Source: Pseudomonadota bacterium (GTDB lineage Bacteria; Myxococcota; JACRCW01; JAFGSX01). From it: a stretch of DNA of 64,000 nucleotides. Shown here one piece after another: positions 1 to 64,000 of this stretch. The stretch is taken from contig JBDRCO010000051.1 in assembly GCA_043821645.1 (NCBI GenBank), forward strand, positions 64,001 to 128,000, read 5' to 3'. Positions within the stretch are counted from its first letter, which is position 1. Every line of letters starts with the position of its first letter. The notes below the pieces were generated by a model. That model ran no database searches. It was not told the origin of the DNA and worked only from the letters and a program-made list of their open reading frames with translations. Made by a program: the position numbers and the translations under genes.

Positions 1-3000
1 CTGGCCGGGGTTGTACACGAAGGCGCAGTTGTCCTGGATGTTCTCGATGCCATCAGCGTCCGCGTCCTGATGCGGCGACACGTTGGCGTCGCGACGCAGG
101 GCATCCTGGCCAGCGCTTGCATCCCGCGGTGCGCTCGCGTCGACGGTGGTCGAGGTGTCCGGACGTGCCGCATCGGGGATGCCCGCATCCGGCGTGGTGG
201 CCGCGTCGTGGCTTGTGGCCGCGTCAGGCTGCGCGCTGTCCGGCACCCCCGCATCGGGGCGCGTGACCACCAGGTCCAGCACGTACATCTCGTCTGCGCT
301 CACCGTGGTGTCGGCCGTGGTGGCGGCCGGGGTCTGGCCCTGCAGGGCGCCGTTGGCCGCGGTGCCGTAGCGAAGCACCGCCAGGTACACGCGCCCGGGC
401 ACCTGCCCGAACTCCTCGACGAGGTTGAGGGTACCCTCGAGGGCTCCGCGTCCGGGTCGCCGCGGCGTGGCGGCCAGGGACTCGCCCGTACTCCCCACCC
501 ACACGGCTTGATCGTCCTCGCCCTCGTCGCACAGGGCAATGCCCCCGAAGGCCACCTGGCCAGCCTTGCCATAGGGGGCGCTCTTCAGGTTGCCGGTGGC
601 GTCGGTGACCACGATGCAGCGGTCCTCTCCCCGGAGCGCGGCGTCCGTGGCGACGTAGAGCTGGCGACCGTTGAAGCTGGCGTAGAGGGGTAGACCCGCG
701 TTGTCGTCGAGCAGGTAGGCAGTATCGTCGATCGCGCCGTCGAGGACGAAGCGCGCGGTGGCATCGCCGGAGCTCGCCGCGCAGCCGCTGACGTCGACGC
801 GCTGGCCGTTGCTGCTGGCCGCACACAGGTCACAGGCGTTGCCCACGTCGTCGCGATCACCGTCGCGCTGGTCGGGGTTGGCCAGACCCGGGCAGTTGTC
901 ATAGCTGTCCAAAATGCCGTCGCCGTCAGCGTCGGGAATGCCTTTACGGGTCACCTGCAGCACCTTGACCTGGTAGCTCTTGAGGCGCTGGGTGAAGCCT
1001 GCCGTCGCCAGCAAGGTGCTCTTGGCCACGGTCTGCGGCGTGGCCGGGCTCAGGTGGTCCACCAGCACCAGGTTGCCGTCGGGGAAGTTGCCCAGGGTCT
1101 CGGCGGGGGGCCAGAACTTCACGTCCGCACCCAGGGGGCCGGCGTTGCGACGGTAGGCCACCACCAGAAAGCGCTGGGCCGCGCCATAGCGGGCAAAGGC
1201 GAAGCCGTGATCGCCGCCCGCGTCCCAGTCCGCGTTGAGCCGCAGGTAGCTGTTGTGGGCCTCGCCGTAGGGTGCGTAGTCCGGCGTGCGCAGCCCGGCG
1301 TTGTGCTGGCGCAGGTGTACTAGGCGCCGGTGCAGGTCGTAGACCTCCTGCTCGCTGGCACTCAGGCCGTCGAACTTCATGCGGCCGCGCTTGACCACCA
1401 CGCCGGTCTCGTCGCCGTAGTACAGCAGCGGCGTGCCGGGTAGCGTCAGCAACAGCGAGGCCGCCACCTTGAGCCGACCCGCGTCGTAGTTGGCGTTCTT
1501 GAGGAAGCGGTGCTTGTCCTGGTTGCCGAAGTAGCGCATGAAGAACACGTCGCCGTCGTCCATGAACTGCTTGAGCCAGCCGTCGCGCGACACGTAGTGA
1601 TGTCCGTCGCGGCGCAGGTACTCGTCAAAGGCGCCCAGGCCCCAGTCCTGGATGGCCAGGCTGTGCAAGAAGCCCTCGTAGCCCTCGCTGTCGTAGGCCA
1701 TGTCACAGGCGTTATCGAACATGCGCGGCTTGGGCGGGTGCGACTCGGGCAGGATCACCGCATTGGGGGACACCGCCTTGATCTTGCGTCGCATGAGCTG
1801 CCACAGGCTCGACGGCTGGCAGTTGGCCAGGTCGTAGCGAAAGGCATCGACGCCCCGGGCGTGCCAGAACCGGACCTGATCCGTGAACAGCTTGCGCACC
1901 AGGCCGCTGTTCGAGTTGACGTCGGGAAAGCTCAGGTACTCGCCCAGGTGGTGGAACTCGCCGTTGGCCTGGTAGCTGTAGTACTCGCGCAGCGGTGACG
2001 CCGCGTTCTGGTCGGCCATCACGAACAGTGGATGGTCGGTGATGGTGTGGTTGCCCACGAAGTCGAAGATCATCTGGATTCCGCGCGCGTGCGCCGCGGC
2101 GGCGATCTGCTCGTACTGCTGCAGGGTGCCGTAGTCGGGGTGGGTGGCGAAGTGCCCGGTCATGCCGTAGCCGTGCGGGGTGGGTCCCGGGAAGGGCGGC
2201 ATCAGCCACAGCGCGTTGACGCCCAGGTCCACCAGGTGATCGATCTTTTGCAGGAAGCCCGCGAAGTCGCCCTCGCCGTCGCCATTGCTGTCCACGAACT
2301 CGCGAATGTAGGCCAGGTAGATAACCGCCTGGTCCTCCCAGAAGCGCTCGGGGGGCTTGGCCAGGTCTATACCTGAGGCGTGGCCGCCCGCGACGTGGAT
2401 CATGGCCGTGTGCGGCACGCCGTTGCCCACGCGCACGTGTACCAGGTACACGCCCGCGGCGGGGATGGACCCGGTGGCGACGAGGCTGCTGGTGTTCAGG
2501 GTCAGGGTCGCGGGGTTGCTGGCATCGGGTATGAACTCGGCGCTGGCGGCGCCCGTGGACAGCGAGGCGTCGATCACCAGCTGTCCTCCCTCCTCGTCGA
2601 CCACCAGGCGCGTGCGCACCGCCGGGTCAAAGCTGTCGACCAGGCGAACCTCGACCTCGCTCTCGACACTGGCCGCGCCGGCGGTGTCGTGCAGGACCAG
2701 GCCCAGGCGATAGGTGCCGGAGCGGTTGCCCGTGAACCGCGGTGTCAGGCTCGAACTCAGAGGCACCACCGCGGCACCGGAACAGGTCGAATCGGCCTCC
2801 CATCCTTCCTCGTTGATGAGCTGGAAGCTCGTGCTCGCCCCCGAGGGCGCGCTGATCACGCGCCAGGTGTAGTCCTGGATCCCCACCATGTCCGGGTCGT
2901 AGGAGTCGCCGCCGTCGATCAAGACGGGCTGGTTGACCACACCGAACTTGAGCGGGCCGGCGCTGGCCAGCGGCGCCTGGTTCTGGCGGTTGACGAACAC

Positions 3001-3777
3001 GTAGGACGCGAAGGGTGCATTGCCCAGACCGTCCTGGTTGGCGAGGGACAGCCGGACCCGGTGCAGACCCTCGACCGGATCGGACCAGCTGGCGCTGATG
3101 CGCGCGCGACCGCCACCCAGGTCGGCGAAGGTCACCGGGGTCAGGCTGCGCCAGCCCAGGCTCGGCGCCTGGATGGTGTCGGTGTAAAACACGCCAGCGG
3201 GCTCGTCGAGCTCGACCTCGATGACGCCGCTGCTGGCATTGAAGGGCGTGGGGCTATTGCCGAGCTGAAGCTCGGCCGAGACGGTGACGCTGCCGCCGGT
3301 GACGATGGTGGCGGAGTTCGGGGCGAAGCTCGCCCGGTCAACGCCGGGTCGTGCCGGGTTGACGATGATGAGGCACGAATCTGTCGAGTAGGGCCCGCAG
3401 GTGCCAGGGGCCCGGGGGTGGGGATCCCGAAAGTAGTCGTCCTCGGGCACCTCGTCGGGATTGAGGGTGGGGTCGCTCAGGCTACGACCCTGGTAGACGA
3501 GGTGCAGGTCGGGCACGAACACGTAAAAAAAGTTCCCCTCGACGAGATCCGTCGAGTAGGTAAACACCGTGCGGTCGCCGTTGGCTTGCATCTCCTTGGC
3601 CCGGTACACGGGGTTCCGGCCACCCTCGGCATCGAGCAGGATGTACAGCTTCTGCACGTCGCGGTTGCGGTGCTTGGTCTCGCTCTTGTTGATGGTGAAG
3701 GTGATCGGCTGGCTGTACTGCGCCAGCCCCGTGGTGCCGACCAGCAGTCCAGCGATGAGAGCCAGGGCGCGGGTCAT
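1..3777 (-). CDS. Secreted multidomain GH13 alpha-amylase-family glycoside hydrolase with PKD/Ig-like N-terminal domains, thrombospondin type-3 repeats and PDAG-rich linker (C-terminus beyond window edge)
   Basis: Not in ORF track (no stop in window). Manual translation from ATG 3777 (MTRALALIAGLLVGTTGLAQ, signal-like; ATGA overlap with upstream stop). GH13 motifs: DSNGDGEGDF, LGVNALWLMP, DFVGNHT, GVDAFRYDLA (nucleophile D 1831-1833), ILPESH (E 1744-1746), YFGNQD (D 1516-1518), PGTPLLYYGDE. TSP3 motif DADGDGILDSYDNCPGLANPDQRDGDRDDVGNACD. Confidence 0.9.
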   Translation of the reverse strand, partial: MTRALALIAGLLVGTTGLAQYSQPITFTINKSETKHRNRDVQKLYILLDAEGGRNPVYRAKEMQANGDRTVFTYSTDLVEGNFFYVFVPDLHLVYQGRSLSDPTLNPDEVPEDDYFRDPHPRAPGTCGPYSTDSCLIIVNPARPGVDRASFAPNSATIVTGGSVTVSAELQLGNSPTPFNASSGVIEVELDEPAGVFYTDTIQAPSLGWRSLTPVTFADLGGGRARISASWSDPVEGLHRVRLSLANQDGLGNAPFASYVFVNRQNQAPLASAGPLKFGVVNQPVLIDGGDSYDPDMVGIQDYTWRVISAPSGASTSFQLINEEGWEADSTCSGAAVVPLSSSLTPRFTGNRSGTYRLGLVLHDTAGAASVESEVEVRLVDSFDPAVRTRLVVDEEGGQLVIDASLSTGAASAEFIPDASNPATLTLNTSSLVATGSIPAAGVYLVHVRVGNGVPHTAMIHVAGGHASGIDLAKPPERFWEDQAVIYLAYIREFVDSNGDGEGDFAGFLQKIDHLVDLGVNALWLMPPFPGPTPHGYGMTGHFATHPDYGTLQQYEQIAAAAHARGIQMIFDFVGNHTITDHPLFVMADQNAASPLREYYSYQANGEFHHLGEYLSFPDVNSNSGLVRKLFTDQVRFWHARGVDAFRYDLANCQPSSLWQLMRRKIKAVSPNAVILPESHPPKPRMFDNACDMAYDSEGYEGFLHSLAIQDWGLGAFDEYLRRDGHHYVSRDGWLKQFMDDGDVFFMRYFGNQDKHRFLKNANYDAGRLKVAASLLLTLPGTPLLYYGDETGVVVKRGRMKFDGLSASEQEVYDLHRRLVHLRQHNAGLRTPDYAPYGEAHNSYLRLNADWDAGGDHGFAFARYGAAQRFLVVAYRRNAGPLGADVKFWPPAETLGNFPDGNLVLVDHLSPATPQTVAKSTLLATAGFTQRLKSYQVKVLQVTRKGIPDADGDGILDSYDNCPGLANPDQRDGDRDDVGNACDLCAASSNGQRVDVSGCAASSGDATARFVLDGAIDDTAYLLDDNAGLPLYASFNGRQLYVATDAALRGEDRCIVVTDATGNLKSAPYGKAGQVAFGGIALCDEGEDDQAVWVGSTGESLAATPRRPGRGALEGTLNLVEEFGQVPGRVYLAVLRYGTAANGALQGQTPAATTADTTVSADEMYVLDLVVTRPDAGVPDSAQPDAATSHDAATTPDAGIPDAARPDTSTTVDASAPRDASAGQDALRRDANVSPHQDADADGIENIQDNCAFVYNPGQ

Positions 3778-5675
3778 GGCAACACCCTCAGCGGCGGCGG
3801 TGCGCCAATCATGCCGTCGTCGTAGTCGTAGGGGATCAGGTCAAAAGGCGTGCCGCCTGGATCCACGGTGGCCAGGATCTGGGCCGGGGTCATGGGCAGG
3901 TTGACGTCGCGCCAGGTGCCGATGACGTACACCGGTGTCTGCGCGGGACAGTCGCCGGTATGGAGCAGATTGACGACGAGGTTGGGCAGTTCCTGCTTGA
4001 ACAGCACACTGGTGTTCGGTGTGTTCGCGGGGTCGTCCTCCCGGCCCGTACCCGTGCCCACATAGATCTCGGCGCTCGAGTAGTCCAGGATCTGGCCGCC
4101 CACCGACACGCTCGACAGGTGACCAGGATCCACGATCGTCACCTCGGCGGCCTCACTGGCGTCGCGGTTCTCGGTGGCCAGGTTCTTGGCCACGGTGACG
4201 AAAGCATTGCCTGTCGACGTCACGCGCTGGTTGAGGCCGCCACAACCCGAGGTCGCCGGGCAGCGCACCACCTTGAAGGTCTGGGTGCGGCCAGGCGGCA
4301 TCCACAGGGTCTTCTCCCACACCCCGGGAAGGTCCGCGCGCTCGCGCATGCGCAGGTTCATGTTCTCGCCGCCACTCCAGGTGTCGGCGCAGTTCTGGCG
4401 AAAGGCATCCACGATGTTGACGAAGTTGCCAGTCACGAAGATGGCCTCGTCGGCGTGGCGCCCGCGCAGAGAACCGTCCGCGCTCAAAAAAGCCGAGCCC
4501 ACGTCGACGCGCAGGGTCACCGGCACCTTGCCGGCCTCTCCCAGAGGCATGGCCATGCTGCGCGGTGTCTCGTCCACCGCGGTGACGAAGATGAAGAAAT
4601 CGCTGAGCTTGACCCCGTCTTGCACCAGGAAGGCGATGTACGGGAGCTCCTCGAGGGGTGCGGTCTCGATGTCGGTGTTGGTGCGCTGCGGATCCACGGC
4701 CAGACCCAGCACCGCCTCGTACACGCGGTCACCGTCGGCGTCGCTCAGATCCACAACGCGCTCGTCGAGCGAGAAGACGCCGGCGATATCCGCGGTGACG
4801 CTGAGCTGAGGCTGGCGGAGTTCCTGTGCCTGGCGGTCGTCGACGAAGATCCGGATCTGTGCCACGCCATCGGCCGGTGCACTGTCGACAGGAGCCGGCG
4901 GTGGCTCCAGGTCTGGCACCGGTGCACCGGGGCAGCGGGTGCGCGGTGGCCACAGCGGGATGACCACGGTCAGATCGGCCGCCGCCGGTACCGCAAAGAG
5001 CGTCAGTGGCGAGGCTGGCTGTCCCTCGCCATCGAGCAGGCGCACGCTGTAGGCCCGGCGATCGATGGCGGTGTCCCCGTCGTCGCCGCGGTCCACGGTC
5101 CGGTTGCGATCGGCCGCGATCTGCACCGTGGTGCTCCAGCTCCCGGGATCCAGGCCCAGGTCGCGGTGTCCATCGGCGTCAAAGCGTCCACTGTCATCGA
5201 CGCTGATGCGTGCGCTGAGCGAACCGTGCGCAGCAGCCAGGGCGGTGTCGTCGACCACCAGGGTGACCTGCGCCAGCTCGGCCGCGCCGGCACCGACGAA
5301 GTTGACGGTGCCGCTGATATCGAAGCCGTCGCTGTCCTGGAGACCATTGACGCGCAGGGTGTAGGTCACCCCACGCACCTGGGTCGCCGTGACCAGGGTG
5401 ACCTCGGCGTCACCCGAGGCCTCGGCGCGCTGCACGGTGAGGGGCTCGGGGGGGATCATGGTGTAGTCGGCGATGGTGAAGGCTCCGACCTGCACGGACT
5501 CCCGGGTCAAGGTGCGTCGCAAGGACAGGATCACGGTGTGGCTGTCGATGGCCAGCACCGAGGAGAATCCGTCACCAAGGGGCTCCACCTTGTCATCGGG
5601 CGGCGGCGGGCAGGCCGTCAGCAGAGCGATCAGGGCTGCCGCGCCGAGCGCGTCACGGAATGCGTTCGAAGCCAT
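3774..5675 (-). CDS. Lipoprotein with Ig-like domain and putative carbohydrate-binding-like domain, function unknown
   Basis: 633 aa ORF; lipobox LLTAC; overlaps both neighbours; C-terminal half is paralogous to an internal domain of the 1416 aa protein. Confidence 0.8.
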   Translation of the reverse strand: MASNAFRDALGAAALIALLTACPPPPDDKVEPLGDGFSSVLAIDSHTVILSLRRTLTRESVQVGAFTIADYTMIPPEPLTVQRAEASGDAEVTLVTATQVRGVTYTLRVNGLQDSDGFDISGTVNFVGAGAAELAQVTLVVDDTALAAAHGSLSARISVDDSGRFDADGHRDLGLDPGSWSTTVQIAADRNRTVDRGDDGDTAIDRRAYSVRLLDGEGQPASPLTLFAVPAAADLTVVIPLWPPRTRCPGAPVPDLEPPPAPVDSAPADGVAQIRIFVDDRQAQELRQPQLSVTADIAGVFSLDERVVDLSDADGDRVYEAVLGLAVDPQRTNTDIETAPLEELPYIAFLVQDGVKLSDFFIFVTAVDETPRSMAMPLGEAGKVPVTLRVDVGSAFLSADGSLRGRHADEAIFVTGNFVNIVDAFRQNCADTWSGGENMNLRMRERADLPGVWEKTLWMPPGRTQTFKVVRCPATSGCGGLNQRVTSTGNAFVTVAKNLATENRDASEAAEVTIVDPGHLSSVSVGGQILDYSSAEIYVGTGTGREDDPANTPNTSVLFKQELPNLVVNLLHTGDCPAQTPVYVIGTWRDVNLPMTPAQILATVDPGGTPFDLIPYDYDDGMIGAPPPLRVLP

Positions 5676-8600
5676 CGTCCACCCACGCGAAGACGGGGCT
5701 GTCCTCGCGGCGCTTGTAGGTCACCTCATCCCCGAACAGATGGCGCAGCACGACCTGGCCATCGCCATCGCTGTCGCCCAGGATGCGCGCACCGTTGTCA
5801 TTGCCCGGGTATTCCTCGCCGTCGTCATACTGGCTGGGCCCCGGCGTGGCGTCGGCCACCAGCGCCCGGGGATCGCCCGAGCTGTCGCGGAAGGCCGTGG
5901 AGAAGGAGGCAAAGGTCTTGTACGCGACGACAGAACCCAGCGGCACGCCGGGGATCACCAGGGTGTAGATGTTGTCCCCGGCCACGCGATCCCCCCCCGT
6001 GGCGTCGTCGCGGAGCTGCGGATCGGGTCCGTCGAACTGGGCCAGCCCCGCCGCGCCACGCGCCGGGAAACCCTGCAGCGCCAGGGTCGCCGGGTGGCTC
6101 GGGATGGTGGTGGCGCCATCGGCCTCCAGGCCCTCGCCACGCATGAAGATGCCCTCGCGCTCCCGGGCCAGGGTCTCGGGGGACAGCGCGCGCCCCGGCA
6201 CACCCGAGGATCCTCCAGGCCCGGCGCCAAACACGGTGGCCGTGCGCGACACCAGCACCTCGATCACCAGGTCGACGGTGGGGGCCGCGGCGAGACCATC
6301 GAAGCTCGCACTCGATGCTGCGACATTGCCAGACAGGTCGTGCACACCGTTGACCGTCACCGTGTAGCTCTGCCCCGCGCTCATGGGCGACGTGCTGAGC
6401 AGCACCTGGTCCTCGGCGATGGGGGCGTAGGCGGGCGCCGTCGACGAGGCGCGCAGGCTGGCCGCAGCCGAGAACTCGACCCGCTGGATGGTCAGGCCGG
6501 GGATGCTGTAGCTGGCGGCCGCGCTCGCCGTGGCCTCGGTGACAGGTTCGTTGAAGCGCAGCCACACCAGGCCCGGTGTCACGGCCCGTGCCGAGAAGGT
6601 GGGGGGCTCATGCTCGCCGAAGCCGGCGAAGTCCACGCTTTGCTCGACGAGCACATTGGCCGGCTGGGCGATGTCCTGGATGTTGTGCACGGTCAGGGTG
6701 TAAGGCGCCTGTATCTCCTGGGCCGAGGTCACCAGCACCACTTCGGTGCCTCCACCCGACAGCAGGGCCTGCTGGATGGTGGGTGCGTTGCCACCCTGGC
6801 GATGCACCAGGCCAAAGCTCGCGAGCCCGGCGCTCGCCGAGTGGATCTGCTCGCTGAAGCGTACCCGGATGCGGTCCGGCCTCTCCGCCAGCACCGCCAC
6901 CACCTCGGGGGGATCCTCGTCGACGATGCGGCACTCGGAGGCCGCGCCCGGCGCCACGAAGGCTCCGCTTTGCAGCTCGGCCAGGTTACCCGCCGCGTCC
7001 CGCAGCCCGCTGACGCCGAGAGAATAGGCGGCACCCGGGAACTGCTCCGCGGTCTGCACGAAGACCTGGGTCGGCTTGACCGGCAGGCCCACATGCTGCA
7101 CCCGGGCATTGAGCTCGACGCCATCGGCGTCCTGGATCTGGACCTGGACCTCGGCCGCCGAGGACAGGATCTTCTCGTCGAAGCTGAGCAGCACACCCGC
7201 CGAGCAGGGCGCGCTGGCGTCGAGCAGACGGGGGCCCTGGTCGTCGACGGCTCCAGGCTCCACCTGGGCCAGCTCGACCCGCCCGTCGTCGTAGTCCGCA
7301 CCGGACCCGAAGGGCACGTCGCGCCAGGCGCCGATGACGAACACCGGCAGCTCCATGTTCTGGGCCCCCACCAGCAGGCGCTGGTCTGGATTCTCGCGCT
7401 TGAACAGCACCGCAGGGCCGGGCGTGTCGTTGCCGGTGAGCGATAGCCGCGCACCCTGGTAGCTGATGCCGTCGCGACCGAGCAGGGTCACGGGGTCCAC
7501 GGTGACGCCGGTGTTGTCGTTGGTGGTGCACAGGTTCTTGGTGACAGTCTCGAGGGTGGCCGGCGGATCCGCGGCCATGGCCGGCGTGCCGTGGCCCACC
7601 TTCCAGGCGTAGACGCCGGGGGGCAAGAACAGTGACAGCCGGTGCACGGGCTTTCCGGCAACCAGGTCGGCCGTGGGCGCAAAGGCGTAGCCGGCGATCC
7701 CTGCCACGTCGGTGCGGCCGCTCATCCTCAGGTCCCGCCCGTCGGTGGCCCGGGCCTCCAGCATCACGGTGCCGGTGAGGTAGAGCTGCTCGCCCGCGGG
7801 CAGGCCACGTTCACGTCCGTCCTCGCTGAGGAAGGCATAGTCCACCACCGCGCCGAAGCTGACCCGGTACAGGGCCAGGCCTGTGAAGGGCAGGCTGGCG
7901 TCGGCCATCATGTTGCCCGCCTGGTCGAAGGGCCCGGACACCTGCACCTGGTAGTCCCCGCCGCGGCTCTGGGTGGCCGTGACCAGCAGTAGCTCGCGCC
8001 CGCGCTGAAAGGCAGCGTAGATATCCAGGGGCACTCCGCCCGCCGACAGGATGCGGTAGTTGCCCACGTTCTCAGCGCTGATGCGGTCGAGGGTCTCGCT
8101 GAAGCCGAGCACCACCACCTGACCGGTCGAGGGGTCCTCGGGTCTGGCCGCGGGATTGACCTCGGTGATGGTGCTGGTGCGAACGCTGTCCAGGGTGGGC
8201 GGAGTCTGGTCCGGGCCTATGGCCACGTGGGCACCGTCGGCGATCACGTTCTTGTCGGCGCTGGCGTCGGCCACACCCGCAACGTGCAGGATGTAGGCGC
8301 GGTTGGGATCCACGCTTTCGATCTCCAGGGTCACGCTGGCCCCGCGCACCCTCACCGCGTTGATCGCGATCACGCGATCGTCGCCATCGAGCATGCGGTA
8401 GTTGGCGCGGTCTGACGCCGTGGCCAGGTCGAGATCCTCGCTGAAGCTGGCGCGCACCCGATCGCTGGCGATGAAGGCAGACGCGACCAGGCGCGGTGGC
8501 TCGCGGTCGTCGGTGGCCACGGTGAGCGGCGCTGGACAGGGACCACAGACGCCGTTCTCCCGCGCCTCGGGGATGCCGGCCGGGGTCAGGGGCGGTCGCA

Positions 8601-9903
8601 GGTGGATGTCTCCCAGGGCCAGGCCGCCGATGGACAGGGGCGTGTCACCCTCGACAGGAGTCACCTCGATGCCACCCAGATCGTCGCCGTAGCCCAGGGC
8701 AGCGCCGCCGAGCCGGGCGTTGAGGTTGACGAAGTTCTTGTTGCTGCTCTCGTCGCCAAAGCTGTCGCGGCGGACCAGGATGCAGTCCGGGGTGCCGGCC
8801 TCGACGCCGGTGAGCAGGTCTTCGACCTGCAGGATGCGCGCATTGCCAGGCCATTCCTCGGTGCCAGTGAAGCCCTCGCCGGTCGAGCCGTCGGTGTACT
8901 TGTAGATGACACGCATGCCCCGAGGCAGGTCCAGGGTCAGCGAGTACACCTTGTCACCCGCCAGCTCGTCGCCGTGGCTGCCGTCGTCGAACATCTCGGT
9001 CTGCGCGTCGTTGGGTGTCAGGCGACGCCGCAGCGCACCCTCGACATCGGCCACCGGTGACGAGGGATCCAGCGTGATGCCCAGGAAGACCTTGCCCGCC
9101 CGCGGCGGCTGGCGAATGGACTGCACGACGCCGTTGCCGTCGAGGGCCTGACCCGAGATGTCGCAGGCAAACAGCACGCGCAGTCGCGACGGGTCGCACA
9201 CCACGGGCACGGCGATGGCGCGCGCCGCGCGGTCGCGCAGGGCGTTGAAGGCCTCGACGCTGACCCCCGCGGCCTCGAGCACGACCTGGGTGCCGTCGGA
9301 ACCGGCCGGCGACAGGGCGGGCAGCACCTCACCCAGGGGGCTGGTGACGTCGAGAATCTTGCGCACCATGGCGCGAAAGGCCTGCACGTCGGCATCGCTG
9401 GAGCCGGCGGCGTTGCCCAGGACCTGCCCCAGCACCTGCGGAGGCATCGAGGCCAGCACGCCACGCTCGAGCTGAGCGGAGCGCTCGGCCAGCACCGCGT
9501 GGGCCGTGACCGAGGCTCCGACCGTGCCCACGTGGATCTCGGTGCCTGCTCTGGCCTCGGGCACCAGGGTCTTGAGCAGCAGGGTGCCGCCCTGCACCAC
9601 GACGCGAACATTGAAATGGTCCTGGGCCTCGGGCAGCTCGATGGAGAAGTCCTCGTTGAACCTGGCGTCGCCGCTGGCCAGCTCCACGCCGTCCACCGAG
9701 AGCACGCGCAGCACCAGGTCCAGCCCCTGAACGCGTGCCTCGAGGGCTGCCGGCAGGTCCGCCACCTTGCCCTTGATCACGGCGCGAGGCTTGGGTGTGG
9801 GGTTGAAGCCCGTGGTTGTGCACAGGGTCTCGAGGCCACAGCCAGCCAGGCTGGCCAGGCCAAGGAGCAGGCCCAGGCGGGAGGGGAGGCCATGTCGAGT
9901 CAT
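5653..9903 (-). CDS. Large surface lipoprotein with repeated Ig-like (Big_5-like) domains and two choice-of-anchor-X-like DDG..GD..AGD..Y domains
   Basis: 1416 aa; lipobox LAGC; repeated units (FSE.L...SA....NY ... V.D.AGN); motifs FDDGSHGDELAGDKVYS and RDDATGGDRVAGDNIYT; EEWPGNARIL / EEYPGNDNGARIL duplicates. Confidence 0.85.
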   Translation of the reverse strand: MTRHGLPSRLGLLLGLASLAGCGLETLCTTTGFNPTPKPRAVIKGKVADLPAALEARVQGLDLVLRVLSVDGVELASGDARFNEDFSIELPEAQDHFNVRVVVQGGTLLLKTLVPEARAGTEIHVGTVGASVTAHAVLAERSAQLERGVLASMPPQVLGQVLGNAAGSSDADVQAFRAMVRKILDVTSPLGEVLPALSPAGSDGTQVVLEAAGVSVEAFNALRDRAARAIAVPVVCDPSRLRVLFACDISGQALDGNGVVQSIRQPPRAGKVFLGITLDPSSPVADVEGALRRRLTPNDAQTEMFDDGSHGDELAGDKVYSLTLDLPRGMRVIYKYTDGSTGEGFTGTEEWPGNARILQVEDLLTGVEAGTPDCILVRRDSFGDESSNKNFVNLNARLGGAALGYGDDLGGIEVTPVEGDTPLSIGGLALGDIHLRPPLTPAGIPEARENGVCGPCPAPLTVATDDREPPRLVASAFIASDRVRASFSEDLDLATASDRANYRMLDGDDRVIAINAVRVRGASVTLEIESVDPNRAYILHVAGVADASADKNVIADGAHVAIGPDQTPPTLDSVRTSTITEVNPAARPEDPSTGQVVVLGFSETLDRISAENVGNYRILSAGGVPLDIYAAFQRGRELLLVTATQSRGGDYQVQVSGPFDQAGNMMADASLPFTGLALYRVSFGAVVDYAFLSEDGRERGLPAGEQLYLTGTVMLEARATDGRDLRMSGRTDVAGIAGYAFAPTADLVAGKPVHRLSLFLPPGVYAWKVGHGTPAMAADPPATLETVTKNLCTTNDNTGVTVDPVTLLGRDGISYQGARLSLTGNDTPGPAVLFKRENPDQRLLVGAQNMELPVFVIGAWRDVPFGSGADYDDGRVELAQVEPGAVDDQGPRLLDASAPCSAGVLLSFDEKILSSAAEVQVQIQDADGVELNARVQHVGLPVKPTQVFVQTAEQFPGAAYSLGVSGLRDAAGNLAELQSGAFVAPGAASECRIVDEDPPEVVAVLAERPDRIRVRFSEQIHSASAGLASFGLVHRQGGNAPTIQQALLSGGGTEVVLVTSAQEIQAPYTLTVHNIQDIAQPANVLVEQSVDFAGFGEHEPPTFSARAVTPGLVWLRFNEPVTEATASAAASYSIPGLTIQRVEFSAAASLRASSTAPAYAPIAEDQVLLSTSPMSAGQSYTVTVNGVHDLSGNVAASSASFDGLAAAPTVDLVIEVLVSRTATVFGAGPGGSSGVPGRALSPETLAREREGIFMRGEGLEADGATTIPSHPATLALQGFPARGAAGLAQFDGPDPQLRDDATGGDRVAGDNIYTLVIPGVPLGSVVAYKTFASFSTAFRDSSGDPRALVADATPGPSQYDDGEEYPGNDNGARILGDSDGDGQVVLRHLFGDEVTYKRREDSPVFAWVDDGFERIP

Positions 9904-10178
9904 GCCATCCTCATGGTGATCTACGGGCGGCCCAGACCCGGCCTGGACCCACCCATCATGTGTCCCTCGCGTGTTTTGCGGCGTCCGTCAACAGGCAACG
10001 TCGCTCTGACTTGCGTTACGCTTTGTAACCATTCGCGACTGTTGAGTTCTGCCGCTTTTTCCGGTGGCTTTGCGGGTGTGCGGGAGCGGCCTGGGGACCG
10101 GGAAGAGTGCCGACCAGCGGGCCAAGTCGCGCTGCATGCGCCTTTGCAGATCCTTGCCAATCGCCTCGCGCCAGTGCT

Positions 10179-10192
10179 TGCTAGCGCTGCAA
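10179..10192. promoter_or_regulatory. Candidate LacI-family operator (TGCTAGCGCTGCAA)
   Basis: Near-palindrome centred on GCGC in the divergent intergenic region upstream of the GH13 operon; resembles site at 15979-15992. Confidence 0.35.
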
Positions 10193-10287
10193 ACGAGCGC
10201 CACGCACAGCCGTGCGTCACACACCGTCCCGCGCTCGACGTCGATCCTGGGGAGACCCCGTCGACGGCAATACACAAAGGAGATGAC

Positions 10288-12051
10288 ATGCGTGCGACGT
10301 ATCTGTGGCTCCCGTGCATTCTTGCGCCCGCGCTCCTGGGCTGCCCCGAGGATCCCCCACCCCAGAACGACACGGGGTGGTGCGGCGTGGCCCAGGCCGA
10401 GCGTCCGGCCTGCGAGGGCACGCTGCCCACGCGCTTTGACGCCTCGAGCACCGTCGACAAGGGCTGCTATGTCGCAACGCAGACGCCCCGGCTCGGCAAC
10501 GGGGTGACCCTGACCCTGGCGCCTGGTGTCACCATCCTGTTCGCCAGTGGCACGGGCCTGGATATCTCGGCGGACCAGGTCCTCATCGCCGCTGGCAGCG
10601 TCGACGAACCCATCTGCCTGTCCGGTCAGGCCTCGACCCGCGGCGCCTGGGACGGCCTGCGCTTCGACGGCACCAGCAGCCCTAGCCAGCTCGATCACGT
10701 CACCGTGGAGTACGGTGGCGACACCCAGTCCGACGCCGACGCCGCGGGCATCAAGGCCACAGCCGACAGCCGAGGCGTGCGCCTGACCATGACCCACACC
10801 ACCGTCGCGCAGAGCCAGGGCTGGGGTCTGTTCCTCACCGGCAGCGCCGTCATCGATGGCTTCGCTGCCAACACCTTGACCGGCAATGCCCTGGGCCCGG
10901 CCAGCGTGGACGGCGAGGTGGTGGGCGATCTGGACACAGCAAGCAGCTACACCGGCAATGATGTGGACCAGCTGCGGGTACGCGCCTATCGCCTGTCGAC
11001 CGCGGCCACCTGGGCGGACCTGGGCGTGCCCTACTTCCTGGAGACCTCGCTGCGCGTCGAGACCGTCGACTGGACCATCGCCCCGGGCGTCACCCTGATC
11101 ATGGGGAGTGGCACCGCACTCAACATCGATTCCAATGCGGCCGCCCTGATCGCCATCGGCACGGCCGAGGCGCCCATCCTGTTCACAGGCGAGACGGCCA
11201 CACGCGGTGCCTGGGAGGGCCTCGTCTTCGACGGCTCCAACAACACCCGCAACGCGCTGTCCCACGTGATTGTCGAGTGGGCCGGCAACACCGACTCGGA
11301 CGCGGACTCGGCCGCGGTGAAGCTGATGGCCGATAGCCGGGGTGTGCAGGTGGCCATCTCCCACACCACGGTGCGGCAGAGCCAGGGCTGGGGCCTGTAC
11401 CTGACGGGCAGCGCGGTGCTGCCAGGCTTCGAGGACAACGTGCTCACCGAGAACGCGCTCGGACCCGTCAAGTCCGGAAGCACGGCGGTGCAGCAGCTGC
11501 TGCCGGCGTCGACCTACACTGGCAACGACGTCGATCGCGTGCAGGTGCACACCGACTACGTGGCGTCGGGCTCGACCTGGCTAGATCTCGGCGTGCCCTA
11601 TGCCCTGGACGGTGTGCTCTCGATCAGTGTGCCCTGGATCCTGGATCCCGGCGTCACGCTGATCATGCAGGCCGTGACCGGCCGCATCGAGGTCAACGGA
11701 GCCAGCGCGTCCCTGCACGCCGAGGGCACCGCCGAGAAGCCCATCGTCTTCACCGCCGAGGACGCGACCCCGGGCGCGTGGCAGGGCCTGACCTTCGACA
11801 CCACCGAGGGGCAAAGCAATGTGCTCGACCACGTCACCGTCGAGTACGCGGGCTCGGCGCCGGTGCAGTACCCGGGCGCGGTCTTCCTGACCTCGGACAG
11901 CCGCCCCATCCACATCTCGCTCACCAACAGCACCATCCGCCACAACGCGGCCTACGGCGTGTGGCTGTGCGGCAGCGCCGTGGCCAACAGCGACATCGAG
12001 TCCAGCAACAGCTTCGACGACAACACCCTGGGCGACTACCTGCACGACTAG
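10288..12051 (+). CDS. Lipoprotein with three internal repeats, probable right-handed beta-helix
   Basis: Start re-called at ATG 10288 after AAAGGAG; lipobox LLGC; repeats GAWDGLRFD/GAWEGLVFD/GAWQGLTFD, LDHVTVEYGG/LSHVIVEWAG/LDHVTVEYAG, ADSRGV/SDSRPI. Confidence 0.85.
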   Translation: MRATYLWLPCILAPALLGCPEDPPPQNDTGWCGVAQAERPACEGTLPTRFDASSTVDKGCYVATQTPRLGNGVTLTLAPGVTILFASGTGLDISADQVLIAAGSVDEPICLSGQASTRGAWDGLRFDGTSSPSQLDHVTVEYGGDTQSDADAAGIKATADSRGVRLTMTHTTVAQSQGWGLFLTGSAVIDGFAANTLTGNALGPASVDGEVVGDLDTASSYTGNDVDQLRVRAYRLSTAATWADLGVPYFLETSLRVETVDWTIAPGVTLIMGSGTALNIDSNAAALIAIGTAEAPILFTGETATRGAWEGLVFDGSNNTRNALSHVIVEWAGNTDSDADSAAVKLMADSRGVQVAISHTTVRQSQGWGLYLTGSAVLPGFEDNVLTENALGPVKSGSTAVQQLLPASTYTGNDVDRVQVHTDYVASGSTWLDLGVPYALDGVLSISVPWILDPGVTLIMQAVTGRIEVNGASASLHAEGTAEKPIVFTAEDATPGAWQGLTFDTTEGQSNVLDHVTVEYAGSAPVQYPGAVFLTSDSRPIHISLTNSTIRHNAAYGVWLCGSAVANSDIESSNSFDDNTLGDYLHD

Positions 12052-12298
12052 TCCACGGCGTCCTCGACGCTCCCTCGACCCCTCCCTCGGCACGACCTGG
12101 CCAGGCTGCGGCCGACCTGTGATCCCCATCGCAGATGTGAAGCGGGCCCCCGGCGCCGTGCACACTCGTGCACGTTCTTTACACCGTGATCAATGAGCAT
12201 CTCGTTTGATTCCGCATAGTTACATCCGGCACGCCAGCTGCATTTCCAGCTCTCGTCCCACACACCCGAGCACGGGCCGAGTCACAAAGGGGTGCCAC

Positions 12299-13174
12299 AT
12301 GAAACCGACCGCGACCCAGACCATGGCCCTCATCGCGATGCTGCTGGGGCTGCTGACCAGCGCGTGCCCCTCGGCCGCCATCCACCGCACGGCGCGGACC
12401 CTCGATCCGGGTCAGTCGGAGCTGAGCGCGACCGCCAACGTCGGCTTCACCCGCATTGCCTCGCCGGCCAGCAACGGCACGCTCAGCACCACCTCCTCCT
12501 TGGTGCTGCCGGGCGTGGTGCCGGTGCTCAGCTATCACATGGGCGTCATCGACGGCGTCGAAATGGGCGCCAACATCTCGCCCCTGACCCTGAGCCTGGG
12601 CCTGGACACCAAGGTGCGGGTGGCGCGGCTGCTCGACAACCACCTGCTGCTGGCGGTGCAGCCCGGCGTCGACCTGCAAGGCCTGGTGATGGCCTGGGGC
12701 GCGTCCGGCACCCTGCCCTTCATCGCGACCTACGAACTCAACGACATGGTGTCCTTCACCGGCTACGGCTACCTCAAGGCCGGCACGCTGGCGGTCATCG
12801 GCACGGGCTCCGACGCCATGATGAACTCGGTGGGCGGCGGCGTCGGCAGCGGCATCGAGCTCAGGGGCGACAGCTTCTTCGTCATGCCCCTGGTCGAGAT
12901 CAACACCACGGCGAGCTTCACCGGCAACAGCTTCAACCAGTACATGCGCAGCGATGTGCTGCAGGTCGGCATCAGCATCGGCTACCACGGCGACCTGCTG
13001 CGCATCATGAACCGCAAGCTCGACACCATCGACGCCAAGGTGGACCACCTCGAGCACAAGGTCGACGACCGCTTTGACCGCATCGACCGCACCCTTGACG
13101 GCCTGGGCGCCAGCGACGGCGCGGCCAGCTCGGCGCCGGCCAGCCAACCCGTGGTTGACGGACCACGCCTCTAG
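12299..13174 (+). CDS. Hypothetical lipoprotein, probable small beta-barrel with C-terminal coiled coil
   Basis: ATG 12299 after AAAGGGG; lipobox-like LTSAC; TARTL..GQ start, alternating beta-strand pattern; heptad tail LDTIDAKVDHLEHKVDDRFDRIDRTL. Confidence 0.75.
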   Translation: MKPTATQTMALIAMLLGLLTSACPSAAIHRTARTLDPGQSELSATANVGFTRIASPASNGTLSTTSSLVLPGVVPVLSYHMGVIDGVEMGANISPLTLSLGLDTKVRVARLLDNHLLLAVQPGVDLQGLVMAWGASGTLPFIATYELNDMVSFTGYGYLKAGTLAVIGTGSDAMMNSVGGGVGSGIELRGDSFFVMPLVEINTTASFTGNSFNQYMRSDVLQVGISIGYHGDLLRIMNRKLDTIDAKVDHLEHKVDDRFDRIDRTLDGLGASDGAASSAPASQPVVDGPRL

Positions 13175-13417
13175 CCGCCCCAGCCCTGCGCCCCCCGGGC
13201 TCCCACCACCGCTCTGCGCTCCTGGCCCCGCCGCAGCCCGTTCCAGCGACGGCCGCCCGGCCACCTGTTCGAGTTCGAGTCCCGCTCGCGGTGTCGCCCG
13301 ATGGCCGGGAGGCAAACGGAGCTCTCGGCGGAGCTCCACCCGCGGCCCCCGGCGCCCAAGAACGCGGTCCTGCGGGAGTGCCGGGCGCACGGGTGGATGG
13401 CCGGGTGCCGGGGTCGT

Positions 13418-14638
13418 TCAGAAGGCGAAGTCGAGACGCAGCGTTCCCGTGCCGACCGAGAGGTCGTCGGTCTGAACGCCGCGCGCAAACTGATACGCGT
13501 GCGAGTACTCGGCGTGCACGCACAGTTGATCCAGCACGTAGTAGCGCGCGCCCAGGGTGCCTCGCGCCAGATCGCCCTGCATCTGCTGCCCTGGTGCGTA
13601 GACGCCGTCGATGCGGGCGAAAGCGACCAGGTCGGTGCGCGGCAGATAGGACAGCTCGGCAAAGCCGCTGTGGCTCAGCACGTCGTCAGGCGCGCGGACA
13701 TACAGCACATTGGGATCGCGCCACAGATCGCTGTGGTCCCAGCCGATCAGATACTGCAGCGCCAGGTTGAGGTGCCAGAGGTTGAGGCTGAGGTCGGCGC
13801 CACCGCGCGCATAGCCGGCGCGGCGGGTCATGGACGCATCCTGTGAGCGCGCGTTGCCGAAGTAGCCGACGAGGCCGATGCGCTGCCCTGCGGTCTGCCC
13901 CTCGCCAGGACCGATGGTCTCGGCGACGCGCAGGTAGAAGTCCAGGGGCGGGTCGCGCAGCAGGTTGGACGACGAGCCGTTGACCCAGCCCGCGGCGTAG
14001 CTCAACCCCCAGGCGCCGTGGCCGCTGACCTCGACGCCGGTCTGGGTGGCGCTGAGCGGCGCGCCCCCCGGGAACACGAACTCGTAGCTGTCATAGGGGA
14101 CCGCGCTGAGCTGCCGCTTGGCGCTGAAGGCGACGTAGGCGGGCTCGAAGCGACCCACGCGCACGTTGAGCCAGGGCGTGAACAGGTTCGAGAACACCAC
14201 GCTGGCCATTTCGATGGTGCCGCCGACCTGCGGCACGCCCTCGGTGAACTCGACGCTGGGCACGAAGATCATCATGTAGCCGATGTTGCGCGCGAGCAGC
14301 CCCGCGGACAGCAGGTCGAGGCCATTCACCTGGAACTGCGCCACCTCGGGCTGCACGTCCGGAAAAGTCAGCTGGTCGACGTTGAGACCTGCGCTGGTAC
14401 GCGCCGCAAAGGGTGGTGGGCTCTCGAGCACGTTGCGCTCGTCCTGCTCGCGGCCCGGTAGCTGGTAGCCATTGGCGCGGTACCGCTGCCCGAAGTCGTT
14501 GAGGCGCGGATAGTTGGAGTGGCACATGGTGCAGTTGACGCCGTACTTGCGCGCAAAGACGGGCACCGCGCTGGCCGGGGCCGGGGCAAGCAGACTGACC
14601 AGGAGCACGCCACCAGCGACGACGATGATGCGCTTCAC
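13418..14638 (-). CDS. Cyc2-like monoheme cytochrome c - porin fusion (outer membrane)
   Basis: Start re-called at GTG 14638 (GTGA overlap with upstream stop); signal peptide ending ASA; VPVFARKYGVNCTMCHSNYPRLNDFGQRYRANGY matches the Cyc2 N-terminal signature; beta-barrel remainder ending in LDFAF. Confidence 0.85.
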   Translation of the reverse strand: MKRIIVVAGGVLLVSLLAPAPASAVPVFARKYGVNCTMCHSNYPRLNDFGQRYRANGYQLPGREQDERNVLESPPPFAARTSAGLNVDQLTFPDVQPEVAQFQVNGLDLLSAGLLARNIGYMMIFVPSVEFTEGVPQVGGTIEMASVVFSNLFTPWLNVRVGRFEPAYVAFSAKRQLSAVPYDSYEFVFPGGAPLSATQTGVEVSGHGAWGLSYAAGWVNGSSSNLLRDPPLDFYLRVAETIGPGEGQTAGQRIGLVGYFGNARSQDASMTRRAGYARGGADLSLNLWHLNLALQYLIGWDHSDLWRDPNVLYVRAPDDVLSHSGFAELSYLPRTDLVAFARIDGVYAPGQQMQGDLARGTLGARYYVLDQLCVHAEYSHAYQFARGVQTDDLSVGTGTLRLDFAF

Positions 14639-15765
14639 TGGGCACCTCCCATCTGGTCGGCCGTGGCCGCGGCGGTGGGTGCCACCACGTCGTGAATGCC
14701 GGGCACCCCGAACGGCACATCGACGCTGGCAGGATCCGGTGCCGGCGAGCCGTCGGCGTTGGGCGGCAGGGCCGGGAACGGCGTCTCGGGCACGGGTCCG
14801 GTCAGCGCCTCGAGAAACGCGACCAGGTCCTCCTTCTCGCCCTGGGTCAGGGCGAGCGGCAGCATGAGCGGGTCCAGGTTGTCGTTGGCGATGCCGCCGC
14901 GATCGTAGAACTCGACGACGTCGAGCAGCGTCTTCTCCTGCCCGGTGTGCAGGTAGGGCGCTGTCTGTGCGATGTTGCGCAGGTGCGGTGTCTTGAACTT
15001 GCCGCGGTCGGCCGGGTCCTTGGTCACCTCCTCGCGCCCGATGTCGGGCTCGGCGCCATCCTGGCCAACGCCCAGGTTGTGAAAGCCCTGGTCCGAGAAC
15101 ATGGGGCCGCTGTGACAGGGCGTGCAGTGTGCCTTGCCATTGAAGAGCTCGAGGCCACGCCGGGCGGCCGGGCTCAGCGCATCCCGCTCGCCGGTCAGGT
15201 ACCGATCGAAGGGGCTGGGCCCGGACACGATGCTGCGCTCGAAGGCGGCGATGGCCTTGGCGATGCCGGGGGCGGTGACGCCGGTTCCATACACGGTCTG
15301 GAACTGCTCCTGGTAGCCGGGGATGGCCTCGAGCTTGGCGATCACGGCGTCCAGGGTCTCGCCCATCTCGATGGGGTTGGCGATGGGTCCCAGGGCCTGC
15401 TCCTCGAGGGAGCCGACGCGGCCATCCCAGAACTGAAAGCGCATGTAGCCCGAGTCGATGACCGTGCCCGAGTTGCGCCCGCCGACCTGGCCCTTGACCC
15501 CGGTGTCGGTGGCGTGCGGGTTGGCCCAGCCGGTCGCCGGCCCGTGGCACGAGGCGCAGCTGATGGTGTCGTCGATGGACAGCCTCTTGTCGAAGTACAG
15601 CTGCCCGCCGAGACGGATCTTGGCGTCGGTCTGCGGGTTGTCCGCCGGGACCGGCATTGCAGGCTTGACGGTGTTTGCCAGCAGGGGAGCCCTGGCATGT
15701 GAGAGAGAGCCCTGGGCAAAAAACACAGTGCCTGCGACGAGAGCGACGAGGAAATGTCGGCGCAT
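14635..15765 (-). CDS. Diheme cytochrome c peroxidase/MauG-family protein (MauG-like)
   Basis: ATG 15765 after GGGGAG; signal peptide; CASCH (15544-15558), CTPCH (15112-15126), QFWDGR, NPIEM, FKTPHLRNIAQTAPYLHTG, VVEFY. Confidence 0.92.
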   Translation of the reverse strand: MRRHFLVALVAGTVFFAQGSLSHARAPLLANTVKPAMPVPADNPQTDAKIRLGGQLYFDKRLSIDDTISCASCHGPATGWANPHATDTGVKGQVGGRNSGTVIDSGYMRFQFWDGRVGSLEEQALGPIANPIEMGETLDAVIAKLEAIPGYQEQFQTVYGTGVTAPGIAKAIAAFERSIVSGPSPFDRYLTGERDALSPAARRGLELFNGKAHCTPCHSGPMFSDQGFHNLGVGQDGAEPDIGREEVTKDPADRGKFKTPHLRNIAQTAPYLHTGQEKTLLDVVEFYDRGGIANDNLDPLMLPLALTQGEKEDLVAFLEALTGPVPETPFPALPPNADGSPAPDPASVDVPFGVPGIHDVVAPTAAATADQMGGAQ

Positions 15766-15978
15766 GGAGACTCCCCTTGTGTTCTTGGTGCGGCATTGGA
15801 GCGCACCGCCGGCGCCCGCGCAAGGAGCGATATGGATCCCTGGCCCTTGCTGATTGTTTGCAGCCTGTTTCGGGGGCGGAAGCGTCGCTTGAGCCGGTGA
15901 TGATCCCGACCTGAACAATAAATTTGAATATTTTCAGGGCTTCCGCGTCGGCTCTCAGAATTGAGTCACGTTTTTGCT

Positions 15979-16015
15979 GGCAAGCGTTGACACGGCCAGT
16001 GCGGCCACCTAGAAA
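15979..16015 (+). promoter_or_regulatory. Sigma70-type promoter (TTGACA-N17-TAGAAA) overlapped by a LacI-like operator GGCAAGCGTTGACA
   Basis: Perfect -35 at 15987-15992, 17-nt spacer, -10 at 16010-16015, 30 nt upstream of the DOMON gene; AT-rich upstream region. Confidence 0.55.
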
Positions 16016-16044
16016 CAGCCAGCCCTTCACAACAGGAGAGTCTC

Positions 16045-16872
16045 ATGAGCGCCAGGTCAATCGGAATCGTGGCAGCGAGCGCCCTGCTACCCTGCCTGCT
16101 GCTGGCCAAGGGCCTCGAGTTCAAGGACCCCACGGGCGACGACAAGGGGCCCGGAACCTACACCTACCCGACCGACGCGGCCTACGAGAAGGGCTGCTTC
16201 GACCTGACCCTGGTGGCCATCGACGCCAAGGGCAAGGACGTCGAGATCACGGTCGAGTTCGCCAAGAAGGTCAGCGACCCCTGGGACTCGGCCAAGTGGC
16301 AGCCCGCGGGCAACGGCTTCAGCGTGCAGATGGTGCAGGTCTACATCGACACCGACCACAAGGCGGGGTCTGGCTTCACCGACAGCCTGCCCGGCATGAA
16401 CGCGAAGTTCGCCGCCGACCAGGCCTGGGACAAGGTCGTGATCATCAGCCCCCAGCCCAGCAGCCGGGTGAGCCAGGAGGTCGATCAGAAGGCAGCGTCG
16501 TTCAAGAAGGGCGTGGTCATCCCGCGCAAGGTCACCGTGCGCGGCAAGAGCATCATCGCGGTGGTGGATGCCAAGGAGCTGGGCAGCCCAGACGCCAAGT
16601 GGGGCGTGCAGGCCCTGGTCGGCTCCAACGAGGGCTACCCCGCGGCCACCGACCTGCTGTCGCGCAAGGTCAACGAGTTCGAGGGCCCGCACCGCTTCGG
16701 CGGCGGCTGCGACTTCGATGGCGACCCCCACTTCGTGGACTGCCTGGCGGGCTCGGCCAAGGGCGACAAGGCCGAGATCGAGGCCCAGTACAGCGCCCTC
16801 AAGGCCCACAGCTGCAGCGACAAGCCCGCGGCCGAGAAGCGCGCCGTGGTGCCCATGATCTACGGGAAATGA
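16045..16872 (+). CDS. Exported glucodextranase DOMON-like domain protein
   Basis: RBS CAGGAG; signal peptide; FKDPTGDDKGPGTYTYPTD..FDL, GFSVQMVQVYIDTD, LPGMN..F..AWD motifs typical of the glucodextranase/amylopullulanase C-terminal DOMON-like domain. Confidence 0.85.
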   Translation: MSARSIGIVAASALLPCLLLAKGLEFKDPTGDDKGPGTYTYPTDAAYEKGCFDLTLVAIDAKGKDVEITVEFAKKVSDPWDSAKWQPAGNGFSVQMVQVYIDTDHKAGSGFTDSLPGMNAKFAADQAWDKVVIISPQPSSRVSQEVDQKAASFKKGVVIPRKVTVRGKSIIAVVDAKELGSPDAKWGVQALVGSNEGYPAATDLLSRKVNEFEGPHRFGGGCDFDGDPHFVDCLAGSAKGDKAEIEAQYSALKAHSCSDKPAAEKRAVVPMIYGK

Positions 16873-16873
16873 C

Positions 16874-18976
16874 GTGCAGCACCTGCGCATTGCGCTGGTC
16901 GCGGCCCTGCTGGTCGCGCCCGCGCTGAGCCTCGCCCAGCAGCCGCCCCCCAGTGCCGAGGACGAGGCCAGTGATCGTCGAGCCGAGCCCGAGACCACCG
17001 GACGTGACGACGAGAACTCGCCCGAGGACAAGGTCCCCAGCGCGGGAGAAATGGCCGCGGAGCTGCCGGCGCTGACCGAGGCCCAGCGCGCCGCCATCGA
17101 GGCCATCGTCGACGAGCGCCTGCGCGCCCTGCCCGCCCCCCAGATCCCGGAGATGAAGCTCGAGATCCGGGGCGACACCTACACCAAGCTCATGTTTCGC
17201 AACAACCAGAGCAATGGCTGCGTGACCTGGGGCAACCCGCACCCGCTGGGCGACAACTTCTCGGGCGAGAACGGCATGTGCTCCGAGCTGGGGCTCACGG
17301 TCATCGGCCACGTCAGCCAGCTGGTCGAGGTGCAGGCCCGGCTACAGACCCGCTACGGCCAGGAGTGGGCGGACTTCTACGAGAACGGCGACCGCCGCAT
17401 CCGCCTGGACACCACCGGCGAGAGCCTGGGCCAGAACCACGGCGCCTACCTGCAGCTGCGCGGTGTGTACGTGCGCCTGAGCCCGCCCATCCCGACGCTG
17501 CGCTACATCCACCTGGGCTCGTCGGACCTGTCGCAGTTCAACGCCTTCACCATAGGCAAGATCCGCTACATCGATCGCTTCAACGCCAACGGCGTATTTG
17601 TCAACGGCGACCTGTGGGGCGTGGCGGGCTACGAGCTGGCGCGCATCGCCTTGCCCAAGCTCTTTGCCTCGGCCAACTACAACACGGGCATCGACGACCC
17701 CCTGGTCGAGAACCCCTTCTGGACCCGCGATGCGGCCTACGCCTTCAAGCTCACAGGCTCGCCCTTCGACGTGGTGGATCTCAAGAGCATCACCAGCGTG
17801 CTCCTCGACGAGGAGGCCGACACCGACGACCCGGATGCCCTGGGCTCGACCAACCCCATCGACCCCCGGGACGGCGTGGTGCAGACCAACTTTCGCTACC
17901 TCAATGCCAACAGCACCGTCGAGGCCGAGGCGTATCCTTTGCGCTGGTGGAACGTGAAGGCCCTGGCCGGCGTCAGCTACTCGCGGCCCGACAGCCGCAC
18001 CACCTTCAATGCGGTGAGCGGCAACCAGGGCATCGCGCCGGTGCCCATGAAGGAGCTGTGGGGTTACGCCATCACCGCACGCACCGAGCTGTATGATCCC
18101 CTGGACATCGGCCTCGACCTCAAGCTCGAGTACTTCAACATCGGTGCCGACTGGGTGGCGACCTTTGGCGCGCGGCGTGAAACCGACGTGCTGCTCACCG
18201 ACGGCTTCGTCGACGGACAGCTGGTCACCCTCAACGTGGCCAACGAGTTCATGGACTTCACCGACCCCTACTACGAGACGGTGATCGGCTGGCACGGTGC
18301 CACCGCCCTGCTCGAGTGGTCCTGGGACGATCTCAAGACCGGGCTCGAGGGCACCTTCATCGAGTACAACACCGATGCCCAGAACCGCGACGTCGACACC
18401 GTGTATCCGGACTTCCTGTTCACCGACGGCATGACCGACGTGGACCACTACACCTACGCCAACACCAACGACCGCGGACGCGACCCGCGCAGCGTGTATC
18501 ACCGCAATCAGGCGCGTCGCACCGTGATCAGCATGGCGCGCGCGGCCTATTCCCTGAACCTGCTCGAGGGCGTGGAGTTCGGGCTCAAGGGCAAGTACAT
18601 CTGGGACAACGATCAGCGCGACCAGGACCTGGCACCGGATCCCTCGGCCGACGACTACACCGGCCACCTGATGAGCGCGCAGCTGCAGGTCAAGGGCGGC
18701 CTCACCGAGCACCTGGCCCTGGCCCTGGGCTACCAGCTCGACTTCTGGCTCGAGGACAGGCGCTCGGGCGACGTCATTGCCGGCGTGGCCGACTACGCCG
18801 ACTACACGACGTTCAAGAACAAGGCCTGGGTGCAGCTGTACTACGTGTTCGAGGGCCTCAACTTCGCCTACCGCATCGAGTACCTCGACAAGAATGTCAC
18901 CACCAGCAAGCCCGAGCTGGACTACCACCTGCGCAACATCATCCGCTCGGTGGGCAGCGTGTCGGTGGCGTTCTAG
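16874..18976 (+). CDS. Outer-membrane beta-barrel protein, putative oligosaccharide porin
   Basis: GTG start 1 nt after DOMON stop; signal peptide, short coiled segment, aromatic/amphipathic strands, terminal Phe (GSVSVAF); no TonB-plug motif recognised. Confidence 0.75.
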   Translation: MQHLRIALVAALLVAPALSLAQQPPPSAEDEASDRRAEPETTGRDDENSPEDKVPSAGEMAAELPALTEAQRAAIEAIVDERLRALPAPQIPEMKLEIRGDTYTKLMFRNNQSNGCVTWGNPHPLGDNFSGENGMCSELGLTVIGHVSQLVEVQARLQTRYGQEWADFYENGDRRIRLDTTGESLGQNHGAYLQLRGVYVRLSPPIPTLRYIHLGSSDLSQFNAFTIGKIRYIDRFNANGVFVNGDLWGVAGYELARIALPKLFASANYNTGIDDPLVENPFWTRDAAYAFKLTGSPFDVVDLKSITSVLLDEEADTDDPDALGSTNPIDPRDGVVQTNFRYLNANSTVEAEAYPLRWWNVKALAGVSYSRPDSRTTFNAVSGNQGIAPVPMKELWGYAITARTELYDPLDIGLDLKLEYFNIGADWVATFGARRETDVLLTDGFVDGQLVTLNVANEFMDFTDPYYETVIGWHGATALLEWSWDDLKTGLEGTFIEYNTDAQNRDVDTVYPDFLFTDGMTDVDHYTYANTNDRGRDPRSVYHRNQARRTVISMARAAYSLNLLEGVEFGLKGKYIWDNDQRDQDLAPDPSADDYTGHLMSAQLQVKGGLTEHLALALGYQLDFWLEDRRSGDVIAGVADYADYTTFKNKAWVQLYYVFEGLNFAYRIEYLDKNVTTSKPELDYHLRNIIRSVGSVSVAF

Positions 18977-19054
18977 TTTCTTGTTTCGGAGAATCCAGCG
19001 CTGGGCGATCCTGCCTGCTCACCACACACGCGGATTCTCCCCGCGAGGTTGTGC

Positions 19055-20629
19055 ATGCCAAAAGAGCCGATGATTCCTGACGATCTCAGCGTCCCCGACG
19101 ACGAGAAGTCCTCGCGCGCCGCTCTCTCCAGTGCGGCTGTGCCCGCCTCGCCCCCGGAGCCCACGGCAACCGCCAGCGTGGACATCGTGCCACCGGCCGC
19201 TGCGCCTCCGGCGCCTGCGCCCGCCGTGGAGCTGTTCCGACCACCGAGCGACGACATGACGACGGCTTATGGCATCCCGGCGCCCCCGGCTGCGCCGACT
19301 GCGGCGACCATCGAGCACGATCCGCTCCCGGTCTCCATGTACGGCATCATCCCGCCTCCGGAATCCCTCGGATCCGGCGACGACGACGACGATGACCTGG
19401 TGGCGTGGAAGAGCCGACCCCGGAGCGGCTCGCCGCGCCTGCGCCAGGCCCTGTGGGTGCTGGCTGCCGCTGCCCTGTTCGGTGCCACGCTTTCCGCGGT
19501 GTCGACGGCGGACTTCGTGCAGCACCTCGACAGGCAGGTGCACAGCATCCACTGCTCCATCATCCCGGGCGCGGGCCAGAGCTTCGCCGACAGCGGCTGC
19601 AAGGCCGCGCTGATGAGCCCCTACTCGTCGGTGCTGCGCACGACCCTGTGGGGCGGTCTGCCCATCGCTCTGCTGGCCCTGGCCGTGTTCGCCTACCTGG
19701 TGTACCGCGCCGTGGACTTCTCGCTGCGGCCACAGATCACCAGGCGCGAGACCATGTTCCTGATAGCTGCGACCGGGCTGCCCGTCGCCATGAGCGCCAT
19801 CTACGGCACCATCTCGGCAACCCGGGTCGGCGCCCTGTGCTCGGTATGCCTGGGCATGTACCTCAGCTCGGCCCTGGCCCTGGCCGCGGCGGTGTTCGCA
19901 CACCGTCAGGCCTCGGCGGCGCCCCTGGACGGGCAGGGACAGAAGCCTTTTTTACGGTGGTTCGGCGAGGGCGTGCTCTTCGTGTGCGTGCTCGGCGGCC
20001 TGCATCTGGCCCTGGCCCCCACCAGCGAGCGCAGCCTCAAGGGTTGCGGCACCCTGGTCAAGAAGGACGATCCCGCCCGGGTGCTGCTCCACCTTGGCGG
20101 TCGCCACCAGGGCGTGGACAGCGTGGCCGTGATGGATCCGCTGTGCGCGGCCTGCAAGGGCTTTGACGGGCGCCTGGCCCAGAGCGGGCTGCGCGATCGT
20201 CTGAACCTGCGTACCGTGCTCATGCCCCTGGACTCGAGCTGCAACTGGATGGTCAAGCAGAGCGTGCACCCGGGCGCCTGCGCCGTGTCCGAGGCCATGC
20301 TGTGCGACGCCGAGCGCGCCGAAGAGGTGCTCAGCTATGCCTTCGAGCAGCAGGCGGACCTGATTGCCCTGGCGCGCAAGGACGAGAAGGCCCTGCGCAC
20401 CCAGCTCGAGAACCGGTTCCCCCACGTCAAGGGCTGCCTGGGCACCCCCGCGATCAAGAACAAGCTCAACAAGAGCCTGCGCTGGACCGTGGCCAATGCC
20501 CTGCCCGTGCTCACCCCGCAGCTCTTTGTCGGTGACACCCGGGTCTGCGACGAGGACACGGACCTGGGACTGGAGTTCACCGTGGCGGCGCTGCTCGAGC
20601 AGCCGGCCGCCACAAGGAGCCGACGATGA
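19055..20629 (+). CDS. VKOR (vitamin K epoxide reductase)-family membrane protein fused to DsbA/thioredoxin domain, Pro-rich N-terminus
   Basis: VKOR loop Cys pair (HCS...SGCKAALMSPYS), TM helices, CSVC; thioredoxin DPLCAAC, DSSCN, LTP cis-Pro loop. Confidence 0.88.
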   Translation: MPKEPMIPDDLSVPDDEKSSRAALSSAAVPASPPEPTATASVDIVPPAAAPPAPAPAVELFRPPSDDMTTAYGIPAPPAAPTAATIEHDPLPVSMYGIIPPPESLGSGDDDDDDLVAWKSRPRSGSPRLRQALWVLAAAALFGATLSAVSTADFVQHLDRQVHSIHCSIIPGAGQSFADSGCKAALMSPYSSVLRTTLWGGLPIALLALAVFAYLVYRAVDFSLRPQITRRETMFLIAATGLPVAMSAIYGTISATRVGALCSVCLGMYLSSALALAAAVFAHRQASAAPLDGQGQKPFLRWFGEGVLFVCVLGGLHLALAPTSERSLKGCGTLVKKDDPARVLLHLGGRHQGVDSVAVMDPLCAACKGFDGRLAQSGLRDRLNLRTVLMPLDSSCNWMVKQSVHPGACAVSEAMLCDAERAEEVLSYAFEQQADLIALARKDEKALRTQLENRFPHVKGCLGTPAIKNKLNKSLRWTVANALPVLTPQLFVGDTRVCDEDTDLGLEFTVAALLEQPAATRSRR

Positions 20630-21315
20630 GCATGCCGACGAGCACTCGCACCCTGCTGCTGCTCGGTGTTGCCCTGGGCATCCCGGCCCTGTTCGAGGTG
20701 GTGTGGCTGAACAAGGCCTCGGCCAGCCTCCGGGCTGCCCCCGAGGCTGCCTCCGAGGTCGCCATCGCCACCGCCAGCGACGTCGAGTACTGCAGCCCGG
20801 CGCTCAAGGCCGTGCTGCGCCGCGTGGCCTCGGCCTGCGGTCTGGTGGAGAGCGGTGCCCGCGGCTGCAAGCCCACAGACGCCAAGATGGTGGCCGCGCT
20901 GTCAGGCGGCGATTTCAATGCGCTGTTCAAGCCCCTGAGCGACCGCGCACGCATCCTCCAGTTCGACGTGGACGCCGTGGAGCTCGACGAGGGCGCGCGG
21001 ACAGTGGTCGATCAAGTCTGGAGCGACCAGCGCGGCGCCAGCTTCTTCTTCGTGGTGTCCCGGGCCAGTCCGGACGGCGATACCGAGTACAACCAGCAGC
21101 TCTCGGCCCAGCGCGCCCAGGCGGTGTTCGATCACCTGGACAGGACCTTCAAGGACCCGGAGCTGCGACGCGAGGTGGGCCTGCTGTGGCTGGGCGAGGA
21201 GTTTGCACAGCTCGGCAAGGAGTTCTGCACCTGGCAACGCAGCCGTGAAGGTGAGTGCAGCTCCAACGACATCAACCGCAGCGCCTTCGTGGCGTGGATA
21301 GATTGCGCGATATGA
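20626..21315 (+). CDS. Cys-rich OmpA-like (peptidoglycan-binding C-terminal domain-like) protein
   Basis: LQFDVDAVELD ... SRASPDGDTEYNQQLSAQRAQAV ... GE ... NR; six Cys; ATGA overlaps on both sides. Confidence 0.75.
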   Translation: MSMPTSTRTLLLLGVALGIPALFEVVWLNKASASLRAAPEAASEVAIATASDVEYCSPALKAVLRRVASACGLVESGARGCKPTDAKMVAALSGGDFNALFKPLSDRARILQFDVDAVELDEGARTVVDQVWSDQRGASFFFVVSRASPDGDTEYNQQLSAQRAQAVFDHLDRTFKDPELRREVGLLWLGEEFAQLGKEFCTWQRSREGECSSNDINRSAFVAWIDCAI

Positions 21316-21950
21316 GGCACGACAACCGTCATGCCCTTCATGGTGTGGTGCGAGTCCTGGTTCTCGCGAGCCTGACTCTCACCGCCTGCCCCGACGACAA
21401 GGAAGCGCCGGGCAGTGCTCCCTCGCGCTTTGCCGGTGTGAATAGCGATCAGAACGCCCGCGCCATCCGCGCCTTCTGCGAGAAGTCCTTTGCCGCGAAG
21501 GGTGCCGGCAGCCTGCGTCTGCCCGAGCTGCCCGAGAAGGCCTTGCCCGTGGCCAGGCCCGCCGTGGCCACAGCCCGGGGCTGGCGCTGGATCAACCTGT
21601 GGGCCACCTGGTGCACGCCCTGCGTCGAGGAGATGCCGCTGCTGCAGCGCTGGCTGGACAGCCTGACCCGCGACGGCGTGGCGGTGAAGATCGAGCTGTG
21701 GAGCGCCGACGACGACCAGGAGGCGCTTGCCCAGGCCCTGCGCGAACGCAAGCTCCCTGGCGAGCAGCACTGGCTGGGAGGCAACGAGGCTCTGTCGAAG
21801 GTGCTCGAGGCCGTGCAAGCTGGCCAGGGCGCGGCATTGCCGGTGCATCTGTTCGTCGACGACCAGAACCAGCTGAGATGCCTGCGCGTGGGCTCGGTGC
21901 ACGAGGCCGACTACGGGGCGATCAAGACCTTGCTGACGAGCGGTGGCTAG
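21312..21950 (+). CDS. TlpA/ResA-family thioredoxin lipoprotein
   Basis: ATG 21312 (ATGA overlap); lipobox LTAC; INLWATWCTPCVEEMPLL; LPVHLFVD. Confidence 0.9.
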   Translation: MRHDNRHALHGVVRVLVLASLTLTACPDDKEAPGSAPSRFAGVNSDQNARAIRAFCEKSFAAKGAGSLRLPELPEKALPVARPAVATARGWRWINLWATWCTPCVEEMPLLQRWLDSLTRDGVAVKIELWSADDDQEALAQALRERKLPGEQHWLGGNEALSKVLEAVQAGQGAALPVHLFVDDQNQLRCLRVGSVHEADYGAIKTLLTSGG

Positions 21951-22807
21951 CCGAAGTCCGCGATGCTCCAGTCCGGGTCGCTACCAGCGAGCAGATCCTT
22001 GCCGTTCCTGAGCGCCTCGGCGATCCCCTTGAAGCTGTCGAACTCCCCGTCGCTGCTGGCTCCGGGGAACAGTGCCGCGACGGCATCATTGGCGTCGACG
22101 AAGTTCATGCTCAGGCCCAGCCGGCGGGTCTCGCCACTCTGCCTGTCGACCACGACCACGCTCAGCTGCGGCTCATCCTCGGTCTCCAGCACGCCGTAGA
22201 CCGCGTGCTTGTCCGGATCGAAGGCAAAGCTGTTCAGGTCCTGGATCTCGGGCAGGCTGGGGTTGTAGTCAAAGGCGCGCAGGGCCTGGATCAGCGTGCC
22301 TCCGTCCTCGGCGCTCAGGGCGTAGGCATGCAGGCCGACATTGCCGCCCTCGACGTCGTGAAAGAGCCCGTCGTCACCGGCGTTGGCCTTGACGAAGGCC
22401 AGAGCCTCGGGGTCGGTTGCGGCCCCGGCACCACCGTCGACGGGTGCTGCCTTCGCGAGCTCCTTCGCCAGCTCGACCGCCAGCTTGCCGGTGGTCGACA
22501 TCTTGGCGATCTCGGCCTTGGACAGGCCGTTGTTGTTCAGGTCGTACTTGCCGATGAGCTTGTCCTTGGCGTAGGCCAGGGCCTTGTCGATATCGTTCTT
22601 GGTGACACGCGCGCCGGGCACGTGGTCGCGGTGGTCGATGAAGCGAAAGAAGATGTCCGTGAGCTGCTTTTCGGTGCCCTCGAGCTGACCGAGCTTCTTC
22701 TCGATGTCGGCGCGGCTGGCAATGCCGTCGGGTTTCGAGGCATCGAGAATGTTCTGGGCTGCGCGCTGCAACGCGGTGTTGACGTCCGTCTTGGAGATGC
22801 GCGGCAT
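21947..22807 (-). CDS. Hypothetical protein with EF-hand-like helical N-terminal domain
   Basis: ATG 22807 after CAGGAGG; DGIASRADI and DLNNNGLSKAEI loops; C-terminal domain not recognised. Confidence 0.75.
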   Translation of the reverse strand: MPRISKTDVNTALQRAAQNILDASKPDGIASRADIEKKLGQLEGTEKQLTDIFFRFIDHRDHVPGARVTKNDIDKALAYAKDKLIGKYDLNNNGLSKAEIAKMSTTGKLAVELAKELAKAAPVDGGAGAATDPEALAFVKANAGDDGLFHDVEGGNVGLHAYALSAEDGGTLIQALRAFDYNPSLPEIQDLNSFAFDPDKHAVYGVLETEDEPQLSVVVVDRQSGETRRLGLSMNFVDANDAVAALFPGASSDGEFDSFKGIAEALRNGKDLLAGSDPDWSIADFG

Positions 22808-22921
22808 GAGGACCTCCTGGTCAGTCAAAACGAGGGGGGGAGGGTGGAGTACTGGACTCATTATCTCCGAGGGCAGGATCTTGGAGCCGGACTTGCGCGA
22901 TCGCGAAAATACTTATCCGTA

Positions 22922-24499
22922 TCAAGCTGTTGAACCCTTTCGCTCGACCGCCTCGGCCGCCCGGGTGCCCTCGCGCCCGAAGTCGTCGGCCACGCGCACC
23001 ACGTCCCACAAAAAGGGCAATGAGCTCTCGAACAGCAGACTGTCCTCGAGTGCCTGCAGCCGGTGTAATCGCCCGGGTTCGACGTGGATGGCCTGGCCCG
23101 CTTCCATGGTGACCGAGGTCAGGGCCTCGCCCCGGGGCGCGGTCTCGAGGATGACCGTGCCCTGGTGCAGGTAGATCACCTCTTCCTTGACCACGTGGTA
23201 CTGCAGACTGAGGCGCTTGCCCTTCTCGAGAAACAGCGTCTTGCCGGCAAAGTCCTTGGTCCAGCCCCACCACAGCTCCCAGCCCCAGGGCTTCATCACC
23301 TTCTGCGGTGTGACCATGCCGCCCTGGCGCTCGGGCTCCGGCATGCGGGACACCAGGTCCTTCAGGGACTCGACCAGCGAGCGCGGCGCCACCAGGGTGT
23401 CCGTGTGGGTATGGATGATCGCCAGGTCATTGACGCCAAAGAGCGTGACCCGGTGACCGCGCCGGTTGTTGAACACCAGGTTGTCGTGGGCCTTGTAGGT
23501 GAAGACCTCGCCCAGGGCCAGGTCCTCGTCCTTGTCACCCTGGCGCGGCTCTCGTGGTTGCCAGCGATCCTGCCAGGCCTCGTCGTGCCAGTTGTGGGCA
23601 TGTCCGAACACACGGTTGCCACTGTCGTCGGGATCCAGCTTCTCGCCGAAGGCGGTCCAGCCACCCAGGTCACTCCAGTAGAAATCTCCCTCGACCACCC
23701 GTACCCGCCCGAGTTCGCCCTCGGCCTGCATCACACCGTAGTCGATCGAGATCTTGGGCAGCTTGAGAAAGACCTCGCGCAGCCTGTCGTCGAAGCCAGG
23801 CGTGCCTCGGCTGGCAACGACGGGAGGCAAGAGCCCGGCATGCTGTGGCAGGTGCCTGGACACCGCGCTGGCGATGGCGTCGGGGCGCCAGATGAACATG
23901 CCGCCGTTCCAGTAATACTGCCCGCTGTCGACGTATTTTTTGGCCGTGACCGCATCGGGCTTCTCGACGAAGGCGGCGACACCCGAGCGCACGAAGCCGG
24001 GATCCGACTCGAGGATGGAGCCTCGCTGCAGGTAGCCGTACACCGTGGTCGGCCGCGACGGCTTGAGGCCGATGGTGTACAGCATTCCATCCTCGGCGGC
24101 GGCCTCGGCGGCGTAGGCAACGACCTCGCGGAAGCGCCCGTCCGGCGCAATCTCGTGGTCCGCAGGCAACACGATCTGCACGGCACCTGGCCAGCGCTCG
24201 GCGGCCAGACTGGCTCCCAGGGCAATGGCCGCTGCCGTGTCGCGCAGCAGCGGTTCGCCCACCACCGCGTCCGCCGGCAGCTCGGGCAGCTGGGTTCGCA
24301 CGACCGCCATGTACTCGTGGTTGGTCAGCACCATCACACGATCGGCGCCGGTGAGCGCGGAGATGCGGGCAAAGGTCTGCTGCAGCAGGGTCTGCTCGGG
24401 GTGCGCCAGAGGCAGGAACTGCTTGGGCAGCAGCTCGTTGCTCCAGGGCCAGAAGCGGGTGCCGTGGCCGCCCGCCATGATCAATGCACACAGGTTCAT
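22922..24499 (-). CDS. manC: Mannose-1-phosphate guanylyltransferase with C-terminal cupin (ManC-like)
   Basis: IMAGGHGTRFWP, PKQFL, EP..RDTA, PADH, FVEKPD, WNGGMF, SIDYGVM, WSDLG; cupin KPWG...LSLQYH. Confidence 0.9.
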   Translation of the reverse strand: MNLCALIMAGGHGTRFWPWSNELLPKQFLPLAHPEQTLLQQTFARISALTGADRVMVLTNHEYMAVVRTQLPELPADAVVGEPLLRDTAAAIALGASLAAERWPGAVQIVLPADHEIAPDGRFREVVAYAAEAAAEDGMLYTIGLKPSRPTTVYGYLQRGSILESDPGFVRSGVAAFVEKPDAVTAKKYVDSGQYYWNGGMFIWRPDAIASAVSRHLPQHAGLLPPVVASRGTPGFDDRLREVFLKLPKISIDYGVMQAEGELGRVRVVEGDFYWSDLGGWTAFGEKLDPDDSGNRVFGHAHNWHDEAWQDRWQPREPRQGDKDEDLALGEVFTYKAHDNLVFNNRRGHRVTLFGVNDLAIIHTHTDTLVAPRSLVESLKDLVSRMPEPERQGGMVTPQKVMKPWGWELWWGWTKDFAGKTLFLEKGKRLSLQYHVVKEEVIYLHQGTVILETAPRGEALTSVTMEAGQAIHVEPGRLHRLQALEDSLLFESSLPFLWDVVRVADDFGREGTRAAEAVERKGSTA

Positions 24500-24636
24500 G
24501 CTTGCTCTCCGTCCCAGCTGCGACCATGCAGGCGCTCCCTGCCACCGGCGCCGGCCCGGTCGCGCAGAGGGCGGTTAGCCTAGCAGGGCGATTTCATGAG
24601 GATCGACCAAAATTCCTGGCCCGGAAGGCAGCGAGC

Positions 24637-26904
24637 CTAGGTCGCGACTTCCAGCTCGCAGAAGGGGGGGGCTGGACGCGCGAACAGGTAGCCCTGGATC
24701 AGGTCGCAGCCGAGCGCCAGAACCACGTCCCGCTCGTGGACGGTCTCGATCCCCTCGGCGACGACGCGCATGCCCTCGCCGCGGGCGTAGTCGATGATGT
24801 GCTTGATCAGTCGAGCCGAGCGGCTGTTGCTGTCGATGTCGCGCACCAGCCTCATGTCGATCTTGACGAAGTCGGGCTCGAGCAGAGCCAGGGAGTTGAG
24901 CCCCGAGTAGCCCGCGCCCAGGTCGTCGAGGGCAATGTAGAAGCCGAGGTGGCGCAAGCGCTGGATCAGATCCCGCACGCGGTCGTACTCCTTGATCTCC
25001 GCGCTCTCGGTAATCTCCAGGACGATGCGCTCGCGCTGCGGACAGGTGTGAGCCCAGGTCACCAGCTCGTCCGACAGTTCGAGCGGGTGCAGGTTGACGA
25101 ACAACAGGCGCGGCGCTGGCAGACGGTCCAGGGGGACCATGGCGAGCGCACGCATCACCGGGCCCAGGTCACCGATGCGGCCGCGACGCTCGGCCACCTC
25201 GAGCAGTTCCAGGGGATTGCCGAATACGCCGTCATCCGGGCGACACAGGGCCTCGTAGCCCAGGATCCGCATGGCCCGCGCGTCGACGATGGGCTGGTAC
25301 ACGTAGCGCATCAGGCGCTCCCGGATCAGCCGGTCGAGGGCCACGATGCGTCCCAGTTCACTGGAACTCCGGGGCTCGGCCATGGCCTGCAGCGACGGCG
25401 AGTAGGCGATGGTCTGGTCGCCACCGAGGTGCTTGGCCGTGAACAGCGCGGTCTCGGCGGCGTGGATCAGCCCGGCACGCGCCGTCCCGTCCTCGGGGAA
25501 GCCCGCCACGCCGATGGACACGCTCACCCGCGGCAAGCCAGCGGCCGCAAAATCGTGTGCGTTGACAGCCGTGCGCACGCGCTCGGCCGCCACCGAGGCA
25601 CCACGCTTGTGGGTCTCGGGCAGCAGCACCGCGAAGGTGTCGCCGTCGTAGCGCGTGACCGTGCCGCGCTCGGAGATGCGCGCCCCCATGTCGGTGCCCC
25701 GGCCCGCGCCGCGGAGCAGGTCGGCGAGCAGGCACAGCACGCTGTTCCCCGCCGTGTGGCCATGCGCGTCGTTGATGGCGCGGAAGCCGTCGATGTTGAG
25801 CAGGAGCAGTCCGAAGCTCAAGTTGTGACGGCGCGAGCGCCGGATCTCCAGCTCTGCCTGCTCCTGCAGGTAGGCGTGGTTGTAGAGACTGGTCAGGGGG
25901 TCCCGCACGACGAGCTTCTCGAGTTCATCGTTCTTGTGGCGCAGGGCGTCGTTGGCACTCTCGGCCGCGTCCTTGGCGCCACGCAGATCACGGTTGGCCT
26001 TCTTGAGCTCGCTCAGCAGGTGGGCGTTCTTGACCGCCATGGCGGCCTGCTGTGCAAAGGTGGTGAGCACGTCGAGGTCGCGCTCGCTGAACAGCCCGCT
26101 GCTCATCATCGAGTCGAGGTAGATGAGCCCGACGATCTCGTCCTGAAAGATCATCGGCGCGCACATGATCGAACGCACCTCCGACAGGCGAACACTGTGC
26201 GAGGTGCTGAAGCGCGCGTCACTGGCCGCATCGAGCGACAGGATGGCCTCGCGGCTGTCGAGAGCCTTGCGCAGCACACTGCGCGAGACCTTGACCCGCT
26301 CGCCCTCGACCATGCGGGTGCGGGCGCGCTGCTCGGCGATCTTCTCGCTGCCTGGCTCGAGCAAGAAGATGGCCCCGCGGTCGGCGTGAAACACCTCGAA
26401 CACCGTATCCAGCACGCGCTGCAGGGTGCCGTCGAGGCTGGGGTGCAAGCCCATGGTCCGCGCCAGCCCATAGGCCGCCTTGAGCTTGGCGAGATCGCCC
26501 TCGGTGCCATCCCCGGCGCCGTGCGCGCTGTCGAAGGCAGGACGTGCCGCATCCTGACGGACGCTGATGCGGGCGCTCACGTCGTCAAAATCGATGTCGC
26601 GATCGCTCAGCACCTCGCCCTGCGCTTGCGCAAACAGCAGCTCGGTGCGCCCCACGGTCAGCACGTCACCGTCCTTGAGCGGTGCGCATTCGGCAGGTGC
26701 GCCGTTCAGCAAGGTGACCGCGCCGGTCGCCAGGTGGGTCAACTGGTACTGGCCATCGCGCTGCCGCAGCAACTCGCAGTGAACGCTGGAGGCACTCGCA
26801 TCCGCCACGATCAGGTGGCAACCCGGGTCAGATCCCACGAGCACGCGCTCGCCGAGCTGCGCGCCGGTGTCCTGCAACGCCCCCCGGAGGTGCAGAGTTG
26901 CCAT
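24637..26904 (-). CDS. FHA-GAF-GGDEF(degenerate)-EAL c-di-GMP phosphodiesterase
   Basis: FHA-like N-terminus (SSVHC..LLNG), GAF, RDPLTSLYN, RYDGDTF, EAL domain with YEALCR, NL, EITE, DDLGAGYS, KID, EGIE. Confidence 0.9.
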   Translation of the reverse strand: MATLHLRGALQDTGAQLGERVLVGSDPGCHLIVADASASSVHCELLRQRDGQYQLTHLATGAVTLLNGAPAECAPLKDGDVLTVGRTELLFAQAQGEVLSDRDIDFDDVSARISVRQDAARPAFDSAHGAGDGTEGDLAKLKAAYGLARTMGLHPSLDGTLQRVLDTVFEVFHADRGAIFLLEPGSEKIAEQRARTRMVEGERVKVSRSVLRKALDSREAILSLDAASDARFSTSHSVRLSEVRSIMCAPMIFQDEIVGLIYLDSMMSSGLFSERDLDVLTTFAQQAAMAVKNAHLLSELKKANRDLRGAKDAAESANDALRHKNDELEKLVVRDPLTSLYNHAYLQEQAELEIRRSRRHNLSFGLLLLNIDGFRAINDAHGHTAGNSVLCLLADLLRGAGRGTDMGARISERGTVTRYDGDTFAVLLPETHKRGASVAAERVRTAVNAHDFAAAGLPRVSVSIGVAGFPEDGTARAGLIHAAETALFTAKHLGGDQTIAYSPSLQAMAEPRSSSELGRIVALDRLIRERLMRYVYQPIVDARAMRILGYEALCRPDDGVFGNPLELLEVAERRGRIGDLGPVMRALAMVPLDRLPAPRLLFVNLHPLELSDELVTWAHTCPQRERIVLEITESAEIKEYDRVRDLIQRLRHLGFYIALDDLGAGYSGLNSLALLEPDFVKIDMRLVRDIDSNSRSARLIKHIIDYARGEGMRVVAEGIETVHERDVVLALGCDLIQGYLFARPAPPFCELEVAT

Positions 26905-27014
26905 GGTTCAGACTCTATTCTACCACGGCGCTGGTTCAAAAAAACGGCGCTTCGCGAACTCACCGCCCGGGAACACGAAGCACTCTGGCGCGGCGCACAG
27001 CGTGCAGCTGGAGT

Positions 27015-27491
27015 TCAGAAGGGAAGCACGGGTGAGGGCGCGGAGGTCGGGCCGGGGCCGGGAGGGGCCTCGCCAGGTGGCGGCGAATCCACCATCCCGG
27101 AAGGAGCCGAATCCGGAGCCTTGGTGGCCGTCTCGAGCACGTAGCTGTAGTGGTCCTCAAGCTGCCAGGACCACAGCAGTCCCAGGCAACCGAGCCCCAG
27201 GGTGCAGGTGCCACAGGCCATGGACGCAAGACCGCGCGGCCAGGAGAACTGATCCTGCTGCAGGGTGGCCTGGACGATCTGGTAACCAGGCTTCTGCAGC
27301 ACGATTTCGTATCGATCTCCGCCGCCTGGTGTGTCTTGTAAGGTGAATGGAGTGACACCGACCTGCGTCCCGTTGACGTAGAGCTCGGCACCTGGAGGGT
27401 CGGACTCGATGAGGGCCGTATGAGCACAGCTGCTCGTCCACAGGACCAGCAGGGGCATGGCGAGAGCCTGAGGCGTGGGTTTGCGACGCAT
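27015..27491 (-). CDS. PEGA-domain lipoprotein
   Basis: ATG 27491; lipobox-like TSSC; IESDPPGAELYVNG..VGVTP...KPGY. Confidence 0.8.
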   Translation of the reverse strand: MRRKPTPQALAMPLLVLWTSSCAHTALIESDPPGAELYVNGTQVGVTPFTLQDTPGGGDRYEIVLQKPGYQIVQATLQQDQFSWPRGLASMACGTCTLGLGCLGLLWSWQLEDHYSYVLETATKAPDSAPSGMVDSPPPGEAPPGPGPTSAPSPVLPF

Positions 27492-27541
27492 GATGGCGGA
27501 TGATACGCTGTCGCGGTGACCGGCGAAAGTCGGAGGATGGC

Positions 27542-28576
27542 ATGAAGACACAAGGGTTTCTGGGGCTGGGCTTGATTCTCGGGCTGGCCTGGAGTTCAGA
27601 CGCGTCCGCGGCAGCGAGCCAGCGGCAACCCGTGGCGGTTTTTCCGTTCAAGGTCCTGAACAAGGATCCTCGCGCTGCCCACCTCGGGGAGGGTGCCTCG
27701 GAGCACATCATCACCCACCTGGTGCAGAGCGGCGCCGTCGAGATCGTCGAAGAAGCGCAGCTGGACAAAGCAATCAAGCGCTTGGCCAAGGGACAGACCG
27801 GCTTCTTCGAGGAGAAAAATGCCCTGGAGCTGGGGCGCATGGTCAACGCGCGCTACGTCATTGTCGGTACCGTGCAACTTTTTGGCTACCAGGTGGCCAT
27901 CAACTCGCGCCTGCTCGAGGTGGAGACCAGCAAGCTGGTCATCGCCGAGTCCATTCACGGCAAGTACACGGACATCTTCACGCTGTACGAGAAGCTCGCC
28001 ACCCGCTTGAAGGACTCGCTCATCAACCACCTCTCGATGCTGGTCACCTCGAGCGCGGTGGCCGCGCGCGGCGGCGACACCAACGCGGTCAACATCGTCG
28101 AACTCCTGGCCAAGGGCGAGAAGCTGGATCCGGCGTACGGAGGCAAGGACCTCAAGGGCGCCAACATGATCTACAGGCAGGCCGTGCTGCGCGACCCGGA
28201 CAGTGCCGCCGCGCGACGCCGACTGGCCGGGACCTTCCTGTCCATGGAGCGCTACGATGAGGCCAAGTTCAACCTCGAGAAGGCGGTCGAGGTGGAGCCC
28301 AAACACGCCTGGGCGCAGGCCTATCTCGGCTACTGTCTGCACAAGCAGGACGACGAGGCTGGAGCGCTGGTGCACTACAGCAAGGCCCTCGAGACCAACC
28401 CCAACGACATGCAGACCCGAGCCTGGATGGCGGGCTCCTTGCTCAAGCTGGGGAGGGCGGAGGAAGCCCGCGAAGAATTCAAGCTGGTACTGGCGCGCGA
28501 TCCCTCCAACGACGTGGCGCGCCGTGGTCTGCGCATCGCCGAGCAGTCGATGAGCCAGGCTCGCAAGACGCCCTGA
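27542..28576 (+). CDS. Exported CsgG/FlgO/TolB-N-like domain plus TPR protein
   Basis: RBS GGAGG; signal peptide; VAVFPF..LGEG..E..ALELGRMVNARYVIVG; C-terminal TPRs. Confidence 0.85.
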   Translation: MKTQGFLGLGLILGLAWSSDASAAASQRQPVAVFPFKVLNKDPRAAHLGEGASEHIITHLVQSGAVEIVEEAQLDKAIKRLAKGQTGFFEEKNALELGRMVNARYVIVGTVQLFGYQVAINSRLLEVETSKLVIAESIHGKYTDIFTLYEKLATRLKDSLINHLSMLVTSSAVAARGGDTNAVNIVELLAKGEKLDPAYGGKDLKGANMIYRQAVLRDPDSAAARRRLAGTFLSMERYDEAKFNLEKAVEVEPKHAWAQAYLGYCLHKQDDEAGALVHYSKALETNPNDMQTRAWMAGSLLKLGRAEEAREEFKLVLARDPSNDVARRGLRIAEQSMSQARKTP

Positions 28577-29947
28577 TCAGGCCCCGTCCCGCCCTGCTAG
28601 CACGATGCCGTAGCGCTGCGCTTCGTCCGGTGTGTCGAGGTCGCACAGCACCCGGGGGTCCGCGACGGCCACACGCTGGACGCGGGCACCCTCGTGCTCG
28701 ACAACCGCGGCCGCGCCAGCGTCCGCCGTGGCATCGCGAAGCGAGGCAAAGAGCCCGCGGCCAAAGACCGCCGGATGCCCTGTCCTGCCGTCGTGCTCGG
28801 GAACGGCCACGTGGCTGGTCGAGGCTTCCTGGATCAAGGTCCTGAGCAGCTCGGCGTCGAAAAACGGGCAGTCCACCGGCGCCACCGCCAGGGCACCGGC
28901 GGCGTCCCCCACCAGGTCGAGCGCAGTCCGGATCGAGCCGATCAGACCCTGCTGCGGCCGCCGGTTCTCGACCGGAACCACGTCGAGATCCGCAACCGCC
29001 GCACGAATGGCTGCGCCGGTGGCGTCGGAAGGGACGGTCACCAGGCAAGGACGTGCGCCAGCCTCGAGAGAGATCCGCGCCAGCCTGTGCACCAGGGTCT
29101 CGCCATCGAGCATCAGCAAGGCCTTGGGTTGCCCCATGCGCCGCGAGTCACCTGCCGCAGCCACCAGCGCAGCGGCAATCCTGTGCTCCGCGGCCTCATG
29201 ACGGACCCGGACCAGCTCCCCGACAATGCTGAGGGCGATCTCCTGCGGGGTCTCGGCGCCGATGGCCAGGCCCACGGGAACCTGCAGGCGTGCCACCTCG
29301 GCCTCCGAGAAGCCAGACTCGAGCAGGTTGCGACGAAGTGTCGCGCCCTTGCGCCGACTCCCCATCACCCCGAGGAAGCGCGCAGAGCGCCGCAGAACCT
29401 GGCGCACGCAGTGCTCATCCTGGGCGTGGCGATAGGTTGTGATCACCACGTAGCTGTGCGGGCCGAAGGGCAAGCTGGCAATGGCGTCGGGCGAGAAACT
29501 GGAGACGAGCTGGCGCGCCATCGGAAAGCGTGCGGCGGTGACGAAATCAGGCCTGTCGTCGATGACGATCACGGCGAAGCCCATGTCGTGCGCGATTCGG
29601 GCCGTGACCTCACCGATGTGACCGGCGCCGAACAGGAGCACAAGCGGTGCTCTCGCCAGTGGCTCCACAAACAGGGCCACGCGGCCGCCACAGCTCATGC
29701 CCAGGTCGGCGCCGAGATCGAGTTCGATCAAGGTGGGCTCGGCCTCGTCCATGCGCGCACGCGCGAGCTCCGTGGCACGCAGTTCCAGCGTCCCACCGCC
29801 CACGGTCCCCTCGCTGCGGCCATCGAGGTGAACCAGCATGCGCGTACCGCACTTGCCCGGGGTCGAACCCTGGCTGTGGACGACGGTCACCAGGACCGCG
29901 GGCTTCCCCTGGCCGGCGACCTCGGCGATGCGTTCCCAGCTCAGCAC
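28577..29947 (-). CDS. XdhC/CoxI Moco chaperone fused to MocA-like molybdenum cofactor cytidylyltransferase
   Basis: GSTPGK.G, GTVGGG, GMSCGG, FGAGH, GVMGS, PVGL.IGAETPQEIALSI; then AAGDSRRMGQPKALL, GHP..F, DLDTP. Confidence 0.9.
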   Translation of the reverse strand: MLSWERIAEVAGQGKPAVLVTVVHSQGSTPGKCGTRMLVHLDGRSEGTVGGGTLELRATELARARMDEAEPTLIELDLGADLGMSCGGRVALFVEPLARAPLVLLFGAGHIGEVTARIAHDMGFAVIVIDDRPDFVTAARFPMARQLVSSFSPDAIASLPFGPHSYVVITTYRHAQDEHCVRQVLRRSARFLGVMGSRRKGATLRRNLLESGFSEAEVARLQVPVGLAIGAETPQEIALSIVGELVRVRHEAAEHRIAAALVAAAGDSRRMGQPKALLMLDGETLVHRLARISLEAGARPCLVTVPSDATGAAIRAAVADLDVVPVENRRPQQGLIGSIRTALDLVGDAAGALAVAPVDCPFFDAELLRTLIQEASTSHVAVPEHDGRTGHPAVFGRGLFASLRDATADAGAAAVVEHEGARVQRVAVADPRVLCDLDTPDEAQRYGIVLAGRDGA

Positions 29948-29952
29948 GACAG

Positions 29953-30930
29953 CTAGCGCTTCTTGGCAGGCTTCTTGGCGGGTGCAGGCTTCTTGGCAGG
30001 TGCAGGCTTCTTGGCAGGTGCAGGCTTCTTGGCAGGTGCAGGCTTCTTGGCAGGTGCAGCCTTCTTGGCAGGCGCAGCCTTCTTGGCAGGCGCAGCCTTC
30101 TTGGCAGGTGCAGCCTTCTTGGCAGGTGCAGCCTTCTTGGCAGGTGCAGCCTTCTTGGCAGGCGCAGCCTTCTTGGCAGGCGCAGCCTTCTTGGCTGGTG
30201 CAGCCTTCTTGGCAGGCGCAGCCGCCTTGGCAGGTGCAGCCTTCTTGGCAGGTGCTGCAACCTTGACGGGCATCGCTTTCTTGGCGGGCAAAGCCCCCTT
30301 GGCGACGGCCTGCGAGGGAGCCCCGGCCGCCATCGGTCGCATGGACGACGGGGTCGCCCCTGCCGGGATGGGTCGGCGAGCACGCGCCTCGCTGGCTGCA
30401 TGGGCCGCGCGCATCGCCTCAGTGGCGATCTGCACAGGTTTGGGCACTGGCCCCAGGTTCACGGCAGACTCGTCGTGGCGACCCTTGTTCTTGCGCTCCT
30501 CGGCGGGATCCAGGAACAGGCTGCACACTGCAGTGCCCTTGACCACGATGTCGTTGGCCTGGTTCTGCACCCAGACGTCGCAATCCATCCTGTGCTGCTT
30601 GTCCTGCTCGTACTTGCGCACCACCACGCCCTTGGCCGTGAGGGTATCGCCTGGCCACAGCAACTTCTGAAAGCGCGTGGCCACCGACAGAATCTGGCCA
30701 TTGTCGAGCCAGTTTTCGAGCATCTCGGTGGCCGCGGCCATGCCGAGCAAGCCCGGGGCCGAGATGCTTCCGAAACCGGCCTGCCGCGCGAAATCCTCGT
30801 CGATGTGCAGCGGCCCTGTCTCGTTGGCGCGGACCGAGAACACCACGATGGACGCTCGGGTGAGCGCGGCCTTGGACTGGGGTGGGATGGGATCCCCGAT
30901 CTCGACGTCGTTCCAGTACAGCTTTGCCAT
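29953..30930 (-). CDS. MaoC-family dehydratase subunit with histone H1-like PAKK-repeat tail
   Basis: MaoC hot-dog pattern (PLHIDEDFARQAGF..APG, RF...PGDTL); tail of 16 AAPAKK/PAPAKK units. Confidence 0.85.
   Translation of the reverse strand: MAKLYWNDVEIGDPIPPQSKAALTRASIVVFSVRANETGPLHIDEDFARQAGFGSISAPGLLGMAAATEMLENWLDNGQILSVATRFQKLLWPGDTLTAKGVVVRKYEQDKQHRMDCDVWVQNQANDIVVKGTAVCSLFLDPAEERKNKGRHDESAVNLGPVPKPVQIATEAMRAAHAASEARARRPIPAGATPSSMRPMAAGAPSQAVAKGALPAKKAMPVKVAAPAKKAAPAKAAAPAKKAAPAKKAAPAKKAAPAKKAAPAKKAAPAKKAAPAKKAAPAKKAAPAKKAAPAKKPAPAKKPAPAKKPAPAKKPAPAKKPAKKR
29971..30258. repeat. 18-bp tandem repeat, 16 units, coding AAPAKK/PAPAKK on the minus strand
   Basis: Unit CTTCTTGGCAGG(T/C)GCAG(C/G), 288 bp, no spacers. 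Confidence 0.95.
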
Positions 30931-30960
30931 GTCCTGTGGGCCCCGTGCAAAAAGGTGAGA

Positions 30961-31410
30961 TCAGCGCCTCGGAAAACCACCGCGGATCGCGAGCACACGC
31001 CGCGCCGTGAACAGGGGCTTGCCCTTGGTGTCAACGCCACGGTCCTCGATGGTGACGAAGCCCGTGGTGGCACTCCCGATGGGGCGTTCCTGCACGTCGG
31101 TGATGATGGAGAACACCTTGATGGCATCCCCCGCCAGCAGGGGGCGCCGCTGCTCGATGGTTTGCTCGCTGTGCAGCACGTTCTTGGCGTGCACCTCCAG
31201 CAAGCTGATCAGAACGTCGTGCTGGCCCAGGCTTGCCGCCATGCTGGAGGGCGCCACCAGCCCGGGATAGCCCGCCTTGCTGGCCGCCGCCTCGTCATGA
31301 TGCACGGGGTTTTTAGCACCGATCGCAAGCGCGAAGTTCCTGATATCACTGCGATCAATCTCGATCGTCCGCGTTTCAGTGGCGGTGCCAATCAATTTTC
31401 TCTGCCTCAT
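30961..31410 (-). CDS. MaoC N-terminal/FAS1-like dehydratase subunit (HadA-like)
   Basis: IRNFALAIGAKNPVHHD..A..AGY..LVAP, LHSEQ...RPLLAGD; RBS GGGGAG. Confidence 0.85.
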   Translation of the reverse strand: MRQRKLIGTATETRTIEIDRSDIRNFALAIGAKNPVHHDEAAASKAGYPGLVAPSSMAASLGQHDVLISLLEVHAKNVLHSEQTIEQRRPLLAGDAIKVFSIITDVQERPIGSATTGFVTIEDRGVDTKGKPLFTARRVLAIRGGFPRR

Positions 31411-31725
31411 GGTTCTCCCCGACTCACCGCAATATCAATTCTGGTCACCGCGCCCACACCGCGCAAAAGGTAAATAATGTTGCCTGGTTGTGACCATTTC
31501 CCGAGGGGGCCTGGCAGCCGCTTTCTCACCCTTGTCCAGTGCGGCGTCCGTGGTAAAAAACCCCAGAGGTGGCGGCAGCATACCACAGCGCCCCGATATG
31601 TCTAGACATTATCCATGCCTTGCAGCCGCCCAGGAACCGGCTCGCGCGAACCCGGCTTTTGTCTGCACCAAGCACGGGCCCCGAGTATGATGTGCCCCCA
31701 CGTGGTCTGCACCCAGGGAGTCTGC

Positions 31726-32280
31726 ATGCGCGTTCGTCACCTTGCTGTCTGTGCGTCCTCTATCCTGCTCCTCGTGGCCTGCCGGCCGCGGGTCGATCCG
31801 GACCCGCCCGCCGCTCCGGCGTCACCCACACCCAGTGAGGCCCCACAGGTGCAGCCGCTTGCCCAGCCCGCGGGTCCGACACCCGAGCTGTTCCTGCCCG
31901 AGAACCGATTCGACGGCGGCAAGGTCAAGCAGGGAGAGCCGATCCGGCACACCTTCATCGTCAAGAACAAGGGCCTGGGTGAGCTGAACATCGAAAAAGT
32001 GCAGGGCTCCTGAGGTTGCACCGCCGCTCTCGTGTCAGAGCGGAACGTGCCCCCCGGCGGTGAGGCCAAGATCGACGTCACCGTGATCACCTCGGGTCGA
32101 CTCGGCCGGATCGGCAAGACGGTGCGCGTGCACTCCAACGATCCCAAGCAGCCCGTGGCCAGCCTGACCATCGAGGGAGAGATCGAGACTCCCGAGGGCG
32201 CACTGCCTCCGGCCAAACCACCGCTGCGCCCCCTGGTCAAGGCCGTGGCACCCTCGACCAGCGTCAAGACCACGCACTGA
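31726..32280 (+). CDS. DUF1573-domain lipoprotein, probable selenoprotein (UGA at 32011-32013 read as Sec; U-G-C motif)
   Basis: RBS GGGAG; lipobox LVAC; FDGGKVKQGEPIRHTFIVKN.G..L.IEKVQGS-TGA-GCTA...VPPGGEAKIDV...KTVRVHSNDP continues in frame across the UGA, where DUF1573 normally has S-C-G-C. Confidence 0.88.
32011..32050 (+). promoter_or_regulatory. Bacterial SECIS-like hairpin directly 3' of in-frame UGA
   Basis: TGA GGTT GCAC CG CCGCTCT [CGTGTC] AGAGCGG AAC GTGC: perfect 7-bp upper stem (32024-32030/32037-32043), 4-bp lower stem, G-containing apical loop. Confidence 0.75.
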
Positions 32281-32310
32281 CGGTTCCGCCTGGACTGCGC
32301 TGGAAGGCAC

Positions 32311-33279
32311 TCAGGCGGGGGCAAGACGCCCGCGGTCCAGTTCGGCATGCGCGGTCTCGCCACGAAGCAACTGGACAGCGTGCGGCAGCGCCTCGCGCAC
32401 AGCGTCGAGATTCTCGATTGCCGCCTTGGGGCTTCCGGGCAGATTCAGGATCAGGCTGTGTCCGCGGATGCCGCACACGCCTCGCTGCAGCATGGCGTGG
32501 GGCGTGATGCGCAGGGAGGCCGCGCGCATCGCCTCGGCCAGGCCCGGAACCTCGCGCTCGAGGACCGCCCGGGTGGCCTCGGGGGTGACATCTCGCGCTG
32601 CGCAGCCAGTGCCGCCGCTGGTGCACACGAGGTCCATGCCACGACCGCTGTAGTCCCTAAGCACAGCCTGGATCGCTGGCGCTTCGTCGGCGACAAGCGC
32701 TGTCCAGGCCACCCGCGCCGAGAGATTCTGTTCCAGCCACCGGGCCACCGCAGGCCCGGCCAGGTCCACGGTCTCGCCTCGATGGCAGCGATCGGACACC
32801 GTGACCACGGCCACCTGCAGCACGCCTGCCGGCACCCGGTGCAGGACCTCGACGCTGTCCCCGGTCTGGATCGGCGCGCCTCGTTGCACCCGGGCAAACA
32901 GACCTCGCCGGGGCATGATGCAGTCGCCAGTGGTCTTGTAGATGGCGCAGCGGTGGTGGCACACCTTGCCAACCTGCGTGATCTCGAGCTCGGCTCCGCC
33001 CACCCGCAGCTGGCTCCCGGGGGCCAGATCGGCCAGGGCGATCCCCGTCACGACGAGATTCTCGCCAAAAGCGCCGGGCTCCAGGGTCAGCCCCTTGGCC
33101 CGCATGGACTCGATGTCCAGCTCGTCGAGCAGGCTGACCTGGCGATGACCGGCTCCGGCATGCGCGTCGCCGAGCAGGCCATGGTCCGCCCGCAGTTCAG
33201 CCTGGCCCACGGCGAGCTTGACCACGCCCTTGGAGGTGGAGGTGCAGATCTGCAGCAGCCGTCCCGTCGCCTCAGCCAT
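32311..33279 (-). CDS. MOSC domain fused to MogA/MoaB molybdopterin adenylyltransferase
   Basis: ATG 33279 after GGAGG; GLLGDAHAG..HRQVSLL, GAFGENL, GKVCHHRC, CIMPRRG; then VTVSDR, SGGTG..RDVTPEAT, NLPGSPKA. Confidence 0.9.
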   Translation of the reverse strand: MAEATGRLLQICTSTSKGVVKLAVGQAELRADHGLLGDAHAGAGHRQVSLLDELDIESMRAKGLTLEPGAFGENLVVTGIALADLAPGSQLRVGGAELEITQVGKVCHHRCAIYKTTGDCIMPRRGLFARVQRGAPIQTGDSVEVLHRVPAGVLQVAVVTVSDRCHRGETVDLAGPAVARWLEQNLSARVAWTALVADEAPAIQAVLRDYSGRGMDLVCTSGGTGCAARDVTPEATRAVLEREVPGLAEAMRAASLRITPHAMLQRGVCGIRGHSLILNLPGSPKAAIENLDAVREALPHAVQLLRGETAHAELDRGRLAPA

Positions 33280-33940
33280 GCGACACCTCCTCGTCACGCA
33301 GGCCCCGCGCCACCAGCTGCCTGGTCACCAGCGCCGAGCGCCTGACGCTGATCTGGGTCCAGCGCGCTCGCAGCCGTTCGCGCCGCGCGGGATCCAGGTC
33401 GCCATCGCCGCCCAGGCAACGGCGCCGCCCCTGGGCCAGCGTGGACAGCGACAGGGCGGCGGCCACCGACACGTTGAAGGATCCCGTGAAGCCGTGCATG
33501 GGAATCACGAAGCGCCCGTCGAGGTGGCGCCGTGCCACCGGACTCAGGCCCCGGCGCTCGCTTCCGAGCACGACCACCAGCGGGCGATCCACAGGTACCT
33601 CGGCGATGGGCACGGCACCGGCGCCCAGGTCCGCACCCCAGGCCTCGAAGCCCCGGGCCTGCAGCGTCCCCAGGCAACGCGCCAGCCTGTCCTCGACATG
33701 CAGGGTGAGCCAGCGCTCGGCGCCGGCAGCAGCCTTGTGCCCGGGACGCTGCCTCGATCCACGCTGGATCAGGTGGACATCCTGGACGCCGACGGCCTCG
33801 GCGCTGCGCAACACGGCCGCGACGTTGTGAGCGTCGCAGAAGTCCTCGAGCACCACGACCAGGGAGCCCAGCCGCGACTGCAATACCTGCTCGATGCGTC
33901 GCCTCCGCTCGTCCGTGAGCAGGGCCGCCAGGGCCTGCAT
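33272..33940 (-). CDS. TrmH/SpoU-family RNA 2'-O-methyltransferase
   Basis: VVLED..DAHNVAAVLRSAEAVG, LGSERRGLS, IPMHGFTGSFNVSVAA; start uncertain (ATG 33940 or upstream GTG). Confidence 0.88.
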   Translation of the reverse strand: MQALAALLTDERRRRIEQVLQSRLGSLVVVLEDFCDAHNVAAVLRSAEAVGVQDVHLIQRGSRQRPGHKAAAGAERWLTLHVEDRLARCLGTLQARGFEAWGADLGAGAVPIAEVPVDRPLVVVLGSERRGLSPVARRHLDGRFVIPMHGFTGSFNVSVAAALSLSTLAQGRRRCLGGDGDLDPARRERLRARWTQISVRRSALVTRQLVARGLRDEEVSHG

Positions 33941-34046
33941 GGTCTCGCCATCGGGCACAGCACGCTGGGTATCCACCACGCACCTCGCACGCTCGCGGCG
34001 CTCAGGCTCATTTGACAGGTGGCGCGGCCTCGCGCAACATCCGCGC

Positions 34047-36578
34047 ATGACGCGTCACACCTGCTTGCTGTTCTCCGTCGCTGTGCTCGGGACCTGGACC
34101 CTGTCCGCAGCACCCGCCGCTGCGCAGGGCCTGGCCGACCCGGTGGCCCTTGGCCTGGCTCCGCCCACCTCCGTCGCCACCGTCGACGAGGCCAGCGCCG
34201 TCCTGGTCAATCCGGCAGGGGTGGGCTTCGTCACCGGACCCGAGCTGATGTTCCTGCACAGCTCCAGCTTCGGCAGTACCCGCAGCGACGTCGATAGCCT
34301 GTACGCGGCGGTCACCCTCCTTGACACCCTGGGCGTCGGTGCCGGCTTCGAGCTGGCCCGACCCGTGGGCAGCACGAGCGCGACGCGGGGCCAGGATTTC
34401 GTGCGCGCCAGCCTGTCCTATGCGCTGCGCCTGGACGACGGATTCAGCGTCGGTGGCAGCTACCATGTCCTGAGCGCCCAGGCCCCGGGCTTGTCCGCGG
34501 TGCAGATGTGGAACCTGGGCTTCCAGGTGCGGCCCTTTCGCTTCCTGTCGGCGGGAGCCGTGGTCGAGAACGTCATCCCGCCCGAGATCGGCAGTGGTCC
34601 CTTGACACCGCGGGCCTACCGCCTCGGCGTGGGGCTGCGCCCGGGCGCAGAGTGGGCAACCCTGGGCCTCGAGGCACGCATCGACGAAGCCTGGCGCGTG
34701 GATCCCGCCCTGCTGCTGAGGATAGAGGCCTTGCCCGGCATCATCGGAAGCGTGCAGCTCGCCACCCGCGACCTGGGACGCGGCTTCGGTGACAGCAGCA
34801 TAGGGCTGGGTCTCGAGATCAACCACGCGCTGTTCGGCGTCGGCACCTCGGTGGCAAGCTCGCCGTCCCTCAACCTGTCCGGGGTCACCGTCTACGCCCG
34901 TGCCTCGGTGGCCGCCTACCCCTCGCTGTTCCCGCGCATGGGCCGGGTGGTCAAGCTGGTCCTCGCCGACGACCTGCGCCCCCTGCCGCCGGAGGATCCC
35001 TGGGAGGCCGCGACCTACGCCGAGGAGATCCCGGGGGAGATCGCCCTGGGTCTGGAGCGTGCCAGCCGGGATGACGCCGTCGAGGCCGTGTGGCTCGAGA
35101 TCCGACCGCTCAGCGCTGGCGCAGCCTCGGTGGAGGCCATGCGACGTCGCCTGCAGGCCCTGCGTGCCGCCGGCAAGAAGGTCTTTGTCTACCTCGAGCG
35201 CATGGGCAATCTCGAACTGTTACTGGCCTCGGCCGCCGATGTCGTGATCATGCCCCCCTCGGGGACGGTGGCGGCAGACGGAGTCGGGACCTCGATGATT
35301 TACCTCGCCGCGACTCTCGAGCGCCTGGGTCTTCGTGCCCATGCAGTGTCCGCAGGAGAGTACAAGAGCGCACCGGAAACCTTCACCCGCACCGAACCGA
35401 GTCCGGCTGCCCTCGAGTCCGAGGGGCGATTGCTGGACGTGGTGAGCGAGGTCCTGGTGAGTTCGGTGGCCCAGGGGCGCGGCCTCGACGAGAGCGCAGT
35501 TCGAGCGCTGCTGGACCTGGGCAGTCTCAGTCCCGCGGAGGCGCGAGACAAGGGCCTCATCGACCGCATCGCTTATGCCGATGAGATGAAGTCCATTCTC
35601 GAAGAAGTGCTGGGGAGCCGCCCCTTGGTCGACGACGACTACCTGCGGCCGCTGGTACACCGCAGGTACTGGGCGCGACGTCCGACCATCGCGGTGGTGC
35701 CCATCGTTGAGTCCATCACCATGGGCCGCAGCTCGCGCGGTTTCCTCGGCATGTCTGGCAACAGCGGCGCCGACGATGTGGTGGCTGCCATCGAGGCCGC
35801 GCTGGACGACGACGACGTCAAGGCGATCGTGCTGCGGGTGAACAGCCCGGGCGGCGACGCCCTGGCCTCGGACCTGATCTGGAGAGCGGTGGAGCACGCC
35901 CGCAGCAAGAAGCCCGTGGTGGCGAGCATGGGTGACGTGGCCGCGAGCGGTGGTTACTACGTGGCCTGTGGCGCGTCGACGATCCTGGCCGAACCCACCA
36001 CCATCACCGGCTCGATCGGTGTGTTCGCGCTGTTCTTCACCGCCGGGGAGCTTCTGACCGACCTGGAGGTGGGCATCCATGAAGAGCGGCGCAGTGCCCT
36101 GGCTGGCTCCCTCTCGCCGATGCGCGAGCCCACGGACGAGGAACTCGCCGCGGTGCAGCGTTCGGTCGACGGCACCTATGCCCTGTTCAAGTCGCGCGTG
36201 GCGGCCGGACGGCAACTGAGCGAAACCCAAGTCGAGGAGGTGGCCCGCGGCCGGGTCTGGACGGGCCGTGATGCCCTGGCCCACAAGCTGGTGGACAAGA
36301 TGGGAGGTCTCTACGAGGCCGTCGCCGAGGCCCGGTCCCTGGCGGGCATCGGCGAAAGCACCGACGTCGAGATCACCGTGTTCGAAAGTGGACAGGACCC
36401 CCTCACGCGCTGGAGCTCGGCGGTGGAAGGGACGCGGGCACTGGTGCGACAGGTCGTGGCGCCACCCCTCGCCGTGGAGCAGCTGGCATCGCAGCTCGGA
36501 CAGGCCGCCCTGCCCCTGGTCCTGGCCGGGGATGGACGACCCCTCGCGCTGATGCCCTACACCCTGCAGCTCCGCTGA
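34047..36578 (+). CDS. sppA: Signal peptide peptidase SppA (S49, tandem domains) with N-terminal beta-barrel-like domain
   Basis: Signal peptide; GEYKSAPE, RVNSPGG, VVASMGDVAASGGYYVA, TITGSIGV, ARGRVWTG; first ~300 aa with NPAG and amphipathic strands. Confidence 0.9.
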   Translation: MTRHTCLLFSVAVLGTWTLSAAPAAAQGLADPVALGLAPPTSVATVDEASAVLVNPAGVGFVTGPELMFLHSSSFGSTRSDVDSLYAAVTLLDTLGVGAGFELARPVGSTSATRGQDFVRASLSYALRLDDGFSVGGSYHVLSAQAPGLSAVQMWNLGFQVRPFRFLSAGAVVENVIPPEIGSGPLTPRAYRLGVGLRPGAEWATLGLEARIDEAWRVDPALLLRIEALPGIIGSVQLATRDLGRGFGDSSIGLGLEINHALFGVGTSVASSPSLNLSGVTVYARASVAAYPSLFPRMGRVVKLVLADDLRPLPPEDPWEAATYAEEIPGEIALGLERASRDDAVEAVWLEIRPLSAGAASVEAMRRRLQALRAAGKKVFVYLERMGNLELLLASAADVVIMPPSGTVAADGVGTSMIYLAATLERLGLRAHAVSAGEYKSAPETFTRTEPSPAALESEGRLLDVVSEVLVSSVAQGRGLDESAVRALLDLGSLSPAEARDKGLIDRIAYADEMKSILEEVLGSRPLVDDDYLRPLVHRRYWARRPTIAVVPIVESITMGRSSRGFLGMSGNSGADDVVAAIEAALDDDDVKAIVLRVNSPGGDALASDLIWRAVEHARSKKPVVASMGDVAASGGYYVACGASTILAEPTTITGSIGVFALFFTAGELLTDLEVGIHEERRSALAGSLSPMREPTDEELAAVQRSVDGTYALFKSRVAAGRQLSETQVEEVARGRVWTGRDALAHKLVDKMGGLYEAVAEARSLAGIGESTDVEITVFESGQDPLTRWSSAVEGTRALVRQVVAPPLAVEQLASQLGQAALPLVLAGDGRPLALMPYTLQLR

Positions 36579-36682
36579 CACGGGTATGACGTCCGCGCCC
36601 CACGTTCTGCACCGGGCGCGTGGCGGTCATCTTGTTCCAACCCTCGCACGCGTGGTACACCTCGAGGGAAGGCAGAATTTCG

Positions 36683-38725
36683 ATGGCCAAGATTCTCATC
36701 GTCGACGACGACGCCAACTTCAGAGAAACGGTGCAGGCCCTGCTGGCCGACGAAGGTCACGAGGCGGCCATCGCCGAGAACGGCATGGTGGCCATCCAGA
36801 CCTTCAACAACGTCGAGCCCGATCTGGTGCTGCTCGACATGATGATGCCCAAGATGGGTGGTTTTGACTGCGCCCAGGCGCTGCGCGAGACCCCGCTTGG
36901 CGCCAAGATCCCGATCGTCTTTGTCAGCGGCGTGTACAAGAACGCCAAGACCATGTCCGAGGGCTTCGATCGATTCCAGTGCGTCGAATACCTGCTCAAG
37001 CCCTTCGACGTCGATGTGCTCCTGGCCGCCCTGGCCAAAGGCCTGGGTGAGGCGGCCGCGGCGGCTCAACCCCTGGTGGCCGCGGAACCCCTTCCCGAGG
37101 CCGGACGGTTGGTCGACACCTCGGTGGCGTCGCTGCTGCTTCGTGTCGTGGACGACAAGCACAGTGGCATCCTGGATCTCTTTGGCGAGAGCCAGCGGGC
37201 ACGCCTGTTCTTCTACCGTGGTACCGCGGTCATGGCGCAGACACGCAATCCGCAGTTGAACGTCGGCATGACGCTGCTGCGGCAGGGACAGATGTCGGCT
37301 TTTGACTACAAGGCTCTGCTCGAGCACGTGGAGAGCAACCAGGTTGGGCTCCACCAGGCGCTCAAGGACTTCAAGTCGGTTCAGGAGCCCGCCATCAAGG
37401 AGGCCTACAAGAAGGTCATCCCGCAGATCGTCGCGGACTGCGTGGCCATGACAGGCAACTTCAGGTGGATCGCCGGCGAGGCCTTCATGCGCCTGATCCC
37501 CACCACCTCGTGCCCCATCCTCCCGGCGCTCTACCTCGGGGTCCTGGAGGCTCCGATGAGCCTGCTCGAGGCGCACATGGAGCCTCGCAAGCACCTGAGG
37601 CTGAACAAGGGGCCCAAGTGGCAGGCGGGCAAGAAGCACCTGAGCGAGGGTTTGCGCAGTGATGAGGTGCTGCGCTCGGTCAACGGACGCGCGCGCATCG
37701 GCCAGATCTACGGTTCCGCACCGGACTCCGATAAAAAGCGATCGCGGCTGGCTCAACTCTTTATGCTGCTCGCCTCGGACGCGGTACTGATGAGCGAGGA
37801 GATCGTCGAGGTGGAGCCCTCGCTGGTGCAGGAAGCGCCCATCGAGCTGGGCGCCGTGCCCGAGGTGGAGATCGACGAGTCCAGGTTCCAGGCACCCACC
37901 GCCTCGTCGGTGGTCTCGACTGCCACGGCCGAGGCCTTCGTTACCAACGACGATGTCGATGCGCAGGTCGATAGTGCGATCGAGTTCACGGCGGAGGAGC
38001 AGGAAGCACGGGAGAAGATCCTGGCCAAGTTCGCGGAGGTCCGGCACCAGGACTTTTACGAGCTGCTGGGCCTGCCACGCGACAAGTTCGACGTCACCGC
38101 AGCCAAGAAGGCCTACTTCCAGCTCGCTCGCGAGTTCCACACCGACAGCTACAGCAGCATGAAGATCGGCAGCGCCCAGGGCAAGCTCGAGGCGATCTTT
38201 GCCAAGATCTCCGAGGCCTACGACGTCCTGGGAAACGAGAGCAAGCGCACGGAATACAACGCCAAGCTGGATCTGACTGCCGACGGCACGACCATGGACG
38301 TCGGAGCCATCTTCGAAGCCGAGAGCCTGATGGACAAGGCTCGCATCGTGTCGGACCGCGGCGACTTCACCTCGGCCGCGCGTTACCTCGACGAGGCCAT
38401 TGCCAAGTACCAGAGCCCCATGATCGAGGTGTGGCACGTGTACTGTAACTGGCGTGCGCGCGGCAACCCCCCCGACGACGTGCCCGCCAATGTGAAGCGC
38501 ATCGAGGAGATCCTCTCAGGCGCCACGGTCGAGCGCGGCCTGGAGTTCTGTGGCGTCATGTGCCGCATCGTGGATGACATCCCCCGGGCCAAGAAGTACC
38601 TGCAAAAGGCGGCGCGCGAAGAAGGAAAGAGTCCCAACGTCGAGCGCGAGCTGCGCCTGGTTCAGAAAAGAGAAGCCGAGCTGGCGAAGAAGCCCAGCGC
38701 CCTGGGCAAGCTCTTCAGCAAGTAG
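36683..38725 (+). CDS. Response regulator with REC, DUF4388 (PatA-N), J-like and TPR-like domains
   Basis: ILIVDD, LLDMMMP, KPF; SGILDL..LFFYRG; DFYELLGL...KKAYFQLAREFHTD...ISEAYDVL. Confidence 0.88.
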   Translation: MAKILIVDDDANFRETVQALLADEGHEAAIAENGMVAIQTFNNVEPDLVLLDMMMPKMGGFDCAQALRETPLGAKIPIVFVSGVYKNAKTMSEGFDRFQCVEYLLKPFDVDVLLAALAKGLGEAAAAAQPLVAAEPLPEAGRLVDTSVASLLLRVVDDKHSGILDLFGESQRARLFFYRGTAVMAQTRNPQLNVGMTLLRQGQMSAFDYKALLEHVESNQVGLHQALKDFKSVQEPAIKEAYKKVIPQIVADCVAMTGNFRWIAGEAFMRLIPTTSCPILPALYLGVLEAPMSLLEAHMEPRKHLRLNKGPKWQAGKKHLSEGLRSDEVLRSVNGRARIGQIYGSAPDSDKKRSRLAQLFMLLASDAVLMSEEIVEVEPSLVQEAPIELGAVPEVEIDESRFQAPTASSVVSTATAEAFVTNDDVDAQVDSAIEFTAEEQEAREKILAKFAEVRHQDFYELLGLPRDKFDVTAAKKAYFQLAREFHTDSYSSMKIGSAQGKLEAIFAKISEAYDVLGNESKRTEYNAKLDLTADGTTMDVGAIFEAESLMDKARIVSDRGDFTSAARYLDEAIAKYQSPMIEVWHVYCNWRARGNPPDDVPANVKRIEEILSGATVERGLEFCGVMCRIVDDIPRAKKYLQKAAREEGKSPNVERELRLVQKREAELAKKPSALGKLFSK

Positions 38726-38729
38726 ACCG

Positions 38730-39338
38730 TCACCGCCGGATCAGCAGCGTGACGCCGCCCCCCTCCAGGCTGATCGCCTGGGCCATCCCGGGCCAGCGAT
38801 CGGCAAGCTGTCGCCAGTCCTCGGCCGGAACCTCGGGCTCTCGCCCCGCTGCCAGCACGGTGACAGCTTTCCCCTTGCCCAGTGCCTGCTCGATGGCCTG
38901 GAGTTCTGGAGCTGTCGGCGCTGCAGGGTCGGACACAACCACCACCTGGACGTGCGCGGCATCGAGACCGTCGAGGCTGGCGACCGAGGTCCAGGCCGGC
39001 AGCCCGGGCACAACCTGTACCGCGGTCCCCCGGGCGCGCAGCTCGCGAAGGAAGAAACCATGGGGTGTGGCCACCAGTGGGTCCCCGGCCACCGCGAGAG
39101 CGACCTCGTGCACCTGGGCTGCGAGAGCCAGCACGTTTCGCTCCTGCTGGTCCAGGGTGGTGGCCAGCCGCAGCGATCGCCCGAGCAGTGCCTCGAGGGC
39201 TCGCTTCCGGCGCTCGCCTCCCCCGGCGGTGACCAGGTCGAGCCACACCTCCTCGCAGCACCGCAACACGCGCTCCGCGCGCGGTGTCAGATCATCCAGC
39301 TCGGGCGAAGGACCGAGCCCCACCAGCCACAGACTCAT
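38730..39338 (-). CDS. Tetrapyrrole-methylase-fold SAM-dependent methyltransferase, diphthine synthase (Dph5)-like
   Basis: LWLVGLGP..DDLTPRA..VL..CEEVWLD, VALAVAGDPLVATPH, VQVVPG; ATGA overlap with upstream gene. Confidence 0.65.
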   Translation of the reverse strand: MSLWLVGLGPSPELDDLTPRAERVLRCCEEVWLDLVTAGGGERRKRALEALLGRSLRLATTLDQQERNVLALAAQVHEVALAVAGDPLVATPHGFFLRELRARGTAVQVVPGLPAWTSVASLDGLDAAHVQVVVVSDPAAPTAPELQAIEQALGKGKAVTVLAAGREPEVPAEDWRQLADRWPGMAQAISLEGGGVTLLIRR

Positions 39339-40057
39339 GCGGGAATCCCGGCAGCCAGTGTCGTGATCTTCAGCGGCGTGAATTCCAGGTGGTCACTGGC
39401 GACCAGCCTGTAGTGCACGCCCTGCCGGCTGCCCTCGACGGCAGTGCGGTGCGCCGCTGGACCGTGGAGGTGTCCATAGACGCACAGGGCCACGCTGTAG
39501 CGCTCGAGGAGTTCGGTAAAAGCGCTGCAGCTTCCGTCGGGAGCAAAGGGAGGGTAGTGCACGGCCGCGATGAGGGAGCCGCTGGCACCAGCGAGCTGGC
39601 GCCCCACCTGCAACGACATCTCCAGGCGCTGTACCTCCCGGCGCAGGATCTTGTCGTCGTCGGGCCCGAACTCCGAGGTCCCCGGCTGGGACCACAGGCG
39701 GGATCCGGCGATGACCCACTCGCCAACGACGATGGCGTCATTCTGCAGGGCCAGACAGCGCTCGGGCAGCGCCGCACGAACCTTGCCGATCGAACTCCAC
39801 CAGTAGTCGTGATTGCCACGTCCGAGGATCTTTGTACCCGGACGGGCGGCGATCCATTCGAGGTCCGCTGCGGCCTCGTCCAGCCGCAGGGCCCAGGACA
39901 GATCTCCGGGGCAGAGCACCAGATCGTCGTCTCCCACGCACCGATCCCAGGCCTCGGCCATCCGTGCCACGTGGTCCTGCCAGGCTGCACCAAAGACGTC
40001 CATGGGCTTGTTGCTCCCATGAGACAGGTGCAGATCTGCGATGGCGAACAGCTCCAT
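39335..40057 (-). CDS. Calcineurin-like metallophosphoesterase
   Basis: ADLHLS, PGDLSWA, GNHDYWW, HYPP, YGHLHG. Confidence 0.92.
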   Translation of the reverse strand: MELFAIADLHLSHGSNKPMDVFGAAWQDHVARMAEAWDRCVGDDDLVLCPGDLSWALRLDEAAADLEWIAARPGTKILGRGNHDYWWSSIGKVRAALPERCLALQNDAIVVGEWVIAGSRLWSQPGTSEFGPDDDKILRREVQRLEMSLQVGRQLAGASGSLIAAVHYPPFAPDGSCSAFTELLERYSVALCVYGHLHGPAAHRTAVEGSRQGVHYRLVASDHLEFTPLKITTLAAGIPA

Positions 40058-40199
40058 GGCTTCGAGTGTTTAGTGAAAAGCCGGGCCCCTGGCCAGAGGG
40101 GACAGCGTCCTGACACCCCGATCACGTCCAGAAACGTGCGCTGGCCACGAGGGCGGTGTATGTATGGCGGGACAAGGGGTGGCCGATCGACGAGGCGAG

Positions 40200-41822
40200 A
40201 TGAGCGCACAAACGCGCATTTCAGCTGTCCTGACCGCGATGATCCTGGTGGGCGCATCCTCGTGTCGCACCACGCCCTCCGGGTCCACGTCGCCCACATC
40301 CGCCCCCGCACAGGTCGTTCAAGCAAGCGCAGAACCCTTCGAACTGCCCATCCTCTTCACCTCGGATGAGCATGGCTGGCTAGAGCCCCACCTGTCGGAT
40401 GAAGGGCGCGCCTACGAGGGCGGCATGGCCTACCTGCTGGGCCACTGGAAAGGTGCCTTCGACTACAAGCCAGAACGCTTCCTGGTGCTCTCCGGGGGCG
40501 ATGCCTGGACCGGCCCCTATGAATCCACAGTCCTGCATGGGGCTCCGGTGGTCGCCTTCATGAACCTGGCGGGCTACGACGCACAGATCATAGGTAACCA
40601 CGACTTCGACTTCGGCGCCGACGTGCTGCTGACCCGCGCCCGCGAGGCACACTATCCGCTGCTGGCGGCCAACCTGCACCGGGTGAGTTCGACGGTGCGA
40701 CCGCCCTACGCCGTGGGTCAAGCAGTGAGCCACGTCAACGGCCGGCGCATCGGGATCGTGGGCCTGGCCAACCTCGACACGCCGGTGGTGACGCACCCGC
40801 GCAATGTTGCGGGGCTGGCCTTCAGCCCGCTCGAGGGTGCGCTGCGACGGGAGGTCGCCGCGCTCCGCGCCACCGCCGTCGACGTGGTAGTTGCCGTGAT
40901 CCACGAGCCAGTCGAGGAACTGCTGCCCCTGGTCCCAGTGTTTCGGGAACTGGGCATCTCCTTCGTCGGCTCCGGTCACTCGCACCACCGGGGACTGACG
41001 GTGGATCCCGGGAGCGATCCCACGACGGCCGATGACGTCGTGGTGTGTAATCCAGGTCCCTATGCGCGTGCCTTCTGCCACGTGACCTTGCGCTTTGCCG
41101 GCCAACCACCCCGGCTGATGGGACATGACGAGGACATCGTGCAGGTGCGCGGTCGGATCGACGCCCCAACCTATCCGCCGGACGAGGCTGCCCTGGCCAT
41201 CGTCCAGCACGCGCGAGACTCGGCGTCCTCTGCTGGTGCCGAGGTGCTGGCAAGCACCGCGCAGGGACTCAGCCGCGGGGACCCGGATCAACGGCTTGGG
41301 CACCTGGTCGTGGATGCCTGGCTGGAGGCCCTGCCCCAGGCTCAGGTGGCGATCACCAACGCCGGCGGGCTGCGGCAGGACATCGATGTCGGAGACATCA
41401 GCATGCGCACCCTGGTGGGTGTGCTCCCCTTCGACAACTACCTGCTCCTCGTCGAGCTGACCGGTGCACAGCTCAAGAAAATCCTCGCCCACCCCCAGAC
41501 CATCGCCGGGGGTGTGCGCTTCCGGTACCGGTGCAACGGGGACGGAACGCGCCAGGTGATCGAGGTCCGGGACCTGAACAACAAGCTCCTGGACGACGAC
41601 AAGCCCTACCGAGTGGTGGTCAACGAGTTCATCTACCGGGGCGGCGACCGCTATCGCATTCGCGAGTTCGATCCGCATCCCGAGGAGACCGCATTGCACT
41701 GGCGGGAACCTGTGGCCCGGCACCTGCGGCAACTCACGCGGGACGGCAAGACCGCGGACCTGCCCATCGATGGACGCGCTCGGCCCACCGACGAGGGCTC
41801 GGGCTGCCAGCCCAAGGACTGA
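40200..41822 (+). CDS. 5'-nucleotidase/UDP-sugar hydrolase family lipoprotein
   Basis: Lipobox-like ASSC; TSDEHG, GGDAWTG, GNHDFDFG, GHSH; C-domain NAGGLR, LPFDN, GGD.Y. Confidence 0.9.
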   Translation: MSAQTRISAVLTAMILVGASSCRTTPSGSTSPTSAPAQVVQASAEPFELPILFTSDEHGWLEPHLSDEGRAYEGGMAYLLGHWKGAFDYKPERFLVLSGGDAWTGPYESTVLHGAPVVAFMNLAGYDAQIIGNHDFDFGADVLLTRAREAHYPLLAANLHRVSSTVRPPYAVGQAVSHVNGRRIGIVGLANLDTPVVTHPRNVAGLAFSPLEGALRREVAALRATAVDVVVAVIHEPVEELLPLVPVFRELGISFVGSGHSHHRGLTVDPGSDPTTADDVVVCNPGPYARAFCHVTLRFAGQPPRLMGHDEDIVQVRGRIDAPTYPPDEAALAIVQHARDSASSAGAEVLASTAQGLSRGDPDQRLGHLVVDAWLEALPQAQVAITNAGGLRQDIDVGDISMRTLVGVLPFDNYLLLVELTGAQLKKILAHPQTIAGGVRFRYRCNGDGTRQVIEVRDLNNKLLDDDKPYRVVVNEFIYRGGDRYRIREFDPHPEETALHWREPVARHLRQLTRDGKTADLPIDGRARPTDEGSGCQPKD

Positions 41823-41906
41823 TCCGGGGCTCGCCCAGCCTGCCCGGTCAGGTTAAACTGCTACGGATTGCGGGCATCCGTTCCTCGCACGATCAGGGAG
41901 TATCTC

Positions 41907-43154
41907 GTGGCCAATGTCATGGAGCTGATGCGCGAGTACAAGAACCTGAAGGCGATGCAGCAGGCTGGCAAGCTGTCCCAGGGGGACGAGGACAGGCTGC
42001 GGGAGGTGGCAGCCTACCTGCAGGGTGCCATGGCGTCGCGCAAGGAGGGTGGCACCGCTGCCGCGGCCAAGCCAGCGCCCACCGCGGCCACCACCTCCGC
42101 TGCCCCTGCTGCGCCAAAGCCAACGGTCCCTGCTGCGCCAAAGCCAGCGGTCCCGGCAGCGCCAAAGCCAGCAGTCGCAGCCGCGCCCAAACCCGCACCG
42201 GCAGCGCCGTCCAAACCCCTGTGGCAAAAACAGCAGGAGGAGGACGCCGAACGCCAGAAACGCGCACAGGCGCTGTTCCAGGTCGCGGTCCCCGACGAGG
42301 TGATGGAGTACGAGCCCACGGTCAGCCCGGACAGTGGACCGCTGGAGCATGTGGTGCTCGAGAACGAAACGGGTGTCTCGTTCGCCCCCGAAATTGACAT
42401 TGACAACGACCCGCGCTTCAAGCAGCCACCCAAGCACAAGCCCCGACCTCGCACCATCGACGAGCTGCAGCAGCAACTCGAGCAAGTCCACAGCCAATCC
42501 CTGTATTCCACCTCCTTCGATGAGCTGCAGGCCGAGTACTATTACGAGTACTTCGACGAGGGCTATGGCCTGGTCGACAACGAGGCGGAGGTCGAGGCGG
42601 AGACCATCGATCCGCGGGAGATCGAGCTGCGCCGGGCGGGTCTGATCTCCGATACCGGCACACCGGGTGAAGGTGCAGCCAGCATCACCGCCGTTCCGGG
42701 CGGGGTGTTCCTGGACGATTTCATGGTGCTGTACGAGAAGGGCGTGCTGCCCCGGCCGGAGGACGACGAGGAGCCCGAGCTCGAGGATCCCAACGCCCTG
42801 GTTCCGGGCAAGCGCAAGGTCGCCCTGCACATGCTCAGTGGCGAGGTAAAGCGCGGCAGTGTCGCCAAGATCCTGCGCGGTGCGCCGGTCTTCGTGTTCC
42901 AGCCCGAGCGCGGCAAGGGTGAAGAGATCGATTTCGGCAGCATCAAGGCGCTCTTCATCATGCGCAGCAAGAATCCTCCAACGCCCGGGGCTGCGGCGCG
43001 CCGCCTGACGGTCGAGTTCAAGGACCGCCGACGCATCCAGGGCGTGTCCTGGGATTTTCAGCCCGGGCAGCCCATGTTCACGCTGGTACCCCAGGGTCCG
43101 GGTAACTTCGAGCTGGTCATCATCAACGTCGCGGCTGCGGCCCGGATCGGCTGA
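41907..43154 (+). CDS. Hypothetical protein with Ala/Pro/Lys linker, acidic middle and C-terminal duplicated beta domain (DUF6982-like)
   Basis: GTG 41907 after GGGAG; KVALHMLSGEVKRG...IKALFIM...LTVEFKDRRRIQG..F.LVP pattern; PAAPK repeats. Confidence 0.75.
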   Translation: MANVMELMREYKNLKAMQQAGKLSQGDEDRLREVAAYLQGAMASRKEGGTAAAAKPAPTAATTSAAPAAPKPTVPAAPKPAVPAAPKPAVAAAPKPAPAAPSKPLWQKQQEEDAERQKRAQALFQVAVPDEVMEYEPTVSPDSGPLEHVVLENETGVSFAPEIDIDNDPRFKQPPKHKPRPRTIDELQQQLEQVHSQSLYSTSFDELQAEYYYEYFDEGYGLVDNEAEVEAETIDPREIELRRAGLISDTGTPGEGAASITAVPGGVFLDDFMVLYEKGVLPRPEDDEEPELEDPNALVPGKRKVALHMLSGEVKRGSVAKILRGAPVFVFQPERGKGEEIDFGSIKALFIMRSKNPPTPGAAARRLTVEFKDRRRIQGVSWDFQPGQPMFTLVPQGPGNFELVIINVAAAARIG

Positions 43155-43175
43155 ATCCTGGACATCAGCTCAGGG

Positions 43176-44705
43176 TCATTGCTCGCTCTCGGAGAGACGC
43201 GTTCGGCCCTCGCCGTATCTGAAGGTCGAGGACCAGAACACGTAGATGAGGAATTCCTGCGTGTCGACGGGGCGCACCGCAGGGTCGGTGGACTCGAAGA
43301 AACGCGCACCTGGGCTGACCACGCGCGCTTTCTGGCCCCACCCAAAAACGGTGCAAAGGCCCAGACGCGACAGTGAGTTCTCTCCGAAGTAGCCAGCCGT
43401 CAACGTGGCCCCCACATGGTCCACGTTGGAGACCCTGGTCGACGCATTCGTGAGGTAACCCTTGTCGTCGACGGCGTAGTCCGGGGCACTCGAGAGATCG
43501 GTGAACAGTCCCACCCCCAGGGAAATATCCCCTCGCAGGAGTTTCTCGACGCCCAGGTTGACGTTGCCTGTCCACTGGCGATCGACCTCGACCGGGATGG
43601 GGCTCTGGCGCCGGATGTTTGCAGGCAGCGGCGTGAAGGTGTCCTGGCCCAGCAGGGCCACCTGGCACAGCGGCGTGAACTCACCGACGATATCCACGTT
43701 GCAGGCATCCCCGACGAGTTCATAGCGGGTGGGCGCGTACAGGCTGAGGTCCAGGGTCAGGGTGAAGTCGTTGGCCTTGACGTAGGCCAGGCCGAGCCGC
43801 GCCGTGAGCGGCATCAGCGACCCCTCGTAGCGCACCCGCGACTGCACCGCGCCGAGATTGGTTTCGGGAACACCACCCGTCGTCGACACGTAGTTGGCCC
43901 GGGCGCTGCGCACGCCGAAGCTTCCGCGCTGGAAGACCGACAGCGAGGGAGAGGTGAGCGCCAGACCGATGAGCCAGCGGCGGCTGGGATGAAACTTGGC
44001 GCCGAGGATCACGGCCAGCGAGGCATTGGTGAGGCTCAGATCCGAGGTGCTGGTCAGGTAGGCCGGCGCCGTGTCGAGCGTGCTGATGTCGAGCAGGGTG
44101 AATTCCTCGACCATGTCGATGAGCCGCAGGCTGGTCTGCAGGGCAGCGCCCAGGCGAAGCCAAGGCCCCACCCTGTACGCATAGCCGGCCGAGGCCAGGA
44201 TGGTGCGATCAGAGATCCGGCTCGATGTGGACAGGTCAAGGCTGTGTTGCAGATCGTGGCTCTGATGCACGCTCCCACGGTAGGAGGGCACTATCGCCCC
44301 CAGGGCCACACCGTGGGGGAAGCTTCCGTCGGGGAGCTGACGGCCAAAGGCCCAGGCCACGCCGGTAGCCGCCGGGATGATGTTGACTTCGGCGCCGGTG
44401 ATGGGACGTCGCGTGAACTCGTCGATCCAGCGCTGGCCGTCGAGCTCCCCGGCGAAGCTGAGCTGGCGCTCGAAGCCATACAGACTGCTCGAGATGGAGA
44501 GGTTGGCGCGGCGCACGTCGACGATACCGGCGGGATTGAAGTAGAGCCCGGACGAGTCGTCGGCAATGGCAGTGAAGGCGCCTCCCAGTGTCGTCCCCCG
44601 GGCACCAGCCACGAAGTTCTGGTAGTGCGCGTCGTCGGCATGGAGTGTGGAGACCGCGAGGCTCGGCAACAGGCATGCAAGAAGGCGAGCCAGGTCACGC
44701 ATCAT
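43176..44705 (-). CDS. FadL/OmpP1-like outer-membrane transporter
   Basis: Signal peptide; GARGTTLGGAFTAIADDSSGLYFNPAG hatch motif; amphipathic strands. Confidence 0.82.
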   Translation of the reverse strand: MMRDLARLLACLLPSLAVSTLHADDAHYQNFVAGARGTTLGGAFTAIADDSSGLYFNPAGIVDVRRANLSISSSLYGFERQLSFAGELDGQRWIDEFTRRPITGAEVNIIPAATGVAWAFGRQLPDGSFPHGVALGAIVPSYRGSVHQSHDLQHSLDLSTSSRISDRTILASAGYAYRVGPWLRLGAALQTSLRLIDMVEEFTLLDISTLDTAPAYLTSTSDLSLTNASLAVILGAKFHPSRRWLIGLALTSPSLSVFQRGSFGVRSARANYVSTTGGVPETNLGAVQSRVRYEGSLMPLTARLGLAYVKANDFTLTLDLSLYAPTRYELVGDACNVDIVGEFTPLCQVALLGQDTFTPLPANIRRQSPIPVEVDRQWTGNVNLGVEKLLRGDISLGVGLFTDLSSAPDYAVDDKGYLTNASTRVSNVDHVGATLTAGYFGENSLSRLGLCTVFGWGQKARVVSPGARFFESTDPAVRPVDTQEFLIYVFWSSTFRYGEGRTRLSESEQ

Positions 44706-44731
44706 CAACCGTCACCGTGGGGGGATCACTC

Positions 44732-45574
44732 TCAGAGCGCCAGCAAGGCGCCCCCGGCCGCCGCGACGAGGACACCGAGGCCCGCCACGACCCCGGCACC
44801 CACGCCGAGGCCCAGCACCTGACCGTGCAAGTCGCGAGCTTCCTGGCCACTGTCGGCCTGTCCATAGGCGCTGTACTGCATCCCGGAGACGGCTCCGAGG
44901 GCAGCAGCCACGAGCACTCCCGCGCCCCCCACGCCCAGCATGGCGATGGGCAGGATGGGCAGCTCCCCCTCCGGCGAGGATGTGTCGGCGGCTGGCGAGG
45001 CTGCGGTCCCGGGCGACGTCGTCGCCGTGGTCGAGGTCGCGACCGATGCGGGTTCGGGGGTGCCGGCGGCGAGGGCCTCACTGGCGGTACCCCCCGCGGC
45101 ATAGACGGCCATCTCGCGGGCAGCCTGGCGGATGGCCTCGATGAGCACGTCGTCCTCGCCCTTGACAGTCTTGCTCCAGCGCTTCTCGACGCGCGCCGTG
45201 GCGTGATCGATCATGGTCATGTTGAGCACGAAGGTGCTGCCCACCTTGCCGATCTTGCCCGAGATGATCTTGTGCACGCCCAAGGCCCCGGCGATCTCGG
45301 CCAGGCACGAGGTGTCGTCGCAGCCGAGCTTGGACTTCTGAGCCTCGAAGCCCAGCATGGCCTCGATCTCGTCGCGAGACACCACCTGCAGGTTCGAAAA
45401 GCTATCGAACTCGGAGACAAACAGGCCGTACAGGTTCTCGACGGCGTCATCCTTGAAGTTGGGCGCGGTGAACTTCATGACCGCGACCTTGATCTTGTCA
45501 GGCTTGGCCGATGCCGGCTCGGCCGCAGCAGCCGCCAGGATCAGAGCCGAGGTCAAGAGCGTCGTCGTCACCAT
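44732..45574 (-). CDS. Exported TolB-N/CsgG-like domain protein with C-terminal hydrophobic helices
   Basis: Signal peptide; VAVMKF...LGCDDTSCLAEIAGALGV..IISGKIGKVG; Gly-rich hydrophobic C-terminus. Confidence 0.75.
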   Translation of the reverse strand: MVTTTLLTSALILAAAAAEPASAKPDKIKVAVMKFTAPNFKDDAVENLYGLFVSEFDSFSNLQVVSRDEIEAMLGFEAQKSKLGCDDTSCLAEIAGALGVHKIISGKIGKVGSTFVLNMTMIDHATARVEKRWSKTVKGEDDVLIEAIRQAAREMAVYAAGGTASEALAAGTPEPASVATSTTATTSPGTAASPAADTSSPEGELPILPIAMLGVGGAGVLVAAALGAVSGMQYSAYGQADSGQEARDLHGQVLGLGVGAGVVAGLGVLVAAAGGALLAL

Positions 45575-45659
45575 CTGTCACCTCGCGGTTGCCCGGGGAC
45601 GTTCGGATACCATTGTATCAGCTGGAGCCATCTGGGGCCGCACCAGGCCCTGGACCCCA

Positions 45660-48600
45660 TCAAGGCACGCAGCGCGGTCCCCTCGGGGTGCCCCTGCAAT
45701 TTCCCGCGATCCCTGCGCCCGTCGTGCAGGCCCCAACGGAAGGGTCACATCCCTCGAGCTGATCGGTGCTCATGCACGCACCCTGGCTGCTACAGACCGC
45801 CACCTCGTTGTAGCCACGATCATCGTCGCGGTAGATCGCATCGCAGGTCTGACCCACGGCACGACCACCACAGCGCGGGTCGCCCTTGAGCAGGCACAGC
45901 GCCGGCCCCTGGAGAGGCTCCCACAGCACGCCATCCGTGACACCTCGCCCATATGGCCTGCCATCGCAGGGCGCGCCGGTGGCGCGGTTTGCGGCATCCG
46001 CGAGATAGGGCGCGCAGGAATTGGCCTGACAGAGCTGACCGGCTGGACACTCGAGCCAGCTCGTGCAGCCGCGCCCCAGACCACAGACGGAGCCCTCCAC
46101 GTCGGAGATGTGGCAGCGTCCACCCGCACAATCCGCGCCCGAGAGGGAGCAGCGTTCGAGGCGCCAGGGCACGCACCCGGGCTCGCCCGTCAGTCCAGCC
46201 AGGGGCACGGGCGCGCCGTCGAGGCAGATCTCACCGGGCTGGGTCAGGTCACAGCCCACGCGCGGATAGCACAGACCGTTGCCGCCGCCATCCTCGATGC
46301 AGAGTCCACCCTCGGGGACACCGAAGTAGGCGCAGTAGGGACTGCTACGACTGCAACCGCCCGAGGACGGCGTCACGGGTTTCAGGCGGCAGGTCTTGGA
46401 GGTCACCGTGCCGACGGTGAAAGGGAGACAGCTGGAGTTGGCCGTGACCGGGTGGCACTCGGTGTCGGTGTTGCAGGTCGGCAAGCAGCCCCCCACCTGG
46501 CAGCGGCTGTCGGTGGCGCAGGTCAGCGATGGTCCGCAGCCCGGCGACAGGCCCTGCCCCGTGGGTACGCAGCTATGGTTGGTGTCCGCAATGCCTGGCC
46601 ACAACCCGGCACTGCACCGCTGCCCCGTCACCAGGCTCGCGTCCGTGGGCAAGGAGGTGCGTGACCCGCAGAACTCTCCCAGGCCGAAGAGGCCGCTCTC
46701 GCAGTCGCGAGGGATCAGTGCCGTGGGGTTGAAGGGAGCTGCAGACCCCATGCACACACAGGTCGGGCCGCAGAAACCAAGCATGCCATTGCAGGTCGCC
46801 ACGGGTTTTCCGACGGGCACCAAAGCTCTCGGCGTGCAGAAAGTGAGTCCAGTCTGCTGGACGCAGATGCCAGCCCAGTTCGTGCCGCAGGTCAGCCCCG
46901 GGGTGCTGCAGGTGACCGAGGACTGGGGCGCGCAGAAACCCTCAACGGTTCCCGACTGGATGCAAAAAGACCCCTGCTCGCAGTCCTGATTCTGGATACA
47001 CCTGTTTAGGCGCCAGCAGCGGCCTTCGAGCCACACGCCATCGCCCTGACAGGCCTCGCCATCACTGAGCCCGAACATGCACTCGATCGCGTCCGACTGT
47101 GCCGTGCAGCTTCCGTTGCCCGCGCTGTCGGGCAGGCACAGCAACCCGCAGGGGCACGCGGGGTCATTGGATGCATAGCAGGGCAGGTCCCAGGATGGGG
47201 GCTCACCCGTCGTGTCCAGGCAGCTGGCGCAGGCGCCGAGCACTGAAGCATGCCAGGGCGGACAGTTGCCCTGCACGTCCTCGCTCTCGACACAGCGGCC
47301 CGCGCGACACACGAAGCCAGAGCGGCACTCGCTGTCCTGCTGCGAGGGGCACAGCACCCGCTTGCCATAGCAGTGCGCGTTCTCCTGCCACATGCCACAG
47401 GGACATCGACTTGCAGTGGCGGACTCGCGCAGAGTCCACACCGCGTCCACCCCGTTGACCAGATCGCACTCGAGACAAGCATCACCGAGGAACCTGTCGG
47501 GACAGCCCAGCTCGGTCCCGCTCTCCGCGCACAGTCCCGCCACACAGTGCGCCGAGGGCTGACAATCGTCGTCGGTCATGCACAGCGGCGGCCCCCCTCC
47601 CCGCACGAAGCAGCGCTTGTCACCACTGTCGCAGCTGGCGCCTTGCGGGCAGTCGGCGTTGTCCTGGCAGGAGATGGACAGATTCATCACGGCCTCGGGG
47701 CCCAGGCAGGCTCCGTGGTAGGGGGGTAAAGAACAGGTGCCGGCGGTGTGCTTGGGCACGCAGGCGTTGGCAACGCAGACGCAGCCGTTCGGGCCGCTGC
47801 AATTCGCCGTGGTGCACTCACCATCGTCGACGCAGAACGGTGACGGGATGTCCCTGCCCTTGCTGGGCACGCAGAGCAGAGTCCCCCCGGTACAGATGGG
47901 CGAGCTGACGACCTGGGTATTGCTCGGACAGGACGTTGCGCAGAACTGGTTGGGGCTGCCACAGGTCCCGCCCACGCAGTAGTGCGTGGATGGGCACTCC
48001 AGGCTGGTGCGACAGGGCCAGTCCGGGCAGCCGCCCATCGGCCCCGGAACTGTCGGGCACTGGTCCACGCCCGAAAAATAGCCGTCCCCGTCGCCATCGT
48101 TAATGCCGGTGCGGATCAGGCAGTTGTTGTTGGGATCGAGGTCGGGCCTGAAGCAACTTGTTCCCTGGCTTGTGCTGTAGGGTCCGGAGACCGAACAGAA
48201 ACCAGGCTCAGCCGGGTGCCCGACCGGGAAGTCGCAGGCGGGGTTGGCTCCTGGTGGAATGGCAAACCTGCAGTCGTTCTCGGACTGACAGCGCGGCAAG
48301 CACAGCGTCGGGCCGCCCGGACCTGTCACCGGATACAGCCCACCGCCGCAGACCGTCGAGCCGCCATCTATTGCCGTGACGATGCTGGCCTCGCCAAGCG
48401 CCTGCCACATCAGGGCCTCAGGCGCGAGCAGACAGAACTGGCTGTCGTCGTAAAACCTCGTGCAGACCAGCGGGCCACCACAGTCCTGCGGACCTGTGCA
48501 ACTGATCCCAACAAACGCGGAGGGGATGAAGGTGAGCACTCCGGACACGGCAGGGTCGGGGTGGCTGCACACAGGCCCCACTTCTCCTGGCAGGGGGTCC

Positions 48601-49586
48601 GCGGGGAGGGTCAACCCGGCACCGCAGCGGGCCACGCAGATGCCCTGGTTGCTGCTGCTCAAGCTGCCATCGAAGCCCATGCCAAGGCAGAGGAAATCTG
48701 ACGCACAGGGAACATTCGGTCCGCAGCCTTGCAGACACCAACCCGTGGCGCCCTCGAAGGGAACGAAGCACTCGAGGCCATCACCGCACCAGCTCTGACC
48801 TCCAGGCTCGGGCACGCAGGTGCTGTAGGGGCCACCGCGGCGGTGAACACAGTTGAAGGTGCTCGTGTCGCAGGTCAGCAGGGCATGCTCGCAGGTGGCG
48901 TCCGATGTGCAGCTCTCCGGTGCGCAGAGCCCAGACCAGGTGCTCGAAGGATTGGCCTTGACGCACACGAAGTCGGGGGACACGCAGTCCGTGTTCTGGT
49001 CACAGAGCACGGGTCGACAGAAATCCGTGATGCAGCGAAACCCCGCCGGGCAATCTTGACCCGAACCGCAGCTCGTGGCGCCGGCGGAATCCCAGCCACC
49101 CGCACTGTCGGAGACTGCACCATCCGTCGACGAAACCGTGTCCTGAGATGTCCTGTCCAGGCTACCCGAGTCGGTGACAACCAGGACGTCCGTGCCCGAG
49201 GTGTCCGTGCCTGTTGTATCTGTGTTCACCAGATCCCGGCTCATGGCGTCGGTGCCGGCCCTGTCCACGCTGGCCAGATCGTTCACCCCAGCATCGCGAC
49301 CGCCGGTGTCGACGGAAGTCAGGTCCGTGGTCGCAGCATCCGAGGCGCCCTTGAGCTGGCAGCGACCCGCGACGCAGAGGTCGAACGGAGCCGCACAATC
49401 ATCCGAGGTCGTGCATCCGCTGCCCTGGCAGGTGCCGTCGACGCATTCGAGCCCCGGGGCATCGCACTGTTCGTCCGAGCTGCAGCTCTGGCCGTAGTAC
49501 TCGTAGGGATTGTTGAACGGGCAGGCCGTGAGCAGCAAAATCCAGCCCAGGGTCACCGGGATCGCGGATCGCGTCGTCATGCTCAT
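45660..49586 (-). CDS. Large Cys-rich repeat surface lipoprotein
   Basis: ATG 49586 after GAGGAG; lipobox LTAC; many C..D.DC....C..G.C units; D/T/S-rich linker; one TSP3-like DGDGDG...DQCP motif. Confidence 0.85.
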   Translation of the reverse strand: MSMTTRSAIPVTLGWILLLTACPFNNPYEYYGQSCSSDEQCDAPGLECVDGTCQGSGCTTSDDCAAPFDLCVAGRCQLKGASDAATTDLTSVDTGGRDAGVNDLASVDRAGTDAMSRDLVNTDTTGTDTSGTDVLVVTDSGSLDRTSQDTVSSTDGAVSDSAGGWDSAGATSCGSGQDCPAGFRCITDFCRPVLCDQNTDCVSPDFVCVKANPSSTWSGLCAPESCTSDATCEHALLTCDTSTFNCVHRRGGPYSTCVPEPGGQSWCGDGLECFVPFEGATGWCLQGCGPNVPCASDFLCLGMGFDGSLSSSNQGICVARCGAGLTLPADPLPGEVGPVCSHPDPAVSGVLTFIPSAFVGISCTGPQDCGGPLVCTRFYDDSQFCLLAPEALMWQALGEASIVTAIDGGSTVCGGGLYPVTGPGGPTLCLPRCQSENDCRFAIPPGANPACDFPVGHPAEPGFCSVSGPYSTSQGTSCFRPDLDPNNNCLIRTGINDGDGDGYFSGVDQCPTVPGPMGGCPDWPCRTSLECPSTHYCVGGTCGSPNQFCATSCPSNTQVVSSPICTGGTLLCVPSKGRDIPSPFCVDDGECTTANCSGPNGCVCVANACVPKHTAGTCSLPPYHGACLGPEAVMNLSISCQDNADCPQGASCDSGDKRCFVRGGGPPLCMTDDDCQPSAHCVAGLCAESGTELGCPDRFLGDACLECDLVNGVDAVWTLRESATASRCPCGMWQENAHCYGKRVLCPSQQDSECRSGFVCRAGRCVESEDVQGNCPPWHASVLGACASCLDTTGEPPSWDLPCYASNDPACPCGLLCLPDSAGNGSCTAQSDAIECMFGLSDGEACQGDGVWLEGRCWRLNRCIQNQDCEQGSFCIQSGTVEGFCAPQSSVTCSTPGLTCGTNWAGICVQQTGLTFCTPRALVPVGKPVATCNGMLGFCGPTCVCMGSAAPFNPTALIPRDCESGLFGLGEFCGSRTSLPTDASLVTGQRCSAGLWPGIADTNHSCVPTGQGLSPGCGPSLTCATDSRCQVGGCLPTCNTDTECHPVTANSSCLPFTVGTVTSKTCRLKPVTPSSGGCSRSSPYCAYFGVPEGGLCIEDGGGNGLCYPRVGCDLTQPGEICLDGAPVPLAGLTGEPGCVPWRLERCSLSGADCAGGRCHISDVEGSVCGLGRGCTSWLECPAGQLCQANSCAPYLADAANRATGAPCDGRPYGRGVTDGVLWEPLQGPALCLLKGDPRCGGRAVGQTCDAIYRDDDRGYNEVAVCSSQGACMSTDQLEGCDPSVGACTTGAGIAGNCRGTPRGPRCVP

Positions 49587-49756
49587 GACTTGCTCCTCAT
49601 GCACGGATCTCACTGCGGTCGTGGTGGAGTCCCCCGACGACCACGAAGGATAGCACCTTGGTCCGGCGGCACAACGCCCCTGTCCCTTGTCCACGCCGGG
49701 ACCCCGCGCTATGGTCCGCCGCCATGTCCATTGCGCTTTCTCCGTCGAGGTGAGCC

Positions 49757-51061
49757 ATGCGTGTTGCAGTCATCGGATCGGGTTACGTGGGCTTGGTGAC
49801 AGGTGCCGGGCTGGCCCACTCGGGCAACGACGTCGTCTGCATCGACAAGGACCCGGACAAGGTCGCGACCCTCGAGCGCGGCGAGATCCCCTTTTACGAG
49901 CCTGGTCTGGCCGAGCTGGTGGCGGGCGTGCGTCGCGAGGGCCACCTGCGTTTCACCACCTCGATCGCCGAGGGCATGCGGGATGCGCAGATCGTGTTCC
50001 TGGCGGTGGGAACCCCTCCCAACGAGGACGGCTCTGCGGATGTGAGCCACGTGCTCGAGGCCGCCCGCGACGTCGGACGAGCGCTCACGGGCTTCGTCGT
50101 CGTCGTCACCAAGAGCACGGTCCCGGTGGGAACGGCGGTCCAGGTGCGCCAGGCCATCACCGAGATCACGACCCAGCCCTTTGCCGTGGCCAGCAATCCC
50201 GAGTTCCTCAAGGAGGGTGATGCGGTCAACGATTTCCTGAAGCCGGCGCGCATCGTCATCGGCACCGACGACCCGCAGGCGCGCGAACGGCTCGAGGAGC
50301 TGTACTCGCCCTACATCATCCGCGAGCACAAGGTCGCCTTCATGGACATCGCCTCGGCCGAACTGACCAAGTACGCAGCCAACGCGCTGCTAGCGACCAA
50401 GATCTCCTTCATCAATGAGATCGCAACCCTGTGCGAGATGGTCGGCGCCGACGTCGAGGCCGTGCGTCGAGCGGTGGGCGCGGATCCGCGAATCGGTCCC
50501 GCCTTCATCTATCCTGGAATTGGCTACGGCGGCTCGTGTTTCCCCAAGGACGTCAAGGCCATCGTCGCCACGGCCCGCGCGCACGGGTATCGCTTCGCCA
50601 TCGCCGAGGCGGTCGAGGCGGTCAACCAGCGCCAGCGCGGACTGCTGCTGGAGAAGATCGTGAAGCACTTCGGCGGCCGCCCCGAAGGTAAGACCATCGC
50701 CATCTGGGGTCTGGCCTTCAAGCCGCGCACGGACGATGTGCGCGAGGCTCCTGCTCTCACCTTGATCCAGGGCCTGCTCGCCCAGGGCGCCACCATCCGG
50801 GCCTACGACCCGGCGGCCATGCAGACCGCTCGCGCCGCGTTGGGGGACAGGCCGGTGCACTATGCCAGCACGGCCCTCGAGGCCGCCGAGGGCGCGGACG
50901 CGCTGTGCCTGTGTACCGAGTGGTCGACCTTCCGCCAGCCGGATTTCGAGCGCCTGCGATCCGTGATGCGGGAACCCACGATCTTCGACGGACGCAACAT
51001 CTACGATCTGGCACGGCTGCGCAGGCAAGGCTTCACGATCTACGGCGTGGGGCGCACCTGA
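49757..51061 (+). CDS. ugd: UDP-glucose 6-dehydrogenase
   Basis: GSGYVG, KSTVPVG, NPEFLKEG, AELTKYAAN, GGSCFPKD, GLAFKP.TDD.RE. Confidence 0.96.
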   Translation: MRVAVIGSGYVGLVTGAGLAHSGNDVVCIDKDPDKVATLERGEIPFYEPGLAELVAGVRREGHLRFTTSIAEGMRDAQIVFLAVGTPPNEDGSADVSHVLEAARDVGRALTGFVVVVTKSTVPVGTAVQVRQAITEITTQPFAVASNPEFLKEGDAVNDFLKPARIVIGTDDPQARERLEELYSPYIIREHKVAFMDIASAELTKYAANALLATKISFINEIATLCEMVGADVEAVRRAVGADPRIGPAFIYPGIGYGGSCFPKDVKAIVATARAHGYRFAIAEAVEAVNQRQRGLLLEKIVKHFGGRPEGKTIAIWGLAFKPRTDDVREAPALTLIQGLLAQGATIRAYDPAAMQTARAALGDRPVHYASTALEAAEGADALCLCTEWSTFRQPDFERLRSVMREPTIFDGRNIYDLARLRRQGFTIYGVGRT

Positions 51062-52263
51062 TCCAGTGCCGGATCGACCCGCAACACGCGATTTCGGCCG
51101 GTCTCCTTGGCGCGGTAGAGGGCAGCGTCCGCCAGCTTGATCAGGCTCGCGGCGTCGCCAGCGTCGGCCGGAAAGCTCGCCACACCTCCTGACACGGATA
51201 CGCACCCCAGAGGTTGCTGTGCGGCGTGGGCAATGGGCGCAGCGGCGATGGCCTGGCGGATGCGGTCCGCATGAAAGAAGGCCTGCTGCCCGTCGGCGCC
51301 CAGCAGGATGACCAGGAACTCCTCACCGCCATAGCGACAGACCACGTCGGAGCCTCGGGTCACCTGGCGGGCCAGATGGGCTACAGCCTGCAAGCAACCA
51401 TCACCAGGCTGGTGCCCGTTGGTGTCGTTGTAATGCTTGAAGTTGTCGACGTCGAAAAGGAAGACGCTCACCGCCATTCCGTAGGACTGGGCGCGCGCCA
51501 GCTCGTCGGGGAGCCGTCTATCCAGGTGCCGGCGGTTGTACAGCCCGGTGAGCTGGTCGAGGTCCGCCTTGAGGCGCTCGTCATCGAGGGCGCGTACACC
51601 TTCGGCGCTGACGGCGTGCACGTCGGCGATCATCTGCACCACGCGCCGGATCAGCTGGTCATCCTGCTTCGTGTCATCGAGCACGGCGAAGGCATAGGTA
51701 TCCTCGTGGCGCCGCATGGCCACGGTGAGATCCGCCCGGAAAAGCTCATCAGCAAAACCCACCGGCAAGGTCCCGGGGTCGAGATCTCGCGCGGAACGCA
51801 CGCCTATCCACTTCGACAGGGATCCGAGCCGACCCTCCCCTGGCACAAAGGCCACATCCTGCGTCGGCCGCACCCCGCCACCATAGACCTCGAGCACGAA
51901 GCGCCCACTGCTGCGCTCGGGCACGAACAGACCGATACGGGACGCGCCGCAGTATTCCATGAGCGCGCGCGCGGTGGTGCGACACAGCTCGGTGTTCGAG
52001 CGTGCAGCCCCGATCTTGTTCACGGTCTCGGGCAGGTTGAGCAGGAGCTCGAGCATCCGGTGATGCTTCTTCTCCGAATCTGAGAGATCCCGGTGTAATC
52101 GCTGGGCCCGCTGCCGAGCGTCGTCGAGTTCCTGGCTGGTCTCGCGACGGACTCCCCGGCTGGCCTTGCTCGCTCCTCGCCACTTCCCCAGCAGGTAGCC
52201 AAGCACCGCCGCTGCACAGGACGCACCGACCAGCTTGATCACAGGCAGCCACTCAGCCGGCAT
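51040..52263 (-). CDS. Membrane-anchored diguanylate cyclase (GAF-like + GGEEF)
   Basis: N-terminal TM, coiled coil, DQLTGLYNRR, DVDNFK.YND..GH..GD, RGSD I-site, RYGGEEF. Confidence 0.92.
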   Translation of the reverse strand: MPAEWLPVIKLVGASCAAAVLGYLLGKWRGASKASRGVRRETSQELDDARQRAQRLHRDLSDSEKKHHRMLELLLNLPETVNKIGAARSNTELCRTTARALMEYCGASRIGLFVPERSSGRFVLEVYGGGVRPTQDVAFVPGEGRLGSLSKWIGVRSARDLDPGTLPVGFADELFRADLTVAMRRHEDTYAFAVLDDTKQDDQLIRRVVQMIADVHAVSAEGVRALDDERLKADLDQLTGLYNRRHLDRRLPDELARAQSYGMAVSVFLFDVDNFKHYNDTNGHQPGDGCLQAVAHLARQVTRGSDVVCRYGGEEFLVILLGADGQQAFFHADRIRQAIAAAPIAHAAQQPLGCVSVSGGVASFPADAGDAASLIKLADAALYRAKETGRNRVLRVDPALDQVRPTP

Positions 52264-52364
52264 GACCCTCCCTCATTGCCTGACCCCATGCATTCTTGCA
52301 GCATAGCGGATCCTTGAGCCGCGGACCATGCACCGGTACAGTCCCCTGCCTGGAGGCATCTGCC

Positions 52365-53291
52365 ATGCGCATCCTGGTCACCGGCGGCGCCGGGTTCATC
52401 GGATCTCACCTCTGCGAGCGCCTGCTCCGCGACGGTCACGAGGTCCTGTGCTGCGACAACTTCTTCACCGGACGCCGCCAGAACGTGGCGCCGCTGCTCA
52501 CGAACGCGCGCTTCGAGTTGCTCCGTCACGACGTCACCCAGCCCTTGCTGGTCGAGGTTGATGCAATCTACAACCTGGCCTGCCCGGCCTCGCCGGTGCA
52601 CTACCAACTCAACCCAGTCAAGACCATCAAGACCAACGTCTTGGGAGCACTGCATATGCTGGGGCTGGCCAAGCGTGTGCGGGCGCGTGTGCTGCAGGCC
52701 TCGACCAGCGAGGTTTATGGCGACCCACAGGTGCATCCCCAGCGCGAGGACTACTGGGGCCACGTCAACCCCGTCGGTGTGCGCTCGTGTTACGACGAAG
52801 GCAAGCGTGTCGCCGAGACACTCATGTTCGACTACCACCGCCAGAGCGGTGTCGACATCCGGGTGGTCCGCATCTTCAACACCTACGGTCCACGGATGTT
52901 GCCCGACGACGGGCGGGTGGTCAGCAACTTCATCGTGCAGGCCCTGCGCGGTGAGGATCTGACCATCTTTGGTGACGGCAGCCAGACGCGCAGTTTCTGC
53001 TTCGTCGACGACCTGGTCGACGGCCTGGTGCGGATGATGGAGCAGGATCAGGTGGTGGGACCGGTCAACCTGGGCAACCCCGCCGAGCTTCGGGTCCTGG
53101 ACCTGGCACACAAGGTCATCGAGCTGACCGGCACCAGCGCGGACATCCGGTTCTTGCCTCTGCCCGCGGACGATCCCGTGCGCCGCAAGCCCGACATCAG
53201 CCTGGCCCAGAAGTTCCTGCGCTGGACGCCCGAGGTGCAGCTCGAAGAGGGCCTGCCTCGCACCGTCGACTACTTCCGCTCCCAGGTGTGA
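52365..53291 (+). CDS. uxs: UDP-glucuronate decarboxylase (UDP-xylose synthase)
   Basis: ATG 52365 after [54 protein letters not shown]...DGRVVSNF. Confidence 0.95.
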
Positions 53292-53298
53292 CGCCGGA

Positions 53299-53865
53299 TC
53301 AAGGTGCGTGCTGCAGATTCTCGCCGTCGAGTCTGTAGTGGATGGCACAGGGGCCGCAGATCAGATCGTCATCCAGGCGGCGACCACACTCGCAGACCCA
53401 GGCGATGCGACGCGCGGGAGTCCCGACCACCAGTGCGTGGGCGGACACGCTGCGCGTCACCACGGCGCCGGCGCCGACGAAGGCCCAGGCGCCCACCTGC
53501 ACACCGGCCAGCAGCGTCGCATTGGCACCGATGGTGGCACCCTGTCCGACGGTGATGGCCGCAGCAGAAGCGCGGCGACCGGGGTTGGCGCGTGGTACCT
53601 CGACGTTGGTGAAGACCGCCGAGGGGCCCACGAACACCCTGTCGTCGAGATCCACGCCGTCATAGAGCGAGACGTTGTTGCAGACGGTGACACCGTCGCC
53701 GAGCCGCACATGGGGCGCGACGTAGACATTTTGCCCCAGCGTGCAGTGCATGCCGATGCGCGCGCCCGACGCCACGTGGGAGAAGTGCCACACCTTGGTG
53801 CCTGCGCCAACGTCGGCACCATGGTCCACCACGGCTGTCTCGTGCACGAACACGCTGATCGACAT
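53299..53865 (-). CDS. Hexapeptide-repeat sugar N-acetyltransferase (WbpD-like)
   Basis: GTKVWHFSHV, LGQNV, NNVSLYDGV, GPSAVFTN, GANAT, GTPAR...WVCECG. Confidence 0.9.
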   Translation of the reverse strand: MSISVFVHETAVVDHGADVGAGTKVWHFSHVASGARIGMHCTLGQNVYVAPHVRLGDGVTVCNNVSLYDGVDLDDRVFVGPSAVFTNVEVPRANPGRRASAAAITVGQGATIGANATLLAGVQVGAWAFVGAGAVVTRSVSAHALVVGTPARRIAWVCECGRRLDDDLICGPCAIHYRLDGENLQHAP

Positions 53866-54013
53866 ACTCTCCTCCGCGCGTCACGGGTTGTCCTCGCGCG
53901 AACTGGCACCGTTTGATCTTCACCGTAACATCGCGTGAAATGGAGCCACAACCCGTGCGACGGGCGAGGTCTGTCAAGCCTGGCAAGCCACCGATGGGAT
54001 GAGGACTGTACCC

Positions 54014-56551
54014 ATGCCGAGCGAACGCCCACGCGGGGCCTGGCTGAATCCGCTGGCCGACGGGGCCCTGTTTGCCGCGTGTGTGTGTGCACCGCTCGCC
54101 GTCGGTGGAGTCTACCTGTGGTCGCAGGAACTGCTGTTGATGCTGGTCGGCGTGGCCCTCGTGGCCAGCATGCTCAACCAGAGGCGACGCGGCCATCGTA
54201 TCAGCGTGCCTCTGCTGGCGGCTCTGCCGGCGAGCTTCGTGGTGCTGTGCGCGCTGCAACTGCTGCCGCTGCCACCGGCGATGCTGCGAGTCCTGTCACC
54301 GACCGGCTACGAGATGCTGGACACCACGCTGACGCCTCTGGGCGCCCTGGGCTGGCATAGCGTATCCCTGGATCCACCAGCCACGGCCCTTGAGCTCGGC
54401 AAGGCCCTGCTCTACCTGTTGCTCGTGGTGGCCGCCTGCGTGCGCGGGCGCGAGCCCCACGGTGGACGCATGCTTCTGGCTGCGGTGGCCTGGAGCGGGG
54501 TGGCGACCCTGATGCTGGCGGCGGTGCACACGCTGGGCAACATGTCGCGGCCCTACGGGATGTTTGGCGGCCCCAGCAACAGCTTCTTGACCACGCCCTT
54601 CGTCAATCCCAATCACGCCGCGGGATTCTTTGGCATCGCCACCTTTGCAGCGGCGGGCCTCGCGCTGTCGCAACGCGATCGTGCGCGCACCGGACTGTGG
54701 AGTCTGGCGGCGATCCTGCTCGCCGCGGCCGTGCCCCTGACCCTCTCCCGCGGTGGCATCCTGGCGCTGGTGGCGACGTTGCTGTTCGGAGCCTGGCTGG
54801 TGTATGCGCGGACGCGCAGTGAGCGTGCAACCCTGTGGTGGGTCCACCTGGGTGTGGGTCTGGCCATCGCGGTGGCCGCCTACCTCGCCTACCAGCCCAT
54901 CGCTGCCGAACTCGCCACCCTCGACCCCGGCGACCTTCAGGGCGACAAGCGCTTCCTGTGGCGCGAGGCCCTGGCCATGGTGCCGTCCTTCGCCGGCACC
55001 GGCACCGGTCGCGGGGCTTTTGCCCGGGTCTTCCCGGCCTTCAAATCCAACGCCTACACAGCCTCGTTCGAGTTCGCCGAGAGTGCACCGATCCAGTGGC
55101 TGGCCGATTTCGGAATGGTCGCCGGTGGCGCGCTGCTGCTGGCCGTGGCCCTCGCCTTTGCGCTGGCCGTGCGCCGGGCCTGGCAGCGTCGACGAGCGGC
55201 AGCGCTGGCGGCCCTGTTCTTCGCGCTGGTGCACAACCTCGTGGATTTCAACCTTGAGATCCCCGGCGTGGCCATCCCCTTGCTACTGGTGGCGGTGATG
55301 CTCAGCGACAGGCGTCGCGACGAGGCCGCAGCGCCGCGTCCGATTCGGCTGGGCGTGCCGGTGCCCCTCGCCCTGGGCACGGGTCTCGTCCTGATCGCTC
55401 TGGCCACGATGAGCCTGCGCCACGGACACCTCAACGACGGGCGTGTCCTCGATGGACAGATCGCCGCCACCAGGGATCCAGCCAGGCTCGGGGCGCTCGC
55501 CGCCCGGGGGTTGCGCCAGCATCCCACGGACTACCTGTATGCCCTGACCATGGCCCGGGCGCACCTCGCCGGCGGGCCCGAGGACAGGGAGCGCGGCCTG
55601 CGCTGGCTCAACCGCTCGCTGCGTCTGAACCCAACCCACGGACTGACCCACCGCTTGATCGCGCGCACGCTGTGGGTCCAGGGCGTGCGCTTGCAGGCCC
55701 TCGAGAGCTGGCGCCGCGCCGTCGCGCTGCAACCTGCGCAGAAGAATGCCATCCTCGGCGAGCTGCTCAAGCTGGATGCGCAGTACCCCGAACTGGCAAG
55801 CGGGCTCCCGGCCGTGGACGCCATGGCGCTGTGCACGGGCCTGCGCGCCCGGCAGCGCCGCGACGAGGCCTGGGCCTGCCTGCTCGATCACCTGGAGCGG
55901 AACCCCCAGGACGCCGATGCCCTTGCGGTTGGCACCGGCTGGGCGGTGGCGGAGGGGGACACGCCGCGGGGTGATGGGCTCGTGCAACGCCTGCTCGACT
56001 CCGCGCCACGCGATGCACGCGGACCTCTGTATCGCGGACAGATCCTGCTGCGGCAGGGCCAGGCCGCCGAGGCCATCGCGACCTGGGAGCAGGCGCTCGA
56101 CCAGGTGGATGAACCCGCTCCCCTGCTGCACGCACTGTTCGAGCGTGCGCTGCGCGATCGGCGCTTCGTCGAGGCCCGCGAGTGCCTCGACAGGTTGCGA
56201 CGGCATGGAAGCCCGAGTCCCGGCACCGCGGCCCAGCACCACCACCTCGCGGGCCGCCTGTACCTGGCCCAGGATCTGCCAGCACGAGCGCTGCGCGAAT
56301 TCGAGACCGCCCTTGCGCTGTCCACGGCCTCGGCAAGCTACCTGCAGGCGGTGGCCGATACCGAGCAGAAGCTGGGCCGCCTGGATCGCGCCCTCGAGCA
56401 CTACCAGACGCTGCGGCGCCAGCACCCCAACCTGGCCTGGGTGGACCAGCGCATTCGCGCTATCGAGGAACTGCGGGCCAAGCGCGAGACTGCAGCACGC
56501 TGGCAACAGGTCCGGGAGCCGGACGCCGGAGCCGCGGAACGCACACCTTGA
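54014..56551 (+). CDS. O-antigen ligase/oligosaccharyltransferase (Wzy_C) family membrane protein with C-terminal TPRs
   Basis: ATG 54014 after GAGGA; multiple TMs; FVNPNHAAG, TLSRGG, GTGRGAF, HNLVDFNL; TPR tail. Confidence 0.88.
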   Translation: MPSERPRGAWLNPLADGALFAACVCAPLAVGGVYLWSQELLLMLVGVALVASMLNQRRRGHRISVPLLAALPASFVVLCALQLLPLPPAMLRVLSPTGYEMLDTTLTPLGALGWHSVSLDPPATALELGKALLYLLLVVAACVRGREPHGGRMLLAAVAWSGVATLMLAAVHTLGNMSRPYGMFGGPSNSFLTTPFVNPNHAAGFFGIATFAAAGLALSQRDRARTGLWSLAAILLAAAVPLTLSRGGILALVATLLFGAWLVYARTRSERATLWWVHLGVGLAIAVAAYLAYQPIAAELATLDPGDLQGDKRFLWREALAMVPSFAGTGTGRGAFARVFPAFKSNAYTASFEFAESAPIQWLADFGMVAGGALLLAVALAFALAVRRAWQRRRAAALAALFFALVHNLVDFNLEIPGVAIPLLLVAVMLSDRRRDEAAAPRPIRLGVPVPLALGTGLVLIALATMSLRHGHLNDGRVLDGQIAATRDPARLGALAARGLRQHPTDYLYALTMARAHLAGGPEDRERGLRWLNRSLRLNPTHGLTHRLIARTLWVQGVRLQALESWRRAVALQPAQKNAILGELLKLDAQYPELASGLPAVDAMALCTGLRARQRRDEAWACLLDHLERNPQDADALAVGTGWAVAEGDTPRGDGLVQRLLDSAPRDARGPLYRGQILLRQGQAAEAIATWEQALDQVDEPAPLLHALFERALRDRRFVEARECLDRLRRHGSPSPGTAAQHHHLAGRLYLAQDLPARALREFETALALSTASASYLQAVADTEQKLGRLDRALEHYQTLRRQHPNLAWVDQRIRAIEELRAKRETAARWQQVREPDAGAAERTP

Positions 56552-56667
56552 TCCTCGGACCAGGACACTGCTGTTCTTGACTTCAGGTCGGCCTGCTCGA
56601 ACAATCAGGCCGTCGGGGGCAGCCGGGCTCAAACGGATGGGACCGCAGCCGGCCGTCGAGGGCAGAC

Positions 56668-59472
56668 GTGGCCAAGAAGAACCTCCTCCTTGTCGATGGT
56701 GACGCTCGTAGCCAGCGCTTGCTCGAGGTCAGCCTGCGCAAGGCGGGCTTCTCGGTGACCACCGCAGTCCATGGCAACGACGCCATGGAGAAGGTCGCCA
56801 TCGCGATGCCCGATCTCATCATCTCCGACACCAAGCTCCCCGAGGGAGACGGCTTTGACTTCTGTCGCCGACTCAAATCCGAGTCCAAGACCGAAAGTAT
56901 CCCGTTCATCTTCCTGACCGCGCAGAAGGCCATCGAGCACAAGATCAAGGGGCTCGAGCTCGGCGTCGACGACTACTTGACCAAGCCCATCTACATGAAG
57001 GAGGTCGTCACCCGCGTCCGCATCCTGCTCGAGAAGCGGGAAAAGGAATCCCTGGAACGCCGCGATCGCTCTGGCTTCAGCGGCTTTCTCGGCGACATGG
57101 GTGTGGTCGACCTGCTGCAGACCATCGAGATCGGCCGCAAGACAGGCATCCTGCACCTCGAGAATCCACCGCAGTCCGGCGAGGTCTTCTTTCGCAATGG
57201 CAAGGTGGTGGATGCGGAGGTGGGGCGGCTCCGCGGCGACAAGGCGGTGTATCGATTCCTGGTCTGGAACGATGGTGTGTTCAGCCTGGATTTCGTCGCC
57301 CACGAGCGAAACGACAACATCGAGCTGTCGACCCAGGGACTGCTGATGGAGGGCATGCGCCGCGTCGACGAGTGGGGACGCATGCTCGAGCAGCTCCCGC
57401 CCCTCGACAACCGCTTCGATATCGACTACCGCGAGTTCGCCAGTCGCCTGGCCGAGATTCCCGACGAGGTCAACTCCATCCTCCGCCTGTTCGACGGCGA
57501 GCAGACCCTGATGGAGATCGTGGACCTGAGCGATTTCGGCGACCTCGAGGCGCTCAACATCATCTCCAAGCTCTACTTCGAGGGCCTGATTCACGACGTC
57601 ACCACGCGAAACAGCGCCGATGACGGCACCGCAGCGGCCCGGGTGAGCTCGTGGCTGGATGAGCCTGCCAGAGAGGATGCAACACCCACCGAGGATCCTC
57701 CCACGGCCGCAGCACCGGCTTCGTCGCCTGCCCTGGAGCCCTCCCTACCTCCCGCCGCGGTCACCGAGGACCAGTTGCCTGTCTCGACGCTGGCACCCGC
57801 GTCCAGCTCTCCACTGATCGACAAGGAGGCCCCGGTGGCGCTGGCAGCCGAGGCCGCCGAGCGCGTGGCGAGCTGGCTCGAAGAGCCGGTGGCATCCCCG
57901 GCGGCAGCCCGCCCGGAGGACGCGGCGACCGACCAGGAGGACGACTGGGACGACGTGGTGGCGCCGGTGAGCGAGAGTGAGCTGGCTGCGGCTCTGCAGA
58001 GCCCCCAGGCCGAGGAGTCAGGTCCGGGCAAGGACCTGGATCGCTCGCTCGAAGACGCCCTGAGCACGCAGCTCTCCATCGAGGTCGGCGCTCCCCCCGG
58101 ACCACAGGCGAATGTGCTGGAACTGCCCGAGGACAGGTCCGTCGAGATCGCCGACCGGGACAGCGGTGGCTCGCTCGAAGACGCCCTCGCCGAACAGCTC
58201 ATCGCCCAGGCGCTCGACGACATGGATGGCGACGATGACGTCGAGCCTCCGCCGTCGCAGAGCTCTCCCATCGAGCTGACCACCCCCAAGAAGACGAAGA
58301 CCGAGCCCCTGTTCACGCTTCCGCGTGGCGGAGCCGCAGGCGGCGTGCCCGCTGAAACTCAGGATTCGCCCGCGGTAGCGGCTGCAACGCCGGTCACCCA
58401 GCCTCCGTTCGCGGCGCCAGCACCGTCCGCAGTCCTCGCCGCGACGAGCCAGGTGGAGGATCTCCCGCCGTCCAGACCCGCGGTGGTCCAGGAAAGTGAC
58501 GTGGTCGAGACCGTGGTCCCGCCCACACCCGCTGCACCTGCCGTGGCCGGTGGCAGCAGTCGCCCAACCAATGCCGAGGAGAGCTTCTTTGGCGACGACC
58601 AGGTCGCCAGGGAGTCTTCGCTCGCGGGTTCGCGATCCCTGTCGACCCCGTCCTTCAGCCGGGACGAGATGCCACCGCTGATGCCGGCCGCGCCGCCGGG
58701 CAGTGATGGCCGAGGCGGCCGGGGTCGATTGGGCATCCTGTTGGTGGCCGCGCTGGGACTGTTCCTGTTCGGCGGCACCGCCGGCGTGTTGATCGTCGGA
58801 GGCTTCTCTTTTCAGGAGCTGCGCGACCGTCTGACGGGTTCTGCAAGCCAACCCGTTGCCACGGTCGTCGACGCTGCCATGGCAGCGCCAGACGCGGCCC
58901 CCGCGGTGGTCCTGCCGCCCGCCGCCACCGATGCAGCAACTCCAGCAGCAGCCGGTTCCGATGCGGCAAGCGTTGCCGTGGCGACGACGCCCGATGCCTC
59001 AACACCGCCCGTCGACGCGGGGACCGCAACGCCGACACCCGCAGTGACCCCTCGCCGCCCCGACGCGGGCCACCGAGCGGCAGTCGAACCCAAACCCGCA
59101 GCCCCCCAGGAAACCTTCGAAGACTACATCAAGAAGGGCCGGGCCCTGGCCGATCGCGGCAAGCTGCGTCCGGCAGTGGCGGCCTACCGCAAGGCTCTGG
59201 AGATCAACAGCCGCAGTCCCGAGGCCTACACCGCCCTGGCCAACGCCTACTACGAGCTCGACGAGCTGAGCAATGCCGAACGCAACCTCAAGAAGGCCGT
59301 GACCATCAACGATCGCTACGCCCCGGCCTACGTGCTGCTCGGTACGGTGTACCAGTCTCTAGGCCGCAACGCAGAAGCGATCCAGGCCTACGATCGCTAC
59401 CTGACCCTCGCACCCAGCGGACCCTTCGCCAAGGACGTGCGCGAGGTCGTGTCCCGGCTCAAGGCGCGCTGA
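56668..59472 (+). CDS. Response regulator: REC, DUF4388, long acidic/Pro-rich linker, TM helix, exported TPR
   Basis: GTG start; LLLVDGD, IISD, FLT, DDYLTKP; GFLGDMGVVDLLQTIEIGRKTGIL; TM LGILLVAALGLFLFGG; C-terminal TPRs. Confidence 0.88.
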   Translation: MAKKNLLLVDGDARSQRLLEVSLRKAGFSVTTAVHGNDAMEKVAIAMPDLIISDTKLPEGDGFDFCRRLKSESKTESIPFIFLTAQKAIEHKIKGLELGVDDYLTKPIYMKEVVTRVRILLEKREKESLERRDRSGFSGFLGDMGVVDLLQTIEIGRKTGILHLENPPQSGEVFFRNGKVVDAEVGRLRGDKAVYRFLVWNDGVFSLDFVAHERNDNIELSTQGLLMEGMRRVDEWGRMLEQLPPLDNRFDIDYREFASRLAEIPDEVNSILRLFDGEQTLMEIVDLSDFGDLEALNIISKLYFEGLIHDVTTRNSADDGTAAARVSSWLDEPAREDATPTEDPPTAAAPASSPALEPSLPPAAVTEDQLPVSTLAPASSSPLIDKEAPVALAAEAAERVASWLEEPVASPAAARPEDAATDQEDDWDDVVAPVSESELAAALQSPQAEESGPGKDLDRSLEDALSTQLSIEVGAPPGPQANVLELPEDRSVEIADRDSGGSLEDALAEQLIAQALDDMDGDDDVEPPPSQSSPIELTTPKKTKTEPLFTLPRGGAAGGVPAETQDSPAVAAATPVTQPPFAAPAPSAVLAATSQVEDLPPSRPAVVQESDVVETVVPPTPAAPAVAGGSSRPTNAEESFFGDDQVARESSLAGSRSLSTPSFSRDEMPPLMPAAPPGSDGRGGRGRLGILLVAALGLFLFGGTAGVLIVGGFSFQELRDRLTGSASQPVATVVDAAMAAPDAAPAVVLPPAATDAATPAAAGSDAASVAVATTPDASTPPVDAGTATPTPAVTPRRPDAGHRAAVEPKPAAPQETFEDYIKKGRALADRGKLRPAVAAYRKALEINSRSPEAYTALANAYYELDELSNAERNLKKAVTINDRYAPAYVLLGTVYQSLGRNAEAIQAYDRYLTLAPSGPFAKDVREVVSRLKAR

Positions 59473-59532
59473 ACCCGATACCCCTCGACCACGGCTTGTG
59501 AGAGATACCGCGGCCGTGATAGCCACACTCCC

Positions 59533-60456
59533 ATGAACGCCCACGCCACGCCCCTTGTCGACGAGGGACCCCTGCGCGCCCTGAGCGTGGCGGCCAGCGT
59601 TGGCCGGCTGCACATCGTGGCCATCGCCAGCCTCGGAACCCTGACCTTTGGCTGGCTGTTCACGGGGCACTACCTGTGGGGTCTGGCCGCCGTCTGTGCC
59701 CTGGACTGGTTCGTGGTCAACCTGCTCAACCGCGTGGTCGACCTGCCCGAGGATCGCATCAACCGCATCACCGGCGTCGGCTTCGTCGAACGACATCGCC
59801 GTGCCGTACTCGGGGTGGGTTTTGGTACGCTGGCCGCATCTCTCGTCGTCACCCAGCTCGCGATCCCGCAGATCACTGGCCTGCGCCTCGCCTACCAGGC
59901 CCTGGGTCTGTGCTACAACTGGCCGCTGCTCCCTGGCCGCCGGCGCCTCAAGCAGCTCTACCTGGCCAAGAACCTGGCCTCGGCCGCAGGCTTCGTGCTC
60001 ACGGTCTTTCTCTATCCGCTGGCGCTGGTGACCGACGGCAGCTTGCCCCTGGTGGCCGACATCGACCTGCGAGGCGTCCTGCTGGCGGCCCTGTTCTTCG
60101 TGCCCTTCGAACTCAGCTACGAGGTCCTGTACGATCTGCGCGACGCCGAAGGCGATCGCGCCGCGGGCGTGCAAAGCTTCGCGGTGGTGCACGGAGAGCG
60201 CATCACGACGGGGATCGTCGACGGGCTCATCGCGGTGTCGCTGCTGCCGCTGATCATCGGCTACGGGCTTGGCCTGGTGCCCTGGCGCCTGACCATCATG
60301 GGCGCCGCACCCCTGCTCCAGTTCGTGCTGTACAAGCGCTGGCTGCGCCGGGGCATCACGGCTCGCGACTGCATCCACCTGACCTGGTTGGGCGCTGGCC
60401 TGCTGGCGGGCTACCACCTGTGGATCCTGCTCGGCCTGCCGGGCGCGGGAGCCTGA
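59533..60456 (+). CDS. UbiA-family prenyltransferase
   Basis: NRVVDLPEDRIN and YDLRDAEGD..AGVQS Asp-rich motifs; multiple TMs. Confidence 0.88.
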   Translation: MNAHATPLVDEGPLRALSVAASVGRLHIVAIASLGTLTFGWLFTGHYLWGLAAVCALDWFVVNLLNRVVDLPEDRINRITGVGFVERHRRAVLGVGFGTLAASLVVTQLAIPQITGLRLAYQALGLCYNWPLLPGRRRLKQLYLAKNLASAAGFVLTVFLYPLALVTDGSLPLVADIDLRGVLLAALFFVPFELSYEVLYDLRDAEGDRAAGVQSFAVVHGERITTGIVDGLIAVSLLPLIIGYGLGLVPWRLTIMGAAPLLQFVLYKRWLRRGITARDCIHLTWLGAGLLAGYHLWILLGLPGAGA

Positions 60457-61293
60457 GTGCTGACCATAGAGCTGAGTTGTGCGGTCCTGCTGGTGCTGTA
60501 CTACGGCCTGACCTTCGCGCTCAGTCGCGATCGCAGCCTGCTGGCGCGCCAGGTCCTGGTGCTCAGCACCGCCTCGTGGCTGGCCGAGGACACCTGCATC
60601 CACCTGTACGGTTTTTATGCCTACAGCCCGCGCTGGCACCTCTTCGTCGACCAGGTGCCGCTGCTCATCGCCCTCATCTGGCCCGTGGTCATCCACTCGG
60701 CCTGGACCCTGGCCGGGGCCCTGTCCTCGCAACGCACCACGCTGCGCGCTCTGACCACCGCCGCACTGGTGTTCACGGACGCGGCCCTGATCGAGCCCGT
60801 GGCCGTGCGCGCAGACCTGTGGGCGTGGACGCATCCCGGGGTGTTCGAGGTGCCGGTCATCGGGGTGCTGGGCTGGGCGCTGTTTGCAGGAAGCGCCGCG
60901 TGGCTCCTCGCGCGCCAGCGTCCGCTGATCGACGCTGTGACGCTGTTGCTGGCGCCGGCTCTGACCCACCTGCTGCTGCTGCTGTGCTGGTGGTCCCTGC
61001 TGCGCTGGGTCGAGGCCCCCATCGCAGGCTGGACAGCGGCGGCTCTGGCCTGGCTGGTGTCGGCTGCCGTGCTCGTGCGCGTGCTGCTTCGCCGAACCTG
61101 GCGACGCATGCCACGGCGTGAGCTGATGCTGCGCATCCCTGCCGCGTTGTTCTTCATCGTGCTGCTCGTGATGCACGGGCGCGACGACGTGGCCCTGGTG
61201 CTCTACGTGCTGGCCTTCGTCCCCCCCTACCTGGCGGCCACGCCGTGGCTCCCGTCATCGAGCCAGGCCGGGAGCGCAATCCCCTCGACCTGA
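60457..61293 (+). CDS. Integral membrane protein, CruF/lycopene-cyclase-like hydratase domain possible
   Basis: GTG directly after UbiA stop; two repeats of E....YAY/W...VP.....W; multiple TMs. Confidence 0.65.
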   Translation: MLTIELSCAVLLVLYYGLTFALSRDRSLLARQVLVLSTASWLAEDTCIHLYGFYAYSPRWHLFVDQVPLLIALIWPVVIHSAWTLAGALSSQRTTLRALTTAALVFTDAALIEPVAVRADLWAWTHPGVFEVPVIGVLGWALFAGSAAWLLARQRPLIDAVTLLLAPALTHLLLLLCWWSLLRWVEAPIAGWTAAALAWLVSAAVLVRVLLRRTWRRMPRRELMLRIPAALFFIVLLVMHGRDDVALVLYVLAFVPPYLAATPWLPSSSQAGSAIPST

Positions 61294-61302
61294 GGACCGT
61301 GC

Positions 61303-61806
61303 TCAGCCCTCGTCCCGCCACGCCCCCAGCACCTGACCCACGAAGGCGCGGTGATAGTCGTGCTGCGGGTAGTTCTTGTGCAGGGTGGCGTCGAGAAAGT
61401 GCTCGGGCGCCAGGTCAAAGCGCGCCACCGTGCGACATTCGAGGACCAGCGAAGCCTCGGCCACCCGTGGCACTTCGATGTGCTCCGAGGCCTGCGCGTG
61501 AAGACCTGTTGCCTGCCACTTGTCGACGTCACGACCGCTCTTGCTGCCACACAGGTCCATGGCGGAGCGCCAGCGCTCGGGCAAGAAGTTCAGGGTGAAG
61601 GCCGCGGTCTCGTTGAGCAGCGAGAAGGTGTGACGGGTCGGCCTGACGTAGACCGTGACCACGGGCCTGTTCCACAGCGTGCCAAAGCCGCCCCAGGACA
61701 CGGTCATGGGATTGGGGTGCTCGGTACCACCCACCAGCAGAGCCCAGTCCAGGTCCAGGATCTGAAACGGTTTGAGACTGAACTCGACGAGTTCGATACG
61801 GCGCAT
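61303..61806 (-). CDS. Flavin reductase-like (flavoredoxin) FMN-binding protein
   Basis: ATG 61806 after CAGGAG; NPMTVSWGG.G.LW, VRPTRHT, CGSKSGRDVDK, YH..F.G. Confidence 0.88.
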   Translation of the reverse strand: MRRIELVEFSLKPFQILDLDWALLVGGTEHPNPMTVSWGGFGTLWNRPVVTVYVRPTRHTFSLLNETAAFTLNFLPERWRSAMDLCGSKSGRDVDKWQATGLHAQASEHIEVPRVAEASLVLECRTVARFDLAPEHFLDATLHKNYPQHDYHRAFVGQVLGAWRDEG

Positions 61807-61994
61807 GGTGATCTCCTGTGCTGCGGCCCCGAATGTATGCACGCCCGCACCTGCTCACCACTATCGGGAGCGCTCCTGGGTCGATCCCGACCCGGGCTGC
61901 GGTCCCAAACTCTGGATCCATGATCGCTTAATTTTGTTTACTTTCATGATGTTACTAATTTTTCAGGAATTGATCCTTGTCACTTCGAATTCGG

Positions 61995-62041
61995 GATATA
62001 TCTTTCCGATATATCTATAGGACATATCGAAATGATATGTC
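61995..62041. promoter_or_regulatory. Four phased GA(T/C)AT(A/G)TC boxes, 13-bp period; probable PadR operator array
   Basis: GATATATC 61995-62002, GATATATC 62008-62015, GACATATC 62021-62028, GATATGTC 62034-62041, each separated by 5 bp, ending just before the PadR RBS. Confidence 0.75.
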
Positions 62042-62056
62042 TTGAAGGAGGAAACG

Positions 62057-62632
62057 ATGCACGCTAGAGCGCATGGTCACCACCCCTGGGAGTTCGATTG
62101 CATGGGTCCTCGAGGTCGCCACCACCACGGTCCCCCGCCCTGGTTCATGCACTTCATGGGGCCACCGCCACGCGCCGAACGCGGGGAGGTGCGCTACCTC
62201 ATCCTGGACGCGCTCAAGGATCAGCCGCGCCATGGCTACGAGGTGATCCAGACCATCGAGCAGCGATCCGGGGGCAGCTACCGACCGAGCCCCGGCACCA
62301 TCTACCCCACCCTGCAGATGCTCGAGGAAATGGGCCAGGTCGCGGCGCAGCGCCAGGGTGACAAGACCGTGTACGCCATCACCGAGGCCGGGCTGGCCGA
62401 GCTGGCCGAGCACCAGGACGAGGTGGACGACGCCTACCAGCGCCTGGGCGGCGGCACCGACTGGTTCTCGGACTTCGACTTCCAGGGCATGGGCTCGCGC
62501 CTGCGACGGCTGATGCAATCGCTCAAGGGAGCCGTGCGTCGGGGTCAGCTGGGCAAGAGCGAGCTGCAGGCCGTGGCCAAGGTCATCGACGAGGCCGTGG
62601 AGCGTATCGAGAAGATCCTCGATCGCGGCTAA
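62057..62632 (+). CDS. PadR-family transcriptional regulator with His-rich N-terminus (YqjI-like)
   Basis: ATG 62057 after AAGGAGG; RGEVRYLIL..L...PRHGYEVI...YRPSPGTIYPTLQMLEE, Y.ITEAG. Confidence 0.93.
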   Translation: MHARAHGHHPWEFDCMGPRGRHHHGPPPWFMHFMGPPPRAERGEVRYLILDALKDQPRHGYEVIQTIEQRSGGSYRPSPGTIYPTLQMLEEMGQVAAQRQGDKTVYAITEAGLAELAEHQDEVDDAYQRLGGGTDWFSDFDFQGMGSRLRRLMQSLKGAVRRGQLGKSELQAVAKVIDEAVERIEKILDRG

Positions 62633-62655
62633 GACCAGATGAGCGGGGGTTATCC

Positions 62656-63129
62656 CTAGTCGACCGTGCGCAGGATCTCCTCGCGGAAGCTCTGGCGCCG
62701 CCGCACCATGGTGCGCAGCTCCGCGCCCTTGCGCTCGAAGATGTAGATGGCGCCGGACTTGTTCGACTGGCCCTGCACCAGGCGCTCGTCAAAGTCCACG
62801 CGCGCTGGGCCGGTGCGAGTGGCCACGATGGGAGCGCGGTCGGCCTCGGACTCGTCATCGGCCTGTGTCTGGGGCGGCGCTGGCGGTCGGGCGCTGGCCT
62901 TGCGCGCCTTGCTGCCACCGCGTTTGCTGCGGCTCACCTCGCCACTGCGCGCGGATCGACCGGCCTTGCCCTTGCGCTTGCTCCGGCGCTGCGCCACCTT
63001 GAGTTCGTCGGGCTGACCCTCGCCCTGTAACCTGGGTGTGCGGTCGCGGGCCAGGGCGCCGTCGACCACAAACAGCGAGCTGCTCAGCACGATGGCGCTG
63101 GCAATGGCAATGCGCTGCAGGTTCGACAT
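62656..63129 (-). CDS. Exported CglF/GltF-like protein with basic low-complexity insert
   Basis: Signal peptide; RBS GGAGG; C-terminal VDFDERLVQGQSNKSGAIYIFERK..LRTMVRRRQSFREEI resembles the gliding protein CglF/GltF pattern. Confidence 0.6.
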   Translation of the reverse strand: MSNLQRIAIASAIVLSSSLFVVDGALARDRTPRLQGEGQPDELKVAQRRSKRKGKAGRSARSGEVSRSKRGGSKARKASARPPAPPQTQADDESEADRAPIVATRTGPARVDFDERLVQGQSNKSGAIYIFERKGAELRTMVRRRQSFREEILRTVD

Positions 63130-63406
63130 GAGAGCCTCCTTGGTCCTGTGCTAACGACCACCGTGTCCCTGGGGTCTTTCCGCGACGCGGTGGGTCCAGG
63201 TGTGGAGGTGTAGGACGCAAGCCTCGTACCAGGGCCCGGTCACGTCATTTCAAGGAGTTATATGGAGAGCTGTCGGTACAACCCGACACCTTGAGACGCG
63301 CCGAGGTGTGCAGGCCTCAGCAGCAGACCCCAGCGGGCATCGTTCCAGCCGCCCAAAAAACCCGGTCCAACTGGATGGCAAACCCGGTCCGAGGCGCGGT
63401 GCCGTC

Positions 63407-64000
63407 TCATTGGGCCGGCACGTGCTGCGGCACGGCGTGCTGGGCGCCAGCGCAAGCCAAGGACTCCAGCAGCAGGGAGCGACAGCTCTCGTCGCCAGGG
63501 TCGAGTTCGACGCAGCGCTGGGCGGCGGCAGTCGCCTCGGCGCACCGTCCTGTCGCGCGGTACAGGTGGGCCAGACCGGCCAGGCAGCGCGTGTGGGTGG
63601 GCGAGAGCTGCAGGCAAAGCGCACAGCACGCCTCGGCAGCCACCAACTCCTCGTTCTGCTTCTGCACGGTGGTGCTCAGGGCCGCTCGGGATCCGTGCAG
63701 GGCGCACAGGTCGTGCTGGGCCTCGACGTGGTGTGGGCGCAGGGCCAGCAACCGCAGATACTCCGCCTCGCTCGACGCGTAGAAGTCCATTTCGCGCTGA
63801 CGTGCCCCGGCGCCGTCGCCGGCACTCCGCGCGTGCTCGCGCTGGCCGAGCTTGAGCTGGGTCAGCGCCAGGTTGTAACGCGCGTCCACGTAGTCGGGCG
63901 CAATGGCCAGGGCCGAGCGAAAGCGCATGGCCGCTCGCTCCAGATCACCCCGGGACATCTCGAGCGCGCCCAGGTTGTTGCGTGCTTCGGCGAACTCGGG
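63407..64000 (-). CDS. TPR-repeat protein (N-terminus beyond window edge)
   Basis: Frame open to the edge (PEFAEARNNLGALEM...); PDYVDARYNLA; Cys-containing TPR-like repeats. Confidence 0.8.
   Translation of the reverse strand, partial: PEFAEARNNLGALEMSRGDLERAAMRFRSALAIAPDYVDARYNLALTQLKLGQREHARSAGDGAGARQREMDFYASSEAEYLRLLALRPHHVEAQHDLCALHGSRAALSTTVQKQNEELVAAEACCALCLQLSPTHTRCLAGLAHLYRATGRCAEATAAAQRCVELDPGDESCRSLLLESLACAGAQHAVPQHVPAQ

Follow-up and report, generated by a model that had tools for sequence, protein, structure and literature searches.

Positions 31726-32280 on the plus strand of the window very probably form a single gene for a 184-residue OS_HP2/DUF1573 selenoprotein of the "U-G-C" type, in which an internal UGA is read as selenocysteine (Sec) and whose product is a predicted lipoprotein. 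By the window we mean the whole stretch of 64,000 nucleotides that was analysed, which corresponds to positions 64001-128000 of contig C51 in a metagenome-type draft genome of 7.07 Mb and 140 contigs. This reading draws on the continuity of the frame, on homology and motif, on the conservation of the TGA among relatives, on the Sec machinery of the same genome, on purifying selection and on the fit of the downstream hairpin to the bacterial SECIS model.

Reading frame, family and predicted fold

The frame runs from ATG 31726 to TGA 32278-32280 and contains one internal TGA (32011-32013); translated with TGA as U, it reads M...VQGS-U-GCTAALVSERNVPPGGE... across this codon (Table 1). A list of open reading frames made with translation table 11 cuts the gene into two parts (31615-32013 and 32032-32280). 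This split had been recognised in a preliminary description of the DNA, together with an in-frame continuation of the domain, and both points hold: the 184-residue frame is matched by Pfam DUF1573 (PF07610) over residues 59-153 in one stretch across the TGA, with an E-value of 1.4e-21 and 76.8 bits against a cut-off of 26.1 (profile positions 5-98 of 98). The position of the GGGAG motif and the signal peptide of the relative L027 (= L051), which begins at the equivalent Met, support a translation start at 31726 and not at the upstream ATG 31615.

Table 1. Sequence features of the gene, given in window coordinates
Feature	Position	Strand	Basis and remarks
Shine-Dalgarno-like GGGAG	31714..31718	+	7 nt ahead of the ATG; read from the sequence
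Whole CDS	31726..32280	+	184 codons, predicted Sec at codon 96, stop TGA 32278-32280
Putative signal peptide with lipobox L-V-A-C, Cys19 codon 31780-31782	31726..31782	+	read from the translation MRVRHLAVCASSILLLVAC
OS_HP2/DUF1573 Ig-like domain	31894..32187	+	NF041425 match, AlphaFold model, Foldseek
Predicted Sec codon UGA (U96), first position of the U-G-C motif 32011-32019	32011..32013	+	column invariant in alignments A1 and A4
Predicted SECIS upper hairpin, 7-bp stem 32024-32030/32037-32043, loop CGUGUC 32031-36	32024..32043	+	ViennaRNA, bSECIS model
Predicted extended SECIS, lower stem GCAC 32018-21/GUGC 32047-50	32018..32050	+	-15.5 kcal/mol
Degenerate counterpart of the second hairpin, UGCCCCCCGGCGGUGAG against UUCCCCCGGGYGGGGAA	32048..32064	+	4 changes at otherwise fixed positions

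Among the NCBIfam models, the best match is NF041425, "OS_HP2 family (seleno)protein" (E 9.7e-27, 93.2 bits when U is replaced by C, positions 1-98 of 98), and the runner-up reaches 18 bits. A six-frame search with the same model gives 87.9 bits with one TGA inside the match. The score of 93.2 bits lies below the curated NCBI cut-off of 100 bits, which serves as the annotation threshold; in a sample of 301 genomes of the phylum, 23 of the 26 strong NF041425 matches are also found below 100 bits, and copies with TGA are among them. Judged by homology and motif, and not by the NCBI naming rule, the window protein is of the OS_HP2 type. As table-11 gene calling splits the gene and the six-frame score remains under the naming cut-off, it may stay mis-annotated.

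The protein is 41-67% identical to 55 aligned relatives, which comprise Sec and Cys forms, and the invariant or near-invariant residues of this alignment include H75, N81, G83, U96, G97, C98 and P109-E113. At the column of the TGA all 12 Cys homologues read S-C-G-C, so the earlier placement of the TGA at the first Cys of this motif is correct. The family itself is not new: OS_HP2 is listed among six new selenoprotein families in Table 2 of Zhang and Gladyshev (2007; PMC1976440), the legend of Figure 5 of the same paper covers SECIS predictions for five of these families, OS_HP2 being the one left out, and DUF1573 "UGC" selenoproteins are tabulated in two reviews (PMC9312934; PMC13188914). The statement in the preliminary description that Sec-containing DUF1573 proteins had already been predicted is therefore accurate, as they are curated as NF041425 and appear in these review tables. 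The selenoprotein family has been catalogued since 2007, and the gene is a further member of it in a short, single-domain form with the features of a predicted lipoprotein.

The AlphaFold model of the protein is a seven-strand sandwich with a mean pLDDT of 85, rising to 94-98 over residues 51-150. The top solved structures in Foldseek are 2qsv (E 1.3e-7) and HYDIN/ASH PapD-like domains (E 6.9e-7), which bears out the Ig-like domain proposed earlier; the Pfam model HYDIN_VesB_CFA65-like_Ig matches the window protein as well. A sequence search of the PDB returned nothing better than E 0.15, again for 2qsv. In the model, Sec96-Gly-Cys98 reaches from the turn that follows strand 87-94 into the first part of strand 98-102. 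The window protein and L051, a family-level relative with 67% identity, are short single-domain forms, and the other loci carry one or more further Ig-like domains behind the first, in open frames of about 290-600 codons.

Bacterial lipoprotein signals combine a positive n-region, a hydrophobic core and a lipobox of the form [LVI][ASTVI][GAS]C. Read by eye, the N-terminus MRVRH-LAVCASSILL-LVAC with Cys19 resembles such a signal. The Ig-like fold of the model and this lipobox are compatible with a protein that would be exported and lipid-anchored.

Probable selenocysteine at the internal UGA

Judged from the sequence data, the internal TGA almost certainly encodes selenocysteine. The same genome contains a tRNA-Sec (78.6 bits against a gathering score of 47; called by ARAGORN as tRNA-SeC with the anticodon TCA) as well as selA (531 bits), selB (256 bits) and selD (388 bits), all above their curated cut-offs. 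The selB product is a 651-aa ORF with the SelB wing_2 and wing_3 domains, and selD carries an in-frame TGA of its own at the usual G-A-G-U position; 13 nt after this UGA begins a hairpin, GGGCCAGG-GGA-CCUGGCCC, an arrangement shared by four relatives. The set of selABCD genes that the preliminary description had implied elsewhere in the genome is thus present.

In addition, the TGA is a regular feature of the family at this position. Across 41 related genomes with 37 NF041425 matches, each of the best seven (85-100 bits) has one TGA at the same column, and none of the 30 weaker matches (49 bits or less) has a TGA. A scan with one genome per species yielded 80 loci, of which 73 read U-G-C, one U-A-C and six C-G-C (TGA in 74/80); a metagenome scan gave a further 80 loci with 73 Sec forms, six Cys forms and one that was not parsed. 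Genome and metagenome loci together provide 147 relatives with TGA at the same column and 12 with TGC or TGT. Within the 301-genome sample of the phylum, strong matches occur in 20 genomes, and 19 of the 26 matches have the TGA. Relatives that never have UGA at this site had been named beforehand as an outcome that would speak against a selenoprotein; the opposite was found.

Sequence words of the stretch are almost absent from two metatranscriptome runs that belong to the source study, which gives no information on expression.

Two hairpins behind the UGA

The first hairpin, CCGCUCU/CGUGUC/AGAGCGG at 32024-32043, starts at the 11th nucleotide after the TGA, and ViennaRNA returns exactly this fold together with the lower stem; coordinates and folding hence reproduce the element described beforehand, a hairpin 11 nt downstream with a GCAC/GTGC lower stem. 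The bacterial SECIS model asks for a loop of 3-9 nt, a stem of 4-16 bp, a spacing of 16-37 nt and a minimum free energy of -7.5 kcal/mol or lower, with G in loop position 1 or 2 followed by G or U (PMC13188914, legend of Fig. 2A). With a loop of 6 nt, a stem of 7 bp, a spacing of 17 nt and -10.4 kcal/mol, the window hairpin satisfies this model, and its loop C-G-U-G-U-C has the demanded G at position 2 followed by U. When model-type hairpins are counted with perfect stems of at least 4 bp, only 23 of 73 members, the window among them, have one 16-30 nt after the UGA. In its extended form the window hairpin reaches -15.5 kcal/mol and ranks 7th of 73, and L051 takes rank 1 with -25.4 kcal/mol. 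The lower stem is restricted to these two sequences, in which a Val codon GUG stands in place of the AUU, GUU or CUU found elsewhere.

Taken alone, the window hairpin is within chance for GC-rich DNA: folds at least as stable are obtained from 21 of 200 dinucleotide shuffles (z -1.32) and from 13 of 200 synonymous-codon shuffles, and 5% of all the synonymous shuffles contain a 7-bp stem. The signal comes from the comparison within the family, for which the first hairpin was assessed by synonymous-shuffle statistics instead of a covariance model. Perfect stems of at least 5 bp occur in 67 of 73 distinct Sec-form sequences against 49% of the synonymous shuffles, and the mean z of the region is -1.35 in the Sec forms (negative in 67/73). 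The same region of the Cys forms (n=12) has no excess structure (mean z -0.21, 6/12 negative). The loop starts 16-22 nt after the UGA in 68 of the 71 sequences with any stem, and the hairpin is variable in sequence, with 48 different 5' arms among these 71. From an ungapped codon alignment, RNAalifold returned only the second hairpin discussed below; it misses the first one because the stem lies in many registers (12 different i+j sums). Rfam searches around the window TGA and around the second element of a relative gave chance-level matches only (best E 1.5-5).

The second element of the Sec forms, found under at least seven phylum labels, comprises 17 nt, UUCCCCCGGGYGGGGAA, with a loop that begins 40 nt after the UGA, and folds as UUCCCC-CGGGY-GGGGAA. 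It covers the codons of (I/V/L)-P-P-G-G-E, which in Sec forms are NUU CCC CCG GGY GGG GAA. The string CCCCCGGGYGGGGAA occurs unaltered in 67 of 73 Sec forms from genomes, against 0.34 in 73 expected from the codon usage of the individual genes, and likewise in 67 of 73 Sec forms from metagenomes. It occurs in none of the 12 Cys forms, though the same P-P-G-G-E is encoded there. At other conserved residues of the domain synonymous codons alternate freely: the most frequent codon has a share of 0.32-0.68, except at Cys98 (0.89). Cys paralogues that stand beside Sec copies in genomes of family f4 were rejected as further controls, being CxC variants with A-P-G for P-P-G-G-E. In the four genomes tested, the element is confined to the OS_HP2 gene, apart from one additional match with one mismatch in one of them. 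Since OS_HP2 copies found by HMM and not by pattern also have the frozen element, and the Cys forms retrieved by pattern vary freely, retrieval bias does not explain it.

Among 128 distinct 60-mers, 122 retain all six Watson-Crick pairs and four have one G.U wobble, so that 126 of 128 are intact or wobble-compatible; stem defects are limited to L051 with one mismatch and the window with two mismatches and an altered loop. All four stem substitutions outside the lineage of the window and L051 pair as G.U, which suggests an RNA structure of the sense strand and not a DNA site. The frozen element is absent from the genome of the window. In its counterpart in the gene, UGCCCCCCGGCGGUGAG, two of the six pairs are broken and the loop reads CCGG for CGGG, leaving a second hairpin of -4.5 kcal/mol, the weakest among 73 with a median of -8.8 kcal/mol. 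The window is thereby the single exception of 128 distinct Sec-form sequences, in which the second hairpin has been lost.

With a G in the loop and a spacing of 40-41 nt, the second hairpin of 72 of the 73 sequences lies 3-4 nt beyond the 16-37 nt of the SECIS model. If the first hairpin is counted as a folded insertion, the second loop comes to lie 16-28 nt from the UGA, mostly at 22 nt, as compared with 21 nt in selD. From these distances we derive a speculative proposal, which we rate as possible but doubtful: OS_HP2 genes might use a non-canonical two-part SECIS, with a variable, co-varying hairpin about 13 nt after the UGA as a folded spacer and an invariant G-loop hairpin that is read by SelB or the ribosome, and the window copy would be a natural example of a change to the canonical type with one hairpin. 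The second hairpin may also have a role unrelated to SelB. We found no paper in the open-access literature that describes it. The family offers a 17-nt element that is frozen at synonymous sites, in Sec forms only and just outside the SECIS spacing rule, and with the window gene a natural loss variant of it. Should the two-part arrangement be true, the window and the typical forms would make a ready pair for dissecting what bacterial SelB needs. If the second hairpin is needed, UGA decoding in the window copy could be poor.

Such poor decoding leads to an alternative reading of the gene, according to which it is a decaying copy: with the second hairpin lost, the UGA would mostly terminate translation, giving a truncated lipoprotein of 95 residues from a gene on its way to a pseudogene. 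The exceptional position of the window among the 128 Sec forms and its weak second hairpin fit this idea, and an element that is kept by every other Sec form and lacking in all 12 Cys forms should be tied to Sec decoding. However, the part after the TGA has neither a frameshift nor a further stop before 32278, the NF041425 match extends to the last of its 98 positions, and dN/dS after the TGA is 0.31 against L051 (dS 0.98) and 0.23 against L052, compared with 0.51 and 0.26, respectively, before it. Such purifying selection at a dS of about 1 implies that the downstream part is translated, or was until very recently. Moreover, the first hairpin of the window is strong and belongs to the minority with a canonical fit, and the strongest first hairpin of all is that of the nearest relative, L051, which fits compensation. 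On balance, we consider decay improbable.

That the TGA is an error of sequencing or assembly, or simply a nonsense mutation that hit a normal Cys-type DUF1573 gene, is close to refuted. The draft character of the assembly and the low depth of 3.2 in the independent run, where the comparison was made by contigs only, leave some room for it. Nevertheless, a contig from a different study (2016) has no differences over 31881-32096, the TGA included, so that the same TGA stands in two assemblies of different studies; a run that is possibly the source of the assembly covers the whole stretch. At this contig level and low depth, the replacement of the TGA by TGC or TGT that had been suggested as a possible refutation was not seen. 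The 147 relatives with TGA at this column, the Sec machinery and the Sec-linked RNA structure behind the codon also speak against an error. A code in which UGA is an ordinary sense codon for Trp or Gly, for which only the open frame could be cited, can be dismissed for practical purposes, since the gene ends at a TGA itself, which precludes a general UGA-sense code, the genome has a dedicated tRNA-Sec, and selA, selB and most other matched genes are without internal TGA.

Under the selenoprotein reading, which we prefer, SelB carrying Sec-tRNA(Sec) would bind the hairpin at 32024-32043, lengthened by the GCAC/GUGC stem, and this hairpin would be located at the mRNA entrance of a ribosome that has arrived at the UGA. 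No such hairpin follows the TGA at 32278, where translation would end. The product would then be exported, become lipidated at Cys19 and display an Ig-like beta-sandwich of the PapD/ASH type.

Genomic context, possible role and comparison with known systems

The surroundings of OS_HP2 genes differ between groups of organisms. Clusters of ars genes within 6 kb hold 18 of the 80 genome loci, with the OS_HP2 gene on the same strand, and every one of them carries the label Ignavibacteria, Zixibacteria, Gemmatimonadota or Glassbacteria, labels that apply to 28 loci in total. The clusters contain some or all of the following genes, with scores from one annotated example per cluster: arsR, a thioredoxin-type arsC-like gene (TIGR02691, 149 bits, below the cut-off of 174 bits), acr3 (TIGR00832, 459 bits), an ArsF-family gene (NF040494, 115 bits), an ArsG-family permease (NF040495, 304 bits) and a MacB-type ABC transporter. 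For the 254-aa proteins that form a cluster of their own and are encoded ahead of the ABC transporter in the ars loci, Pfam and NCBIfam gave no match at a useful E-value. None of the loci labelled Myxococcota, "Deltaproteobacteria" or Thermodesulfobacteriota is part of an ars cluster. Nine Myxococcota or "Deltaproteobacteria" loci have PhoU_div downstream, eight of these nine also a PHO4 phosphate-transporter gene and seven an Ig-like gene. No neighbour is conserved throughout the family; apart from the gene and its antisense shadows, even the largest cluster is found at only 16 of 81 loci.

The window has neither of these arrangements. The gene stands alone on the plus strand, its neighbours on the minus strand (MaoC-type dehydratases, an XdhC-MobA fusion and a MOSC-MoCF fusion) give no functional hint, and a scan of 45 ORFs at 19-45 kb of the window found no ars gene.

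CxC motifs elsewhere serve metal-binding as well as redox roles. We tentatively suggest that the selenol/thiol pair of the window protein could bind a soft metalloid or metal outside the cytoplasm or pass it on; the gene context in other phyla makes As(III) the leading candidate. It speaks against this that only two candidate ligand residues, U and C, are visible besides the near-invariant His. A selenenylsulfide redox couple would be the main alternative chemistry, which appears unlikely though conceivable. The recurrent ars context thus provides the OS_HP2 family with a concrete hypothesis, namely extracytoplasmic handling of arsenic; in the open-access literature we found no paper that describes the link. 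The association with arsenic genes is seen only in other phyla, and the neighbourhood in the window is without ars genes.

Compared with known systems, the solved structures give the fold: 2qsv, a DUF1573 protein of Porphyromonas gingivalis, and the PapD-like Ig domains of HYDIN/ASH have the same beta-sandwich as predicted for the window protein and no assigned redox or metal function. In contrast to the window protein, 2qsv has no Cys at the positions aligned with Sec96 and Cys98, and the match in sequence is marginal (E 0.15). With the OS_HP2 family, the window gene shares the domain and the U-G-C column. It differs from the other members, which are multi-domain, in its length of 184 aa with a single domain, a short form that is seen only here and in L051/L027, in a score 7 bits under the NCBI cut-off, in the loss of the frozen second hairpin and in a position outside ars clusters. 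A consensus of the bSECISearch type describes the window hairpin well, unlike those of most OS_HP2 members. The closest counterpart for decoding in the same genome is the SECIS of selD, which starts 13 nt after its UGA and presents the G-rich loop GGA at 21 nt on a GC-rich stem of 8 bp. The window hairpin has a similar position, with its loop at 17 nt; the selD element differs in sequence and in being a single hairpin.

RNA elements of the Sec forms

Downstream of the UGA, the OS_HP2 Sec forms share a 17-nt RNA element, UUCCCCCGGGYGGGGAA, in which the synonymous sites are frozen across sequences carrying at least seven phylum labels. Besides L055, a relative's OS_HP2 locus, 126 distinct Sec-form sequences have it at the matching place in the alignment, and it was not found in the OS_HP2 Cys forms. 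The window counterpart (32048-32064) is the sole degenerate copy among the compared Sec forms.

The selD of the window's genome is a selenoprotein gene in its own right, with the motif G-A-G-U, and its SECIS reads GGGCCAGG-GGA-CCUGGCCC, a near-identical version of which occurs in four related genomes.

OS_HP2 genes in other genomes

Inspection of 6 kb on each side of the OS_HP2 gene showed that Ignavibacteria, Zixibacteria, Gemmatimonadota and Glassbacteria have it surrounded by ars genes on the same strand (arsR, arsC, acr3, arsF-like and arsG-like); some of these loci also include a MacB-type ABC transporter. A clade of Myxococcota instead has both a PhoU_div (DUF47) gene and a PHO4/PiT phosphate-transporter gene downstream of it on the same strand; transporters of this type also carry arsenate.

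Several genomes of family f4 have one or two Cys paralogues about 1.5-3 kb or less from the Sec-form gene. These paralogues show the C-x-C variants CNC, CPC and CAC, or else CGS, and have A-P-G or G-P-G in place of P-P-G.

Features and their positions
Feature	Position	Strand	Remark
17-nt element	L055:6139-6155		alignment of Sec forms (A2), columns 41-57
selD	G000:C87:204011-204937 (locus L018)		beyond the window
PhoU_div + PHO4/PiT	L055-L057, L060, L065, L080, L093, L117	same	downstream of OS_HP2 gene
ars-embedded OS_HP2 genes	L068, L072, L073, L076, L089-L091, L095, L096, L101, L111, L115, L119, L120, L124, L125, L128, L130		
Sec form + Cys paralogue(s)	G066:C156:3438-5088; G071:C606:4743-6412; G056:C84:17125-18945; G045:C11:112906-116382		
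VKOR (vitamin K epoxide reductase, DsbB-like) domain ORF, 526 aa	window 19049-20626	+	11 kb upstream
XdhC + MobA-like fusion	window 28577-29944	-	molybdenum-cofactor gene, upstream
MaoC-like dehydratase	window 29953-30930	-	
Shadow ORFs	window 29647-31473, 29963-30670		opposite strand to MaoC-like gene
MOSC + MoCF_biosynth fusion	window 32311-33294	-	molybdenum-cofactor gene, downstream

Neighbours in the window

The selenoprotein gene has a molybdenum-cofactor gene on either side, and the more distant VKOR-domain protein is a possible envelope thiol oxidant. At its C-terminus the MaoC-like dehydratase ends in a long tail rich in Lys, Ala and Pro, (AAPAKK)n, whose repeat DNA gives rise to the long shadow ORFs; the tail itself resembles those of histone H1-like proteins.
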